The position numbers and the translations under genes were made by a program. Below the pieces are notes generated by a model. That model saw only the letters and a list, made by a program, of their open reading frames with translations. It was not told where the DNA came from and did not search any database. From Myxococcota bacterium (lineage in GTDB: Bacteria > Myxococcota_A > SURF-8), in the NCBI GenBank assembly GCA_963674735.2, contig CAXXQS010000002.1, positions 1,408,001 to 1,472,000 of the forward strand: a DNA stretch of 64,000 nucleotides, read 5' to 3'. Below are positions 1-64,000 of the stretch, piece after piece; position 1 is the stretch's first letter, and each line of letters starts with the position of its first letter.

Positions 1-1
1 G

Positions 2-3000
2 GTGACCAGTTATTACCCGGATACGATGCATGGTCCCGGAACGGCTTCCCAGGTTGTCACTTTCGATCGTACGCAACCCAAGCCGGTTGTCGCCACTATT
101 GGTGTACGGCCCGATACGGATCCGGATAGTGGTCAGACCCTCAACCGCATGGTCGTGGGCTATGAACACGGTGGCGTGTTTATCGAAGCGGAAGATGCCT
201 TCAATGTGGCTACTTCAACAGCCACTTTGGGGACCAGCTCGGTTGACAACGGAGATGACTACACGGCTTCCGGTGGTTCGTTCATGGAGTTGTCAGCGGC
301 CGGTTCGGCGCTTGAGTTCAAGTTCTACGCTGAAAAAACCGCCCGCTACTATCTGCATACGCTTGGTTATGCCATTGGTGGCGGCGACGACGAATTTTAC
401 GTGCATTTGGATGGCAGCGGTTCGGCCTTGGGTGATAGTGCGATCGATCCGCCCGACGGCAAGCCGGGTTACGGTTGGTCAAGCGGATACTCGCTGGGCA
501 CCCAGAACCTGGAACAGGGCTGGCATACGGTTACGTTGAAGAAGAAGCATCCGGCGAAAATCGATGCCGTGTGGATTTCTCAAACACGTCTGACCGATCC
601 TGCCGACCGGCGTCTGCTGTCCTTCAACCATGGAGAATTCCAGAAGGTTACACGTAGTTCCACTCTCGCCAGTGGGTACGTGCCTATCGAAGGTGTCGAG
701 GATGGCTTTGGTCGTACCGACCTGGGTGTCGGGTCCGATTATGTTTCCTTCATCGGCAGCGGCGAAACCTGGGGTATCACCAATGGTGAAGCCCACGACG
801 ACAAAAATCAGAATCTGGCTACGGCTATCTTAACCAGCGACAGTTACGACCATTTCACGGCTGAAGTCGACACTCGGATCTTGTCTACCAGCAATGGTGG
901 AGCGGGGTTGGTCGTACGCCAGGCCGGTGGAAGTTACTACATTTTCCAAATTCTCTTCCAATCGGGCGGCAAGGTCATCTTGAACCGCGACAATCAGTAT
1001 CCGGCTGCACCGTTCAAAGAGAAGACGGTCGCGCTTTCTGCGGGTGATTGGTATCGCCTGAAGGTCGTAGCGCGCGGCGCCGAGTTGAAGTTCTATGTCA
1101 ACGACGCGATGCAGTTTAATGTTTTCGACGACACGGTTAGCAGTGTTGCGGACTTCAGCGGGCGAGTCGGGTTGTATTCCCATCCGCGTACCGGTACGGG
1201 AAACCATTACGCCTACTTCGACAATTTCCGCGTGTTGCCGTTCTCCACTCCGGGTGGAGTGGTGGATAACGATGCCGTCGATCTCGGGGCTCCGACAACG
1301 CCGACAGCGCTTGCGGGCAATCCGACGACGCCGCCTGTCGGGGCGACGAACGAAACGGAATTGACGGTTCGTTGGAACGCCGCCAATGACACGACGAATA
1401 CCGACACGTATTACTACGTGACGGAAATGGTCGATCTGGAGGGCAACGAAGAAAATCTGCTCGGTAATGGCGGTTTCGAGCTGGGAGATGCAGGGTGGAC
1501 CAATAGTTCTCCCGCTCAGAACCCGATTCTGGAATCGGGCTGGGCGAGCGGTGAAACCTACGAGGGCGACTGGGCGGCCAGCTTCGCGGCGTCCGGTACG
1601 ATAAGCTATGTGGTCAGCAGTGTTTCGATCCCGAATGGCGGCCAACAGTTTTTCGCCAGCGGTATGTTGTCGGCGATTTCGTCCGGGCTTGAAGTGCAGG
1701 TTTGGGCGCGCACGACCGGAACCACTGGTTGGAATGAAGCTCAGCATAAGATTTTCGGTGAAGGTCTCACCGACTTTACGGGCAAATGGACCGAGGTGGG
1801 TCGTGGATTCCGCATCGCCAACACTTCCGGCAGTGCGCGCAATTACGATCTGATGTTCCGCCTCAGTAACTCGGGTAGTGTGGGGCTGGCGGATGACCTC
1901 AAGATTGTCAAAGGCCAGCAGGGCACCATCTACACCGGTGTGGGCGGCTACGACGTTTGGTGGTTGCCGGAGGGATTGACTGAAGTGGTGGGCGGCAAGC
2001 GCCAGCCTGTCAGTGGTGTTACCGCAGAGGAGATCGGTGTAACCGCTCTAGCCAGCACCTATACGATTCCGCAGAATGCCCAAAACGAATATCAGGACGG
2101 AAACTGGTATGCGTTTACTCAAACCTTCGATCGCGCCGGTGCGACTCCGAACCGCAGCGCCGAGTGGCTGGCCTTCGGTCCTTTCGAAGTGGATACGCGC
2201 GATCCGGTAGTGACACTCGGCGACCCGCGCATTATGGTCGATAACGGAAGTGGGACGTTGGTCGATAGCGACTTTACGCATACTCCCAATGTTTTCCTGC
2301 ATTTCCGTGTTGAAGACCTGAGTGCTTACATGGTCAAGGACGACAGCCAGATTACGGAAGGCGAGGCCGATCCTGCCTCGACTCAGTGGATTGTGCCGTC
2401 GCTGGCCGATTGCACCAAGCAAACCAGCGGAACGACGGATATCTGGACCTGCGATATTCCGCATACGTTGTCGGGGACCGACCAGGACGATTATACTGTC
2501 TATATGCGGTTCATGGATGACGTGGGCAATGTTACCGACAACTACAGCGATACGATCACGCACGATAGCGAAGGCCCGGATCCGGTTTCGTTGACGATCG
2601 GTGAGGATGTTGACGGAACCTTCTCCGAACTCGAATTCACCAACCGCCTCGAAAACATCGGCGGTGTCTGGAAGGCTTTGGCCGACCTCGATCTGCAGGC
2701 GACGGATAACTGGCCGCCGATCACGATGGATCTCAGCAACACCAATGGCAGCTGGCCCAATAGCTGGCAGTCGCTGAGTTCACCGTACCTCGAGTGGGAG
2801 CTGGATGTGAGCAGCACCACCACGCCGGTTGAAGAGACCGTGTCGGTATATGCCCGTTTCCGCGATGGTAGCGGAATCGAGCAAAACCAGAGTAGTGCCT
2901 CTGATTCCATCAAGTTCGATACCCGCGGTCCGCAGGTGTGTAACCTGGAGTTCATGAGCGGGACGAACGATAACGGCACTTTGCGTTCCAATACCAAGTC

Positions 3001-6000
3001 CGTGGCGGTTCGACTGGTTGTTGAAGACTGGTGGAGCCCGTGGAAATATGCATTGTCTCGCACGACCAGTACGGGGACGATTACCGAAATCTTCACCTCT
3101 CCCCTCGATACCTCCTGGGATCTGGTCCCCTCTACCGACAACACGCTTTACGATGAGCAGAAGTCGGTTTATCTGAAGTGCTGGGATGGTGGCGACAACC
3201 ACGATGCGACCAACTCCGTCGATCAGAAGAGCATCGTCTACGATAACCGCCCGCCCAAGGCGCGCTATGTTCAGGCTTGGCCGCAGGTCGAGTACCCGAC
3301 CGGGAACTTGTATACCGCCTCGCGCGATATCGATATCCGCCTGGTGGTTGAAGACAGCAACATCACCGGCAATGCCTGGCTGGAACATTGGTTCCCGGTT
3401 CAGGTGCGGTTGTCCAACGACGGTGTTTTCGATGGTCAGGATGATCTTGGCGGGACATTTGTTGAACATGCCGAGGAACTGACCTGGTATAGCTTGGGCA
3501 ATCCCTATAGCTATGATGGCAGCAGCCAGTTGATTCCGCTTACCGTTCCGACTACTTGGCGTCTAACCAACGGTGACGACACCAAGACGGTTTACATGAA
3601 CTTGAAGGATGGCGGTGGCAATGAATGGAGTGTGGTTGGAACTCTGCCGACCGACACCATCAAGCTCGATACCGCCGGTCCGACCGGTGAGATGGATGTG
3701 GAAGACCTGGATGGGTATATCAATACCGAAAACGGTCAGGTTCGTATCATCCTTTCGAATGTGGTGGAACAGTGGCATCAGGTACAGATGCAGGTGCGCC
3801 ACGAACATCGGACAAGCGGTGGAGCTATCGATTATTCAGGCGATTGGACCTGGGAGAAGGTCTGCTCCTCTGCCCAGAAGACCAGCGACGGCTGGTGCCC
3901 GGTTAATTACGATTTCAATACCTGGCAGCTCGGGAAAGATGTTGATGGAACTTGGACCGTTCTGCAGGGTGACTGGACCGTCTATGTCCGTCTGCGTGAC
4001 GGCGGCAAGAACATCAATGTCATCGGCTCCGAAACCGTCTACCATTCCACCGAAGCGCCCGAGTGCAGCCTCGTGATCAATGGTGGGGCGGAATGGACCA
4101 ACGACCCGAACGTGGATCTGCTGGTCACGAATGTTTGTGATTCCGGAACCGACGACTGCGAGTCGGTCGGTAAAACGCCGGTTTCCTATACGGCTAAAAA
4201 CGTGCCGGGCGATTACTCGGGTCCGTACTGGGACTTCACCAACCCCTCCACCACGAAAGTCGATTGGCCGATCCTGACGGATCGACCCGACCAGACCGAT
4301 GGTGAGAAGATCGTTTACGCCTACTGCAAAAATGCGGCGAACAACATTTCGTCGGCGGCGTTGAGTTCGATCAAGCTGGACACCTATGCCCCGGTACCGC
4401 CGACAACGAGCGGCACGCCTCAATCGCCGACACCGGATCGGGCGTATTGCAACAACGATCCGGCTCCAACCTGGACCTGGAATGCGTGGTCCGATAACAG
4501 TGGCTCGACGATCGGTTCCTCGGGTATCGACTACTATGTGGTTTATTGGGGAACAACGGCCTTCAGTTCCTGTGCGGGCTGTAGCGACACGGTGGATGCC
4601 GACACGCGGGCTAGTTCATACCAATACACCAATGCGGTCGACGACATGACGGATACCGTCGGTGGCACCACTTGGTATTTCTGGGTGAAGGCGTTCGATA
4701 AAGCCGGAAATGAATCGGAAGTGACCTCCGGTTCCGGTTCGATCGTCATCGATACCATCCCGCCGAGCTTGGCCAGCGCCTGGATGACTATTTTCGATGA
4801 TAACCGTGCTTGGTATAACAAGTACTACCCGCTTACTGTCCGATTGGATGGCGTGGTTGGTGCGTATCAGATGCTGGTGGATAGCGAGCATGATCCCACT
4901 CAGCCGCTCAACCTCTACCCCGATGATGTCAGTGGCTCGGCTCCTTGGGTCGGTTACAATCAGATTATCAGCTTCATCAGGATCGAACCGGACGGTGAAG
5001 ACGAGCATCGTTGGATTTCCATGGTGTTCCGTGATCGTGCAGGCAACGTAACCAACACCTACATTGCCGATGATATCGGTATCGATGTGTCCAAACCTGT
5101 GTGGTCGGGTGCACCTACCTGCGGCACGTCGCCGACCAACGATAACACCCCGACCTGTGACTGGACCGGTTTGGTTGAGGATACCGTGTCGGGCTTCCAC
5201 GATTCGGCGCCGTTTGTGTTGCGCTGGGAGAAGGGCTCGAAGAGCATTACGGTCACCACCACCGACTTCACTTACTCGCTGAGCGACATCCCGGCTGGTA
5301 CGGGGTTGGGCGATGGTGAGTGGACCATGTGGGTGACGGCTTACGATAAGGCCAACAACAACGAAGCGTCGAGTCAGGTCACTTTTACCGTCGATACGGA
5401 ACCGCCTGCGGGTGAATTGACCATTACCGATGCGGTGAGCTACGACGGTCATGAGACGATCTACACGCGCTTTGCCGATGTGGATCTGTCGATCCCGTTG
5501 ACCAGTGAAGGCAGCGGCTTCGATCCGGCCGATTACCAGATGAAGTTGTGGAACGCAGGCGAGAGTGCTCCCGCCTATGCGGCCTACGAAGATACCAAGA
5601 GCGACTGGCCGCTGTTCGATTCGGCGACGGCCGGTGAGAAGACCATTCAGGTCTGTTTCAGTGATTTGGCGAATAACGAGAGCGAATGTCCGCCGGTTTT
5701 GGCGAATACGCCCGATCACATTGCGACGATTTACTACGATCCCACTCCGCCGCCGGCCGTGACGGCTCTGGCTGCGGATGATACCTTCGCTTCTCCGGAC
5801 GGGCCGAGTACGGCCGATCGTACGCCGTCCTGGTCCTGGTCGTGGTCCAATGACGATGCCACCGGTGCCTCCGGCGGACGTGTTATCAACCGCTATCGCC
5901 TGGAATGGAAGAAAGTCGATCGTAACGACGATAACGTGATTCTTGAAGGCCCGTTCCCGACGGCCTCCGAAGATCCGATGTTTACCGACGGCACCAGCTT

Positions 6001-9000
6001 CCAGCATGTGGATGAGCTGTCGAAGGGTAAATGGATCATGACGGCCTGGGTGTACGACAACGCAGGCAACGAGTCGGCGGCGGAGACGGCCACCGTGTTT
6101 ATCGAGGCCATTTCGATCCCGGCTCGCCCGATCGTTACACGCGGTGCGTTGTATCCGCTGAACAGCGGGATGGCGGCTGCGTACTTGACTCTGGATGTGG
6201 ATAGCGAAAATCCGATCAATACGCTTTACAGTGTGTACGAAGAAACGACCGGCAAATATCTCAAGGCCGACGGAACCTTGAGTGGCGATGAAGTCGGTCC
6301 TGAATCGGGCGACCCCAGCGTGCCCAGTATTTGGCGTACCATCAACGAATGGAATCCGGCCGGTCAGCCGCCCTTCATCATTCGCGGTCTGGAAAACGGC
6401 AAGGTTTACCGGTTCAAGGCCAAAGCCTTCTACACCGGTTTGAACAGCTCCGATTTCGGAGAGGCCATGCCGTTTGTGCCGGGCGATCATATCGCCACGA
6501 AGGCTGCGAACTTGGCGGCGACGACGGTCAACCATGCAAACGGGTACCCCGACCACGTGGAACTGTCTTGGAACTTCGATTGGAATGCCTTCAGTCAGGC
6601 TGCAACTGTTTACGATGCACCGCTTGACGCCGGCTATGAACAGTTTGTTGTCAACCAGGATCTGGCTACGGGTGGTGTAACGGTTGTTTCTTATGCGGAT
6701 AACAACCAGGTTACGGATGGTGTCACGTCGGTGATTCTCAACCGCGGTGATTCCATTGTTCTTCCCGATGCGAGTGTGACTCCGGCCTATACCTTGGAAC
6801 CGAAAACGAAGATCGTCGGTTCCGGTCCCTTCACGGCGAAGGGCAATGGTCCGGATGTCGGCGGCATGCTGGTTCCGGGGGCGTATGCCGATACGGCCTT
6901 CGCTTCGATCGCGGCGCGCAATAGTGATGTCGTCATTACGGTGTTGGCCTTGGAAGAAGGTACTGATATCGGGGTCTATGAGAACAACGGTGTGTTGAAG
7001 GATTCCGCCAATTTGGGACGCGATGACTTCTATCGCTTCGACAACCTTGGATTGGGTAAAGACTCGACGGTCAGCGTTTTGGGTAACAAGCCTTTCCTGG
7101 CTTACTACACGGCCACCGGGTCGGCGGCGGATGATTTCTATCCCATGCCGCCGTTGGCCACGGAACTTTACGGCGTTCCCAGTTCCAGCTTCCGTCTGGC
7201 TTGCCCGACCGCCGGGACAACCGGAACGATTTACAAATCCGATGGCAGTTCGACCCCGTTCAGCTGCGGTCCTACCAGTTCCGTCAGCGATACGGGAGCT
7301 TCTTTGGGTGCCGGTCCGGCTTATCGGGTTGTCTCGGACAACTATCCGATCGCGGGTCTTGGCTATGCGGACAGTTCCGGTGGTGAAGGTGAATCGCTCA
7401 TTCCCAAACGCTTCATGGGTAATGCGTTTACGGTTGCCGAAGGGACGATATATGTTGCCTTGGCGCTACAGGAACAAGGGGCTACCGTCACGGTTTACGA
7501 TCAAGATGGAAATGATCGTGGCTTGACGCCGACCGCAACGGAGTCGAGTTGCAGCGGTTGTCCGGGCTATGCGCTTCTGGGTGCCGTGAATGCGGGTGAC
7601 CTGATCGTTACGTCATCGGCTGCCATGGCCTACTACGACAGTGCATCCGGTGGTTATGAAACCGGTATTGCCGCGTGGCCGATGTGGACCAATACCATCC
7701 AGCGGGCCGATGGCTCGGGTGATGGGATGCTGACCTCGATGGGAGGTTGGTTCGACGACTTCAGCACGGCTTCCATGTCCAACTACAGCTCTGCTTTCAG
7801 CAGCGGTTTCGCGATCGGCGGCGGGCAGTTGGTGGACAACATTTCCGGTAATAAGCTTGGTTTGGTGTACGACGCCAACAGCGGTTCCGACTATATCGTC
7901 GAAGCGGATGTCTTCAATGGCGACGGACCGGATTCCGGTCTGGTTGGACTGCTGTTCCGCTACGCAAGTGCAAGCGATTACTATCTCTTCGGAATCAGTT
8001 CGGAGTCCGGTGTGCAAGGTGCGCGCCTGCTTCTGCGTCAAAATGGTGTGGCGAGCTCGGCTGAAGCTTCGCTCGTCGACCTGCCCCTGCAACTGGAGTC
8101 GAACCGCTGGTACCATCTGAAGGTGGTGGCCAAAGGTAAACGATTCCGTTGTTATGTGGGTGATTACCTGGTTATCGATCACTTCGATAAGAACGCTCTG
8201 GCAAGTGGAAAAACCGGTGTGTTCTCGGGTGAAAACTCGGCACAGGTTGTTTTCGATAACTTCAGTGTGGCTCCGATTTCCGATGCCGCGGCTTATGCCG
8301 CCGATGATGCCCACGACGTGATGCCGCCGAACGCGGTGGACGAGGGCAACCTTGGCATCACCTCGGGACAGACCCAGAGCGATCCGCCCACCACCATTTC
8401 TTGGTACAACGATCCGGTGGTCGGTTTGTCGTGGAATACGCCTTCCGACGTTGCGACGGATTACACCTTCGTGCAGGATGTGGCGGATCCGGACGGCAAC
8501 TTCAACAACGGTTTCGAGAACGGTGGCTTTGAGCTGGCAATTTCGGCTGATAACTGGGGTAATGAAGATAGCGATTGCTCCGATGGCAAGTGTCATCTGC
8601 GGACCCTCGATCTCGATGGAAATCCCGCCAGCTTCGCGGGCTCGTCGAATTATGCCTGGCGCGTGAAGACCGATGGCAATGTGCCGATCCCGGTCATGGT
8701 GCAACAGGCACCCGATCTGTCAGCGACGAATACGAGCTTCCTCTTCGAGTTTGCGTACCGTTGTGTTGAAGCGACCGGCTCGAACGGTTGGCAGTTCTAT
8801 TTCGCCAATAATGCTCAGTCCGTATTCCTGCGTCCCAGTGGAACGGCGGTTCTGGCCAGTGGTGAACGACTGGCCAAGGATATGTCCAACTTCACCTGCG
8901 ATGCGGATGAAGAGGGCGTGTTCCGTGCCGTTTTGTCTCGCAATGCGTCGGTTGACGATTTCCAGTTCTTCCTGGTCGAGCATCCGGCAGCGGGTGCTCA

Positions 9001-12000
9001 AGAAATTCTGCTTGATAACCTGCGGTTACGCAAAGTCGAGCAGACGTCGGTTGTTTCGGGCCTGGACGGATACGCGTTTGTGTGCGGGACGGATACCGTT
9101 AACAATTGGACCAAGAACAAGGAAGAAACGGTTACGTCGGCGAATTGCGATTTCTCGGCCAGCCAGGGCGGCAACAACTTCATTCACCTGCGTACGGTTG
9201 ATAACCGTGGCAACTGGGATGAAGAAGAAGATGTCGTGACTTTGGGACCGTTCTACATCGATATCGAAGCGCCTGATGCTCCGGGTGAGCCGGACACCGA
9301 GCGCGACCCGATGAACGAGCCGCGACCGACTTGGTCTTGGACGCGACCCGCCGATAATCCGGCGCTTGATGCTTCGGGCTTGGATGCGGCGCATACTTAC
9401 ACGGTTTACTGGTCGTTGGACCCGAACGCCGACGAAGCGACGCTACGTTCGGCCGATCAGTATGACGAAATCACCGATATGCCGGATACGCGACCCGGTT
9501 ACGCGGATCACTCGATTTACACGATTCCGGAAACCAAACCGGGGCTTACCCATACGTCGGGTGAGAGTGCGACGTGGCATTTCTGGGTTTACGCCATCGA
9601 TAAAGCGGGCAATGTTTCCGATCGTTCCGTCGGGTCGGTTGAAATCGATTTGATGGGTTGCGAGATGCCCGACACCGATGCCGTGGTGTTGGAAGATGGG
9701 GCCGAATATACCCCGAACCAGGCGGCCAAGGTTGTCGTCGCATCGAGCGGGACGTCCTGTTACTGGATCGGTCTCAGCAATACGCCGGTTATGCCGGATT
9801 ACGAAGATTTCAGTGCTTCCGACGGCAGTGGCCGCTGGTTCGACTTGCGAACCTTGACGCCTGCCGATACCGTGTTGAATTGGGATCTGGATACGGGCTT
9901 GACCAATACGGATGACGGCATGCGTACCGTGTATGTGTGGGTCCGTGACACGGCTTACAATGTCGAGGGTCCGAAATCGGATTCGACTTACCTCGACCGG
10001 ATCAAGCCGAGTACGCCGGGTAAACCGATTGCGACGAGCGAACCGGTGAATCCGAGCGATCCGTGGCCTGAGATCAACCCGAACTCGGATACGACCCCGT
10101 TGTGGCGTTGGGTGGCATCGACGGATAACCTTTCCGGTATTCGCGATGTGAACGGATACGAGTTGCAGTGGGATACGGATGTCAACTTCAGTAGTCCCGT
10201 GTCGCAGCTTTTGGATCCGGAAGAACTGCGCGACATCCAGGGTGTCTCGAACAGCATCTACAACCATCCGAGTGAGGAAGCGAAACAGCTTTCCTACGAT
10301 CCGTACAGCCTCGTCAACAAGACTTGGTACATGCGTGTACGGTCTTTCGATAATGTAGATCATGCGAGTGACTGGTCGGAACCGATCGGTAGTATCACGG
10401 CTCAGGTCACGATCGATATCACGTGGCCGGAGGCGGCTTTCACGATCGACGATGGGGCGGAAATTACCTCGAACCGGCGCGTTACGTTGGATGTAACGAA
10501 CGCGACGGATCTGTGGCAACCCATCACGTTTGCAGTGGCCAACACCGACAATCCGTTGAGCTTCGATTACACGTATCCCGCTAATGCGGAGATTACCAAC
10601 TGGGATCTGACGTCGAGCTTGCCGGATTACGGAACTCCGGGATTCGATCCGCCGGACGGCGAATATGAAGTCTACATGCGATTCCGCGATGGTGGCTTGA
10701 CTCCGACGCCGCAGGATGTGTTGGAAAGCACCAAGCAGGTTATCATTCTCGATACCCACGGTCCCGACTGTAACGGTGACGACGATAGTGGCCTGATTGC
10801 GGCGCGTTATCATGAGTCCGGTTATGGTTTGGAGATGTTCTGGGACGAGCCGAGTGATCCTTATTCGGCGGTCGATCATGTCTACCTGGAAGTCAGTGTA
10901 AACGGTGGAACCTACACAACGCCATCTACCGTTCCTAGCGGTAACCTGGCTGCGGACAGCACCGGTTACTATGACTATGGCTTGGCTCAGGGTTCCAGCT
11001 ACCAGTATCGTTACAAGTGCTACGACGATCTGGGTAACTCGTCCGACTTTGTTTATAGCGAAGTCCTGGTACCCTCCGATACGACGGCTCCCGCGACGCC
11101 GGTCAACTTCACATGGCGAAGCGAGATTGATACTCCGTCGAGCAACCCCGATGTTCAGGGTTCCGTGAAGTTGAGCCTGATTTGGGAGAATGTGACGGAT
11201 GTGGATCTGTCTCACTACAATGTTTACGGCTCCATGGTTCCCACGGACCTGACCAACCGTCTGGTGGCGGCCGGTTGCGGTCTCTCGATGGGGTCGGGTG
11301 CTGTCACCTCGCCATGCAGTTTGGCCGTGGATGGCAACGGCACCACTTACTTCGAGTTGGATCAGCCCGGTTACGATATGGCCGAATGGCTGCTCGACTC
11401 GTCCGAGCATCTGGGTAAAGTGCGGGTGCGCTTCTACGACGACGACAACCGTATCTTCAAGCGCGAACAGATTCGTATGTACACCGGCGTGAGCGACTTC
11501 ATTCGCCTGTCGCCTGACGGCTTGCTCGAGGATATCGTCGATGGATTCGCGTGGCGGGCCGACCGCAGCCAGATGAGCTTCCCGGTACCTTACGATGCCG
11601 GTTCGGCATTGCGAGTGGCCGCGCTGTTCGACGGTATTACCGAGGCGCAGATCAGCTCGACCGACGACAAGGTTCGGATCGTGGAAATCGAGGCCTTCGG
11701 TTCGCGTCTCAATATTTCCGATATCCAGCCCGCTTCCGATGGCGGAGACCCGGATTACCCGGACACCAAGTTCGAGTGGACCGTGACCGGCATGGAAGAG
11801 TGGCATTTCGCCGTCGATTCGGTGGATACCGCGAACAACGCTTCGGAGCATTCGAACCCGATCGTCAGTATTCAGGCGATCGATTCCTCGCCTCCGTACG
11901 CTCCGGTCATTTCGGCCGCCAAATTCGGCGAGCCGTCCGAAACGGTGGCTGAAGGAACTTGGTACGGTTTCGATGATGTGACCTTCGGCTGGACCTCCAG

Positions 12001-15000
12001 CGACAAAGAAGGTACGCCGATCGTCAACTACCGTTGGTATTTCGATGCTCCGGGTGCCGAGTGCACATCGGGCAACTACGACACCAACGGGAATTGCCAT
12101 GGTTTGACCATCTCTTACGATCAGATGGACATCCCCGATTGCGTCAGTTCGGTTCAGCCTTGGCGTTTCTACGTGCAGGCGCAAAACGATGTCGGTTTGT
12201 GGTCCGCTTGGAGTTACTTCGAGATCAGCATCGAAACGCGCGAACCGCTGGTCTTGAATCTGACGGCCCCCGACTTCGACGATTTGCCTGTCGTGACGCC
12301 TCCGTATTCCAACGATACGTGGGAAAACAACGACGCTCCGTTCTTTGTTTGGGCCACGGATCCGGATACGGTATCGGGTATTCAAGGTTATGTCTGGGAA
12401 TTCATTCCCGAACCGAGTGTCGGTTACGACCCGACAACCTGGACGCCTGCGGATCCGAACAACATCGAATCCTATAGTGCCAATCCGCTTCGTGAAGACT
12501 TCACGGCGGTTGCCGACGGGCGTCACTGGTTCCACATTCAAGCGGTTTCGATTGCGGGTGTTGTAGGCCCGGCCAGTCATTACCTGGTGAAGATCGATAC
12601 GGCGCCGAAATACCTCGACATCTTGCTGGTGGATCAGCAAACGACGGAAAGTGTCTGGTATTCCTACGACAGTGTGGATGAGATCAGATGGCACTCGCAG
12701 GCGCTCTCCGGTATTCACAGCTTCACCTGGCAGTTCGACCAAACTCCGGGTAGTGCCTTCTCCAGTTTCGGAGCCGAAGCGGAAAGCGTTTCCGTCCTTG
12801 GATCTGAGGATGTTGAAGAAGTGGAAAGCGCCTACGATCTGCCGTGGGATGTGAGCGACAATCCCAGCACGTTCCCCGATAGCGGTGTGTGGACCTTCCA
12901 CTTGCAGGCCACGGCCAATTCGGGAGCGACCAGCAACGTTCTGCACCGCGACATACAGGTGGATCTCGGACCGACAACGCCGGTCTTCAACGGGACACTC
13001 TCCAGCGAGAGCCCGGATGACACGGCGGATCCGAGTGACGAGTTGTGGATCAACGAGTCGCAGCCTGTTACGGTTTGGAACGTCAGTTCCTTGTCCGGTA
13101 TCGAAAAAGTTCTCGTTCTGGTTACCCAGGATGCGGGCGAAGTGCCGACCGAATCGACACCGGGTGTTGTGGTGATCAACGATGCCGATGATGGCGTGGC
13201 TGACGGTATCGTGGCCAATACCTACCAGACTCCGGTGATACCCAGCGGTATCTGGTATGTGATCGTGCGCGCCCAGAACCGGGCCGTACCGGCCGTGTGG
13301 AGCCAGGCGGCAGCCCGCGAGTATAACGTCGATACCGGCCCGACGCTGCCGGAAGTGACGGCGGATCCGCATGCGGATGAATCCGTCTGGTATGCGGAAG
13401 CTCTCGATGAGACGACGCTCAGTTTCTGGGCGGCGGCCTTCTCCGGCGTTTCGAAATTCCAGTACACCTGGGGTCGCGATGAAACGTTGCCGACCACGCC
13501 GACTTGGACGGACATTGCGGTTGATGGCGGCGACATCGATGCGACCTGGACGGCGGGTCCGGATTCCCCGGAACCGCTCGACTTGCCGCGTTACAAGCAG
13601 ACCTTGGATCGCTCGGATCTTACTCCGGGAATCTGGTATCTGCATGTCCGTGCCGTCAACGGCATCAGCGTGCCGGGACAGGTGAAACGATTCAGCATCC
13701 ACATGAATGAGGAAGCGCGGATCGAAGATGTGTCGGTTGGTCTGGATCCCGTCAAGACGGATGCCAGTGAAACTCAGGTGACGACGGTTGAAATCTACGA
13801 TTACAACACGGCGGCCAACATCAAGAAGGTGCATCTGGCGATTGACGCGTTGAATTACGATTCCAATCCGACCGGTGACGCGGTCAAGCGCGGATACTTC
13901 ACGTGGTCGCCGACTGAAGGCTTTACGAAGCTGGCCGGAAACGGCGGCGATCATGTGTTGCTGAGCGGATCGGTGGTTGATCCCAAGCCCACCGATGCCG
14001 ACTACAATACGGCCACGACTCTGGTCGTGCAATTCAAGTGGCTGCTACTCTCCACCTATGGAGATACGCAGGCGAATCAGGTGAAGGTGATCGTGGAGGA
14101 CTACACCGAACCGCCGACCCCGGCGAGCGGGTGGAACACCAGCGCTCCGACCTTCGATTCCAACAAGCAGGTTCCGGAAACCGACCATGTATCGCCTTTG
14201 AGCGGTGTGTGGTGGCAGCCGGAAAATTACACATACAATGACAGCGATGACGACTGGGGCCGTCCGAATCTCAAGGTTGAAGAAGTTGACGATCCGAACA
14301 TGCACGATGTCGTATCGTACCTGTTCTCGATCTCAACCCAGCCGGACGGCGTTTCAGGCACGCTTGGTGAGCAGTTGTTCGAGTCGGGTTGGTTTATCCC
14401 CGAAACCGGCGACTATGATCTGAGTGGCAATATCCAGTGGCAGGTGGAAGGCCCGGCGGAAAATTACCTGCGCCTCAGCACGGCTTACTACTATTGGATC
14501 AGCCGCACGCGTGACAACCATGGCTGGGAAAACGATTGCAACGATCCGTTCAATCCGGCCAATGGTTGCGAGCCGTGGCTTTTGAAGGTGGATGCGACCA
14601 AGCCTGTGATTACCAGTTTGACGGCATCGCCGCAAAACGATCCGGAGCAGTGGAGCAACGACGATACGCCGCGTCTGACGTGGAGTGCGGCGACGGTTTC
14701 ACCGGCCCAGATCGACGGTTTCTCATGGAGTGTGCCGTTCTCCAATACGTCTTACACCGATCATGCGGCGCAGACACCGGACGTCGACCGATTGAAGGAC
14801 GAGGGTTCTGCAACAACGGCGATTACGCTCAACCCGTTGAGCGACGGTATCTCCGTTTTCCACATTCGGACCGTAAGCTTGGCCGGTCGCTGGGGTGACG
14901 ACGAAACGAAAGTTTTACGTATCGATACGTCGCCACCGATCAAGCCGACCACTTATTCGAGTACCCACCCGAACGGGCATGCGGAAGATCCGGAAACCTG

Positions 15001-18000
15001 GTACACCTCCTATGATGTCCAGTTGGGTTGGAGCGGCTATGATGAGACGGTGCAGCTTTGGGATGGTCGCCCCGGTATTACGCACTACAGCTACCTCCTG
15101 AGCACCAACGACAGCGCCGATGCCGGACAGGTTACGACCAATACGCCGCCTGCGCCGACGAGTAAGTCCTACACCTTGCCGAATGATGGTGTGTATTACT
15201 TCTACGTTCGTGGGCGTAATGAAGCGACGATCTGGGGTCCGCAGGACATCTTCACGATCCGTGTTGATAAATCGGCCCCGCTCAAACCTGAGATCACCAA
15301 TGCTTCGCACGACGAAGACAAGTGGTACTCGTCGCGTCATCCGAGCTTTGGGTGGATTGCGTATGATTACGATCCGGACGATCCGAGCGTCGATCCCGAC
15401 AACCATCCGCCGATCAGCAATTATTGCTACATGATCGACGACCGGCTGCCGTCGGATACCGTATGGAATAACGAAACGTACTGCACCAACAACGGAACGG
15501 TTGCCAACGTAACGGTTCATACGGTGACAGGCGATGGCTTGGGTGACGGTACGTGGTACTTCCATGTCGTGGCCCAGAATGCGGCGGGTCTGTGGGGACC
15601 CTTCGAGCATCACAAGATTCAGATCGATGGGACCGTTCCTTCGCCTGCCGATGCCGGGTTTAGTTCTCCGACTCATCCGGATAGCGATAACGCAACCGAC
15701 CCGGCCCCCGATTTCTGGTACAACGAGACCGGCTTCGGGATTTACTGGGCGACCAAAGACACCGCCCCGATCGTTGAATACTCGGTCGGTGTTTCCAATA
15801 ACCCGAGCTATTCCCCTTCGACGACATCCGCTCAGGTTTACAACCCTGTCGCTCGTGCGGAATGTCCGGATTATAACGGACCGGACGGGACACCGGATGG
15901 CGTGGTCGACAGCTATGACGCCTGCATGATGTTCCCGAAGAATTCCGCCGACTGGCCCTACGATATCACGCAGGGTGGGGCGACGGCGGCCGAAGGGAAC
16001 TGGTATTTCCGCGTGAAAGTACGTAACGCTTCCATTGGTGGACAGCCGATGTGGAACACCGATCCTATCGGATTCGATTTCAAAGTCGATACAACTGCTC
16101 CGCCTTTGGAAAACGTTGTCATCGATTCCACTTCACATGTCAGTGGGCAGCCGAACGGTTCGACCAATGCCCAGTTCTCGTGGACGGCGACGGAAGAAAG
16201 CGGCCAGTCCGACATCCGGGATTACTGCATCAAGTTGCATAAAGCCGCGGATGTGGGGAACTACAACGACTGTGACTGCACTGGTCAAGAAACGAACGGA
16301 ACCCTGGCCAACGGCAGCATCGTAACCACGGACGTCAGTAAGGTATACAATCTGGAAGTGCTTTACCCGGCTGATCCCGATGGTCATTATTACTTCACGG
16401 TGCGGGCTCGTAATACGTCGCAGACGACTGAGGGGTCGCATACTCTGTGGAGTGAAGCCCAGCGCTTCCATCTGTGGGTCTTCTCGGCCGGTGCGTCGAC
16501 CCCGGTTATTTACGCCGAGAATCATTCTCCCTCGACTACGTGGTTCTGGGACGAGGATAACAATAAGAACCAGCTGCGCTTCGAGATCGAATCGACGGCA
16601 CCTGCGGGCATTGGTATTCGTGCCTATCGTTACCTGGTCGCTCTCGATAAGAACTTCGAAGATGGGGATGAAGGCGGCTTCAATCCCAACAACTACAGCT
16701 GGATCGAATGGCCGGCCACTCAAGCCGAGCAAGATGCGGCCTGTGACGCCGGTGGTCTGACGGGACATCCTGAGTTCGCCGAAGTATCCTACGGCGTCAA
16801 ACAGGAAGGTGAGTACTGGCTGCACGCCGCTGCCAAGGCTTGTGGTGATGCTCAGGATTGGAACTACAATCACCGTAAAGCCCGTGTGGATAGTTCGGCT
16901 CCTGAGGTTCAGACGCTTTCGTTGAGTGACGACTTTACCGCCGTTGTCGGGGGTAATGGTTGGTGTCAACGCGCTGATGTCGAAGGCGAGACGAACCCCT
17001 GCCGTAATCCGAAATTCGTCTTCCGTTCCAAGGATACCGGAACGGTTTGGAACGGTAGTGCATGGGAGCTTATCGAAGCGGGTCGTATTCTCGGATACAG
17101 CTACAAGTTCAACAGCGTTGCTCCACCGGCCGATATCGATTGCGATGATTGTGCCGGCACATCGGATCCGACCGCTTGTGAAGCGGCGTGTCCGGATACG
17201 ACCATCCAATCGGTTTCCGGAACCGGTGCCTGTCCGACCGGAACGGATGGGACTTGCAAGTACGTACAGTATCAGGGTATCTCGAACGGTATCTACTGGT
17301 TCCATGTGCGTGCGCGTAGTAACACCAAGGATATTTCGGGTGTCCCGAATCGCGATTGGGGTGACACGGAACACATCCAGATCAAAGTGGATATTCCGCC
17401 GCCGGGCTCCATGCGAATTGATGGTGGGTTTGGTGTCGGGGGTATGGATCCGACTTCCGGAGGTTACTTCGGAGATGAGGTCTTCCACTACGTGCAAATC
17501 AGTCCTTACTATATCATGCAGCACGAAGTTACGGTTGCTCAGTACAAGGACTGTCTCGAAAACTTCTCAGAGGTTCGCGACACTCTGAATAATACGATCA
17601 GTTGTTTGCCGGGTGAAGATACCGAGCAGTGTGCGTCGGATTACACGGGCTACGTCTACTCGTGGGAAACGCTTGAATGTTACGTGCACGACAGCGGTGA
17701 TCCCAACCTGGGTCGGGCTTGTCCGGGCGGCAGCTATTGTTCGCCGACAACCAGCACATGTGTGACCGGTTGCGATCCGTATTCCGACTCCGGATTCAGC
17801 AACCCGCAAAGCACGAGTTCGTCGACCGGGCGTAATTATTTCGACAGCCGGTCGGGTGCTTACGACGACTATCCGGTTATCTACGTGTCCTGGTACCAGG
17901 CGCAACAGTACTGTATTTCACAGGAAATGCGCCTGCCCACGGAACATGAGTGGGATCTTGCGGCGCGTGGTGACTTGAACCTGACCGCCGACGACTACAA

Positions 18001-18625
18001 CCGTTGGCCGTGGCGCCACTACTGCATCCTGGATCAGTACGATAACTGTATTGGTGATGTGGAGCCCGACAATGATACGTTCTGGTTCCCGAGCTCGTCG
18101 TGGCCGGATTGGCCGGAAGTAGATGGCAAGCCGTTGAACTATGCCGGACTGGGCTTGGGTGATACCACTCCATCCAACATCGGGAATGCCGATCCGGTTC
18201 TGTGCTTCTTCTCGGGTGATAATCATACCGCCTCGGAATTCCCGGAAATCGGTGTGAATATCACTACTTCCAACGGTGCGCAGCTGGCCTGGAGTGGCGG
18301 TGAGATTTGCGATATGGCCGGTAATGTGTCTGAGTGGGTGGTGGATTGGTACAGCCCCTACTTGGTGCAGAACAGTCCGATCGGCCGCACGCCTGACAAT
18401 CCGTGGGTTGATCCGGTGGTCGGTGATGTGACGGAATGTAAACTGCGTTGCACTGGTGACGGCAACTGCATCACGGCTTGTTCGGACAAGGTTGCTCGAG
18501 GTGGTAGCTTCGCTTCTTCCTGGCGTTACACGCGTGTCGGGTACCGTGACACTGCCGACCCGATGATCGGTCAAAGCCATATCGGTTTCCGTTGTGCGGC
18601 GCCGTCGGCGATGACAGCCGAATAA
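2..18625 (+). CDS. Giant multidomain extracellular/surface protein (>6207 aa, 5'-truncated): Ig/FN3-like repeats, two LamG/DUF1080-like domains, two CBM4/9-like domains, IgGFc-binding-like region, C-terminal FGE-sulfatase (SUMF1)/CLec-fold domain
   Basis: Uninterrupted 18.6-kb ORF, open at the window edge. Recurrent Ig/FN3 motifs (DG.xTVY.x.RD.xGN, W.F.V.A.D.AGN, IDTxPP). LamG-like GLxxR..YY..WYxLKVVAxG..FDNFxV occurs twice (~740-1240, ~7750-8270) and NGGFE twice (~1466, ~8519). C-terminal HEVTVAQY..PVIYVSW..RLPTEHEW..DMAGNVSEWV..RGGSF..GFRC (~17400-18600). Confidence 0.9.
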   Translation: MTSYYPDTMHGPGTASQVVTFDRTQPKPVVATIGVRPDTDPDSGQTLNRMVVGYEHGGVFIEAEDAFNVATSTATLGTSSVDNGDDYTASGGSFMELSAAGSALEFKFYAEKTARYYLHTLGYAIGGGDDEFYVHLDGSGSALGDSAIDPPDGKPGYGWSSGYSLGTQNLEQGWHTVTLKKKHPAKIDAVWISQTRLTDPADRRLLSFNHGEFQKVTRSSTLASGYVPIEGVEDGFGRTDLGVGSDYVSFIGSGETWGITNGEAHDDKNQNLATAILTSDSYDHFTAEVDTRILSTSNGGAGLVVRQAGGSYYIFQILFQSGGKVILNRDNQYPAAPFKEKTVALSAGDWYRLKVVARGAELKFYVNDAMQFNVFDDTVSSVADFSGRVGLYSHPRTGTGNHYAYFDNFRVLPFSTPGGVVDNDAVDLGAPTTPTALAGNPTTPPVGATNETELTVRWNAANDTTNTDTYYYVTEMVDLEGNEENLLGNGGFELGDAGWTNSSPAQNPILESGWASGETYEGDWAASFAASGTISYVVSSVSIPNGGQQFFASGMLSAISSGLEVQVWARTTGTTGWNEAQHKIFGEGLTDFTGKWTEVGRGFRIANTSGSARNYDLMFRLSNSGSVGLADDLKIVKGQQGTIYTGVGGYDVWWLPEGLTEVVGGKRQPVSGVTAEEIGVTALASTYTIPQNAQNEYQDGNWYAFTQTFDRAGATPNRSAEWLAFGPFEVDTRDPVVTLGDPRIMVDNGSGTLVDSDFTHTPNVFLHFRVEDLSAYMVKDDSQITEGEADPASTQWIVPSLADCTKQTSGTTDIWTCDIPHTLSGTDQDDYTVYMRFMDDVGNVTDNYSDTITHDSEGPDPVSLTIGEDVDGTFSELEFTNRLENIGGVWKALADLDLQATDNWPPITMDLSNTNGSWPNSWQSLSSPYLEWELDVSSTTTPVEETVSVYARFRDGSGIEQNQSSASDSIKFDTRGPQVCNLEFMSGTNDNGTLRSNTKSVAVRLVVEDWWSPWKYALSRTTSTGTITEIFTSPLDTSWDLVPSTDNTLYDEQKSVYLKCWDGGDNHDATNSVDQKSIVYDNRPPKARYVQAWPQVEYPTGNLYTASRDIDIRLVVEDSNITGNAWLEHWFPVQVRLSNDGVFDGQDDLGGTFVEHAEELTWYSLGNPYSYDGSSQLIPLTVPTTWRLTNGDDTKTVYMNLKDGGGNEWSVVGTLPTDTIKLDTAGPTGEMDVEDLDGYINTENGQVRIILSNVVEQWHQVQMQVRHEHRTSGGAIDYSGDWTWEKVCSSAQKTSDGWCPVNYDFNTWQLGKDVDGTWTVLQGDWTVYVRLRDGGKNINVIGSETVYHSTEAPECSLVINGGAEWTNDPNVDLLVTNVCDSGTDDCESVGKTPVSYTAKNVPGDYSGPYWDFTNPSTTKVDWPILTDRPDQTDGEKIVYAYCKNAANNISSAALSSIKLDTYAPVPPTTSGTPQSPTPDRAYCNNDPAPTWTWNAWSDNSGSTIGSSGIDYYVVYWGTTAFSSCAGCSDTVDADTRASSYQYTNAVDDMTDTVGGTTWYFWVKAFDKAGNESEVTSGSGSIVIDTIPPSLASAWMTIFDDNRAWYNKYYPLTVRLDGVVGAYQMLVDSEHDPTQPLNLYPDDVSGSAPWVGYNQIISFIRIEPDGEDEHRWISMVFRDRAGNVTNTYIADDIGIDVSKPVWSGAPTCGTSPTNDNTPTCDWTGLVEDTVSGFHDSAPFVLRWEKGSKSITVTTTDFTYSLSDIPAGTGLGDGEWTMWVTAYDKANNNEASSQVTFTVDTEPPAGELTITDAVSYDGHETIYTRFADVDLSIPLTSEGSGFDPADYQMKLWNAGESAPAYAAYEDTKSDWPLFDSATAGEKTIQVCFSDLANNESECPPVLANTPDHIATIYYDPTPPPAVTALAADDTFASPDGPSTADRTPSWSWSWSNDDATGASGGRVINRYRLEWKKVDRNDDNVILEGPFPTASEDPMFTDGTSFQHVDELSKGKWIMTAWVYDNAGNESAAETATVFIEAISIPARPIVTRGALYPLNSGMAAAYLTLDVDSENPINTLYSVYEETTGKYLKADGTLSGDEVGPESGDPSVPSIWRTINEWNPAGQPPFIIRGLENGKVYRFKAKAFYTGLNSSDFGEAMPFVPGDHIATKAANLAATTVNHANGYPDHVELSWNFDWNAFSQAATVYDAPLDAGYEQFVVNQDLATGGVTVVSYADNNQVTDGVTSVILNRGDSIVLPDASVTPAYTLEPKTKIVGSGPFTAKGNGPDVGGMLVPGAYADTAFASIAARNSDVVITVLALEEGTDIGVYENNGVLKDSANLGRDDFYRFDNLGLGKDSTVSVLGNKPFLAYYTATGSAADDFYPMPPLATELYGVPSSSFRLACPTAGTTGTIYKSDGSSTPFSCGPTSSVSDTGASLGAGPAYRVVSDNYPIAGLGYADSSGGEGESLIPKRFMGNAFTVAEGTIYVALALQEQGATVTVYDQDGNDRGLTPTATESSCSGCPGYALLGAVNAGDLIVTSSAAMAYYDSASGGYETGIAAWPMWTNTIQRADGSGDGMLTSMGGWFDDFSTASMSNYSSAFSSGFAIGGGQLVDNISGNKLGLVYDANSGSDYIVEADVFNGDGPDSGLVGLLFRYASASDYYLFGISSESGVQGARLLLRQNGVASSAEASLVDLPLQLESNRWYHLKVVAKGKRFRCYVGDYLVIDHFDKNALASGKTGVFSGENSAQVVFDNFSVAPISDAAAYAADDAHDVMPPNAVDEGNLGITSGQTQSDPPTTISWYNDPVVGLSWNTPSDVATDYTFVQDVADPDGNFNNGFENGGFELAISADNWGNEDSDCSDGKCHLRTLDLDGNPASFAGSSNYAWRVKTDGNVPIPVMVQQAPDLSATNTSFLFEFAYRCVEATGSNGWQFYFANNAQSVFLRPSGTAVLASGERLAKDMSNFTCDADEEGVFRAVLSRNASVDDFQFFLVEHPAAGAQEILLDNLRLRKVEQTSVVSGLDGYAFVCGTDTVNNWTKNKEETVTSANCDFSASQGGNNFIHLRTVDNRGNWDEEEDVVTLGPFYIDIEAPDAPGEPDTERDPMNEPRPTWSWTRPADNPALDASGLDAAHTYTVYWSLDPNADEATLRSADQYDEITDMPDTRPGYADHSIYTIPETKPGLTHTSGESATWHFWVYAIDKAGNVSDRSVGSVEIDLMGCEMPDTDAVVLEDGAEYTPNQAAKVVVASSGTSCYWIGLSNTPVMPDYEDFSASDGSGRWFDLRTLTPADTVLNWDLDTGLTNTDDGMRTVYVWVRDTAYNVEGPKSDSTYLDRIKPSTPGKPIATSEPVNPSDPWPEINPNSDTTPLWRWVASTDNLSGIRDVNGYELQWDTDVNFSSPVSQLLDPEELRDIQGVSNSIYNHPSEEAKQLSYDPYSLVNKTWYMRVRSFDNVDHASDWSEPIGSITAQVTIDITWPEAAFTIDDGAEITSNRRVTLDVTNATDLWQPITFAVANTDNPLSFDYTYPANAEITNWDLTSSLPDYGTPGFDPPDGEYEVYMRFRDGGLTPTPQDVLESTKQVIILDTHGPDCNGDDDSGLIAARYHESGYGLEMFWDEPSDPYSAVDHVYLEVSVNGGTYTTPSTVPSGNLAADSTGYYDYGLAQGSSYQYRYKCYDDLGNSSDFVYSEVLVPSDTTAPATPVNFTWRSEIDTPSSNPDVQGSVKLSLIWENVTDVDLSHYNVYGSMVPTDLTNRLVAAGCGLSMGSGAVTSPCSLAVDGNGTTYFELDQPGYDMAEWLLDSSEHLGKVRVRFYDDDNRIFKREQIRMYTGVSDFIRLSPDGLLEDIVDGFAWRADRSQMSFPVPYDAGSALRVAALFDGITEAQISSTDDKVRIVEIEAFGSRLNISDIQPASDGGDPDYPDTKFEWTVTGMEEWHFAVDSVDTANNASEHSNPIVSIQAIDSSPPYAPVISAAKFGEPSETVAEGTWYGFDDVTFGWTSSDKEGTPIVNYRWYFDAPGAECTSGNYDTNGNCHGLTISYDQMDIPDCVSSVQPWRFYVQAQNDVGLWSAWSYFEISIETREPLVLNLTAPDFDDLPVVTPPYSNDTWENNDAPFFVWATDPDTVSGIQGYVWEFIPEPSVGYDPTTWTPADPNNIESYSANPLREDFTAVADGRHWFHIQAVSIAGVVGPASHYLVKIDTAPKYLDILLVDQQTTESVWYSYDSVDEIRWHSQALSGIHSFTWQFDQTPGSAFSSFGAEAESVSVLGSEDVEEVESAYDLPWDVSDNPSTFPDSGVWTFHLQATANSGATSNVLHRDIQVDLGPTTPVFNGTLSSESPDDTADPSDELWINESQPVTVWNVSSLSGIEKVLVLVTQDAGEVPTESTPGVVVINDADDGVADGIVANTYQTPVIPSGIWYVIVRAQNRAVPAVWSQAAAREYNVDTGPTLPEVTADPHADESVWYAEALDETTLSFWAAAFSGVSKFQYTWGRDETLPTTPTWTDIAVDGGDIDATWTAGPDSPEPLDLPRYKQTLDRSDLTPGIWYLHVRAVNGISVPGQVKRFSIHMNEEARIEDVSVGLDPVKTDASETQVTTVEIYDYNTAANIKKVHLAIDALNYDSNPTGDAVKRGYFTWSPTEGFTKLAGNGGDHVLLSGSVVDPKPTDADYNTATTLVVQFKWLLLSTYGDTQANQVKVIVEDYTEPPTPASGWNTSAPTFDSNKQVPETDHVSPLSGVWWQPENYTYNDSDDDWGRPNLKVEEVDDPNMHDVVSYLFSISTQPDGVSGTLGEQLFESGWFIPETGDYDLSGNIQWQVEGPAENYLRLSTAYYYWISRTRDNHGWENDCNDPFNPANGCEPWLLKVDATKPVITSLTASPQNDPEQWSNDDTPRLTWSAATVSPAQIDGFSWSVPFSNTSYTDHAAQTPDVDRLKDEGSATTAITLNPLSDGISVFHIRTVSLAGRWGDDETKVLRIDTSPPIKPTTYSSTHPNGHAEDPETWYTSYDVQLGWSGYDETVQLWDGRPGITHYSYLLSTNDSADAGQVTTNTPPAPTSKSYTLPNDGVYYFYVRGRNEATIWGPQDIFTIRVDKSAPLKPEITNASHDEDKWYSSRHPSFGWIAYDYDPDDPSVDPDNHPPISNYCYMIDDRLPSDTVWNNETYCTNNGTVANVTVHTVTGDGLGDGTWYFHVVAQNAAGLWGPFEHHKIQIDGTVPSPADAGFSSPTHPDSDNATDPAPDFWYNETGFGIYWATKDTAPIVEYSVGVSNNPSYSPSTTSAQVYNPVARAECPDYNGPDGTPDGVVDSYDACMMFPKNSADWPYDITQGGATAAEGNWYFRVKVRNASIGGQPMWNTDPIGFDFKVDTTAPPLENVVIDSTSHVSGQPNGSTNAQFSWTATEESGQSDIRDYCIKLHKAADVGNYNDCDCTGQETNGTLANGSIVTTDVSKVYNLEVLYPADPDGHYYFTVRARNTSQTTEGSHTLWSEAQRFHLWVFSAGASTPVIYAENHSPSTTWFWDEDNNKNQLRFEIESTAPAGIGIRAYRYLVALDKNFEDGDEGGFNPNNYSWIEWPATQAEQDAACDAGGLTGHPEFAEVSYGVKQEGEYWLHAAAKACGDAQDWNYNHRKARVDSSAPEVQTLSLSDDFTAVVGGNGWCQRADVEGETNPCRNPKFVFRSKDTGTVWNGSAWELIEAGRILGYSYKFNSVAPPADIDCDDCAGTSDPTACEAACPDTTIQSVSGTGACPTGTDGTCKYVQYQGISNGIYWFHVRARSNTKDISGVPNRDWGDTEHIQIKVDIPPPGSMRIDGGFGVGGMDPTSGGYFGDEVFHYVQISPYYIMQHEVTVAQYKDCLENFSEVRDTLNNTISCLPGEDTEQCASDYTGYVYSWETLECYVHDSGDPNLGRACPGGSYCSPTTSTCVTGCDPYSDSGFSNPQSTSSSTGRNYFDSRSGAYDDYPVIYVSWYQAQQYCISQEMRLPTEHEWDLAARGDLNLTADDYNRWPWRHYCILDQYDNCIGDVEPDNDTFWFPSSSWPDWPEVDGKPLNYAGLGLGDTTPSNIGNADPVLCFFSGDNHTASEFPEIGVNITTSNGAQLAWSGGEICDMAGNVSEWVVDWYSPYLVQNSPIGRTPDNPWVDPVVGDVTECKLRCTGDGNCITACSDKVARGGSFASSWRYTRVGYRDTADPMIGQSHIGFRCAAPSAMTAE

Positions 18626-18651
18626 TTCGGGTTGCTTATCCGTGTTCATCT

Positions 18652-18683
18652 AGAGGGTGCCTTTCGGGGCACCCTCTTTTTTT
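18652..18683 (+). terminator. Rho-independent terminator after the giant gene
   Basis: AGAGGGTGCC-TTTCGG-GGCACCCTCT: perfect 10-bp stem followed by a T-tract, 26 nt after the stop. Confidence 0.9.
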
Positions 18684-18764
18684 AAACCGGATACAGTCGG
18701 ACATGGCCTGGAAGCGCGGTTTCTGCTAAGCTGGTTTCAGGGAAATGATCAAATGGAGTCGAAC

Positions 18765-20054
18765 ATGAAAGTGCGACGCGGATTGGTTTGGATGCCGGTG
18801 TTGTTTCTCACCTTCTTCCTCGGCTGTATTGTCGGGTCCGGTCAATGGATGAGCGCGTGGGCCGCCGGTGACGTTTATGGGAAGCTCGACATCTTTGCCA
18901 AAGTTCTTCACTACGTTGAGACGAACTATGTCGATGACGTCAACCCCGACGATCTGATTTACGGTGCAATCAAGGGAATGCTCGATGAATTGGATCCTCA
19001 CACCATGTTTATGCCGCCGGATGTCTATCGGGAGATGAAAATCGACACCACTGGAGAATTTCAAGGCATCGGTTTGGTGGCTGAGCAACGTGATACTCGG
19101 CTGGTTGTGGTCAAACCGATCGAAGGATCTCCGGCTTTTGATGCGGGGATTATGGCGGACGATATCATCATTGAAATCAATGGGGTGACGACTGAGGGCT
19201 TATCGCTCAAAGAGGCGGTAGCTTTGATGCGCGGACCGGAAGGCACAACCATCCGATTGATTCTCGAACGGCCATCGGATTCACAGAGGCGGAACGTCAC
19301 GTTAATTCGCGGTCGCATTCGTGTAAGTAATGTGAAGTACGAGTTGATGCAAGATGGAATCGGCTACATGAAGGTCGCCTCGTTTCAGAGCCGCACAGCG
19401 GCCCAGATGGTGGCCGCCATGAAAAAATTGGTTGTCGCCTCCAGGGGTAAATTGCGAGGGTTGATTTTGGATCTGCGGGATAATCCGGGTGGGTTGATGA
19501 GTGAGGCGATTCGGGTTGTGGATGAATTCATCGGCAGTGGGCCGATTGTTTCCACCGAAGGTCGCAACGGCAACCATGTCGAGACGGAAATCGCACATCC
19601 AAACGGTGCCTACCTGACAGGACGGCTGGCGGTTCTGATCAATGCCGGATCGGCTTCAGCTGCGGAAATCGTGGCTGGCGCGTTGCAAGATACGAATCGG
19701 GCTTTGGTTATCGGAGAAAGAAGCTTTGGTAAGGGTTCCGTACAGAACATTATCGAATTGGAAGATGGCAGCGGATTGAAGATCACCGTTGCACGGTATT
19801 TTACCCCCAAACGGCGTTCCATCGACGGTATTGGCGTGAAACCGGATGTGCAGGTGATTCAGCCTGAAAAGATTGCCCGACGCGCGGAGCTTGTGGCCAA
19901 CTCCGACGACCAATTGTCCCTGCCGATCCCCGAATTTTCGGATGATAATGGGATGAACTTGGTCCAGGCACTGGATACTCCATCGGGTATCAAGGAAGAC
20001 GATCACCAGATGCGGGCGGCCTATGCCTTCCTGAAACTTGGGAAACTACCTTGA
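18765..20054 (+). CDS. ctpA: Carboxy-terminal processing protease, peptidase S41 (CtpA/Prc-like) with PDZ domain
   Basis: LDPHT, GEFQGIG (PDZ), LDLRDNPGG, SASAAEIVAGALQD, SFGKGSVQ motifs. N-terminal signal/TM. Start placed at ATG 18765, with GGAG at 18755-58. Confidence 0.9.
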   Translation: MKVRRGLVWMPVLFLTFFLGCIVGSGQWMSAWAAGDVYGKLDIFAKVLHYVETNYVDDVNPDDLIYGAIKGMLDELDPHTMFMPPDVYREMKIDTTGEFQGIGLVAEQRDTRLVVVKPIEGSPAFDAGIMADDIIIEINGVTTEGLSLKEAVALMRGPEGTTIRLILERPSDSQRRNVTLIRGRIRVSNVKYELMQDGIGYMKVASFQSRTAAQMVAAMKKLVVASRGKLRGLILDLRDNPGGLMSEAIRVVDEFIGSGPIVSTEGRNGNHVETEIAHPNGAYLTGRLAVLINAGSASAAEIVAGALQDTNRALVIGERSFGKGSVQNIIELEDGSGLKITVARYFTPKRRSIDGIGVKPDVQVIQPEKIARRAELVANSDDQLSLPIPEFSDDNGMNLVQALDTPSGIKEDDHQMRAAYAFLKLGKLP

Positions 20055-20425
20055 TCGAAAGGGGATGGGGTTGGGATACCCCTTGAAAGACGCAAATGCT
20101 TCAACCCGCTTGCAATCGAGCGGAGCAGTTCTTCGGTATCGATTTGATCCTTATCTTCCACCCATCCAAGACGTTGCCAGCGAGTGATAAGCTGTTGGAC
20201 TCGTTCGAGGTATTGATCGGCGTGTTCATAAAAAACGGCCTGATTCCAGTTTTCGCGTATCGTCAATTCATGGAAAAAGGAATAGGCATCAAGGGAGAGG
20301 TCATCCAACGAACAATCGCGTTTCCGGTTTGCTTTGTGGCTGATCAAATACGCCAGATTGACCCAACGCAGGGCGAGTCGAATGGTTTGCTCATTGTGGA
20401 AAAAGTGAAGATCGTTGTCCAACAT
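20021..20425 (-). CDS. Hypothetical protein (134 aa)
   Basis: Strong RBS (AAAGGAGG) before the ATG. Fills the gap between ctpA and tauE; 34-nt tail-to-tail overlap with ctpA. Confidence 0.6.
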   Translation of the reverse strand: MLDNDLHFFHNEQTIRLALRWVNLAYLISHKANRKRDCSLDDLSLDAYSFFHELTIRENWNQAVFYEHADQYLERVQQLITRWQRLGWVEDKDQIDTEELLRSIASGLKHLRLSRGIPTPSPFDQGSFPSFRKA

Positions 20426-20522
20426 ACCGGCCTCCTTTCATTTTATAAGTGACTCCGGGGGCGGGAAATCGATTAGAAAAATTACATTTATGTAGAAAAT
20501 CGATTGAAACGAGGGGAATGGC

Positions 20523-21437
20523 ATGCTGTTTGAGGTCTCAGGAGTCGAAGTTGCCTGGTGGATACCCCCTTTGGTGTCATTTGCAATTGCCTTGATTGTA
20601 TCGACGGGCGGATTGTCCGGTGCTTTCGCTTTGTTACCCTATCAGGTCAGTGTGTTGGGTTTCACAACTCCCGCCGTTACACCCACCAACCATCTTTACA
20701 ACGTTGTGGCGATTCCGGGCGGCGTTTATCGGTATTTTAAAGAAGGGCGGATGTTGTGGCCCTTGACGCTGGTGATTGTGGCTGGGACGCTACCGGGAGT
20801 GGCTGTCGGTTCCTGGGTGCGTATCCAATACATCGCCGATCCACGAGCATTCAAGCTCTTCATGGGAGTCGTGTTGCTGATGATCGGTGGCCGGATGCTG
20901 GTTGAAAACGTTCTGCTTCCATTGCTGCAAACGATGGGTTTTTTCAAGGTGGAAAAGAAAGAGGTGGAACCCGTTGAAATCACGTCGGTTGTCGTGGAAA
21001 TCTTCACCCTGAAACGGTTACAATATCGATTCGGTGGACGTTCCTATCATATCTCCGTTCCTTGGTTGTTCGGCTTGACAAGCTTTGTGGGCATACTTGG
21101 GGGGGCTTATGGTGTGGGAGGTGGCGCTTTGATTGCCCCCGTTTTGGTGGGCGTTTGGCGCTTACCGGTGTTTACGATTGCTGGAGCCACGCTCTTCGGT
21201 ACCTTGGTTACGTCCGTGTTTGCCGTCCTCTTTTTCACCCTGCTTGCGCCGCTCTATGGCAGCTTGCCGGTGTCGCCGGACTGGACATTGGGAATTCTGT
21301 TCGGATTGGGTGGATTATGCGGAACATACCTGGGGGCGCGGCTGCAGCGCTACCTTCCGCAGTCCGTCATCAAAAGCATCCTCGGTTTGGGACTGGGCGT
21401 GTTGTCTGCCCGTTATATTATCGGGTATTTCTTTTAG
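20523..21437 (+). CDS. Sulfite exporter TauE/SafE (TSUP) family membrane protein
   Basis: About 8 TM segments with two repeats GGLSGA / GAYGVGGGALIAP; G-x-Y-LGAR-Q motif; GAGGGG RBS. Confidence 0.85.
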   Translation: MLFEVSGVEVAWWIPPLVSFAIALIVSTGGLSGAFALLPYQVSVLGFTTPAVTPTNHLYNVVAIPGGVYRYFKEGRMLWPLTLVIVAGTLPGVAVGSWVRIQYIADPRAFKLFMGVVLLMIGGRMLVENVLLPLLQTMGFFKVEKKEVEPVEITSVVVEIFTLKRLQYRFGGRSYHISVPWLFGLTSFVGILGGAYGVGGGALIAPVLVGVWRLPVFTIAGATLFGTLVTSVFAVLFFTLLAPLYGSLPVSPDWTLGILFGLGGLCGTYLGARLQRYLPQSVIKSILGLGLGVLSARYIIGYFF

Positions 21438-22840
21438 AGCGAGCGCAGCCGAAAAGCAAAGAAACCGTCGAGTGGCGCGTGCCCCTGCGTGTCGAACCAG
21501 CGAAGAGTGCCATTTTCTTTGTATAGAGCTTGCGGAATTGTGGGCACAAGCTCGCAGGTCCAAGCGGTTTTATCGATTACATGCCTCAATTGTTCGATAC
21601 CTTCTTCGCTTGTCGTTGTGCAAACCGAAAACACCAAGACTCCATTTGGTTTGACGTATTGCAACGCGTTTTCCACAATTGTACGGGCCTGCTTGGCAAG
21701 ATCGGGTATTTCTTCCGGTTTCCGCCGCCAACGCATTTCCGGATGCCGCCGGATGGTGCCGAGGGCCGAGCAGGGTGCGTCGACCAGAACGCGATCGAAG
21801 CTGTTGGGTGCAAGCCCCTTGAGCGGCCGACCCGCATCGCCATTCAACGTGTCAACCCATTCGAATCCGTGGCGTTTGGCTTGTTGCTCCAGCAACCCGA
21901 GTCGTTTAGGGGCAACATCCACAGCCAGAACCTGTCCGGTCGGTCCGACTCGGCTGGCGATATCCAGTGTTTTTCCGCCTGGAGCGGCACAACAATCGAG
22001 GATGCGCTCGCCCGGCTGTGGATCGAGCAGGGCTGTGACAAGCTGTGCGGCTTCGTCCATCACATGACACAGACCTTCTTCCAGAAGCGGTTCGATGGCA
22101 TGGAATCCGCCTCGCTCCACCACAACGGCATCCGGGATCCATTTTCCGATCGAAGCTTCCATTCCACTGTTTTTCAGGCGCTCGATCAACGCCTGTGCCG
22201 TAACTCGTTGCCGATTCGGGCACAAAACGAGCGGCGCGGATTGATTGGTCTGTTCCGCAAGTTCTGTAAGCTTTTCCAATTGTCGCCCGGGGTCGGCCGT
22301 TTCTTTTTTTATCGTGTCGTACCAACGTGCCATGAGCCAGTCGGGGATGGAATAGCGCAAGGCCAGACGATCGACGGGATCGGTCGGCTCGGGTGGTTGG
22401 TGGTTGGCTTGACGTTCGCGTAAAACCCGGTGCAGGACGGCATTGACAAATCCAACCGCGTGTTTGCGTCCGACTTGTCCGGTTAGCTTCCCGGCTTCCG
22501 CCAGAACGGCATGGGCGGGAATACGGTCGAGGTGGAGGAGTTGATAGAGGGCAAGCTGCAGCACACGCTTGACGGCTGGATCGATTTTGGCGATCGGCCG
22601 TCCCGAGGCGTAGGCGAGCCAGGCGTCGAGGTATCGATAGTTGCGCAACACGCCGTAAACCAACTCGGTGGTCAAGCGCCGGTCGGCTTCGAATGTGGGA
22701 GTGCTGTTGGCCGATTTCTCGGTTTTACGGGGTTGCTGAGTGCGCGCCTTTGCAAGCTCGGCCATCAAGGCCAAGTTGGAGTAAGCTCCTTCACGTTCGA
22801 CGCGGGACAACACGCGGTATGCGGAATGACGTGCGTTCAT
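21434..22840 (-). CDS. rsmB: 16S rRNA m5C967 methyltransferase RsmB/Sun
   Basis: N-terminal NusB-like domain (ELVYGVLR), LDCCAAPGGKT, DAPCSALG, FSVCT. Start at ATG 22840, which overlaps the restored fmt stop. The longer ORF-track start at 23158 runs into fmt. Confidence 0.92.
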   Translation of the reverse strand: MNARHSAYRVLSRVEREGAYSNLALMAELAKARTQQPRKTEKSANSTPTFEADRRLTTELVYGVLRNYRYLDAWLAYASGRPIAKIDPAVKRVLQLALYQLLHLDRIPAHAVLAEAGKLTGQVGRKHAVGFVNAVLHRVLRERQANHQPPEPTDPVDRLALRYSIPDWLMARWYDTIKKETADPGRQLEKLTELAEQTNQSAPLVLCPNRQRVTAQALIERLKNSGMEASIGKWIPDAVVVERGGFHAIEPLLEEGLCHVMDEAAQLVTALLDPQPGERILDCCAAPGGKTLDIASRVGPTGQVLAVDVAPKRLGLLEQQAKRHGFEWVDTLNGDAGRPLKGLAPNSFDRVLVDAPCSALGTIRRHPEMRWRRKPEEIPDLAKQARTIVENALQYVKPNGVLVFSVCTTTSEEGIEQLRHVIDKTAWTCELVPTIPQALYKENGTLRWFDTQGHAPLDGFFAFRLRSL

Positions 22841-23792
22841 GAGACGAGATCGAATCGATCGCCGGGTTTCAGGTGGCACCCGCAACAAAAGGCATACGCG
22901 CACATGCGCTTTTTGCCCTGGCGTTGATGTCGCGAAGCAGCAACACGCCGGAGCCGCAAGCGACGACGATTCCGTCTCGTCGGATCTGAATGATTTCACC
23001 GGGATCGGCTGGAGTTTCCTGCTCGGTGTTGCAAGGCTCGGCGTCGAAAAGACGAACGGGTTCAGCGGCGAAGCGGGCATAGGCGGTGGGCCAGGGAAAG
23101 AGTCCGCGAATTTGACGGTCCAGTTCGACCGCCGATCGCTTCCAGTCGAGTTCGCCATCCGATTTCTTCAAAATCGGGGCAAGGGTGGCTTCGCTTTCAA
23201 CCTGCGGAACTTCGGAAAGATTTCCGGATTGTGCGGCCTGTAAAACGGCATGAAAGCCCTGACCCGCCAGCGGAGCAAGCTTCTCGCTCAAACTCAGCGC
23301 CGTATCACGATCGGCAAGGGGAATTTCCTTGAGCCAGCAGACGGGTCCGGCATCGAGTTTGGCGACCATGCGCTGAATGCACATGCCGGTTGTGGGGTCG
23401 CCATTCATGATTGCCCAATTGATTGGCGCGGCGCCTCTCCATTTTGGAAGAAGGGAAGCGTGGGCATTGAAACAGCCCAGTTCCGGAATGTCGAGCAGGG
23501 CTTGTGGCAGGATCTGGCCGAACGCGAACACGGCGAAGGCGTGGGCTTCCAGCTTTCGGACTTCTTCAATGAAGTCAGGGTCTTTGGCTGACTTCGGCTG
23601 CAAAACGGGAAGACCGGCTTCAAGGGCGGCTTCCTTGACGGGGGAAGGAAATGTTTGTCTACGATTGCGACCCTTGGTGCGATCCGGCTGAGTGACGACG
23701 GCTGCGATTTCGTAACCATCGGCGATCAGCTGCTGTAACCCGGCGACCGATATCTCGGGTGTACCGAAGTAGACAATCCGTAATTTAGCCAT
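22837..23792 (-). CDS. fmt: Methionyl-tRNA formyltransferase, with an apparent 1-nt frameshift near 22926
   Basis: YFGTP, VVTQPDR, HASLLPKWRGAAPINWAI, LDAG, WPTA. The conserved C-terminal Q-x-x-GKKRM segment lies in another frame and ends at TGA 22837-39. Confidence 0.9.
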
Positions 23793-24327
23793 GATTGGCG
23801 GCCGTTTGCGCTTGTTCGTCGCGTTCTTTTTTGAATCTTTCCATGCGGCGCAAGGCCAGCTTTCGTTTCAACGGTGATAGATGATCAACGAATAAGACTC
23901 CGTTCAAATGGTCGGTTTCGTGCTGGATACAAACGGCCAGGATGCCTTCCGCTTCGAGATGGATTTTTTCCCCTTCCAAGTTGGTATAGGTTGCCTCGAT
24001 TCGGCTGGGTCTTTTAACCTCTTCGAACACCCCGGGGATGGAGAGGCAGCCTTCTTCCATAACTAACCGTTCGTCGCCGATGGGGGTGATCTCCGGATTG
24101 ATCATGGTGATCAAATTCGGAGGCTGGTCTTTCTCGGCCACATCCATCACGACGATTTGTTCCGTACGTCCCACCTGGTTGGCCGCCAAACCGATGCCGG
24201 GCGCATCATACATGGTCTCAGCCATATCTTTGGCGAGGTTGCGAATTTCGTCGGTGATTTCTTGAATGGGTTCCGCCTTTTGACGGAGGATTTTATTCGG
24301 GAGTTCCACAATATCGATGATAGCCAT
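23785..24327 (-). CDS. def: Peptide deformylase
   Basis: GIGLAANQVG, EGCLS and QHETDHLNG motifs; directly upstream of fmt. Confidence 0.97.
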   Translation of the reverse strand: MAIIDIVELPNKILRQKAEPIQEITDEIRNLAKDMAETMYDAPGIGLAANQVGRTEQIVVMDVAEKDQPPNLITMINPEITPIGDERLVMEEGCLSIPGVFEEVKRPSRIEATYTNLEGEKIHLEAEGILAVCIQHETDHLNGVLFVDHLSPLKRKLALRRMERFKKERDEQAQTAANHG

Positions 24328-24354
24328 TGTCAGTCCTTCTTGTCACGTATCGGC

Positions 24355-25029
24355 TTAATGGGTGAAGCCGTTTTCTCCACCGCTGGTTCCTTCGCCCAGC
24401 GTTGCCTGGTATAACAGATCATGTTGGAAAACATCAATAAGAAGTCGCAAACGATTGATCGGTCCATCGCATTCCAGCATGTTTTGTTGCGATTCGCCCG
24501 CAATACTTAAAAGCCGGACGGCCAGAGAAATGAAGTTGGGCGTCGTTGTATGCGGAAGGCGATCCAAGGTGCCGACGGGGAAGGGACCGATCACGCCTTG
24601 TAGGTGGGCCTGATGCATCATGTTCATCAGACCGTTGCGTAAGTCGCGTATTTCGCTGTTTTGCTCGTCTACCTCGATATCGTTGGGTGCCGGTGTTACC
24701 TCCACAATACGATACGGGTTGAATTTCACATCCGCTCCGAGAAAGATTTTCGATACCCCTTTCAAGAACAGATGGATAGTCTTGTTGTTATCGTGATGAA
24801 AACTGGTGACGGCCGCAGCCGTACCCACGGAGTAAAGTGAAGGTGCCGCGGTGTGGCCATCCTGCCAGTTATCCCGAATCATGGCGATCCCCAGGATCTT
24901 GTCTTGTTTCAAAACGTCCGTGATCATGAGTCGATGGCGTGGCTCGTTGATTTTCAGCGGTAAATCCGATCCCGGAAACATCACGAAATTGGGCATGGTG
25001 AGGATCGCTAGTTTCTCTGGGATTTTCAT
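24355..25029 (-). CDS. Stand-alone LON peptidase substrate-binding (N-terminal) domain protein
   Basis: VMFPGxxLPLxIxEPRxxxM, VGT and QQNMLE..RL pattern of the LON N-domain; no ATPase or protease domain. Confidence 0.8.
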   Translation of the reverse strand: MKIPEKLAILTMPNFVMFPGSDLPLKINEPRHRLMITDVLKQDKILGIAMIRDNWQDGHTAAPSLYSVGTAAAVTSFHHDNNKTIHLFLKGVSKIFLGADVKFNPYRIVEVTPAPNDIEVDEQNSEIRDLRNGLMNMMHQAHLQGVIGPFPVGTLDRLPHTTTPNFISLAVRLLSIAGESQQNMLECDGPINRLRLLIDVFQHDLLYQATLGEGTSGGENGFTH

Positions 25030-25038
25030 TGGCTTACC

Positions 25039-25659
25039 TCATGCGAGGAAGGGATTTGTACGGCGTTCGTGCCCAATCGTGGTCGATGGCCCATGGCCGG
25101 GGTGCACGGCAACCGAATCGTCGAGTGTCAACAGCTTTTTTCGAATAGAATCAATCAGTTGCGGATACGAACCACCCGGAAGATCGGTGCGACCGATGGA
25201 CATGGCGAACAGTGTATCACCTACGATGACATCTTCACCGGCCAAGAAGCAGACGCCGCCGGGTGAATGGCCGGGAGTATTCAAAATGGTTATCGTGGTT
25301 TCGCCCAGTTGGATCGGTGTGTCTTCCGATAAGACACCATCGATGACCGGGACGCCGACGGCGGACAGCCCGAAATATCTGGCCGCTTCATCGGCTTGTT
25401 CGACCAGCGGAACATCGGCAGGATGGAGCTTGAAGGGGATTTTCAGATTTTCCTGAAGCTCCTTGACGCCGGCAATGTGGTCGATATGGCCATGCGTATT
25501 GACGATCGCCTCAACTTGAAGAGCCTTTTTCTCAATGAAATCAAGGATTCTCCGGTTTTCGCCACCGGGGTCTATAATCAGTGCTTTCTGGGTGCCCTCA
25601 TCCCAAACAATGTAGGTATTTTCTTGAAAAGCACCGACGACAAACGCTTCAATCTGCAT
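25039..25659 (-). CDS. MBL-fold metallo-hydrolase (glyoxalase II/YcbL-like)
   Basis: THGHIDH, TPGHSPG, GDTLF, SIGRTDLPGG, PGHG. Start at ATG 25659 after GGAG. Confidence 0.92.
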   Translation of the reverse strand: MQIEAFVVGAFQENTYIVWDEGTQKALIIDPGGENRRILDFIEKKALQVEAIVNTHGHIDHIAGVKELQENLKIPFKLHPADVPLVEQADEAARYFGLSAVGVPVIDGVLSEDTPIQLGETTITILNTPGHSPGGVCFLAGEDVIVGDTLFAMSIGRTDLPGGSYPQLIDSIRKKLLTLDDSVAVHPGHGPSTTIGHERRTNPFLA

Positions 25660-25700
25660 AAAGTAGCTCTCCATGGGAAGGATCATTCACGAAACAACGT

Positions 25701-25730
25701 ATTATACGCACCCGGGCTTTGGTTTGTCTA
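25701..25730 (-). promoter_or_regulatory. Putative sigma70 promoter of the MBL-LON-def-fmt-rsmB operon
   Basis: TAGACA-N18-TATAAT on the minus strand. Confidence 0.55.
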
Positions 25731-25773
25731 ACAAATTCCCGAACTTATTACTTCTGGAAATAGATTAAAATAA

Positions 25774-25802
25774 TTGACATTTCATTCCGATATCATTACA
25801 CT
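25774..25802 (+). promoter_or_regulatory. Putative sigma70 promoter for panD
   Basis: TTGACA-N17-TACACT with an AT-rich upstream tract; implies a ~190-nt 5' leader. Confidence 0.75.
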
Positions 25803-25811
25803 TCGCCCTGT

Positions 25812-25901
25812 CGCCGGGATCCGATAGGACCTGGACGCGTGTGATTCACGATGCTTATCCTTCCGCTGGTTGGATGGCAATCCCGATTGGGATGCTAATC
25901 C
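25812..25901 (+). ncRNA. pan RNA motif-like cis-regulatory leader (two hairpins with bulged A residues)
   Basis: Hairpin 1: CG-CCGGG-[A]-UCC-GAUA-GGA-CCUGG-[A]-CG (25812-37). Hairpin 2: GGAU-GGCA-[A]-UCCC-GAUU-GGGA-UGCU-[A]-AUCC (25872-901). Both lie in the 5' UTR of a pantothenate gene. Confidence 0.65.
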
Positions 25902-26001
25902 CCGAGTCCGTGAACCTGCCGTCTTGTCCCAATCCGATTCCGCCGGAAATCTTCTTTGACTCGATTTTAGCCATGACACTGGGCTACGTGAGGAGAATCC
26001 G

Positions 26002-26409
26002 ATGGAACGCACGATGTTGAAATCGAAGATACACCGCGCAACTGTGACACACGCCGATCTTGAATACGAAGGTAGCGTGACCATCGACCAGAATCTTTTA
26101 GAGGCCGCCGATATCTGGGAGAACGAGCTTGTACACATCTGGAATGTGACAAACGGCGCTCGCTTCGAAACCTATGCTCTTCGGGGCGAACGGGGATCCG
26201 GCCTGATTTGCATCAACGGTGCGGCTGCACATCATGCAAATCCCGGTGATCTGGTCATTATCGCCAGTTGGTTGAAGATGACGGATGAGGAAGCGCGCGA
26301 CTGGCAGCCGAAGCTGGTATTCGTCGATGACCGCAATTGCGCCAAAGAATTGAATCGCCCCGAAATTCCAGGGCCGAACAAGCCGTTGCCGATGGCCTCG
26401 GCCAACTAA
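26002..26409 (+). CDS. panD: Aspartate 1-decarboxylase proenzyme
   Basis: [20 protein letters not shown] pyruvoyl cleavage site, [15 protein letters not shown]; AGGAG RBS. Confidence 0.97.
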
Positions 26410-26427
26410 GCTCGCCGGATTGATCAT

Positions 26428-27555
26428 TTGACTTTACACCGGTCATTCGATGTCGCCGAACGTGTTCGGCGGTTGCAGGAAATGTTGGGTGCTACGCCCC
26501 GGCAGTGGTCCGACTGGCGTTGGCAGCTGCGTTCCCGCATCACATCGCCCGACGAACTCAGCCGCTATCTTTTCCTCTCATCGCGAGCGCGCCGAGGCAT
26601 GGAACGGGCGGTCCGGCTGTTTCCCATGGCGGTCACACCCTATGCCCTGGCTTTGATCGATCCGGAGAATGCGCGTTGTCCGTTGCGGCGTCAGATGATT
26701 CCCTCCGAACGCGAGTTGAAAGACCGTTTGGGGATGATGGATCCGCTCGACGAAACCCTCCATTCTCCGGTTCCCGATTGTATTCATCTCTATCCCGATC
26801 GCGTGGCGTTGTGTGTTTCCCGCAATTGTGCGATGTACTGCCGTTTCTGTTTCCGCAAACGCCGCACTCACGAGAATGTTCCCGCCGATGCTTTCGAGCA
26901 AGCGCTCGCTTATATCGAAAAAACACCCCGAATTCGGGATGTTCTGGTAACGGGCGGAGATCCTTTGATGTTGCCGGATCGGGTTCTACTCGACCGTCTG
27001 GCCCGTTTGCATCGCATTCCACATGTTCAGATCCTGCGAGTGGGGACCCGAACGCCTGCGATGCTGCCGATGCGCATTACCCCGGCTTTGGTGCGGGGGT
27101 TGAAGCGTCTTCAGCCGATTTACGTCAATGTTCAGTTCAACCATCCCCGAGAATTGACAGCCGAATCGAAAAAAGCGCTGGCGATGCTGGCCGATGCCGG
27201 AATTCCTCTGGGGAATCAATCGGTTCTGTTGAAGGGGGTCAATGACACACTGGCAGTGATGCGTCGTTTGGTGCATGAGCTGCTCGAAAACCGGGTCCGG
27301 CCCTATTACCTTTTTCATCCGCATTTGGTGGAGGGAACCGAGCACTTTCGTCCGCCCATCGAGGTGGGACTCAAAATTATGGAAGGTTTGGAGGGCTATA
27401 CTTCCGGTTTGGCCTCCCCCCAATACGCCATCGATACGCCCCATGGAAAAGTGCCCTTGACGCGCCAGCGGATTATTCGGCGGACGGACTCCGAAGTGGT
27501 TGTCCGAACGTACGACGGTCACGTGTGGCACGAAGCCAATCCGCGTAAAACGTAA
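26428..27555 (+). CDS. KamA-family radical SAM/PLP 2,3-aminomutase, atypical substrate site
   Basis: WSDWRWQL, YPDRV, CAMYCRFC (CX3CX2C), TGGDPL, NQSVLLKGVND, RPYY, TSG and PLP lysine in DTPHGK. Start uncertain (TTG, weak RBS). Confidence 0.88.
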   Translation: MTLHRSFDVAERVRRLQEMLGATPRQWSDWRWQLRSRITSPDELSRYLFLSSRARRGMERAVRLFPMAVTPYALALIDPENARCPLRRQMIPSERELKDRLGMMDPLDETLHSPVPDCIHLYPDRVALCVSRNCAMYCRFCFRKRRTHENVPADAFEQALAYIEKTPRIRDVLVTGGDPLMLPDRVLLDRLARLHRIPHVQILRVGTRTPAMLPMRITPALVRGLKRLQPIYVNVQFNHPRELTAESKKALAMLADAGIPLGNQSVLLKGVNDTLAVMRRLVHELLENRVRPYYLFHPHLVEGTEHFRPPIEVGLKIMEGLEGYTSGLASPQYAIDTPHGKVPLTRQRIIRRTDSEVVVRTYDGHVWHEANPRKT

Positions 27556-27658
27556 AAAAGCACGCTCAAGATGGTCCGATATGAAGCTGCCGGGTAAAAG
27601 TCTTGCGCCGCCGCCGCGACCTAAGGTAATCTGAGTAACATCCGTTCAGGAGGTGACC

Positions 27659-29731
27659 ATGCGGAAGACATGTCCGATCAGTTTATGCCTGCTGGTACTC
27701 ATTCTGGCGATGTCCGGGTGCTTGGAAGCGCGGACGAAACCGGCCGACCATGCCTTGGTTAGCGATGCTCGTTTCGAGGCGGGAATGGAAGCCTTCCGTC
27801 GCTCGGATCTGGACTTGGCCGGTAAAAAGCTTGAAGCCTACGTAAAAAGCGATCCTTCAGCGGCCAACGTCGCCGAGGCGGTTTTGACTCTGGGTAAGAT
27901 CGCGCTATATGAACGCCGTTACGATGACGCCATTGCGTCTTTCGGACGCGTGACCGAAGGTTTTCCAAGCTCGCCGTATTCGCCGGAGGCACGCCATCTA
28001 TCGACCGTTGCGTCTGCGGAAAAGCGGCGCATGATGCAGCAAGCGAGCGCCGCATCGTCCGGATCTTCTCCGGTGGGTGACACGCCGACCGAGTCCCCCG
28101 CGCTTTCGAACTTGGCGGTCGGACCGCAGGGAGAGGCTTTTCTTACCTTGGTAGCCGCTTGGCGCGAAGCCGATGACGCGGGTCGGATTGCCCTTTCCGA
28201 CGACTTGAAAGAACAAGTCGACCGCATGGGCGAAGTCGAGTTGTTGCAGGTGCTGCACGAAACCGCCGGAGCTGATGAGCCGTTCGGAGTGATCCTTTAT
28301 CGATTGGGTGCTTTAAATCGGCACCAGGGCGAAATCGATCGGGCTGTGCGTCATTTCGACCGTCTTCGCAAAGAGTTTCCCGAGCATTCTCTCGCAAAAC
28401 GCGCCGCATCGGCCCTTGCGCAAATCGAGAGCTGCCGGAAGGTCGACGCCAAGAAAATCGGTGTTATGTTGCCCCTTTCCGGGCGCTTTAAAGTGTTGGG
28501 AGAGCGGCTACAGCAAGCTGTCGAGTTGGCGGGGACCGAGATGAAGGCCCGGCTTGGCGGTAACGTAGAATTGATTGTGCGTGATACCCAAGGGGATCCC
28601 AAAACGGCCGTAGCCGTCTTCGATCGTCTGGTTCTCGAAGAAAACGTGATCGCCGTGATTGGCCCGGTGTTGGGCGATACGGCTCAGACCGTCGCATATC
28701 GGGCGCAACACTACGGTGTTCCACTCGTGACCCTTTCGCCGCGCAAAGGGTTGCCCGAAATCGGGGATCAAGTTTTTCGTGTGGCCATGACGGCCGAGAT
28801 GCAGGCTCAGACGATTGTGTCTTATGCGTGGGATACGCTGGAGTTGCGGCGCTTCGCGATTTTGTATCCTCGGCATAACTACGGCGAAGATTTGGCCCAT
28901 GCTTTCTGGGACGAAGTCAAAAAACGAAACGGGATCATCGCCGGGGTGGAAAATTATGTTTACGATGCCACCACGTTCAAGCGTCCGGTGCGCAGTATGG
29001 TGGGACGATACAATCTGGTGTATGCAAATCCCGATGGGGGTGTGTGCCGCGACACAAGCGGTGCTCGTTGCGGTTTGGTGCGCAGCAAATATGATGACGA
29101 GGCCTGGCCGATTGTCGATTTCGAAGCCCTGTTTATTCCCGACTATGCTCGGCAAGCCGGTATGATCGCACCCTCCCTTCCTTTTGAGGAAGTGGAAATC
29201 GATACCAAGCGAACCTATGACTATCGCCGGGTGACGCGCAAACGGCGTCGAACCGGAAAAGATGTCCCGATGGTGCAGCTATTGGGAGGTAACGGCTGGA
29301 ATAATCCCCGCCTCAAGGAGTTTGGCGGAAAATGGGTTGAGGGTTCGATCTTTTGCGATGGCTTCTTTGCGGGAGATGTCGACAATCCTCGGGTGTATAC
29401 CTTTGTCGACGCCTTCAAGAAGGCCTATAAGCGCCAGCCCGGATCGATCGATGCCTATGCCTATGATGCGGTCGGGTTCGTTGAACAGGCGCTCGCGAGT
29501 CGCAAACCGACTGAGCGTCGAGGTTTTCGTGATGCTCTTATCGCCATTCAGGATTTCAAAGGTGTGACGGGCGCTCAGAGCTTCGCCTCCGATGGCGAGT
29601 TGCTTGGCCGCTTGATTCTGCTGACGTTGCACGAAGAAGAAATTGTTCCGGCGGTTGTATATGAAACAAACGCCGCCGAAACCTTGGATAATGCGGCCCC
29701 CCAATCCCAAAAACTGCCGAGCGAGGGATAA
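27659..29731 (+). CDS. LpoA-like/periplasmic binding protein type 1 lipoprotein with N-terminal TPR repeats
   Basis: Lipobox AMSGC; TPR/BamD-like repeats (FPSSPY, FPEH); IGVMLPLSG, VIGP, ALFIPD, FKGVTG; AGGAGG RBS. Confidence 0.8.
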   Translation: MRKTCPISLCLLVLILAMSGCLEARTKPADHALVSDARFEAGMEAFRRSDLDLAGKKLEAYVKSDPSAANVAEAVLTLGKIALYERRYDDAIASFGRVTEGFPSSPYSPEARHLSTVASAEKRRMMQQASAASSGSSPVGDTPTESPALSNLAVGPQGEAFLTLVAAWREADDAGRIALSDDLKEQVDRMGEVELLQVLHETAGADEPFGVILYRLGALNRHQGEIDRAVRHFDRLRKEFPEHSLAKRAASALAQIESCRKVDAKKIGVMLPLSGRFKVLGERLQQAVELAGTEMKARLGGNVELIVRDTQGDPKTAVAVFDRLVLEENVIAVIGPVLGDTAQTVAYRAQHYGVPLVTLSPRKGLPEIGDQVFRVAMTAEMQAQTIVSYAWDTLELRRFAILYPRHNYGEDLAHAFWDEVKKRNGIIAGVENYVYDATTFKRPVRSMVGRYNLVYANPDGGVCRDTSGARCGLVRSKYDDEAWPIVDFEALFIPDYARQAGMIAPSLPFEEVEIDTKRTYDYRRVTRKRRRTGKDVPMVQLLGGNGWNNPRLKEFGGKWVEGSIFCDGFFAGDVDNPRVYTFVDAFKKAYKRQPGSIDAYAYDAVGFVEQALASRKPTERRGFRDALIAIQDFKGVTGAQSFASDGELLGRLILLTLHEEEIVPAVVYETNAAETLDNAAPQSQKLPSEG

Positions 29732-29741
29732 GCGAAACACG

Positions 29742-30509
29742 ATGAAACCCAAGAGCCCACACTCACTTTCCATTGACGGGAAGAAACCGAAAGCCGAGGT
29801 GGATCTCCCACTGTCGAGCGATTGGACTCCGGGCCGGACTCACCGTAGAGAAACGGATCCCATTGAATTGGTTCCCGAGAAAGACGCAACTGAAGGCAAC
29901 GCAAGTTTGCAAAAGCGCTCAGACTATTCGGCTCTGAAGGTGACGGCGATCGATGTTGACGACGAAAGGCCTGCGGTTGAGGCGAAAGCCGCAGCATCGG
30001 TAAAAACGGCGGAAAAATCGGCGGACACGCCACCGACAAAGGAGTGTCCCAAGTGCGGCTATCCGAGCCGACACCGTCATGCCTGCGATCGTTGCGGGCT
30101 GATATTCGCAAAATGGCGGCCGGAGATGGCGGTTCAGGAATACCGCCATGTACCCGCCGGTGTCCGGCAGCGCGCCGAGCAACTTTGGGACGAAGTTGCA
30201 GATTCCGAAAACCGCGAACAGGCTTTGGCGGCTTTTCATGATTACTGCATGACCTGCGGTGCTCGTGATTTTGCCGCTGTTCGTTATCGGACTCATCTGG
30301 TAACGCATCCCGATGACAGTCTGGTGATCGGATACCGGGATAAACTACTGAAACAGGCCGCCTTGTTGATTCCCGCGCCCGGAAGATCGTCCAAAAACGG
30401 AGATACCTCCCTGTCACGGCGCGGTGTGATGTTGGCGTTGGGTGCGGCCGTTCTGCTGAGCGTTCTGGTTGCTTGGGCCATGCTTCGTTTTCTTGAGGCC
30501 TATTCATGA
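29742..30509 (+). CDS. Zinc-ribbon membrane protein (hypothetical)
   Basis: CPKCG..CDRCG and a C-terminal TM. The ATG is 10 nt after the upstream stop, and the gene overlaps dinG by ATGA. Confidence 0.7.
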   Translation: MKPKSPHSLSIDGKKPKAEVDLPLSSDWTPGRTHRRETDPIELVPEKDATEGNASLQKRSDYSALKVTAIDVDDERPAVEAKAAASVKTAEKSADTPPTKECPKCGYPSRHRHACDRCGLIFAKWRPEMAVQEYRHVPAGVRQRAEQLWDEVADSENREQALAAFHDYCMTCGARDFAAVRYRTHLVTHPDDSLVIGYRDKLLKQAALLIPAPGRSSKNGDTSLSRRGVMLALGAAVLLSVLVAWAMLRFLEAYS

Positions 30510-32494
30510 GTCTGGATCGTGAACGCCTCTTGGCGGATATCGAAGGTATTTTAGGTCCGGACGGCGTGCTTGAACAGCGTCTGGACGGCTTTGCCTTCCG
30601 CGAAGGCCAACTTGGTATGGCCCGCTTCCTCGCGAATACCTTATGTGATGGGCTTCCGGCGATGGTGGAGGGTGGCACGGGTATCGGTAAAACCCTCGCC
30701 TACCTGATTCCGACCCTTCTTTCGGGTCACAAGACCGTTGTTTCGACGGGAACCAAGACGCTCCAGGAACAGATATTCTTTAAAGATGTCCCGATGTTGC
30801 TTGATGCGGTGGACCTTCCGGTGAAGGTGACCTACATGAAGGGCCGCAGCAACTACCTGTGCAAACTGCGTTTCGGACAATTTGCCGCTCAGCGCATGTT
30901 CCGTTTTGCCTCGGATGGGAATTATTTCGATGCCATCGAGCAATGGGCGGCGGTGACCGAAACCGGCGACCGTGCCGAGTTAAGCGACATGCCGGATGAT
31001 TACAGTGCCTGGCAGGACTTGACCTCGACCTCCGACAACTGTCTGGGCAGTCGTTGCCGTCATTTCGATAGCTGTTACATCACGCGCATGCGCCGTCGAG
31101 CCCAGGAAGCGGATCTCATTATCGTTAACCATTACCTGTATTTTGCCGATCTGGCCGTGCGCGAAAATGAGTTCGGCGAGGTGATTCCGGATCACGATAT
31201 CGTGGTGATGGACGAAGCGCATCTGATGGAGTCGGTGGCGACTCAATATTTCGGACTGCGTGTTTCCAACCGTCTTTTTTTCTCGCTGGTGGACGATATC
31301 GGTCGTTGGAAGGCGAGCACAAAACTTATTGATGGGACGTTGGATGCCTTTATCGAAGAATTACGCATGGATGTGGCGCGTTTTTTCGAGCCGTTGGCGC
31401 AATTCGGTACACGCTACCGTTTCGATTCCGAAATGATCGACCCGGCGCTCGAAGATGCCTATGCCGATCTCGATAACCGGCTGGATATCATGGCTCGCCA
31501 TTTGGACGGTCTACCTGAAAAAGAAGAAGACGCCAAAGGCTTTGCCCATCGTTTGCGCAATCTCGCCAACAATACCGCCGCCGTTTTCGGCGAGCGCAGT
31601 CCCGAGTGGGTGTATTGGGGGGAAACGAACGGGCGCACGATTGCCTTGAATGCTTCGCCGCTGGATGTTGCGCCCTTGATGGAAAAACGCTTTTTTTCGC
31701 GTAATGTTCTGCCTCTGTTCGCCTCGGCGACTCTGGCGACCGGGGATTCGTTTTCCTATTTTCGCGAACGGGTCGGGTTGCCGCCGGAAAGTGTGGAAGG
31801 GGTTTTCCCCTCCCCGTTCGATTATCGTCACCAGACCCTGTTGTATGTCCCGCGCAGACTGCCGGAGCCCATGAGTGCCAATTTTCGCGTCAAAGCGGCG
31901 GCCGAGATCGAACGGCTGATCACCCTCAGCCGGGGAGCCGCGTTGGTGTTGTTTACCAGCTATGCCAATATGAACGACATTCATGCCCGCTTGGCCGGTC
32001 GTTTCGATTTTCCCTTGTTGAAACAGGGTGATGCGCCGCGAAACCTGCTTTTGGAGCAGTTTCGTGAATCGGTCGATTCCGTGCTGTTCGCCACAGGCAC
32101 GTTCTGGCAGGGTGTCGATGTGCTCGGTGAGTCGTTGCGTTTGGTGGTGATCGACAAATTGCCCTTTGAACCGCCGGGCGAGCCGATCAACGAGGCGCGC
32201 ATCGCCGCCATGCGCAATACGCAACGCGATCCTTTCAACCGTTACCAGGTGCCCAATGCCATTATCCAGCTCAAGCAGGGGGTGGGGCGTCTGATTCGTG
32301 ACGCGGGTGACTGGGGGGTGATTGCGCTTCTCGATCGCCGTGTGGTTACCAAGGGTTACGGAAAGCGCTTCTTGAAAAGCCTGCCTCCTTCGGTTCGTGT
32401 GGACCGCTTCGATCATGTGAAAAGCTGGTGGCGGCGCAAGGAAGGGATGGCGGGATTGGATGTGCCGCTCGAAGGCAAGCCGGATCGTCGCTGA
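30506..32494 (+). CDS. ATP-dependent DNA helicase DinG/YoaA family (Fe-S)
   Basis: GTGIGKT, KGRSNYLC, Fe-S cysteines, DEAH, SATL, FWQGVDV, DKLPF, QGVGRLIR. Confidence 0.93.
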   Translation: MSLDRERLLADIEGILGPDGVLEQRLDGFAFREGQLGMARFLANTLCDGLPAMVEGGTGIGKTLAYLIPTLLSGHKTVVSTGTKTLQEQIFFKDVPMLLDAVDLPVKVTYMKGRSNYLCKLRFGQFAAQRMFRFASDGNYFDAIEQWAAVTETGDRAELSDMPDDYSAWQDLTSTSDNCLGSRCRHFDSCYITRMRRRAQEADLIIVNHYLYFADLAVRENEFGEVIPDHDIVVMDEAHLMESVATQYFGLRVSNRLFFSLVDDIGRWKASTKLIDGTLDAFIEELRMDVARFFEPLAQFGTRYRFDSEMIDPALEDAYADLDNRLDIMARHLDGLPEKEEDAKGFAHRLRNLANNTAAVFGERSPEWVYWGETNGRTIALNASPLDVAPLMEKRFFSRNVLPLFASATLATGDSFSYFRERVGLPPESVEGVFPSPFDYRHQTLLYVPRRLPEPMSANFRVKAAAEIERLITLSRGAALVLFTSYANMNDIHARLAGRFDFPLLKQGDAPRNLLLEQFRESVDSVLFATGTFWQGVDVLGESLRLVVIDKLPFEPPGEPINEARIAAMRNTQRDPFNRYQVPNAIIQLKQGVGRLIRDAGDWGVIALLDRRVVTKGYGKRFLKSLPPSVRVDRFDHVKSWWRRKEGMAGLDVPLEGKPDRR

Positions 32495-32504
32495 GCGTTA
32501 GCGC

Positions 32505-32533
32505 TTGGCGCGGTTGCTGTCCTCTGCTACAAT
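32505..32533 (+). promoter_or_regulatory. Putative sigma70 promoter (extended -10)
   Basis: TTGGCG-N17-TACAAT with TG just upstream of the -10. Confidence 0.45.
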
Positions 32534-32583
32534 ACACGGCGTTTGTCTGGCATCCTGTCACGACGACCTGAAAGGGGTGTAAA

Positions 32584-33552
32584 ATGCCGAAAGAACCGGC
32601 GACCGCAAAATCCGGGCGAAGCAAAGGAGTGGCAAAACTCGTCGGGTGGCTGTTGGCCGCCGCGCTGTTTTTAGCCCTCGTTATTGCCGTGGCGAACTAT
32701 CGTTTTCCCGATTTTTTTACCCCGGAATTCGATGATAAAATCCCCGGTGACGCGCTTCTGGCCACCTTGATCGTCATGAGTGACGAAATGACCGAGCGCT
32801 GGTTGCCCAATGACGTGCTTTATCCGACGATTTTGCTCGATAATCCGCAACATTACCAAATGGGCGAACTGGAGGTTGTCCGCTACGGCGTGCGCGTGCT
32901 GCGTGATAACCTGTCACGTTTGAGAACCACCGACCGTATCGATGCCGATGCCGACGCCGCCTATACCAATTTCGCCAACGATCCCGAGCGCTGGGTGTTG
33001 CCGTCCGCCGAGGTGAAATTCGGTACGGGACTCAAGCACCTGCGCCAGTTTAGAGATCGGTTGAAGAAAAAGCAGGTCAATATCTACCCGCGCGGTGATA
33101 ACTTGATCGAATTGCTCAATCAACTCAATTCGCTGCTGGGCGGCGTGTGTACCCGATTATCCACCATTCCGTCCGACTACAGCGAGTTTTTATCCGAGGA
33201 AACGGCCGGTGATCCCTATACCGAAGGGGAACGGTCGGTGCGGGTGGACGCCTCGTGGTTCGAGATCGACGATCAGTTCTATTTCGCTCAGGGTGTGGCT
33301 TACGGCATGCGGCAGGTTATGCTCGCGGTGCGTTCCGATTTCACCGAGATCCTCAAAACGAAGAAGGCCACGGAGTTGATCGACAAAATCATTCACTTGC
33401 TCGGTCATACCCAGTGGGAGCCGCCCTATATGGTCATGAATGGAACGCCCGGTGGTTGGATTCCCTGGCCCAATGACGCCATGATGTTGAACAGCCGTCT
33501 ACAGGATGCCCGCCAGAAGATACAGAGTTTGATCTCGATGGTCGAGAACTGA
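32584..33552 (+). CDS. DUF2333-like membrane-anchored periplasmic protein
   Basis: N-terminal TM; WLPND..LDNP..YQMG, W.LPSAE, R.DNL and W.EIDD.FY.AQG pattern recalled for DUF2333. Confidence 0.7.
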   Translation: MPKEPATAKSGRSKGVAKLVGWLLAAALFLALVIAVANYRFPDFFTPEFDDKIPGDALLATLIVMSDEMTERWLPNDVLYPTILLDNPQHYQMGELEVVRYGVRVLRDNLSRLRTTDRIDADADAAYTNFANDPERWVLPSAEVKFGTGLKHLRQFRDRLKKKQVNIYPRGDNLIELLNQLNSLLGGVCTRLSTIPSDYSEFLSEETAGDPYTEGERSVRVDASWFEIDDQFYFAQGVAYGMRQVMLAVRSDFTEILKTKKATELIDKIIHLLGHTQWEPPYMVMNGTPGGWIPWPNDAMMLNSRLQDARQKIQSLISMVEN

Positions 33553-33666
33553 TGGTTCTTGCCGGAATCAAATGCGTTCTGTAACAAAATCTCGGTGGCA
33601 ACGTCTTGATTCCGTAGGAAGAAATCGATTCTCCAATCCGAGTGAGTCCCTAGCTTCAAGACCGGT

Positions 33667-33695
33667 TTGACTTCCCTTGCGGCCTTTTCTAAAAT
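33667..33695 (+). promoter_or_regulatory. Putative sigma70 promoter
   Basis: TTGACT-N17-TAAAAT followed by an AGGAGG RBS. Confidence 0.65.
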
Positions 33696-33719
33696 AGCCT
33701 TATCGTTAGGAGGCTTTGT

Positions 33720-34412
33720 ATGATGCCCTCAGGTATGGGCAGAACGGTTCTGTGGGGGGTTTTGTGGTGTTTTACGGCCACGACCCTGTGGACACTGCCC
33801 GGCGGTTCCGGGGCTTGGGCCCAAGCACAAACGTTTCGGCAGGAAACGGCTTCAGCAGCGGATGTCGATGCCGGGCAAACACCGCCGGCGCTCCCGGACG
33901 AATCCACCGATGCAGCGAAGGCGTCACCGAATTCCACCCAAACATCGATCGACGAACCGGAGGGTGAGTCGGCAGGTGGCCAAGCGGTTTCCGGGGTGGA
34001 AAAGTCGGAAATCGAAAAGTCAAGCAGCGATCAGGGCAGAAAACCCAAGCCTGAATCCGAGCTTGGGAAACAAACCGACTCCCAGCCCAAGCAAGCTCCG
34101 AAGAAACAGTCGAACACGAATCCTTCCCGAAAAAAGGCGAAAAAAGGCAAAGATGTTGAAGATGAAGGAAATTTCGTCGACCGCCTGTTGACCGTCGGAC
34201 CGACTAAGAAAAAGGATCGTTTCAATCTCGACTATGAACCCTCCGACGAACCGATCATCCAAAAAGACGACAGCAAGCCCGCGACTCCGTTTTACAAGCA
34301 TTGGTTGTTTTGGACGGTCATCGGGGTGGCGGCTTGCACTGGAACGGTTTTATTCGTGAAATACGGCGTGGATCATCGTGACAGCATGTCGTTGGAGGTG
34401 TCGCAGCGATGA
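33720..34412 (+). CDS. Secreted low-complexity protein with C-terminal aromatic/hydrophobic anchor motif
   Basis: Signal peptide (..AWA/QA), disordered S/E/K/P-rich middle, PFYKHWLFWTVIGVAA tail; AGGAGG RBS. Confidence 0.7.
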   Translation: MMPSGMGRTVLWGVLWCFTATTLWTLPGGSGAWAQAQTFRQETASAADVDAGQTPPALPDESTDAAKASPNSTQTSIDEPEGESAGGQAVSGVEKSEIEKSSSDQGRKPKPESELGKQTDSQPKQAPKKQSNTNPSRKKAKKGKDVEDEGNFVDRLLTVGPTKKKDRFNLDYEPSDEPIIQKDDSKPATPFYKHWLFWTVIGVAACTGTVLFVKYGVDHRDSMSLEVSQR

Positions 34413-35926
34413 TGAAACGCTCAGTGTTAAGGGCTTGTATTCTGTCGATAATTGCCGCATCGCTTCTAATGGCCTGCAGTGACGGCAAGCATTACGATAT
34501 TGGATTGGAATTGGTAACGCCGATCGATCAAGACCCTTTTCAGTCGATGAAACGGCTGACTTTTACCGTGACCAACGCAAGCGATTCCGACAAGCAGAGC
34601 GTGTTTCCTTACGAGCCGGATGGCGGATTCAGCGATCTCGAACTTTCGTTAAGCGATATCGATTACTATCCTGAATTCACGGTATTGGTTGAGGGACGCG
34701 ACCCGGAAGAAACCCTGCTGGCGCGCGGCGCTACGGGGATTTTGGCGGCGCAGACTTTCGACGGAAGTAGCTTCGCCGTCTATTTCGCGCGTACAGGTAC
34801 GATTTCGTCACCACCGGCACAGATGCTGCATCCTCGCGCGGGTGTACGCGTCGCTTCTCCGAATGATTTCGATGTCTTGATTGTTGGAGGTGCGGGGCGC
34901 CTGCCGGACGGAACCTGGCAGGACACCCTGGGGCAGATCGCGTATTTTACCCCGCCGTTATGCAAAATGGATCTGTTGATGAACGACGATGATATCTTCT
35001 ATTTGAACAACGGGATGATCGGCCACACGGCGACGCCGCTCGACGGATCGTCGGTCTTGGTGGCGGGTGGGTATGCGCTTGGGGGAGAAGAAGCGACCTG
35101 GCTGGAACAACCGGTGATTTTAAGCTCGGAAGAATCCGATATCCGGGTGGAAGTCGGCGGCGATGCGGTTCTATCCCCGCGAATTCGCCATCAGGCCTCG
35201 CTTTTATTGGCGGAAGAGCGCGTTTTGCTTTCGGGAGGTGAAAATCCGGAGGGAGCTCGCTTGGATGGTGCGTTCTACGTTGATTCGACATCGCACAGCT
35301 TGAACCGGGCCTTTTCTTTGAAGACTCCGCGAGCCGGGCACACCCAGACCGTTGTCACCGATCAACTGCAAACCTTCGTGGGTGTTCTGTTTTACGGGGG
35401 GCAGGCGGCTGACGAGTCCAGTGCCGAATGGTTGGAAGCGGGTGCAAGCCAGACGCGTTTGGTTGCCGATGCTCCCGATGAAAGCCGCCTGGGACACGCC
35501 GCCGTGTCGCTGTATGACGGTCGGGCACTGGTGCTGGGGGGGCAGGTCGAGGGTGACGTTCGTTCCGACGGCGTGGTGGTGAACCCGGCTTGTCTCGACG
35601 ATTCCGATTGTGCGGCGATCAAGCGCATTGAGGGGCTGCTTGCAACTCCGCGCTACGACTTCACGCTCACACCGTATTCCACTCGCTATCTGTTGGCCTG
35701 CGGAGGCCGTGGAGCGGAGGGCGTCGTGCTGGATGATTGCGAGATCATCGATACGGAAAATCTTGGCGAAAGCCAGCCTTTCGACCCCATTGTGATGGTG
35801 CATGCGAGAACCGACCACGACGCGGTTTATTTGCCGGATGGAACCGTGATGCTGGTTGGCGGTTTCAATGAAGAACAAGGTGCGCTGGACGCGGTAGAGA
35901 TTTTCGTTCCACCGGTTGCTGACTAA
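34409..35926 (+). CDS. Kelch-repeat beta-propeller lipoprotein
   Basis: Lipobox LMAC; repeated R.xH.xT.xL.DG.VLV.GG kelch blades; ATGA overlap with the upstream gene. Confidence 0.85.
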   Translation: MMKRSVLRACILSIIAASLLMACSDGKHYDIGLELVTPIDQDPFQSMKRLTFTVTNASDSDKQSVFPYEPDGGFSDLELSLSDIDYYPEFTVLVEGRDPEETLLARGATGILAAQTFDGSSFAVYFARTGTISSPPAQMLHPRAGVRVASPNDFDVLIVGGAGRLPDGTWQDTLGQIAYFTPPLCKMDLLMNDDDIFYLNNGMIGHTATPLDGSSVLVAGGYALGGEEATWLEQPVILSSEESDIRVEVGGDAVLSPRIRHQASLLLAEERVLLSGGENPEGARLDGAFYVDSTSHSLNRAFSLKTPRAGHTQTVVTDQLQTFVGVLFYGGQAADESSAEWLEAGASQTRLVADAPDESRLGHAAVSLYDGRALVLGGQVEGDVRSDGVVVNPACLDDSDCAAIKRIEGLLATPRYDFTLTPYSTRYLLACGGRGAEGVVLDDCEIIDTENLGESQPFDPIVMVHARTDHDAVYLPDGTVMLVGGFNEEQGALDAVEIFVPPVAD

Positions 35927-35964
35927 CAAACCGACGGTTTTTTTCTGTGTGCTGAGGAGTCCTG

Positions 35965-36573
35965 TCAGGCTTGTAGTAGGCTATCGGCCAGATTGTTTCC
36001 CGCCTCACGAAGTTTGTCGGCTTTCACTTTAAATTCAGCCGCTTGCGGGTCTGCGCCAAGCGCTTCGAGATTGATGGCCACGTTGTGGAACGCGCCTTCC
36101 AGAGCACTTCGCGCGCATAGAATACCCACCGAGATATCCGATGCGCAATTCGGGTTGCCTTTCTCGCGGCCGATGGCGAGAAGCTTCATTGCCTCCACCG
36201 CATAGCCCATGGTTTCCAGAGGAATACGTGTTGCGTCGATCGTGGCCAGACGGATGGCGTTTTTGCGGATTTGTTTCTGCTCGTCACTGTCCTTGGGGAG
36301 CTTGAAGGCGCGCATGACGTCCAGATAGACTTGGGAGTCGCGATCGACCAACACGAGCAGGTATTCGGCCAGCGCCTTCGCTTCGGCCTGCAGCGCCGCC
36401 ATTTCCTCCTGCACGTCGGCATGTTTCTTTTTGCCGAGCGTGAGTCCGGCTACCATGCAAGCCAAGGCGGCGGCCATCGCGCCGGAATAGGCGGCAACGG
36501 ACCCTCCTCCTGGAGCGGCGCTGTTGTTGAGTATTTCGGTAATGAAGTCACGCGCGGATTTATCCATCAACAT
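35965..36573 (-). CDS. Formiminotetrahydrofolate cyclodeaminase/cyclohydrolase family
   Basis: APGGGSVAA, L..MVA.LT.GKK, GNPN..SD, NV.INL. It has its own RBS (AAAGGA) before ATG 36573. Confidence 0.88.
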   Translation of the reverse strand: MLMDKSARDFITEILNNSAAPGGGSVAAYSGAMAAALACMVAGLTLGKKKHADVQEEMAALQAEAKALAEYLLVLVDRDSQVYLDVMRAFKLPKDSDEQKQIRKNAIRLATIDATRIPLETMGYAVEAMKLLAIGREKGNPNCASDISVGILCARSALEGAFHNVAINLEALGADPQAAEFKVKADKLREAGNNLADSLLQA

Positions 36574-36598
36574 CTCGGCGGTCCTTTGTCGGTGAGGA

Positions 36599-37642
36599 TC
36601 AGAGGCTATCAAGGCGGGCTTCGATGACCTTTTCCTGTAGCTTGAACGGATACAAATCGGAAAGCCCCAGTTTTTCGGCTCCGTATGCAACTAAATCTTG
36701 TGAGCTTGGTTGATCGGATCCTGTTTGCTTTTGAGAAAAATAACGACCTGCCAAGCTGAGCGCTTCTTCGGGAATCAAGCCCACAACCTCGCTGCCGGTC
36801 ACCTGCGTTCCCAGTTCTTTCGCCAAGTTGCAGCACTCTTCATAAGCCACATGGGGAGGGGTGATGTGGAAATCTGTGAGGTTCATGGATACCTGCACGA
36901 TACCGTGATCCGGCATCGCCACCCCCAGAGCTTTGACGTGCTTGAGTTTACCGGGGATGCGAAGGGTTTTCCCGTTTTCATCCACCATTTTCCGTCCCTG
37001 TGCATCCCGCCGAACACATCCGCTCTCCCGCAACGCGCCCGCGATCGTGTTGGCGATGGCGAGGTCATCGGTGGCCAGATTGACGTTGTAGGCGATTAAA
37101 AACTGACGTGCACCGGTAATGGTGGCTCCGCTTTTTGCATTGAAGTGCCGTGGGCCGAAATCGGGCTGCCAGAGCGGATCTTGCAATTTCCGTTCAAGCC
37201 CTTCGTATTCGCCTTTGCGCACCTGAGCGAGATTGCCACGTTCCGGTCGGGTCGCGGCTTTTTCGTATAGGTAAACGGGGATATCGAGCTCACGCCCCAC
37301 GCGTTCGCCGTATTGCCGGGCACAGGCGATGGCGTCGGCCATGCTTGTGCCTGAAACGGGGATGAACGGAACCACGTCGGTGGCTCCCAGGCGTGGATGT
37401 CCGCCTTTATGTCGTGTCATATCGATGGCTTCAGACGCGATGCGTGTGGCGGCGAAAGCCGCTTGAACGACTGCGCCCGGATCGCCGACGAAGGTGACGA
37501 CACAGCGATTGTAATCGCCATCCGGTTCGACGTTCAGCAGCGTGGCGCCGGGTGTTTGCGAAACCGCCTTCGCCAAAGCGTCAATCGTGACTTGGTGACG
37601 CCCTTCGGAGAAATTGGGCACGCATTCGATGATTGGCCGCAT
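36599..37642 (-). CDS. ftcD: Glutamate formimidoyltransferase
   Basis: IECVPNFSEGR, HPRLGATDVVPF, GARQFLIAYNVNL, QVSMNLTD, GSEVVGL. Confidence 0.92.
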   Translation of the reverse strand: MRPIIECVPNFSEGRHQVTIDALAKAVSQTPGATLLNVEPDGDYNRCVVTFVGDPGAVVQAAFAATRIASEAIDMTRHKGGHPRLGATDVVPFIPVSGTSMADAIACARQYGERVGRELDIPVYLYEKAATRPERGNLAQVRKGEYEGLERKLQDPLWQPDFGPRHFNAKSGATITGARQFLIAYNVNLATDDLAIANTIAGALRESGCVRRDAQGRKMVDENGKTLRIPGKLKHVKALGVAMPDHGIVQVSMNLTDFHITPPHVAYEECCNLAKELGTQVTGSEVVGLIPEEALSLAGRYFSQKQTGSDQPSSQDLVAYGAEKLGLSDLYPFKLQEKVIEARLDSL

Positions 37643-37689
37643 AAGAAACCTTGATAACGAAATCGACCCTGTTCAGACCCTTGATTCGG

Positions 37690-38214
37690 CTAGAAATCGA
37701 GTTTCACGATGCCGCTCAACAGACTGTTGATGACGTTGAAATGGCTGACGCGCACTTTGCCGGTTTCGCGAATCCGCTGTTCGGATTCCAGCTTCACTTT
37801 TTGAGCAAGTTGCTCGTAGTGGCTGCGGTTTTTCTCCATTTCGTCCATCCACTGTTCCCGGTAAACCTGTACTTTATCGAGTTCTCCCGGGTCCAGCCAG
37901 ACTCCGTGTCCATCCGGACAGCGATCGATGATGATGTTGGAACTATACTGATAGTTGGCGGGTGTCATGTCTTTTTGGCATTTGGGACACACCACCTTAC
38001 GCGCGATTTCGGCCGCCGGCATGGCGTGGCTTTGTTTGACCAGGGCGTTTAGCTCATCCACTGTTTTCTGGTCGAAGGTTTCTTCGCGTTTTTTCACGAT
38101 TTTTTCAAGTTCACCGGCATCGAGCCAGATGCCGTTGCATCCCGAACAGACATCGATTTCAACGCCTTCGTATTGGATGGTTTCCATCCCCGCACCGCAA
38201 CTCCCGCATTGCAT
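37690..38214 (-). CDS. Double zf-TFIIB-type zinc finger protein
   Basis: Two CxxC..ID.CxxxxG.WLD.GEL modules; GGAGG RBS before ATG 38214. Confidence 0.85.
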   Translation of the reverse strand: MQCGSCGAGMETIQYEGVEIDVCSGCNGIWLDAGELEKIVKKREETFDQKTVDELNALVKQSHAMPAAEIARKVVCPKCQKDMTPANYQYSSNIIIDRCPDGHGVWLDPGELDKVQVYREQWMDEMEKNRSHYEQLAQKVKLESEQRIRETGKVRVSHFNVINSLLSGIVKLDF

Positions 38215-38284
38215 GTCGGTTTCCTCCCACGCAAGTGTCAAGCAAATTGTTGGTTCCTATCTTCACTCGGATTTTGTGTATCTG

Positions 38285-41200
38285 TCAAGCTTTACGACGC
38301 CAACCCCAAAGAAGACCCATCATCATGGTGAACAACCAGGCTTCGGTGGCGAGGGTTCCGCTGTGATTGCAGTCGCAACCTTCCAGGTCCAGATCGAGTT
38401 CCGAATCGGCCAGATCGAAGTCCAGATCTCCATCGATGAGCGAACGATCCCCGTCCGCCGCTTCCAAAGTATCGTCGTCCGTGTCGCCGTCCGCGCCGTC
38501 TTCTTCCGCCGTGTCGTCATCGGTGCGATCGTCATCGCTCTGATCGATCAGGTCATCATCGATATCGCCATCCGGCTCGTCGTCGGCGTCTTGCTCCGCT
38601 TCGTTATCCCCGTCCGTCAGGAGGTCGTCATCGTCGTCCTGATCGCCATCGGGAAGATCGGCTTCCTCGTCGCCGTCGATATCGCCGTCGACATCGGGTG
38701 GGACGCACTCGCCGTTTCGGCACACATACCCCGTGCTGCAGGGCGTATCGTCGGGAACGGGGGTCGTGACACATCCCTCGGTGGCGCTGCAGGTGTCGGT
38801 GGTGCAGGCGTTGAAGTCGTTACAGGCGTCGTCATCCGGCGTATGCATGCAGGCTTGCTCCGTGGTGTCGCAGGAATCGATGGTGCAGGCGAAGTCGTCG
38901 CGGCAGTCCGGCGGATCGCCCGCCACACAGCCAAGGAAGGGCTCGCAGGTGTAGATCGGATCGCAGAACGCAACGCCGTCATTGCAGGCGGCATCGTCCA
39001 GCTCATATTGGCAGTGCCCTTGAGCGTCGCAGGTATCCGTGGTACAGGCGGCCTCGTCGTCGCAGTCTTCGTTTTGGATACAGTCGGGGACGCAGATGCC
39101 GTTCTGGCAGCTTTCCACGAGTTGCGGGTCGACATCGCAGACCGTATCATCCGCTTCGAATTCATCCACGCAACCGGTGGAGACGTCGCAGGTGCTGGTG
39201 CTGCAGGGGTCGCCGTTATCGCAGGCCTCGTCGTCGGGGGTGAAGACACAGTCTCCGGCGTTGTCGTCGCAGCTGTCTTCGGTGCAATCGAGTTCATCGT
39301 CGCAAATCGGCGGGTCCAGGCGATAGCAGCCATCGGTTAGCGAGCAGCGTTCTTCACCGTTACAGAAACTGTTGTCGTCGCAGAAGGCGTGGTCGGGTTG
39401 ATGGCTGCACTGATCGTCGGTTTCATTGCAGTTGTCCGTGGTGCAGGGAATCTCATCGTCGCAAGGATCGGATCCGCCGATGCAACCGGCGGCATCGGCA
39501 TTGGAGTCGTCGGGGGCGCAGCGTTCGGCTCCGTTGCAGTATTGGCCGTCGCTGCAGCGGTCCGACATGGGGGTGTTGACGCATTCGTCGGAGATTTCGA
39601 TACATTCATCCAAGGTGCAGGATGCCTCGTCTTCGCAAGGATCGTCGCCGGGCACGCAACCGTTATTGTCGGCATTGACATCAGAGGGGTTGCAGGTTTC
39701 GATTCCATTGCAGAACAACGTATCGGCGCAGGCGGCATCGGAGGGTGTATGCGTGCAGGTATCTCCTTCTTCGTCACAGTCATCCTGGGTACAGGTATAG
39801 CTGTCGCTGCAATCCGGAGGCGTTCCGACGATACATCCGGCACCATCCGCGGACAGCTCAGCGGGACGGCAAAGCTCGACTCCGTTGCAATAGAGCGTAT
39901 CGGCGCACAGGCTGTCGTCGGGGGTGACGATGCACTGGTCGTTTGGTTCGTCGCAGGTGTTGACCGTGCAGGCGAAGTCGTCGGTGCAGGGCGATACACC
40001 CGGGAGACAGCCTTGCGCATCGGCGTCGATGTCTTCGGGATCGCAGATTTCATCTCCGTTGCAAAAGGATGAGTCGGCGCAATTCAGATCGACGGGATCG
40101 AAACGGCAGTCTTTGCTACCTTCGTCACAGACATCGTGGGTACAGGCGATTCCATCGCTACAAACGACCACATCGCCTTGCAGGCAGCCATCCGCTCCGG
40201 CACTGGGATTTGTCGGATCGCATGTTTCGACGCCTGAGCAATAAAGACCGTCATCGCAAGCCAAGTCGGATGGGTCGAATACGCATTGATCCAGTTCGCT
40301 GTCGCAGCGATCCGTGGTGCAGGCGATCAGATCGTCACACACGACCGGAACTCCGGGGGCGCAGCCTTGTTCATCCGCCTCGTTGTCTTCCGGGTCGCAG
40401 ACTTCGACGCCATCACAGTAGCGGTCATTGGCACAGCGGGAATGGACCGGATCGTGAACACAGATATCCTCGGTTGTATCGCAGGAATCCTGGGTGCAGT
40501 CCAGATCGTCGTTGCAGGAGCGCAGGGGGCCGGGAATACAGCCGTTGGAGTCGGCCGACAAGTTGGAGGGTTGACAGATTTCATCTCCGTTGCAGAACAC
40601 CGCATCTCCGCATAGCGGATTGCTGGGAGTGTGGCTGCACTGGCCGTCCGTACAGGCGTCGACCGTACAGGCGATGTCGTCGTTGCAGTCTTCAGCGCCA
40701 TCGCAGGGGGTGACGCACAAACCGTCGTCGCAGACCTTTTCACCTTCGCAATCTTCATTGTCGCTGCAGCGCGGGACACATTCGCCGGTATCGCAGATCT
40801 CGTCGATGCCCGGCTCGATGTCGCAGACGGTGCGATCGGGACGGTCTTCGGTTAGGCAACCGGCTTGGGCATCGCAGCCGATCAAGGTGCGGCAGGGACC
40901 GGGATCGGGACAGTTTTCGTCGGATGGTGTGTTGTCGCAGGAATCCGTGCTGTCGTTGCAGGTGTCATCGGTGCAGTCGACGCCGTCGCTGCAGTCCACG
41001 TCCTGACCCGGTTGGCAGTCGTTAAGGACATCACAGGTTTCGATTCCGTTGCACCAGAATTCATCTCGGCAGGCGCTGTCGTCGGGTTCGTTGACGCAGA
41101 GCGCTTCGCCGTTGTTCTCCGTGCAGGTGTCGAGGGTGCAACCGACTCCATCCGCGCAATCGACCGGCGTCCCCGAGACGCAACCGTCTGCCACAATTTT

Positions 41201-43936
41201 CCCGCTTCCGGGATCGCAGACTTCGATTCCGTTGCAGGCCAGCGAGTCGTCACAGACCGTATCGTCGGGTGTGTTTTGGCAATCGCTTTGTGCATCGCAG
41301 ACATCGATGGTGCAACTGAATCCATCATCGCAGATTCCATCGTCGGGTGTGTTCTGGCAGTCGTTTTGCGCGTCGCAGGTGTCGAGGGTGCAGTCGACGC
41401 TGTCATCACAGGCTGTGTCATCGGGTGTATTCTGGCAGTCATTTTGCGCGTCGCAGACATCGACGGTGCAGGCGATGCTGTCATCGCAGGCCGTGTCATC
41501 GGGTGTATTCTGGCAGTCGTTTTGCGCGTCGCAGGTGTCAACGGTGCAGTCGACGCTGTCGTCGCAGGCGGTATTGTCGGGTGTGTTCTGACAGTCGTTT
41601 ACCGCATCGCAGACGTCGACGGTGCAGGCGACGCTGTCGTCGCAGGCGGCATTGTCGGGTGTGTTCTGGCAGTCGTTTTGCGCGTCGCAGGTGTCAACGG
41701 TGCAGTCGACGCTGTCGTCGCAGGCGGTATTGTCGGGTGTGTTCTGACAGTCGTTTACCGCATCGCAGACGTCGACGGTGCAGGCGACGCTGTCGTCGCA
41801 GGCGGCATTGTCGGGTGTGTTCTGGCAGTCGTTTTGCGCGTCGCAGACGTCGACGGTGCAGGCGACGCTGTCGTCGCAGGCGGCATCGACCGGAGTGGCG
41901 TAGCAGCCGTCGATGGGATGGCAATCGTCTTCCGTACAACCCACCTCATCGTTGCAAACGAGGGATACCCCGGCCACGCATCCATTCTCGTCGGACGAAG
42001 GATCGTCCGAATTACAGGTTTCCGATCCGTTGCAGACATTCTCGTCATCACACCGTTGGTCGCTGGGCGTATTCTGACAGCCTTCGAAGGTGTCGCAGGT
42101 GTCGACGGTACAGGCGATGTCGTCGTCGCAGTCAAGTTCCGTTCCGGCCACACAACCCCATTCGTTCGGATCCTGTCCATCGGGGTCACAGCTTTCCACT
42201 CCGTTGCATTGATTGCCGTCGCTGCACAGGTAGTTGAGTGGCGTGTGATTGCAAAGATGGGTGACGGGGTTGCATTGATCCTGCGTGCAGTATACGGAGT
42301 CGTCACAGTCGGCATTGGTGCTGCAGCCGGTGACGCACTGGCCGTCCAAGCAGGTTTCCACAACACCCGGAGTCAGATCGCAAGACGTGCCGTCCGGGCG
42401 AGAGGCGAATTGGCAGTCGTTTTCGGTGTCACAGGTGCCGCTCGTGCATGGATTCGAATCGCTGCAATTCGCATCGTTGGGGGTGGCGTCACAAGTTCCG
42501 GCCGGATCGACACAGCTATCATCGGTGCAGTCTACCCCGTCGTCGCACACGATCGGCGTTCCCGGAGCGCAGCCGTCGGTGACATTGGTTCGTGAGCCCG
42601 GGGCACAGGTTTCGAGTCCGTTGCAGGCCTGACCGTCGTCGCAGACGCTGTCGTCGGGGATATTGGAACAGGTGTCGTTTTCTTCATCGCAACTGTCGAT
42701 GGTGCAGGTGTAGGGGTCTTCACAGGGATCGGTTCCGGGGAGACAGTCGAGTGTTTCGTGGCAGGTTTCCACACCGTTGCAAAAAGCGGAGTCGTCGCAG
42801 AGCGTATCGTCCGGCGTGTGCTCGCATTCATCCAGGCCTACATTGCAGGTATCGACGGTGCAGGACACGCCATCGTTGCAGTCTACCGCTGTGGTGATGC
42901 AGCCGTCCGGGTCGGCACCGACCGTTTCAGGCGAACAGATCTCGGTTCCATCGCAGAGAATGTCGTTGTCGCAAACACTGTCGTTCGGGACGTATTCGCA
43001 GAGGAATGTCTCTTCGTTGCAGACACCGGTCGTGCAGGCAAAGCCGTCTTCGCAATCATCGGAGGTGATGCAGGCGTCCTGACAGATGCCATCGATGCAG
43101 TAGCCGTCCTGGCTGTTATCGAGCAGGCATACCTGGCCGGTCGGCAAGGTTTGGGTCGTGCATCCGTTCTCATTCGCGCCGGGTGCGGCGGGAGTGCAGG
43201 CATCGGGATTCGTGCAGGAATTTCCGTCATCGCACAGGCTGTCGTTCGGCTGGTTGTCGCAGCGCTTGTTTTCTTCATCACAGCTATCGTCGGTGCAGGG
43301 GATGGTGTCTGCGCAATCCGGTGCCGTTCCGTCGATGCAGCCGAGGTCGTCGTGTGCCGAATCGCTCGGATTGCAGCTTTCGGCACCGTTGCAGAACAGA
43401 AGATCGTTGCATAGGCTGTCGTTGGGCAAATGTTCGCAATCATCCGATTCCAGGGTGTCGCAGTAATCGAAAGTACAATCGAAGCCATCGTCGCAAGTCG
43501 GTTCCTCTCCGTCTATGCAGCCCCGAGAATCGGCTCCCGCATCGTCGGGCCGGCATAACTCGGCACCATCGCAGAAGGTGCTGTTGTCGCACGCCGCGTC
43601 GGAGGGGGCGTGTTCGCAGATACCCAGACCGGTATTGCAGGTGTCCTGTGTGCAGGCGAAGGAATCGAGACATTGGGAGTCGAACAGACATGCTTCCACG
43701 CATTGTCCGCCGTCGCACACTTCATCCAAACCGGGATCGACGTCGCAGGTCGTTCCGTCGTCGACGTCCGTTTCATTGCAGGCTCCGGCATTGCACGTGT
43801 TGAGGGTGCATGGGTTGAAGTCGTTACAATCTTCGTCGATCGAGCATTCCGCCGCGTACGAGTTTGGAATGGCTAAAAAAATCATCAATGCCGTCAGCAA
43901 AACGGTCCGGTGTATCGTTGATAGACCTCGTCTCAT
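38285..43936 (-). CDS. Large Cys/Asp-rich repeat surface protein with MYXO-CTERM-like sorting signal (1883 aa)
   Basis: Signal peptide; dozens of CDDxxxCTxDxC and CNGxExC modules; acidic DGD stalk; C-terminal GCDC-hydrophobic-RRKA; AGGAGG RBS. Confidence 0.9.
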   Translation of the reverse strand: MRRGLSTIHRTVLLTALMIFLAIPNSYAAECSIDEDCNDFNPCTLNTCNAGACNETDVDDGTTCDVDPGLDEVCDGGQCVEACLFDSQCLDSFACTQDTCNTGLGICEHAPSDAACDNSTFCDGAELCRPDDAGADSRGCIDGEEPTCDDGFDCTFDYCDTLESDDCEHLPNDSLCNDLLFCNGAESCNPSDSAHDDLGCIDGTAPDCADTIPCTDDSCDEENKRCDNQPNDSLCDDGNSCTNPDACTPAAPGANENGCTTQTLPTGQVCLLDNSQDGYCIDGICQDACITSDDCEDGFACTTGVCNEETFLCEYVPNDSVCDNDILCDGTEICSPETVGADPDGCITTAVDCNDGVSCTVDTCNVGLDECEHTPDDTLCDDSAFCNGVETCHETLDCLPGTDPCEDPYTCTIDSCDEENDTCSNIPDDSVCDDGQACNGLETCAPGSRTNVTDGCAPGTPIVCDDGVDCTDDSCVDPAGTCDATPNDANCSDSNPCTSGTCDTENDCQFASRPDGTSCDLTPGVVETCLDGQCVTGCSTNADCDDSVYCTQDQCNPVTHLCNHTPLNYLCSDGNQCNGVESCDPDGQDPNEWGCVAGTELDCDDDIACTVDTCDTFEGCQNTPSDQRCDDENVCNGSETCNSDDPSSDENGCVAGVSLVCNDEVGCTEDDCHPIDGCYATPVDAACDDSVACTVDVCDAQNDCQNTPDNAACDDSVACTVDVCDAVNDCQNTPDNTACDDSVDCTVDTCDAQNDCQNTPDNAACDDSVACTVDVCDAVNDCQNTPDNTACDDSVDCTVDTCDAQNDCQNTPDDTACDDSIACTVDVCDAQNDCQNTPDDTACDDSVDCTLDTCDAQNDCQNTPDDGICDDGFSCTIDVCDAQSDCQNTPDDTVCDDSLACNGIEVCDPGSGKIVADGCVSGTPVDCADGVGCTLDTCTENNGEALCVNEPDDSACRDEFWCNGIETCDVLNDCQPGQDVDCSDGVDCTDDTCNDSTDSCDNTPSDENCPDPGPCRTLIGCDAQAGCLTEDRPDRTVCDIEPGIDEICDTGECVPRCSDNEDCEGEKVCDDGLCVTPCDGAEDCNDDIACTVDACTDGQCSHTPSNPLCGDAVFCNGDEICQPSNLSADSNGCIPGPLRSCNDDLDCTQDSCDTTEDICVHDPVHSRCANDRYCDGVEVCDPEDNEADEQGCAPGVPVVCDDLIACTTDRCDSELDQCVFDPSDLACDDGLYCSGVETCDPTNPSAGADGCLQGDVVVCSDGIACTHDVCDEGSKDCRFDPVDLNCADSSFCNGDEICDPEDIDADAQGCLPGVSPCTDDFACTVNTCDEPNDQCIVTPDDSLCADTLYCNGVELCRPAELSADGAGCIVGTPPDCSDSYTCTQDDCDEEGDTCTHTPSDAACADTLFCNGIETCNPSDVNADNNGCVPGDDPCEDEASCTLDECIEISDECVNTPMSDRCSDGQYCNGAERCAPDDSNADAAGCIGGSDPCDDEIPCTTDNCNETDDQCSHQPDHAFCDDNSFCNGEERCSLTDGCYRLDPPICDDELDCTEDSCDDNAGDCVFTPDDEACDNGDPCSTSTCDVSTGCVDEFEADDTVCDVDPQLVESCQNGICVPDCIQNEDCDDEAACTTDTCDAQGHCQYELDDAACNDGVAFCDPIYTCEPFLGCVAGDPPDCRDDFACTIDSCDTTEQACMHTPDDDACNDFNACTTDTCSATEGCVTTPVPDDTPCSTGYVCRNGECVPPDVDGDIDGDEEADLPDGDQDDDDDLLTDGDNEAEQDADDEPDGDIDDDLIDQSDDDRTDDDTAEEDGADGDTDDDTLEAADGDRSLIDGDLDFDLADSELDLDLEGCDCNHSGTLATEAWLFTMMMGLLWGWRRKA
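41255..41878 (-). repeat. Intragenic tandem repeat, 8 x 78 bp (26-aa unit CDDSVACTVDVCDAQNDCQNTPDNAA)
   Basis: Eight in-frame units; the central units are near-identical at DNA level with a 156-bp higher-order period. Confidence 0.9.
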
Positions 43937-44176
43937 AGATTCCTCCTAGCACAGCTGGAAACGACGGCCCACGTTCCGCAAGCGTGTGATTTTTCTTACA
44001 GAATAGTTGAATTAAACAAGGGTCGCAAGGAAAAAGGCCGATTGGTCAACGACAGCTTGGCATGGTTTTGTTCTTTCTTTTCCGAAAGATACGGTCTTAT
44101 CGCCGGTTGTGGTTGATTTCCTTTTGAGCAAAGTGCATCCAACGCGTTTCTTTGCCACTTTAGCCGGTGAAATCAC

Positions 44177-44205
44177 TTGCCTTTTTACCCGTTTTTCGGT
44201 AAAAA
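44177..44205 (+). promoter_or_regulatory. Possible sigma70 promoter for ileS
   Basis: TTGCCT-N17-TAAAAA, overlapped by inverted repeats. Confidence 0.35.
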
Positions 44206-44266
44206 ACAACGTTCATTCTTGTTTTTTACGATTGGGTTATTTTGGCATCGGTGAAAGGCAAAGCAC

Positions 44267-47200
44267 ATGTACCGGAAGGTAAAACCCTGGGTGGATTTGA
44301 TCGAACTGGAGCATCGTATTCTCGATTTCTGGAAAGAAACGGATGCTTTCGGAAAACTGCGCCGTCAGAACGCCGATAAGCCGCCCTGGTCCTTCCTCGA
44401 CGGTCCCATCACCGCCAATAATCCCATGGGCGTTCACCACGCCTGGGGGCGCACGCTGAAAGATTGCTTCCAGCGTTATTGGGCCATGAATGGCCGGGAT
44501 CTGCGCTATCAGAACGGCTTCGATTGTCAGGGCTTGTGGGTGGAAGTCGAAGTCGAAAAGGAGATGGGCTTCACCTCCAAACGCGACATCGAAGAGTTTG
44601 GTGTCGATCGCTTTGTGGAGATGTGCAAAGAGCGTGTGCGGAAATTTTCCGGCATCCAGACCGAGCAATCGATCCGGCTCGGCTACTGGATGGATTGGGA
44701 CGATTCCTATTACACAATGAGCGATGAGAACAACTACACCATCTGGTCGTTCCTGAAAAAATGCCACGAGCGTGGCAAGATCTATCGTGGAAACGACGTC
44801 ATGCCCTGGTCCGGTCGCTCCGGGACGGGCTATTCGCAGATGGAAGTGGTCGAAGGCCGCAAGCTGGTCGCGCACGAAGCTCTGTTCCTGCGCTTCCCGT
44901 TGCGGGGACGCGAGAAGGAAAATCTGTTGGTTTGGACCACCACTCCGTGGACCCTCACCAGCAACATCGCCGCCATGGTCAATGGCGAACTGGAATATGT
45001 GAAGTTGCGGTCGAAAGCGGACGGCGAATTGTACTACTTTGCCGCCGAGAATCTGCATTTCAAGCGTTTGCAGAAAGAATACGACGAAAAACGGGACTGG
45101 CTTCCCGGTGTTCCGAAATTGAAGACGCTGGCCGAAGTGTTTGATGAATCGGGCGGTTATGAGATCGAGGGTTATGTCAAGGGTGCGGACATGGTCGGCT
45201 GGGAGTACGAGGGGCCCTTCGATGAATTGGAAGCGCAGTCCATCGTCGGCGGTTATCCCTTCACCGACCCGCAGGTCAAACAATCGGGCATCGAAGCCCA
45301 TCGTGTCATCGATGGAGGCCGGGATTCCCACGGTAGCCCCATTGTCGTGGCTGGAGAGGGAACCGGCATCGTGCACACGGCTCCCGGCTGTGGCGACATC
45401 GATCATATTGTCGGCAAAGAACTGGGCTTGCCTCATCTCGCACCGCTGAATGATGAAGCGAAATTCCTGGATAAATTCGGCGACTTGACCGGCCGTCACG
45501 CGCTCGACGAAGAAACCGTGCAGTGGGTCATCGAGAGCCTGAAATCGAAAAAATACCTGGTTCACACCGAGATGTACCCGCATGTTTATCCCCACTGCTG
45601 GCGCAGCGGCGATCCGCTCGTCTTCCGGTTGGTGGACGAATGGTATATCAACATGGACTGGCGCGACGAAATCAAGGAAATCGTCAAGCAGATTCGTTGG
45701 ATACCCGAGTGGGGCGAGGAGCGCGAGTTGGAATGGCTAACCAATATGCGCGACTGGATGATCTCCAAAAAGCGTTACTGGGGCTTGGCTTTGCCGATCT
45801 GGCTCTGCGAAAAATGCGACCGATTCGACGTGGTGGGCAGTCGCGAAGAGCTCAAGGAGCGTGCAACGGAAGGCTGGGAGGCTTTCGAGGGGCACAGTCC
45901 GCATAAACCCTGGATCGACGGGATCAAGCTGGCCTGTCCCCATTGCGGCGGCACTATGAACCGCGTCCCCGATGTCGGCAACCCGTGGTTGGACGCAGGC
46001 ATCGTGCCTTATTCCACCGTTCGCTACAACACAGACCGGGAATACTGGAAAAAGTGGATTCCCTCCGAGCTGGTGCTCGAATGCTTCCCGGGGCAGTTCC
46101 GCAATTGGTTCTACAGTCTGTTGGCCATGAGTACCATGATGGAAAACACCCGGCCTTTCAAGACCTTGGTCGGACATGCCCTGGTGCGCGACGAAACCGG
46201 CCGCGAGATGCACAAAAGCTGGGGGAATGCCATCTGGTTCGATGAAGCGGTGGAGAAAATGGGCGCGGATATCATGCGCTGGATCTACTGCCGTCACGAA
46301 AACACCACCAACCTGAGCTTCGGCTACGGGATCGGCAAGGAAGTCCGCGGAAAATTTTTCAATACCTTCTGGAATACCTACTCGTTCTTCGTCAATTACG
46401 CGCGTTTGGATGAATTTACGCCTCCTGCCGAGCCGACGCCGATCGAGCAGCGGCCCGATTTCGATCGTTGGATCTTGAGCAACCTGCAAATCCTGATCCG
46501 TGATGTGCGCAGTTCCATCGAGAATTTCAATACGCGCAACACCTGCCACCTGATCGAAACCTTCGTCGATGAACTGTCGAACTGGTATATCCGTCACAGT
46601 CGGCGACGTTTCTGGAAGGGCAAGGATGATGCGGATTCCCGCATGGCTTACGAAACGCTTTATGAGTGCCTGTATGCGCTGATTCGCCTCGTGGCGCCCA
46701 TGATGCCTTTCGCCACCGAGGAAATGTACCAGAATCTGGTGCTCAGCCACGACGCCGACGCCCCCGAGAGCGTGCACCATACCGATTATCCGCTGGTGAA
46801 AGAGGAGTGGATCGACGAGGAACTCTCGGAGCACATGGCCGCCATTCAGCGTATCATCAGCCTGGCCCTCGCCACCCGTGAAAAGGCGCGTCTCAAGGTG
46901 CGTCAGCCGCTGCAAACTCTGATCATCGGTCCGGCCGACGACAACGAGTTTGCCGCCTCCGAACGTTTCGTCGAAATGTTGAAAGAGGATCTCAACGTAA
47001 AAGGGCTCGACATTCGCCCGGTAAAAGCCGAGTGTCCCGCTACCTTCGTTGTGAAACCCAACTTCAAGACACTCGGCAAACGTCTGGGTCCCAAAATGAA
47101 AATTGCGGCGGCCGCCATTGCGGAACAATCGGCCAAGTTGGCGGCCGGGTTAAAAGACGGTCAATCGATCCTGACCATCAACCTGGACGGCGATGTCATT

Positions 47201-47566
47201 CCTTTCGAAAAGGAAGATCTGATTGTGGAGATGCAGGCCCCGGAAGGCTTGGCGGTGGCGGTGGATCTCGATACCTGGACGGCCATCGATACGGTGATTA
47301 CGGAACCGTTGCGGCTGGAAGGCTTGATGCGTGAGTTGCTGCGTCGTCTGCAGGTGCTGCGCAAGGATGTCGGCTTGGAAATCGAGGACCGTATCGTAAT
47401 TACGTATGCGACGGAATCCGAAGACATTCAAAGCATCGTCGCCGATTATCAGGACTACCTGAAAGAAGAACTGTTGGCTTTGGAACTGAAAGCCGGGGAG
47501 CCGACGGACGGCAAGACTTACAAGCTTGGCGACCATTCCGTTACGGTTTCGCTTGCCAAAGCCTGA
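44267..47566 (+). CDS. ileS: Isoleucine--tRNA ligase, type 2 (IleRS2) with non-canonical GVHH and EMHKS signatures
   Basis: DGP.TAN, GFDCQGL, WTTTPWTL, GTGIVHTAPG, YPHCWR, DWMISKKRYWG, SNWYIR. Long type-2 C-terminus (KVRQPL..RK..GL..EDRI) without the type-1 zinc finger. Confidence 0.95.
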   Translation: MYRKVKPWVDLIELEHRILDFWKETDAFGKLRRQNADKPPWSFLDGPITANNPMGVHHAWGRTLKDCFQRYWAMNGRDLRYQNGFDCQGLWVEVEVEKEMGFTSKRDIEEFGVDRFVEMCKERVRKFSGIQTEQSIRLGYWMDWDDSYYTMSDENNYTIWSFLKKCHERGKIYRGNDVMPWSGRSGTGYSQMEVVEGRKLVAHEALFLRFPLRGREKENLLVWTTTPWTLTSNIAAMVNGELEYVKLRSKADGELYYFAAENLHFKRLQKEYDEKRDWLPGVPKLKTLAEVFDESGGYEIEGYVKGADMVGWEYEGPFDELEAQSIVGGYPFTDPQVKQSGIEAHRVIDGGRDSHGSPIVVAGEGTGIVHTAPGCGDIDHIVGKELGLPHLAPLNDEAKFLDKFGDLTGRHALDEETVQWVIESLKSKKYLVHTEMYPHVYPHCWRSGDPLVFRLVDEWYINMDWRDEIKEIVKQIRWIPEWGEERELEWLTNMRDWMISKKRYWGLALPIWLCEKCDRFDVVGSREELKERATEGWEAFEGHSPHKPWIDGIKLACPHCGGTMNRVPDVGNPWLDAGIVPYSTVRYNTDREYWKKWIPSELVLECFPGQFRNWFYSLLAMSTMMENTRPFKTLVGHALVRDETGREMHKSWGNAIWFDEAVEKMGADIMRWIYCRHENTTNLSFGYGIGKEVRGKFFNTFWNTYSFFVNYARLDEFTPPAEPTPIEQRPDFDRWILSNLQILIRDVRSSIENFNTRNTCHLIETFVDELSNWYIRHSRRRFWKGKDDADSRMAYETLYECLYALIRLVAPMMPFATEEMYQNLVLSHDADAPESVHHTDYPLVKEEWIDEELSEHMAAIQRIISLALATREKARLKVRQPLQTLIIGPADDNEFAASERFVEMLKEDLNVKGLDIRPVKAECPATFVVKPNFKTLGKRLGPKMKIAAAAIAEQSAKLAAGLKDGQSILTINLDGDVIPFEKEDLIVEMQAPEGLAVAVDLDTWTAIDTVITEPLRLEGLMRELLRRLQVLRKDVGLEIEDRIVITYATESEDIQSIVADYQDYLKEELLALELKAGEPTDGKTYKLGDHSVTVSLAKA

Positions 47567-47586
47567 TTCGTTATAACGACAAATGA

Positions 47587-47614
47587 AAACGGGACGCCGC
47601 GCGGCGTCCCGTTT
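47587..47614. terminator. Bidirectional terminator between convergent ileS and thiC
   Basis: Perfect 28-bp palindrome AAACGGGACGCCGCGCGGCGTCCCGTTT. Confidence 0.8.
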
Positions 47615-47632
47615 GCGTTTAGGATCGATGGA

Positions 47633-48952
47633 TTACATATCTTTCGTCAGTTTTTCCAAACGGCGTGTGATGTTCATGGCGCAGAATTTCGGGCCGCACA
47701 TGGAACAGAACTGTGAGGTTCCATGCTCCTGGAAATTCAGGCTTTCTTCACGCAAATCACGGGCGCGCTCGGGGTCCATCGCCAATTCGAATTGTTTGGC
47801 CCAATCGAACTTGTAGCGGGCCGCCGACAGTTTGTCGTCCCAGTCGCGCGCGCCGGGGCGTTGGCGGGCCACATCGGCGGCATGGGCGGCGATGCGATAA
47901 GCCATGATTCCCTGGCGGACATCTTCGGGGCCGGGGAGCCCGAGGTGCTCCTTGGGAGTGACGTAGCAGAGGAAACTGGCGCCGTACCAGGCGGCCATGG
48001 CCGCGCCGATGGAACTGGTGATGTGGTCATAGCCGGGCGCGACGTCGGTTACGATGGGTCCCAGAACGTAGAAGGGCGCGTTCTGGCAGATTTCCTGCTG
48101 CATGCGGATATTCTGTTCGATCTGGTGCATGGGCACGTGTCCGGGGCCCTCGACGATTACCTGCACGCCGGCGTCCCAGCAACGTTGAACCAGGCCGCCC
48201 AATACGTTCAATTCCGCGATCTGGGCCTCGTCCGTGGCATCGGCCAGACAACCCGGGCGCAAGCCGTCGCCCAGCGAGAGGGTGACGTCGTAACGACCGG
48301 CGATCTCAAGGATTTGGTCGAAGTGGGTGTAACAGAAATTCTCTTTTTTATGGAAGGCCATCCATTCCGCCAACAGGGAACCGCCGCGGCTGACGATGCC
48401 GGTGAGGCGTTTTTTCGTAAGCGCAATATGTTTCAAGAGCAGGCCGCAGTGGATGGTCATGAAGTCGACACCGTGACTGGCTTGATCTTCGATGACTTCG
48501 AGGAACATTTCCGGAGTCAGATCCGTGACTTTCTCGACGATTTCCATGGCCTGGTAAAGGGGGACCGTGCCAACCGGGATCGGGCTCTGGTCGATGATGG
48601 CGGCGCGGATTTTGTTGATATCGGCACCGGTCGATAGATCCATGACGGTGTCGGCACCGTAGCGAACGGTGATGTCCAGTTTCTCAAGTTCACAGGTTTC
48701 GTCCGAACACAACGACGAATTGCCGATGTTGGCGTTGATCTTGACTGTACAAGCGCTGCCGATTCCGATGGGTTTCAGGCTTTTATGATTGATGTTGGCT
48801 GGAATCGTCAACCGTCCGATCGCAATTTCTTCCATTACCATTTGCGGACTCAGGTTTTCTTTCTCGGCCACCTGGCGCATTTCTTCGGAGATAATTCCCT
48901 GGCGGGCCAGCGTCAGCAATGTGACATTTTTACCTGTATAAGTTCTCGGCAT
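47633..48952 (-). CDS. thiC: Phosphomethylpyrimidine synthase
   Basis: [66 protein letters not shown]. Start at ATG 48952. Confidence 0.92.
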
Positions 48953-49040
48953 CTTTCCACCTTTCAATATACGGTCGTCGCACGAGCATCGATTATGATT
49001 GACGGTCCCATTTATCACCGGTCGACCGTTTCGGCGTCCA

Positions 49041-49069
49041 TTAATACCGCCCCCCTTCTGGCTTGTAAA
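49041..49069 (-). promoter_or_regulatory. Putative sigma70 promoter for thiC
   Basis: TTTACA-N17-TATTAA on the minus strand. Confidence 0.45.
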
Positions 49070-49290
49070 GGGGTTTTCATTTTCGTCAGGATAAAAAACA
49101 ACATGGCGGAAACTCTAGGATTCTTCGTTTTTCATCAGGAATAGAATTCTGATCGGAAAAGGCTGGATTGTTTCGTTTGCCAATCCCTCGATTTTGGGGG
49201 CCGATGTTTACAAACAAGATTAGCTCAGGGGAGATTGTCGATATTATGCGTTATTTGTTGCAAAGGAGGAAAACGCGCTATACTACGCGG

Positions 49291-49962
49291 ATGAAAACAC
49301 GAAAATATGACATGAGTTTCCCGGTTTACGTCGCGCCACGAGTTCTCGTGCTGGTTTCGTTCTGCATCTTGATCTTGGGAACTCAAACGAATGCAAAGGC
49401 GGCCTTGACTCATGATTTTTCGAGAGGGGAGTTGAATCTGCTCCCTTCCGAGGTTGCACCGGTTGGGTTGCGGTTGTTCATCGCGACGGGAATGGTGATG
49501 TCCAGCGCCGGGTTGACTGATTCCGAGTTCGAACTACCCTCCAGGATCGGTTGGCAGGTCGGTCCTACCCTCGATATCGGGGAGAGCGATTGGGGTTTTC
49601 GTCTTCGGCTTCTATTCAGTATGCAGAACGCCGACCGCTTTGACTGGATGTTCGGACCCGAATTTGCCGCAGGCTTTCGGCGTCATTGGCGAATGGGATG
49701 GGTGCTCGTGTCGACCGGCTTGGATGCGGGGACGACGCTCTTGTTGGGTGAGAAGGTCAACTGGGGATTCGAGAGCTTCGCAAAATGGCCGATTAACGTT
49801 GCCTACTTTGCGGAAGGGCCCTTTGCCTTTTTCATGGAGTGGGCCGTTCGGGCCGGATATGCGCGAATCGAATCGGACAAACCGGGAGTCGTCACCACTG
49901 ATCTCGTTGCGGACGGGGCCGTCATCGGCGGAGAGATGATGGTCGGCTTCGCCTTTCCCTGA
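49291..49962 (+). CDS. Hypothetical exported protein, probable small outer-membrane beta-barrel
   Basis: Signal peptide ending AKA, alternating hydrophobic strands, C-terminal VGFAFP. Start uncertain. Confidence 0.6.
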   Translation: MKTRKYDMSFPVYVAPRVLVLVSFCILILGTQTNAKAALTHDFSRGELNLLPSEVAPVGLRLFIATGMVMSSAGLTDSEFELPSRIGWQVGPTLDIGESDWGFRLRLLFSMQNADRFDWMFGPEFAAGFRRHWRMGWVLVSTGLDAGTTLLLGEKVNWGFESFAKWPINVAYFAEGPFAFFMEWAVRAGYARIESDKPGVVTTDLVADGAVIGGEMMVGFAFP

Positions 49963-49971
49963 TCTGTCGTA

Positions 49972-52350
49972 CTAGAATAGCGGCAGATCGACGTAAAATC
50001 GGCAAAAACGGCCCGGCTCGCTTTCAACCAGGATCCGGCCATGATGGTCCTCGATGATGCCGTGGCTGACCGACAGGCCCAGGCCTGTCCCGATGTTGCG
50101 TGGTTTGGTGGTGAAAAACGGATCGAAAATGCGTTCCCGGATCTCGTCGGGGATCCCGGTGCCAAAGTCTTCCACCGACGTTCGCAACCACTTACCTTGT
50201 TCGTCCGAATAGACCCGTACTTGGATATTGATCTTTTTATCGGAATCGCTCTTTGGATAGCGCTCGTTCAGCGCGTCTCGCGCGTTGGCGATCAAATTCA
50301 TCAAAACCTGCATGACCTGCTGAGGACGACATTTCGCCAGCGGCAGATCCTCGGGAATGTCCAGACTCAGCATGACTTGATCCCGAAGCAGGATTTGTCC
50401 CATCAACTTTGAAATATCATTCAAAACCAAGCGGATGTCACCGGGACCGAGTGTTTCGGAATCCATGCGAGCGAACGCCAGCAGGCTTTTCACGATTTCC
50501 GCAATTCGGTCGCTTTCCGATAGGATATTTTCGGCGAATGCCGTCAGCTTTGAGTCGGTCGCCCAGTGGTCGCTGATCAATTGCGCGTAATTGATGATGA
50601 TGTTGATCGGGTTATTGATTTCATGGGCGACGCCGGAGGCCAGGGTACCGATGGCTTCCAACTTCTGTTGTTGGCGCAATTGCGCTTCCAATTCCATTTT
50701 ACGGGATTCGGTTTGTTTGGCTTCCGTCACATCATGTCCGACACCGATCAGGCTGTTGTCCGGCAATTGGAAATCGGCCCATAGTTGAATACGCTGCCGC
50801 CCATCTTTTGCAATGGGACGGCTTTCGCGGAACAGGCCGTCGTGTGTTTGCAAACCTTGTATCGTCTTTTCGTAAGCGGCCGGATCGGGGTAGCAGGCCT
50901 GTAGAATATTCGGATGGTGAATGGCTTCGTCGTAAGACCACCCGAGATCTTTTTCGGCTTGATGGTTCCAAAAGCGTAGTTTGCGGTCGGGACCGACACC
51001 GACGATCATAACCGGGGCGTTGGTGTAAATGGTCCGAAAGCGTTCCTCACTGCGGATCAGTTCTTGTCTATCATGATGGGTGGTGATTACTGCGGCGATT
51101 TGCGAGATAATGCCTTCCAGCAGGTTTTGCGTGAAAAGGCTGAACGACTTTTCCTGGTGGGAGGCCAGATTCAGAGACGCAACGACCTGCCCATCATGCT
51201 GGATGGGGATGGCGCAGAAAGATTCGATTCCTTCAAGGTCAGAGATGTCGTAAGTAAGTTGTTTGAGTGTCTCGGCATTGGCAAAGATCGGTTTTCCCGC
51301 GACGACAAGCATAGCTTGCGCCGTGCTTGAATCATAATAGGAAACCTCCTGCACGAATTCTTCTGCCAGCCCGGAGTGTGTCGCCAATGTCAGGTCGCCG
51401 GATTCATGATTGAGCAGATAGATGCCCCCGCTATCCATATCGGCGATACGGATTGCGGCTGTCAGACAGAGTTGTAGATCTTCCTTCAATCCGATCGGGG
51501 TGCTGAGCGCCAGTCCGAGATCTCGTTGGATACGAATGTTTCGTTCGGCATGCAATCGGACTCGGATCTCGTTTTCCAGTTCCACGTTTTTTTGTTGCAG
51601 TTCGGCCGTTCTCGCAGCAACGATTTTTTCCAGATCCTGCTGGTGTTTCCGGAGTTTGTCTTGAATCTGCTGTCGTTCGTCCGCTTTCTGGTGGAGCCTG
51701 TTGTTTGTTTCCACCAATTCTTGTTCGCGCTGTTTCAAAAGAGTGAGCGAGGTTTCGAGATGATTGTGCAGGGTTCCGAGAGCGACCACGCCGACCCCCC
51801 CCAGCACGACAAACAATGCCGCTCCGAGCCACCACGAGGTGGTATGGCTGGAATCGAGCCATATATGTGTTTCCGGTATGATGATACCGTTGGTTATCAG
51901 GATCCCGATGACGGCGAGGCCCAGAATGCCACCCGCAATCGTGATGAGTCCCATGCGCAGGTTAATCAAGACTGTCGACAAGACACTTAAGAGCAGCAGA
52001 AACCAGACCCCGGCTCCGCTGAGACCGAAACGTGCCAGAATGTGGATGGAAATACCGTAGATGACGATGAATCCGAGACAGCTACGAAAATTGAATGAGA
52101 CGTGGCGGCCCAGGACAAGTCCAATCGGGGCGATCAGATAAACGCCGATGTAAAAAGCGATCAGTCCCCAATTTTGTTGGGGCCACGCCTTCATAACACC
52201 GGCCATTGTGCTGAAAAACCCGAGGATGGTAAAGGTCAGAAAAACCCCGGATAGGATCCGATTGCGCAGATCCTCGATGGATTTTACGCTTGTCGTGATG
52301 TCGGAAACGGCCGTTTCGTCATTTTTCATTAATGACGGCTTATCATTCAT
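49972..52350 (-). CDS. Membrane sensor histidine kinase (multi-TM, GAF, PAS, HisKA, HATPase)
   Basis: About 6 TM segments, GAF-like region, PAS (FWNHQAE..GW), [32 protein letters not shown]. Confidence 0.92.
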
Positions 52351-52583
52351 TGGGAGGTCTGCCTTGTTAACAGCGGATTGACGGCCTGGCTCTTTCGCTC
52401 AGCGTAATAGACATAATAGAATAATTCCAAATTATCAAGAATGTTTTGTTATCTTTCCTTAACATTCGTGTTTCCCAGGTGGTTTAAGCGGGTTGTGTTG
52501 CTTGAGGTTGCATAAACCACTCCGTTTCCTATATAATACGTATCAGGACGGCCATTTGATCCAATTCAACAAACGAGGACGCG

Positions 52584-53048
52584 GTGAAGGCAATTATCAT
52601 CCCCTATACCCCTAAAAAGTGGTTTCACGAAACCAAAGGTGGGGAAAAGGAAGGGGCGAAACTGATTCGTCGCCTACGAACCTACGTCGGAGATATCCCG
52701 GCGGGTGTGAAAATGTTTACCGATGGTCGGCCGGAGTCACGTAAGTTGGCGGATTCCATGGCCGCCGAGCTTTCGGGTGTCGAAAGTTTGCGTTTCGTCT
52801 GGTCTAATCGGCGGATGCCGTTGCAGGTTGCGCTGGGCCAGTTCGGGCAGGTGGTGCGAGCGATGACGATGATGAGAGCCTCGGGGATTATTTGTATTAT
52901 TCCGGCTGGAATCACTGCCAGCTATGTTGAATCGATTGCTGAATTAATGAGATTGAAAGTTCCGGACGATATTTTGCAGCGGGCGGATCGCTCGATTGTC
53001 TTCATGGATACCGCCGGTTCGGGTACCGTTCGGGGGATTGCTCCTTAA
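52584..53048 (+). CDS. Hypothetical protein, possibly a degenerate histidine-phosphatase fold
   Basis: GAGGA RBS before a GTG start and an upstream TATAAT. The pattern parallels SixA/PGM but lacks RHG. Confidence 0.6.
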   Translation: MKAIIIPYTPKKWFHETKGGEKEGAKLIRRLRTYVGDIPAGVKMFTDGRPESRKLADSMAAELSGVESLRFVWSNRRMPLQVALGQFGQVVRAMTMMRASGIICIIPAGITASYVESIAELMRLKVPDDILQRADRSIVFMDTAGSGTVRGIAP

Positions 53049-53185
53049 AGCCATTCTCAAGTACAAAGTGTTTCAACGTGAGTTCGTTCCCGCAAGGAAT
53101 TGTTGGTTTTCATATTTAAAGATGTGGAGAAAATGCCTTTGACAATCCGCCCGATTCCCTTCTTTACCCCCGCTTCGCCTTTACC

Positions 53186-53827
53186 ATGACATCCCGCATC
53201 CTGCTGTTGCGCCATGGCTGTACACCTCAAGGGCGTGAACATGTCTTCCGGGGCCTGACGGATGATCCGTTGGGTACTTTGGGGGTTCGGCAGGCTCGGG
53301 CGGTGGCCGAATGCCTGGAGCAGGCCCCGATTGCCCGCTTGGTTTCGTCGCCCTTGCGTCGTGCGCGTCAGACGATCGAACCGTTGGCGGAACGACTGGG
53401 ATGTCCGATCGAGATCGCCGAGGGGTTGAATGATATGGATTTCGGTGATTGGGAAGGGCGCAGTCTGGATGAGCTGGAGGAGTCCGACCCCGAGCGCTTG
53501 GCCTTGTGGCGCAGGGATCCGGAAATGGTGGAGATTCCGGGAGGTGAGCGGCTGACGCAGGTGGCCGCGCGTGTACGCGAGACCTGGCGCGGCCTGCTCG
53601 AAAAATCGCAAAATGGTGATTTGTTGATTTGTAGTCACCGGCTCATCTTGAAAATATTGATTCTCGATATTTTGCACAAGCCATTGAAAGAATTCCTATC
53701 GCTGCCCCTGGATCCGGCCAGCCTGAGCGTTGTTTCGCCATGCGATGGCGGCCTTTGTCTGGAGCGGCTTAATGATATCCGTCACCTGGCCGGCTTGCAG
53801 CCTGTGGGCTTGAGAACGGACCATTGA
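53186..53827 (+). CDS. Histidine phosphatase family protein (PGM/CobC-like)
   Basis: LLRHG, SSPLRRARQT, FGDWEG, PGGE, second His in CSH. Confidence 0.9.
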   Translation: MTSRILLLRHGCTPQGREHVFRGLTDDPLGTLGVRQARAVAECLEQAPIARLVSSPLRRARQTIEPLAERLGCPIEIAEGLNDMDFGDWEGRSLDELEESDPERLALWRRDPEMVEIPGGERLTQVAARVRETWRGLLEKSQNGDLLICSHRLILKILILDILHKPLKEFLSLPLDPASLSVVSPCDGGLCLERLNDIRHLAGLQPVGLRTDH

Positions 53828-53911
53828 CCGGCGATAGGGGGTGTGCTACAGATGGAATTCAAGAAGATCGCGAAGTCGGGTGACCTGTGTTCATGGCTGG
53901 AAGGAGGCCTC

Positions 53912-54280
53912 ATGTCGATGCCACGCGCATGTGTTGTGGGTTTGATGGCGGTGTTGGTGATCGTGGCTGTCGGGATTGTCGGCTGCGGCGGAAGCGGTCT
54001 GCCGGGTGAGTGCAACAAGCTTTGTAAAAAATCCGGCGAATGCAGTCAGCAGGAAAGCTGGCTTTTCTCGATCAGCGAGTGCAAGCGCGAATGTGGGGAA
54101 AGCTTCGAACGGATGCAGATCATCGGCTGCGACAAATTGACCGTCGACTATCAGAAGTGTGTTTTGGAAGTCGATTGCACGCTGTGGGACGACTTGAATG
54201 ATGCGTGCGAAAGTGAAATCGAGAATTTGACCGCCTGTATCCAGGACGAGGCCGAGGGCGCGACGCCGCTTTCTTTTTAG
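53912..54280 (+). CDS. Small Cys-rich lipoprotein
   Basis: AAGGAGG RBS, lipobox IVGC, CxxxC pairs. Confidence 0.75.
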   Translation: MSMPRACVVGLMAVLVIVAVGIVGCGGSGLPGECNKLCKKSGECSQQESWLFSISECKRECGESFERMQIIGCDKLTVDYQKCVLEVDCTLWDDLNDACESEIENLTACIQDEAEGATPLSF

Positions 54281-54327
54281 TCCGGCAGCATGACATTCTT
54301 CGGGAGCGTTCACGGAAGGAGGCTCGG

Positions 54328-54705
54328 ATGTATCGTGTCAGAAAGGAAGCGGACTTCGCCGCATCCCATCATCTACGCAATTATAACGGGAAATGCGAAA
54401 ACATTCATGGCCATAACTGGCGGGTGGTCGTCACCGCGGAAGGCCGGGATCTGAATGCCGGGGGGATGCTGATCGATTTCGGCGATCTGAAACGGACGCT
54501 GAAAGAGGTTCTGCAGCGTTTTGACCATACCGATCTCAATGTGGTTCCGCCTTTCGATGTGCAGGAACCCTCGGCCGAAAACATCGCCCGCAATGTTTGC
54601 GATGAAATGGCGAAACGGGTGGATCGCGAGGGGGTCCGAGTGGTTGAAGTCGAGGTATGGGAGACCACCACGTCCTGTGCAACCTATATCCGGGAAGCCG
54701 ACTGA
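54328..54705 (+). CDS. queD: 6-carboxytetrahydropterin synthase
   Basis: FAASHHL, CENIHGHNW, DFG, PSAENIA, WET. Confidence 0.93.
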   Translation: MYRVRKEADFAASHHLRNYNGKCENIHGHNWRVVVTAEGRDLNAGGMLIDFGDLKRTLKEVLQRFDHTDLNVVPPFDVQEPSAENIARNVCDEMAKRVDREGVRVVEVEVWETTTSCATYIREAD

Positions 54706-55760
54706 TGCTACCTCGGAAGCGCTGGTGTTGGATGGGCTTGGTTACATTGGGCGTTCCGGCGGCCTTGGTCGGAGCGGCTTGGTGGATGGTCGGTGGCTGG
54801 CCTGAACCGGAGTTGCAACAGGGAACCATCGAACGCGGTTCCTGGACGGGTGAGCGTCGTGGGGCTATCCCGCCGGTATTGAAGGTGTTTTCCTATAACA
54901 TGCATTTTGGTGTCGGTCGTGAGGATGACTTCGAGCAACGGCGCACGCGTGCCGAATTGGACCGCGTTTTGGAGGGCATCGCCGAGTTGATTCGTCGTTT
55001 GGACCCTGATGTCGTGTTGTTGCAAGAAGTCGATTTCGCCTCGGATCGTACCCAGCGCATCAACCAGATGCGTGTCCTGGCCGAAAAGGCCGGATTCCCG
55101 TATATGGCTCCCGTGGTGACCTGGGATAAAGGCTGGTTACCCTTTCCCAAGTGGCCGCCTTCGAAACATTACGGGCGTATGCTGTCGGGTCAGGCGGTAT
55201 TGTCCAGGTGGCCGATCGTTTTGAACGAACGGCTCCATTTGCCGAAGCCGCAGTCGTTTCCGTGGTGGTATCGCGCCTTTTACCTCAATCGCACCCTGCA
55301 GCATGTTCGTGTGAATCTCGCCGGGCGCAATCTGGACGTTTTCAACGTACACACCGAAGCCTACGATGTCCCAAACCGCCAGATCCATGCCGAGATGGTG
55401 CGTGATTGGGTGAGTCGTTGGCAGGGCAAGTGGAACGTATTGGCCGGTGATTTCAATGCTATACCCCCCGAGGCAAGCGTCAGGAAGGGATTTCCGGATG
55501 AGCCGGACTGCGACATGTCGCGTGATCGCAGCGTCGAAACTGTGCGCAAGCTGGGCTGGGCCGAGATCATTCCGCCGACTCGCTATCGTTCCGATGAAGC
55601 GGCCGCTCTGACTTTTCCCGCCGATCGCCCCAACCGCAGGCTCGATTATCTCTATGTTTCACCCGGTTTCACCATTCAATCCGGGCGGATTGTCCATGAA
55701 GCCGAAACACTGTCGGATCACCTCCCCACTTTCGTGGAAGCCGGCTGGCCTGTCCCATAA
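54705..55760 (+). CDS. Endonuclease/exonuclease/phosphatase family protein with N-terminal anchor
   Basis: SYN, LQEVD, GDFN, RLDY, SDH. The ATG overlaps the queD stop. Confidence 0.88.
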   Translation: MLPRKRWCWMGLVTLGVPAALVGAAWWMVGGWPEPELQQGTIERGSWTGERRGAIPPVLKVFSYNMHFGVGREDDFEQRRTRAELDRVLEGIAELIRRLDPDVVLLQEVDFASDRTQRINQMRVLAEKAGFPYMAPVVTWDKGWLPFPKWPPSKHYGRMLSGQAVLSRWPIVLNERLHLPKPQSFPWWYRAFYLNRTLQHVRVNLAGRNLDVFNVHTEAYDVPNRQIHAEMVRDWVSRWQGKWNVLAGDFNAIPPEASVRKGFPDEPDCDMSRDRSVETVRKLGWAEIIPPTRYRSDEAAALTFPADRPNRRLDYLYVSPGFTIQSGRIVHEAETLSDHLPTFVEAGWPVP

Positions 55761-55859
55761 CCGCTGGGAATTTGCCGAATTTTTCAAGCTATGCTACTAT
55801 CCGAGGACGTCTGAAAAGGGCATGTAACCGGCCAACCACCATTAATCAGGGCGGATAAA

Positions 55860-57560
55860 ATGGAGACGGCTCCCGAGACCCTGCAATGGGAAAACAAACA
55901 GAAACGGCTTTTAGCATTGATTCTGTTTCGGATTCTCACCATTACGGTGTTGCTGGGTTCGTCCGTCATCATCAATATCAAAACCGACCAACCCTGGACG
56001 CGTGTTCAGTACATCATTTTCTATTCCATCGGCGTCACCTATCTGCTTTCCATTTTTTACCTGCTGGCCGCCAAATATACGCGAAACTATGTTTTCCAAT
56101 CGGTAACTCAACTTGTGGGCGACCTGATCTTCTGGTCCAGTCTTGTTTACCTAACCGGTGGATTACACAGCCCATTCACGTTTCTTTACACCCTGACCAT
56201 CATCCATGGGTCGATCTTGCTGCGCAAGTTCGGTGCGCTGTTGACCTCGTCATTGGCGACTGTTTTTCTGATTCTCGTCATCTGGATGGAATCCAATCAG
56301 ATTTTCCATCAGTCGTTGGGGCTGCAAGCCTCCTTTTATCATTTCTGGGAATTCGATGAAGTTTACCACTTCTTTCTGAATTTCTGCATGTTGATCCTGA
56401 CGGCCTTGCTTGCCAGTTATCTGGCCGAGCAGTTGGCGGCGCGCGAAGAAGTGCTGACGCGCCAGACGATGAGTCTGGAGATGCAGCGCATGCTCAACCG
56501 TTCCATCGTGCGCGGTATTTCATCGGGTTTCATTATGACCGATCTGCGCGGACGCGTGACGTTCATCAACGATGCGGCGGAAAACCTGATTGAAACCACC
56601 CGGCGCGATTGTCAGGAAAAACCGGTGGTGGATATTCTGCCGGAATTGGAAAGCGGCCTTTCACGCGAGTTAAATGGCGACGAATGGGGTCGTCGCATGG
56701 AGATTACCCGGCGGGAAAATTCCGGGCAGATGCAATGGGTGACCGCCCAGTTTTCAGATTTGCTCGGGGCGCGCCAGGAACGGGTGGGTATCCTGATTCA
56801 GTTGGAGAACATCACCGAGCGGCGCAAGCTGGAGGAGAAAGTTTTCCGCAGTGAGAAACTGGCGGCTATCGGTGAGCTGGCCGCCGGTATCGCGCACGAA
56901 ATCCGCAATCCCCTGACCTCGATTTCCGGTTCGATTCAGATGCTATCGGCCGATTTGTCCGAAGGCAGCGATAACCAGAAACTCATGGAAATCATTCTGC
57001 GTGAAACCGACCGCCTGAATCTGTTGATCGATGATTTCCTCTCCTACGCGCGGCCGAAATCGATGACGACCGATGTGGTGTATCTGCAAGAAATCCTGGA
57101 AGATATCACCCATCTGGTCGAGCAGACGACGGGTGGAAGACGGGTTCATTTACGGACGGAATACGAAGAGCATTTGCCCGAATTGTATGCCGACTCCAAC
57201 CAGATTCGTCAGGTGTTATGGAATGTCATCAAAAATTCGGTCGAGTCCTTGCCGGACAATCGTCCGGGTGTGGTTTGGGTGACGATCGGCCGAGCCGAAG
57301 CGTCCGATCACAGGATTCGTTTCGTGATTCGCGACAACGGGCGTGGGATGTCGCGCGAGGTTAAAGACCGGGTTTTCGATCCTTTCTACACAACCAAGCA
57401 AGGAGGAACGGGCTTGGGCATGGCGATTGTGTACCAGATTATCCATGCCCATGGCGGAACGGTTGAAGTGGAATCCGAATCCGGTGTCGGGACGACCTTC
57501 ACGATCGTTTTACCCTGCAGAAGTGAAGAAGAACTGAGCCGAGTGGCGGCGGGAGGATAA
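55860..57560 (+). CDS. pilS: PilS-like sensor histidine kinase
   Basis: 6-TM input domain (TGGxxSPFxFLY), PAS, AHEIRNPL, DPFYTTK; paired with a sigma54 response regulator next to pilD. Confidence 0.8.
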   Translation: METAPETLQWENKQKRLLALILFRILTITVLLGSSVIINIKTDQPWTRVQYIIFYSIGVTYLLSIFYLLAAKYTRNYVFQSVTQLVGDLIFWSSLVYLTGGLHSPFTFLYTLTIIHGSILLRKFGALLTSSLATVFLILVIWMESNQIFHQSLGLQASFYHFWEFDEVYHFFLNFCMLILTALLASYLAEQLAAREEVLTRQTMSLEMQRMLNRSIVRGISSGFIMTDLRGRVTFINDAAENLIETTRRDCQEKPVVDILPELESGLSRELNGDEWGRRMEITRRENSGQMQWVTAQFSDLLGARQERVGILIQLENITERRKLEEKVFRSEKLAAIGELAAGIAHEIRNPLTSISGSIQMLSADLSEGSDNQKLMEIILRETDRLNLLIDDFLSYARPKSMTTDVVYLQEILEDITHLVEQTTGGRRVHLRTEYEEHLPELYADSNQIRQVLWNVIKNSVESLPDNRPGVVWVTIGRAEASDHRIRFVIRDNGRGMSREVKDRVFDPFYTTKQGGTGLGMAIVYQIIHAHGGTVEVESESGVGTTFTIVLPCRSEEELSRVAAGG

Positions 57561-57564
57561 AACG

Positions 57565-58968
57565 GTGACTCATCGCATTCTGGTGGTCGATGATGAACAG
57601 AGTATGCGGGATTTCCTGTCGATCTTCCTCAAAAAGGAAGGTTTCGAAGTGGAAACCGCCGCCGATGGCGAAAAAGCTCTCGAAGTCGTCGCCCGGACGC
57701 CGATCGACCTGATCATTTCCGATGTCCGTATGTCGGCCATGGATGGCATGCGCCTTTTAAGGGAGGTGAAACGCCGGGAAGCCTCCATCGAAGTGATCGT
57801 GATGACGGCTTATGGTTCGACCGCCGATGCCATCAAGGCCATGCGCGATGGTGCGTACGATTACATTTCCAAGCCGTTCAAATTGAACGAAGTCAAGGTA
57901 ACCATTCAGAAAGCCCTGAAAAAACGGGAGCTTGCAAAAACCGCTCCGGAGCCGGAAGTCGCGTCGCCACCCAAGAAGCAGGAACATAACATTGTCGGCA
58001 AGTCGGCGGCGATGCAAAAGGTTTTCGAGATGATCAACCGCGTGGCGGATACCAAAACCACGATTTTGATCACGGGTGAGAGCGGCACGGGAAAAGAGCT
58101 GGTGGCGCGCGCGATTCACGACGGGTCGGTGCGAGCCGGGAAAGCGTTTGTGACGATCAACTGCGGCGCGATTCCCTCCGAGTTGATGGAGTCGGAGCTG
58201 TTCGGTCATCTGCGCGGCTCGTTTACGGGTGCGGTGCGCGATAAAGACGGTTTGTTCAAGGTGGCGGATGGCGGGACTTTGTTTTTGGACGAAGTCTCCG
58301 AGCTGCCGCTTCAATTGCAGGTCAAACTGCTGCGTGCGCTGCAGGAACGCCGTGTCACACCGGTGGGAGGCAGCGACGAAATCCCGATCGATACGCGCGT
58401 CATCGCGGCCACCAATCGCGATCTGCTCGAAGACGTGCGCTTTGGCCGATTCCGGGAGGATCTCTACTATCGGTTGAATGTCATTCAAGTTCGCCTGCCG
58501 CCTCTGCGTGAACGCACCGAGGATATTCCGCTTTTAGTGGAGCATTTCATCAAGCGTGCCTGTTTGGAGATGAGTCGGGAGCCCATGCGTATCTCCGAGG
58601 CGGCCATGATGATCCTGACGAGCCATCCGTATCCGGGAAACGTGCGCGAATTGTCCAATCTTCTGGAGCGGGCGGTGGCGCTTGAGAATTCCGACCAGGT
58701 TCGGCCGCAAAGCCTGCCTTCCCATCTGCTGGAGCGTCATGAAGAATCTCCGGTGAAGCATGAATACGATCCGCTCAAAATCGATTTATCTCGCGGGACC
58801 AATCTCGATGCGGTGCTGGAGCAGGTTGAATACCACTTGCTGCGGGATGCGCTCGATCAGGCCGCAGGGGTGAAAACCGAGGCGGCGAAGATTCTGGGTA
58901 TCACGTTCCGCTCGTTACGCTACCGACTCAAGAAGCATAAACTCGACGATGAAAGGGAAAATTCGTGA
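57565..58968 (+). CDS. pilR: Sigma54-dependent response regulator, PilR-like
   Basis: Receiver domain, GESGTGKE, GSFTGA, FLDE, FREDLYYRL, HTH with GITFRSLRYRL. Confidence 0.85.
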   Translation: MTHRILVVDDEQSMRDFLSIFLKKEGFEVETAADGEKALEVVARTPIDLIISDVRMSAMDGMRLLREVKRREASIEVIVMTAYGSTADAIKAMRDGAYDYISKPFKLNEVKVTIQKALKKRELAKTAPEPEVASPPKKQEHNIVGKSAAMQKVFEMINRVADTKTTILITGESGTGKELVARAIHDGSVRAGKAFVTINCGAIPSELMESELFGHLRGSFTGAVRDKDGLFKVADGGTLFLDEVSELPLQLQVKLLRALQERRVTPVGGSDEIPIDTRVIAATNRDLLEDVRFGRFREDLYYRLNVIQVRLPPLRERTEDIPLLVEHFIKRACLEMSREPMRISEAAMMILTSHPYPGNVRELSNLLERAVALENSDQVRPQSLPSHLLERHEESPVKHEYDPLKIDLSRGTNLDAVLEQVEYHLLRDALDQAAGVKTEAAKILGITFRSLRYRLKKHKLDDERENS

Positions 58969-59819
58969 TGAGCGATCCGTGGGTGCTGACACAGGTGATT
59001 TTCGTCTTCCTTTTCGGGATTTCCATCGGGAGTTTTCTCAATGTCGTGATCTTTCGCGTACCGGCCGGGAAATCGATCGTCCGCCCGCCGTCCCACTGCC
59101 CGGCTTGCGGCTATCAATTGCGCTGGTATGACAACATCCCGCTTGTCAGCTACCTGATGCTGGGCGGCAAATGCCGGGGCTGCAAAGCGGGCATCTCCAT
59201 CCAGTATCCCCTGGTGGAACTGGTCACCGGCGCATTGGCGATCGCCTGCTGGTCGATGTTCGGATTGGGATGGGCCCTGGTGTTCTATTTCGCCTTTTGC
59301 GCGGCGCTGCTGGTCGTGAGCTTCATCGATATCCCCTATCAGATCATCCCCAACGAAATCTCCCTGCCCGGTATTGCGGTGGGCATTCTGGCCAGCTTTG
59401 TAACGGGCAAAGTGACGTGGTTCGATTCGATCATCGGGGCGTTGATCGGGTTCAGCCTGATCGCCTTGATCGCCTTCGGCTATTACTTCCTGACCAAGCG
59501 CGAAGGCATGGGGATGGGCGATGCCAAGCTGTTGGCCATGATCGCCGCGTTTTTGGGTTGGCAAAGTATTCCTTTCGTGCTGCTGGCGGCTTCCCTGCAG
59601 GGGTTGGCGGTGGCCTTGATCGGGATCGGATCCGGCTATATCAAAAAAGCTCCGCCGTTGCCGGACCCGGAGGATTGGGAGGGCGATACGCCGCCCGAGG
59701 AAACCGAAGACGTGCCGTTGCGTTTGGCGGCGATTCCATTCGGCCCGTTTTTATCGCTGGCGGCGCTGGAGTTTTTGTTCTTCGGCTCGGTTTATATGGA
59801 CATGCTGGCGGGCCTGTGA
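58968..59819 (+). CDS. pilD: Prepilin peptidase/N-methyltransferase
   Basis: GSFLNVVI.R, S.CP.C, WYDNIP, CRGC..IS..YP, GMG.GD.KL, PFGPFL. Confidence 0.95.
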   Translation: MSDPWVLTQVIFVFLFGISIGSFLNVVIFRVPAGKSIVRPPSHCPACGYQLRWYDNIPLVSYLMLGGKCRGCKAGISIQYPLVELVTGALAIACWSMFGLGWALVFYFAFCAALLVVSFIDIPYQIIPNEISLPGIAVGILASFVTGKVTWFDSIIGALIGFSLIALIAFGYYFLTKREGMGMGDAKLLAMIAAFLGWQSIPFVLLAASLQGLAVALIGIGSGYIKKAPPLPDPEDWEGDTPPEETEDVPLRLAAIPFGPFLSLAALEFLFFGSVYMDMLAGL

Positions 59820-59828
59820 GGCTGAACC

Positions 59829-61430
59829 ATGCTTAGGCGCTGGACCTTTTCATCCCTGCGCTTTCAAATCATTTTGGCGCTCGCCATTTTGGTCATCACG
59901 GCCGTGATGCTGATGGGCTTTCTGATTACGTTCACCTCCCGGCAGATCCTGATGGAAGAGAAGCGGCGTCTGGGGCAGGCCACCGCCGCGTTGATCCAGC
60001 ATGCGCTCAACTCGCCGACGCCGGCGGAGTCGGCAGCGGGAGAGGACGGAGTTCGCCGTTTGATCCAGCGGGTGGCTTCGCAGTTTCAGGATCGCAGCTA
60101 TTACCACTCCATCACGTTCTTCAATCACGCGAACCGGGTGATGTGGTCCACCTTGCCGAAGGCGCGTTGGCCCTACGCCCTGGTGTTCAGCGGCGGGATG
60201 CCGAATCCTTTGGGGGCGCTGATGATCAACGCCGATAAGGATCCGGCGACCGGAGAAAACGTGATGGTGGTGGCCTTTCCCTGGAAGGTCGCGGGCCGCA
60301 GTTTCGGGACGGTACAGCTGATCGAACCCATCATCAGCCATAGCGAAGAGTGGCTGTTCTCCGGCAAGCTGATCTTCGCTTTTGCGGGGGGATACGCCAT
60401 CATCGTGATTTTGTTCGGTTTGGCGTTGCTGACCCAGATGGTGGTGAGTCCGGTCAACCGCTTGAATCAGGCCGTGCGCCGATTGGCGCAGGGCGAGCGA
60501 ACGATCTGGCTGCCCGAGGAGGAACGCAACGAGCTGGGCGAGCTTTCGCGTAACGTGAACGAATTGGCGCGCCTTCTGGCCGAGAACGAAATGCGCATGA
60601 GCGACCAGATCGAGGAGTTGCTGGAAGTCAACGAAGAACTGGAACTCACGCGGCGCAGCCTGATTCGCTCGGAGAAAATGGCCTCGATCGGTCGGTTGGC
60701 ATCCGGCGTGGCGCATGAGGTGGGGAATCCGCTCTCGGCGATTATCGGCTACATCGATATTTTGCGGGCCGGGGGTGTGGATGAGGCGATGCAGACGGAT
60801 TTTCTGGATCGCATCAGTAAGGACATTACCCGTATCAATACCATTATTCGCGGTTTGCTCGATTACTCGCGCCAGACCCAGGAGAAAATCGAAACGGTGG
60901 ATTTGAATGTCCTCATCTCCGACACCTTCGACCTGGTCCGGCATCAGAAGCAATTCAAGGGGGTCGAGTTCGAGGTGGCTTCGCACCTGGTCCCGGCCTA
61001 TGCGGCAGTGGATTCCAGCCAGTTTCAACAGGTTCTGGTGAACCTCTTCATCAACGCCGCCCACGCCATGGATGGGGACGGCGCTATTTCCGTTTTCGTG
61101 GAACGGGTGGAGTTCGATCCGTCTTTTACCTATCGTCGCAGCGCCAACGCCTTCCGGCGCGGCCAATCGTTGGTGGCGATTGCCGTGATGGATACCGGCA
61201 TGGGGATGAACGAAGAGACGGCCGCGAATATTTTCGACCCGTTTTTCACGACGAAAGAACCGGGCAGCGGGACGGGCCTGGGACTGTCGGTCAGCGACAA
61301 GATCATCGATGGCTTCGGCGGCACCATCGAGGTGGACAGCCAACTGGGCGAGGGTACCACCTTTACCATTCTGCTCCCTGAAGCCTCCATCGACTCGCTT
61401 GGGGGAGAAGAGAATGTGCGTATTTCGTAA
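59829..61430 (+). CDS. HAMP-domain sensor histidine kinase
   Basis: 2 TM segments, HAMP (P..L..NELG.L), GVAHEVGNPL, DPFFTTK, GTGLGLS. Confidence 0.92.
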   Translation: MLRRWTFSSLRFQIILALAILVITAVMLMGFLITFTSRQILMEEKRRLGQATAALIQHALNSPTPAESAAGEDGVRRLIQRVASQFQDRSYYHSITFFNHANRVMWSTLPKARWPYALVFSGGMPNPLGALMINADKDPATGENVMVVAFPWKVAGRSFGTVQLIEPIISHSEEWLFSGKLIFAFAGGYAIIVILFGLALLTQMVVSPVNRLNQAVRRLAQGERTIWLPEEERNELGELSRNVNELARLLAENEMRMSDQIEELLEVNEELELTRRSLIRSEKMASIGRLASGVAHEVGNPLSAIIGYIDILRAGGVDEAMQTDFLDRISKDITRINTIIRGLLDYSRQTQEKIETVDLNVLISDTFDLVRHQKQFKGVEFEVASHLVPAYAAVDSSQFQQVLVNLFINAAHAMDGDGAISVFVERVEFDPSFTYRRSANAFRRGQSLVAIAVMDTGMGMNEETAANIFDPFFTTKEPGSGTGLGLSVSDKIIDGFGGTIEVDSQLGEGTTFTILLPEASIDSLGGEENVRIS

Positions 61431-61543
61431 ACGTGTGCCTCGGGCGACCTGAGGGATTCTGTTTCGGAAGAACTGGACAAACGAAAAGAATCCGAATAAT
61501 ATCGGCTCCATCCCGCGCCACGGGCCAAATCCGACTCAGACCG

Positions 61544-61571
61544 TTGACTTTTCGTCTGCCATTGGTAGGAT
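61544..61571 (+). promoter_or_regulatory. Putative sigma70 promoter (extended -10)
   Basis: TTGACT-N16-TAGGAT with TG upstream of the -10. Confidence 0.45.
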
Positions 61572-61600
61572 GGCGGTCCATTTTTATCGAGGCGTGTGGC

Positions 61601-62632
61601 ATGAAGATTCGGACCTTACTCACAATTTTGATTTCGGGCTTGTTTTTCACCCTGGCTCTCTGGAACTTCAATACGGACGAGTTTATGGGGGCGTTGCGTC
61701 AGCTCAACCCCCTGTACGTGGTTCCGGCCCTGGCCTGTTATCTGGCCAGTTTCTTTTTTCGTACTCTGCGTTGGCAGATCATGCTGCGTTCGGTGCAGCC
61801 GATCGCGGCCCCGCGCCTGTTTTCCTACCTGGTTATCGGCTATATGGCCAACAACCTGCTGCCCGCCCGATTGGGCGAGATCGTCCGTGGGTATGTGACC
61901 GGCAAACGCGAAGGCATGAGCCGTTCGTCCGCCTTTGCGTCGGTGGTGGTGGAACGGCTGTTCGACGGCCTGACCATCGTCGTCATCCTGGTGGTGCTCA
62001 TGTTCACCGCCGGTGTGGATCGCGCCTGGCTGCGCTACATGGCCTGGGTGTCGGCGCTACTCTTCATGGGCGGGTTGGGTTTTCTGTTTGCCTTGGCCTA
62101 TCAGAAACAGCGGGTTCTGGCGTTGGCGGAAACCGTTTTGCGAATTTTTCCGAAGAAACTCGCCGACAAAATCAATCACATCCTGCGCCGTTTCGTGGCC
62201 GGACTCAATCTGCTACGTTCCCCGCGTGACTTCATCGTCTCGTTGATGTCGAGTTTTCTCGTGTGGGGGTGCGAAGTGATGGTTTACGTGGTGTATCTCA
62301 AAGCCTTCAACATCGATGCGCCCTTTGTGGCGGCGTTGCTGGCCTTGGTGGTGGTCAACCTCTCGTCGCTGATTCCCTCTTCGCCCAGCTATATCGGGGT
62401 GTTCCAGTTCGCCTGCATCAAGAGCCTGGAAGTGTTCGGCATCGGTTCCAGCACGGCGCTGGCCTGGTCGGTGGCGATTCATTCCACCCAGGTCATTCCG
62501 ATCACGCTTTTAGGGCTGGTGTTCTTGAGCCGCATGGGTTTGTCGATGGGGGAAATCACCCATGCCGAGCTCGATGAAAACGGCAACGGAAACGGCGAGA
62601 GCGCGGATGCCGAAAGTCCGACGGCCACCTGA
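61601..62632 (+). CDS. Flippase-like lysylphosphatidylglycerol synthase TM domain protein (UPF0104)
   Basis: RTLRW, NNLLPARLGE, VVERLFD, IPSSP.xIG; multi-TM. Start at ATG 61601. Confidence 0.88.
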   Translation: MKIRTLLTILISGLFFTLALWNFNTDEFMGALRQLNPLYVVPALACYLASFFFRTLRWQIMLRSVQPIAAPRLFSYLVIGYMANNLLPARLGEIVRGYVTGKREGMSRSSAFASVVVERLFDGLTIVVILVVLMFTAGVDRAWLRYMAWVSALLFMGGLGFLFALAYQKQRVLALAETVLRIFPKKLADKINHILRRFVAGLNLLRSPRDFIVSLMSSFLVWGCEVMVYVVYLKAFNIDAPFVAALLALVVVNLSSLIPSSPSYIGVFQFACIKSLEVFGIGSSTALAWSVAIHSTQVIPITLLGLVFLSRMGLSMGEITHAELDENGNGNGESADAESPTAT

Positions 62633-62648
62633 TTCTCGGTTCACGTTC

Positions 62649-64000
62649 TCACTGCTTGATTTGGCATGTGCCCGTCGGCACGCAGGTGCCTTCCCAAAGC
62701 CCGTTCGATCCACAACATTCGAATCCGTCGCAGCAATGCGTTGAAACGACACACCAACCCGTGAAACAAGCCCCCGGGAAACAGTCGGGCGCGGTTTGCG
62801 CGTTGCAGTATTCGCCTTCCGGGCAGACCGGGCAATTCAAGACGCAGGTGCAGGACGTCGGATCACAGACGGTGCCGACCGGGCAGGTTCCGCAATCGCA
62901 TGCAGCGAGGCATTCCGGGCGGCAGCGGCCATCGAGACAGCAGCCGGTTTGGGCGGGGCAGTCTTCGTTGTATATGCAGCGTTCGGCGCAGCAGCCCTCG
63001 AACATGCCGGGGTAAGTGTCGCAATAATAATTGGCTTCGCAGTGATCATCGCTGCCGCAAAAAAGGCAATCGGTTTCCGGAACGCAACGCCCGTAATCGA
63101 CCGAGGCGGCATCGCTTTCGCAATAGGAGCCGTTCGGGCATTGTTCGCCTGGATTGAAGCAGAAACGTTCGCAGATGCCGTCCGAGGATCCCGGACGCTT
63201 ATCGCAGAAGCTGTCGAGTGCGCACTGGGAGTCGGTCGTGCAATAGCCTTCGATCATGTCACAGACGCCGAGTCGGCAGGCGTAACCGCGCGGACAGCTT
63301 CCTCCGGCCTGATCGCAGTAACGTCGGCAGCAGCCGGAGGAGTCGTATTCACTGAGATAAAAGCAATAGTCCGAATCACCTTCACAGTCGGAATTCAGAT
63401 TGCAGATGATGCAGCCGTCATCCGCTTCCGCATCTCCATCCGGGGCGGATTCCATCTCGCCATCTCCGTCCGGTTCGTTTTGGACGCAATCGCCCTCCAG
63501 GCAGAACGACCCGCTTGGACAGGCTTGGTAGAGAGACCAGACCTGATACGAGTTGCAGCGCTCGACGCGTTGCGTATCGGCGCAGCGGTAGGTGTCGGGG
63601 TCGCAGTTGTCGTGCCGACACTCCCCGTCTTCGCAGAACAGGCCGTGCTCGCAGACTTCCACGATCTCCCAGGATTCGTCTCCGATTCGCTGCCACACCG
63701 TCTGTTGGAAGCATTGTCGTTCCGGTTGTGGATCGCCGTCCGGGGTATCGCCGTCCGGGACATCGCCGTCGACCGACAGGCATATTTGCCGGATGACATC
63801 GCAGGCCAATCCGTCGGGGCAAGGTAAGTGCTCACTGCAAAGAAGGCGGCAAACGCCGTCGAGGCAGATCTCGCCGCCGCCGCATTCCGGGTCGCTTTGG
63901 CAGGTGGGGGAGGTGGCGTCGCCATCGATCAGGACGAGTTCGCCATCCGTGCAGCCGAATAACCCGATAAGCATGCAGAGCAACAGGGGTGCTAGGTAAC
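62649..64000 (-). CDS. Cys-rich lipoprotein with DGD linkers (5'-truncated)
   Basis: Frame is open to the window edge; hydrophobic stretch plus lipobox LFGC; many CxxxxxC modules; six DGD motifs. Confidence 0.8.
   Translation of the reverse strand, partial: YLAPLLLCMLIGLFGCTDGELVLIDGDATSPTCQSDPECGGGEICLDGVCRLLCSEHLPCPDGLACDVIRQICLSVDGDVPDGDTPDGDPQPERQCFQQTVWQRIGDESWEIVEVCEHGLFCEDGECRHDNCDPDTYRCADTQRVERCNSYQVWSLYQACPSGSFCLEGDCVQNEPDGDGEMESAPDGDAEADDGCIICNLNSDCEGDSDYCFYLSEYDSSGCCRRYCDQAGGSCPRGYACRLGVCDMIEGYCTTDSQCALDSFCDKRPGSSDGICERFCFNPGEQCPNGSYCESDAASVDYGRCVPETDCLFCGSDDHCEANYYCDTYPGMFEGCCAERCIYNEDCPAQTGCCLDGRCRPECLAACDCGTCPVGTVCDPTSCTCVLNCPVCPEGEYCNAQTAPDCFPGACFTGWCVVSTHCCDGFECCGSNGLWEGTCVPTGTCQIKQ

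Follow-up and report, generated by a model that had tools for sequence, protein, structure and literature searches.

The gene downstream of panD at this locus encodes a KamA-family protein that belongs to a large, phylum-spanning, uncharacterised branch of the family, and the altered substrate pocket predicted for it is the signature of that very large clade and is not peculiar to this gene. The leader ahead of panD holds, as judged from its conservation and covariation, one genuine pan RNA hairpin. The original prediction was a natural aminomutase for a smaller substrate, possibly converting L-alanine to β-alanine. In our analysis, β-alanine synthesis by the KamA-like enzyme is weakly supported, and a role linked to EF-P and EpmA, with a basic amino acid as substrate, is no less probable, since the genome has EpmA without a classical EpmB and epmA lies in the panD operon of a sister genome.

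The pan leader and the panD unit

The following features were assigned to the unit within the window (the whole 64,000-nucleotide stretch of DNA that was analysed).

25774–25802, + strand: sigma-70-like promoter (TTGACA, 17 nt spacer, TACACT; score 10/12, by consensus match only)
25805–25844, + strand: single pan RNA hairpin, a stem with two bulged A (model R1, 41.8 bits; conserved in six genomes)
25870–25902, approximate limits, + strand: second leader hairpin (RNAalifold on five leaders, columns 68–102 of A3)
26002–26409, + strand: panD, aspartate 1-decarboxylase, 135 aa (TIGR00223, 172.1 bits, cut-off 106; PF02261, 171.3 bits)
26410–26427, + strand: 18 nt spacer between panD and the KamA-like gene, without a terminator-like site
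26428–27555, + strand: KamA-family radical SAM/PLP aminomutase of the short-loop "FHP" subclade, 375 aa (profiles, alignment and tree)

In the source genome (G000), panD is a single-copy gene. Its TAA stop occupies 26407–26409 in the open reading frame list, and the YEGS self-cleavage context can be read from the translation. As originally predicted, the KamA-like gene begins 18 nt downstream of panD with no terminator between them; the layout agrees with a simple scan of the + strand from 25500 to 27900, which returned no terminator-like sites. The KamA-like reading frame opens with a TTG codon, a start consistent with the N-termini of relatives, whereas the database gene call is a 318-aa protein starting from Met58 that drops the nearly invariant stretch W27–Q33. 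TTGACA-type boxes occur at the same position ahead of the hairpin in relatives. Because the KamA-like gene is the second gene in a unit behind a promoter-like site and a pan hairpin, we infer that it is probably co-transcribed with panD.

In passages of Weinberg et al. 2010 (PMC2864571), the pan RNA is described as a stem with two conserved bulged A that lies upstream of pantothenate genes, mostly as tandem hairpins. Rfam model RF01749 gave the leader 22.2 bits, short of its gathering score (36.2), because a single hairpin is present here and the model expects two. This hairpin corresponds to the second hairpin of the Rfam pan model and is kept upstream of panD in six genomes of the order, with covariation at three pairs of the stem. 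An RNA model (R1) built from these conserved pan hairpins matched the source genome at G000:C2:1433805–1433844 with 41.8 bits. The pan hairpin was the sole strong R1 match per genome, and R1 also recovered panB–panC leaders at 5 of 24 new loci, which represent five other genomes of the phylum. The covariation and the R1 matches elsewhere uphold the prediction of a pan leader upstream of panD. The second leader hairpin has some compensatory pairs and is less conserved. An Rfam scan found no pan match in ten Bdellovibrionota-type loci, and R1, run with filters off on 15 loci with stand-alone orthologues, gave no score above 11.3 bits except at the known panD leader of genome G008.

Active site and the short-loop clade

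The KamA-like protein matched the Radical_SAM and LAM_C domain profiles and exceeded the cut-off of the KamA family model (TIGR00238, 291.9 bits against 199.2). The models for individual enzymes were all missed: the glutamate model gave the best NCBIfam score yet fell below its cut-off (TIGR04368, 421 against 650), as did those for AblA/LAM (TIGR03820, 407 against 525.4), arginine (TIGR04468, 349.8 against 600) and EpmB (TIGR03821, 227.9 against 369.3). The closest solved relative by alignment was the lysine 2,3-aminomutase (LAM) of C. subterminale (PDB 2A5H, E 1e-107), on which three sites could be placed.

26827–26850, + strand: CX3CX2C motif (CAMYCRFC; Cys134, Cys138, Cys141), the [4Fe-4S]/SAM site, invariant in alignment A1
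27304–27324, + strand: YYLFHPH, aligned over LAM YYIYQCD, with His299 at the Asp293 position
27430–27450, + strand: IDTPHGK, with Asp336 as LAM Asp330, Lys341 as the PLP lysine Lys337, and a loop two residues shorter

The sequence features on which the original prediction was built proved sound. Cys134, Cys138, Cys141 and Lys341 align to LAM, so that the CX3CX2C motif and the PLP lysine are kept, and the columns of Lys341 and Asp336 are invariant in alignment A1. The coordinates given for YYLFHPH and IDTPHGK were exact, and IHLYPDR was found as well. In the 2A5H alignment, AIDTPH--GKVP lies over LAM VVDAPGGGGKTP, in agreement with the claim that the Asp293 equivalent is His and the PLP loop is two residues shorter. 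An Arg two residues past the third Cys is common to both proteins. The C-terminal Zn-binding Cys tail is missing as proposed, with the protein stopping near LAM residue 370, ahead of any Cys-rich tail, and the internal Cys of the LAM "NDC" is replaced by Thr.

According to passages of PMC3965090, LAM Asp293 and Asp330 hold the lysine ε-amine, and the corresponding substrate-site residues of glutamate 2,3-aminomutases are Lys and Asn. The latter pair, as stated in the original prediction, was also seen at locus L043, and E. coli EpmB has the acidic pair expected of it. With every equivalog cut-off missed and the site residues different, the pocket falls outside the lysine, glutamate, arginine and EpmB signatures, as had been claimed.

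The short DTPxGK loop was present in 109 of the 119 best database relatives, where x is Tyr, His, Phe or Ser. All 109 short-loop matches have the Asp330 equivalent (Asp336), and the residue at position 299 is Gln in 76 of them and His in 31. The short-loop clade made up 143 of the 299 sequences in the tree (support 0.936) and, by this placement, is distinct from the LAM, glutamate, arginine and classical EpmB groups. It includes an FHP subclade (n = 40, support 0.825) that unites the window's group (25 sequences) with a Bdellovibrionota group (15 sequences). No assigned function for the short-loop clade was found in the libraries searched, and an Atlas search gave family-level names only. Neither a natural alanine 2,3-aminomutase nor the short-loop clade was described in the titles and passages of the literature searched.

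Related-locus scans returned at least 588 and at least 591 stretches, and the neighbourhood counts given here are samples of these. The order panD–kamA-like gene was found in G000, G001, G003, G004 and G008 despite different flanks, which amounts to 5 of the 7 genomes with an orthologue in the window's order and spans two families. A terminator-like hairpin lies between the two genes in G008. In G007, the pan hairpin and panD are followed, in the same orientation, by a PilZ gene and epmA, which continue the unit. Elsewhere among the matches listed, panD was beside the short-loop gene in 0 of 31 other loci and, in the YQAQ subclade, in 0 of 23. The original prediction proposed to test whether the FHP/DTPHGK clade co-occurs with pan genes; among these matches, adjacency to panD did not extend beyond one order. 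Among the listed matches outside the order, short-loop genes instead lie beside Ddl-like ATP-grasp or MprF-like genes, or alone. A Ddl-like ATP-grasp gene is located just upstream in 22 of the 23 listed YQAQ loci, which are from the same phylum; locus L037 encodes a fused ATP-grasp–KamA protein of 718 aa, and LPG_synthase_C or LPG_synthase_TM genes adjoin the short-loop gene in L024, L105, L106 and L107.

Candidate substrates and roles

By analogy with the family, a [4Fe-4S] cluster on Cys134, Cys138 and Cys141 would cleave SAM to give a 5'-deoxyadenosyl radical. The radical would take a hydrogen from C3 of the substrate, held as a PLP aldimine freed from Lys341, and the amino group would move from C2 to C3. 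Because Asp336 is invariant and buried, and because position 299 carries a polar His or Gln, the side chain of the substrate would be basic or polar, as in lysine or a shorter diamino acid, and unlike that of alanine. Our preferred reading, which we hold tentatively, is that the protein is a radical-SAM/PLP 2,3-aminomutase acting on such a substrate and perhaps serving EpmA/EF-P; the leading guess is that a β-lysine-type amino acid would be supplied to the EpmA/EF-P modification system. The adjacency to panD would then represent shared operon housing, as for epmA in the sister genome, and not β-alanine synthesis.

Several observations favor this EpmA/EF-P reading. The source genome encodes an EpmA above the cut-off (323.7 bits against 286.9) and an EF-P with a PGKG loop of the Lys type, and 9 of the order's 10 genomes have an EpmA that exceeds it. 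In the Bdellovibrionota, an EpmA-like gene was found in 96 of 105 genomes and an orthologue of the KamA-like gene in 91 of 105, and the FHP-type gene is the sole KamA-family gene in all five Oligoflexia-type genomes tested. The two KamA paralogues in the source genome are a true LAM (574.4 bits against 525.4), located in a multi-gene cluster, and a long N-extended form. Missing the EpmB cut-off does not exclude an EF-P role, since the KamA gene at L058, whose link to efp and epmA is clear, misses it too (254.8 against 369.3). The EpmA matches of Bdellovibrio-type genomes (frames of 446–525 aa) were considered as possible LysRS and this was rejected: a 484-aa protein in G136 scored 255.6 bits for EpmA and 172.7 bits for LysRS, and the true LysRS is encoded separately in that genome. 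The idea that EpmA is absent from Bdellovibrio types was therefore dropped.

However, other data count against the EpmA/EF-P reading. Neither efp nor epmA was found in the flanks of short-loop loci (0 of 36 and 0 of 23 among the matches listed); neighbours of this kind had been named in the original prediction as evidence against its alanine hypothesis. Linkage to efp and/or epmA is a feature of another clade (22 sequences, 19 loci), which retains Asp or Glu at position 293. The association of the sister YQAQ subclade is with ATP-grasp ligases, not with EF-P. Three genomes of the order that do not have the KamA-like gene still have EpmA, and five Bdellovibrionota genomes have an EpmA-like gene and zero KamA-family matches. 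A second KamA gene is present in four of five Bdellovibrio-type genomes tested, and across Bdellovibrionota the FHP type and EpmB/TIGR03822-like genes replace one another only in part. The terminator-like hairpin ahead of the KamA-like gene in G008 counts against a shared unit with panD.

It is also possible, though we think it rather unlikely, that the enzyme makes another β-amino acid for a ligase-made peptide, a lipid head group or a solute, and that its position beside panD is a lineage-specific accident. The Ddl-like ATP-grasp and LPG_synthase neighbours described above point in this direction, as does the confinement of the panD link to one order among the matches listed. The source genome also encodes a double Ddl-like ATP-grasp protein, beside a Peptidase_S58 gene, and G001, G003 and G004 have the full-length double ATP-grasp protein as well. 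It is not found in G008, G100 or G136, all of which have the KamA-like gene, so an ATP-grasp partner acting in trans was rejected as inconsistent across genomes. Moreover, no ligase gene was found beside FHP-subclade members among the matches listed, and the near-universal and mostly single-copy occurrence of the gene in Bdellovibrionota better fits a housekeeping role. An ordinary lysine 2,3-aminomutase with drifted residues, acting in lysine catabolism or in synthesis of a β-lysine solute, is very improbable. Although LAM is the best solved relative and the AblA model gave 407 bits, the protein misses the AblA cut-off, has no Asp at the 293 position, and differs from LAM in its shorter loop and missing zinc site. 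A LAM that does pass the cut-off is encoded elsewhere in the genome, and no ablB-like or kam genes were found beside the KamA-like gene in the window.

A natural L-alanine 2,3-aminomutase appears unlikely; in this reading the enzyme would provide β-alanine for pantothenate and CoA synthesis, under control of the pan leader together with PanD. In its favor are the place of the gene in a panD unit with a genuine pan hairpin ahead of it, the retention of the gene pair in two families of the order, and a gap in PanD among Bdellovibrionota: of 105 genomes, 91 have the sister-group orthologue and 99 have PanC, but only 4 have PanD. The orthologue is missing from three of these four PanD-bearing genomes (Fisher p = 0.007, uncorrected for relatedness). 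The pocket is changed by the shorter loop with its Tyr, His, Phe or Ser, and the D-Ala-D-Ala-ligase-like and MprF-like partners of related subclades suggest small amino acids. However, the phyletic test is mixed. Eleven of the 105 Bdellovibrionota genomes have PanC without PanD or the KamA-like gene (two with matches on a contig of more than 1 Mb), PanC was not found in six genomes with the orthologue, and 7 of the 11 other genomes with short-loop members encode PanD. The stand-alone orthologues have no upstream pan hairpin in the loci scanned (10 with Rfam, 15 with R1). Beside the intact PanD of its own operon, the enzyme would be redundant. PanD is pyruvoyl-dependent and does not need oxygen, so the proposed backup of PanD under anoxia has no obvious rationale. 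In line with the original prediction, engineered alanine aminomutases came from LAM by change of an active-site Asp: passages of PMC9850924 give D331G/D339H as the key change in the enzymes of a Cargill patent. That Asp, by its numbering the Asp330 equivalent, is invariant here (109/109), which argues against alanine as substrate. According to passages of PMC7142369, bacteria commonly lack PanD, and other routes make up for it. That the FHP branch is a natural L-alanine 2,3-aminomutase which fills the PanD gap in Bdellovibrionota, and which here shares a pan-regulated operon with PanD, seems more doubtful still.

Significance and comparison with known systems

To our knowledge, few substrates have been assigned in the KamA family (lysine, glutamate, arginine and that of the EpmB reaction). 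The KamA-like gene gives an entry point into a very large branch that spans phyla and has a substrate-site signature of its own. Three contexts lead to testable hypotheses: the unit with panD and the pan RNA, the ATP-grasp/MprF-like neighbourhoods of sister groups, and the sole KamA gene together with EpmA in Oligoflexia-type genomes. If true, alanine 2,3-aminomutase activity in nature would amount to a new radical-SAM pathway to β-alanine, of biotechnological interest, and a substitute for EpmB would bring EF-P modification to lineages in which that modification is unstudied. The locus also presents a single-hairpin pan RNA on a unit containing a non-pan gene.

Compared with LAM (KamA, 2A5H; AblA), the protein shares the CX3CX2C motif, the PLP lysine, the Arg after the third Cys and the Asp330 equivalent, but it has His for Asp293 and DTPHGK in place of DAPGGGGK, and both the internal Cys and the Cys tail are missing. 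It resembles glutamate 2,3-aminomutase in the "FH" of the FHAK motif and in its top NCBIfam score, whereas the site residues are Lys and Asn in that enzyme and His and Asp here, and the score of 421 falls short of 650. Like EpmB (YjeK), it is short and without the zinc cysteines, and its genome contains EpmA and the Lys-type EF-P loop. Unlike E. coli EpmB, in which the two sites are Asp and Glu and the loop is full length, it scores 227.9 against the required 369.3; its gene is not beside efp or epmA, and its tree clade is apart from the efp-linked genes. The engineered alanine 2,3-aminomutases are of the same family and also have an altered active-site Asp, although the residue altered in those enzymes would, by its numbering, be the Asp330 equivalent and here it is the Asp293 equivalent. 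Finally, the leader shares with the pan RNA of RF01749 a two-bulged-A stem ahead of a pantothenate gene, and the same element precedes panB–panC in five genomes; it differs in having one hairpin and in heading a unit that also contains a KamA-family gene.

The pan leader and the panD unit

The unit and its flanks are arranged as follows.

Features of the panD unit in the window
25774-25802, + strand: promoter-like site (consensus match)
between the promoter-like site and panD, + strand: leader of ~200 nt
26002-26409, + strand: panD (TIGR00223, 172.1 bits; cut-off 106)
26428-27555, + strand: KamA-family ORF, 375 aa, TTG start, 18-nt spacer after panD
upstream of the panD unit, divergent: metallo-beta-lactamase-fold gene
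97 nt downstream of the KamA-family ORF: TPR/LppC-type lipoprotein gene

As originally predicted, the KamA-like gene begins 18 nt past panD with no intervening terminator; a terminator scan of the window detected no terminator-like site on the + strand between 25500 and 27900. The TTG start is backed by the N-termini of relatives, which carry an 'F..ERVR' stretch ahead of a conserved W-DWRWQ block. The public call (P0001; 318 aa from Met58) drops ~57 N-terminal residues that are conserved, and in some cases nearly invariant, in relatives.

Rfam gave no match to the leader at the gathering score, and a lenient scan scored pan at 22.2 bits (gathering score 36.2). The matched part is the second hairpin, GUCGCCGGGAUCC...GGACCUGGACG, with two bulged A residues. 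Upstream of panD, this hairpin immediately follows a TTGACA-type promoter in the window's own genome (G000) and in G001, G003, G004, G007 and G008, with pair-keeping changes among them (C-G to U-A, U-G and others). R1, a model built from these six sequences, scored strongly only on its own sources across the 10 genomes of the order (38.1–48.2 bits; next best 24.3). Across 151 genomes of the phylum it found 24 new loci; in five, panB-panC start 100–215 nt downstream on the right strand (25.5–32.9 bits), while pan genes were not found at the other 19 with the queries used. A passage in Weinberg et al. (PMC2864571) defines a pan RNA by a single stem of this kind, usually though not invariably present in tandem. 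From the recurrence of the hairpin, its occurrence before panB-panC and this definition, we therefore conclude that the leader is a genuine single pan hairpin, which confirms and extends the initial observation. In G000, panC and two panB copies sit away from the panD unit. Both panB copies are full length (G000:C2:336215-336988 and 1636790-1637560), and neither is near panC, panD or a pan hairpin.

A short-loop clade within the KamA family

A profile search assigns Radical_SAM and LAM_C domains to the ORF, which passes the KamA-family model (291.9 bits; cut-off 199.2). It was predicted to fit none of the lysine, glutamate or EpmB types, and it falls below all four equivalog cut-offs (Glu 421/650, AblA 407/525.4, Arg 349.8/600, EpmB 227.9/369.3). 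Alignment to lysine 2,3-aminomutase of C. subterminale (LAM; PDB 2A5H; E 1e-107) bore out every motif listed: CX3CX2C is present, the PLP lysine is Lys341, the PLP loop lacks two residues relative to LAM, and the chain stops ahead of any Cys tail, with the internal 'NDC' cysteine changed to Thr. At the positions of Asp293 and Asp330, which hold the lysine epsilon-amine in LAM, the ORF has His299 and Asp336.

This altered pocket is a property of a big clade. The short loop is common to 109 of the 119 best database relatives; these 109 have Gln (76), His (31) or Asp (2) at position 299 and Asp throughout at position 336. In a FastTree phylogeny of 299 KamA-family sequences (database relatives, genes of fetched loci and two G000 paralogues; duplicate places L021, L022, L101, L103, L104 and L189 excluded), rooted arbitrarily on the long G000 paralogue, 143 short-loop sequences form one clade (support 0.936) with the 'FYCE' clade, Glu type and LAM type as neighbours. 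Within it, the FHP subclade (n = 40, support 0.825) comprises the window's group (25, support 0.999) and a Bdellovibrionota group (15). In the source records these relatives are named no more precisely than 'lysine 2,3-aminomutase' or 'KamA family radical SAM protein'. Judged by sequence, the predicted enzyme belongs to a large KamA clade that is as yet uncharacterised.

The expected linkage of this clade to panD was found inside the window's order but not at the loci examined elsewhere. An orthologue (53–100% identity) is present in 7 of the 10 genomes, the other three having LAM-type genes only, and panD lies directly upstream in five (G000, G001, G003, G004 and G008), covering two families. 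Among the last four, only G004 shares the window's flanking genes, and in G008 a GC-rich hairpin and T-run separate panD from the KamA-family gene. In G002 and G005, fragmented assemblies of one genus, panD is on a separate contig from the orthologue. Outside the order, no panD link was found in the loci examined: among the matches listed, linked panD occurred in 80 genome-contig loci only on G001's own contig (one further panD was 4 kb off, on the opposite strand, near a non-short-loop gene) and in 0 of 80 metagenome loci. It was likewise found in 0 of 31 other short-loop loci examined and 0 of 23 more from 401 genomes of the phylum.

Possible roles of the window enzyme

Tentatively, the window enzyme may be an aminomutase acting on a basic amino acid in an EF-P-type role. 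G000 encodes EpmA (323.7 bits; cut-off 286.9) and an EF-P with a PGKG loop, the EpmA cut-off is passed in 9 of 10 genomes of the order, and an EpmA-like gene, the nature of its long forms checked, is present in 96 of 105 Bdellovibrionota. In addition, an FHP-type gene is the sole KamA member in all five Oligoflexia-type genomes tested. In G007, a genome of a sister family, the pan hairpin-panD unit runs on into a PilZ-domain gene and epmA, closely spaced and all on one strand (L194, G007:C9:4143-7481; genes at 1456-1839, 670-1428 and 3-632, - strand), so EF-P genes do share a panD operon in this order. Against this role, efp and epmA were not found next to any short-loop gene among the loci examined, whereas they are in 19 loci of a separate clade that has Asp or Glu at 293. 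Furthermore, EpmA occurs in genomes without the window-type gene, and four of five Bdellovibrio-type genomes tested have a second KamA gene. That the enzyme instead makes another beta-amino-acid building block seems somewhat unlikely, and a plain LAM is highly improbable.

Against the proposed conversion of L-alanine to beta-alanine as an anoxic backup of PanD, PanD is intact in the window's operon and its activity requires no oxygen. We consider an L-alanine 2,3-aminomutase supplying beta-alanine distinctly unlikely. The pan-regulated unit does house the gene, and among 105 Bdellovibrionota genomes (G041-G147; at least 85% complete; orthologues called at ≥ 50% identity) 91 have the orthologue, 99 PanC and only 4 PanD; the orthologue is absent from three of those four (Fisher p = 0.007, relatedness ignored). 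However, 11 Bdellovibrionota with PanC lack both PanD and the orthologue, six with the orthologue show no PanC, PanD is present in 7 of 11 other genomes carrying short-loop members, and stand-alone orthologues have no upstream pan hairpin in Rfam and R1 scans. PanD absence is also widespread and covered by other routes, according to a section of PMC7142369. Engineered alanine aminomutases did alter an active-site Asp (D331/D339, in a passage of PMC9850924), as the prediction had it, but this is by numbering the Asp330 equivalent, which is invariant in the short-loop clade rather than lost; a charged Asp there would favour a basic or polar side chain. Two Bdellovibrionota, G083 and G084 (hits on a contig >1 Mb), carry PanC and an EpmA-like gene but lack any KamA-family gene.

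Neighbours and known aminomutases

Other short-loop genes keep different company. A Ddl-like ATP-grasp gene lies just upstream in 22 of 23 YQAQ-type loci of the phylum (L225-L247; one is a fragment at the locus's cut end), an ATP-grasp-KamA fusion of 718 aa occurs in L037:5014-7170, and MprF-type genes (LPG_synthase_C or LPG_synthase_TM) adjoin the KamA gene in L024, L105, L106 and L107. The ATP-grasp-linked genes share the motif YQ[AC]Q/DTP[HY]GK, and this subclade with its partners appears to form a so far undescribed system for beta-amino-acid ligation or lipid aminoacylation. Bdellovibrionota genes adjoin Maf, endonuclease III, 2Fe-2S ferredoxin and M17 peptidase. Ligase coupling extends beyond the short-loop clade, since in L188 (G005:C230:3591-6849) two single-domain Ddl-like ATP-grasp genes come immediately after a LAM-type KamA gene. 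G000 also encodes a 683-aa protein whose halves are both Ddl-like ATP-grasp units, and a Peptidase_S58 (DmpA-type) gene comes after it (G000:C1:1668676-1671848; L286:4177-7349, - strand); the pair adjoins an SNF-family transporter gene, and full-length copies of the protein occur in G001, G003 and G004.

The other G000 KamA genes are a long N-extended form and a bona fide LAM in a larger cluster. The latter (425 aa, Cys-rich tail) shares a strand with 359-, 807- and 442-aa genes (G000:C1:2623926-2630301), which may make up a lysine-fermentation operon. The G000 EpmA frame is extended (445 aa), as is a Bdellovibrio-type EpmA-like protein (G136, L273:553-2007, - strand) with a ~145-aa N-terminal extension and 255.6 bits against the EpmA cut-off of 286.9. 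Clusters of kamA-efp-epmA occur in Syntrophales-type records (L054, L057, L058, L061, L070, L075, L082, L154, L158-L165, L169, L174 and others). Their KamA genes form a clade that falls short of the NCBIfam EpmB cut-off (L058: 254.8 against 369.3), so likely EpmB genes of these lineages go unnamed.

A glutamate-type relative has Lys and Asn at the two substrate sites, as part of the SFLD paper (PMC3965090) gives for glutamate aminomutases, in contrast to His and Asp in the window ORF. E. coli EpmB (NC_000913), like the window ORF, has no Cys tail, but its residues at the positions of His299 and Asp336 are Asp and Glu.
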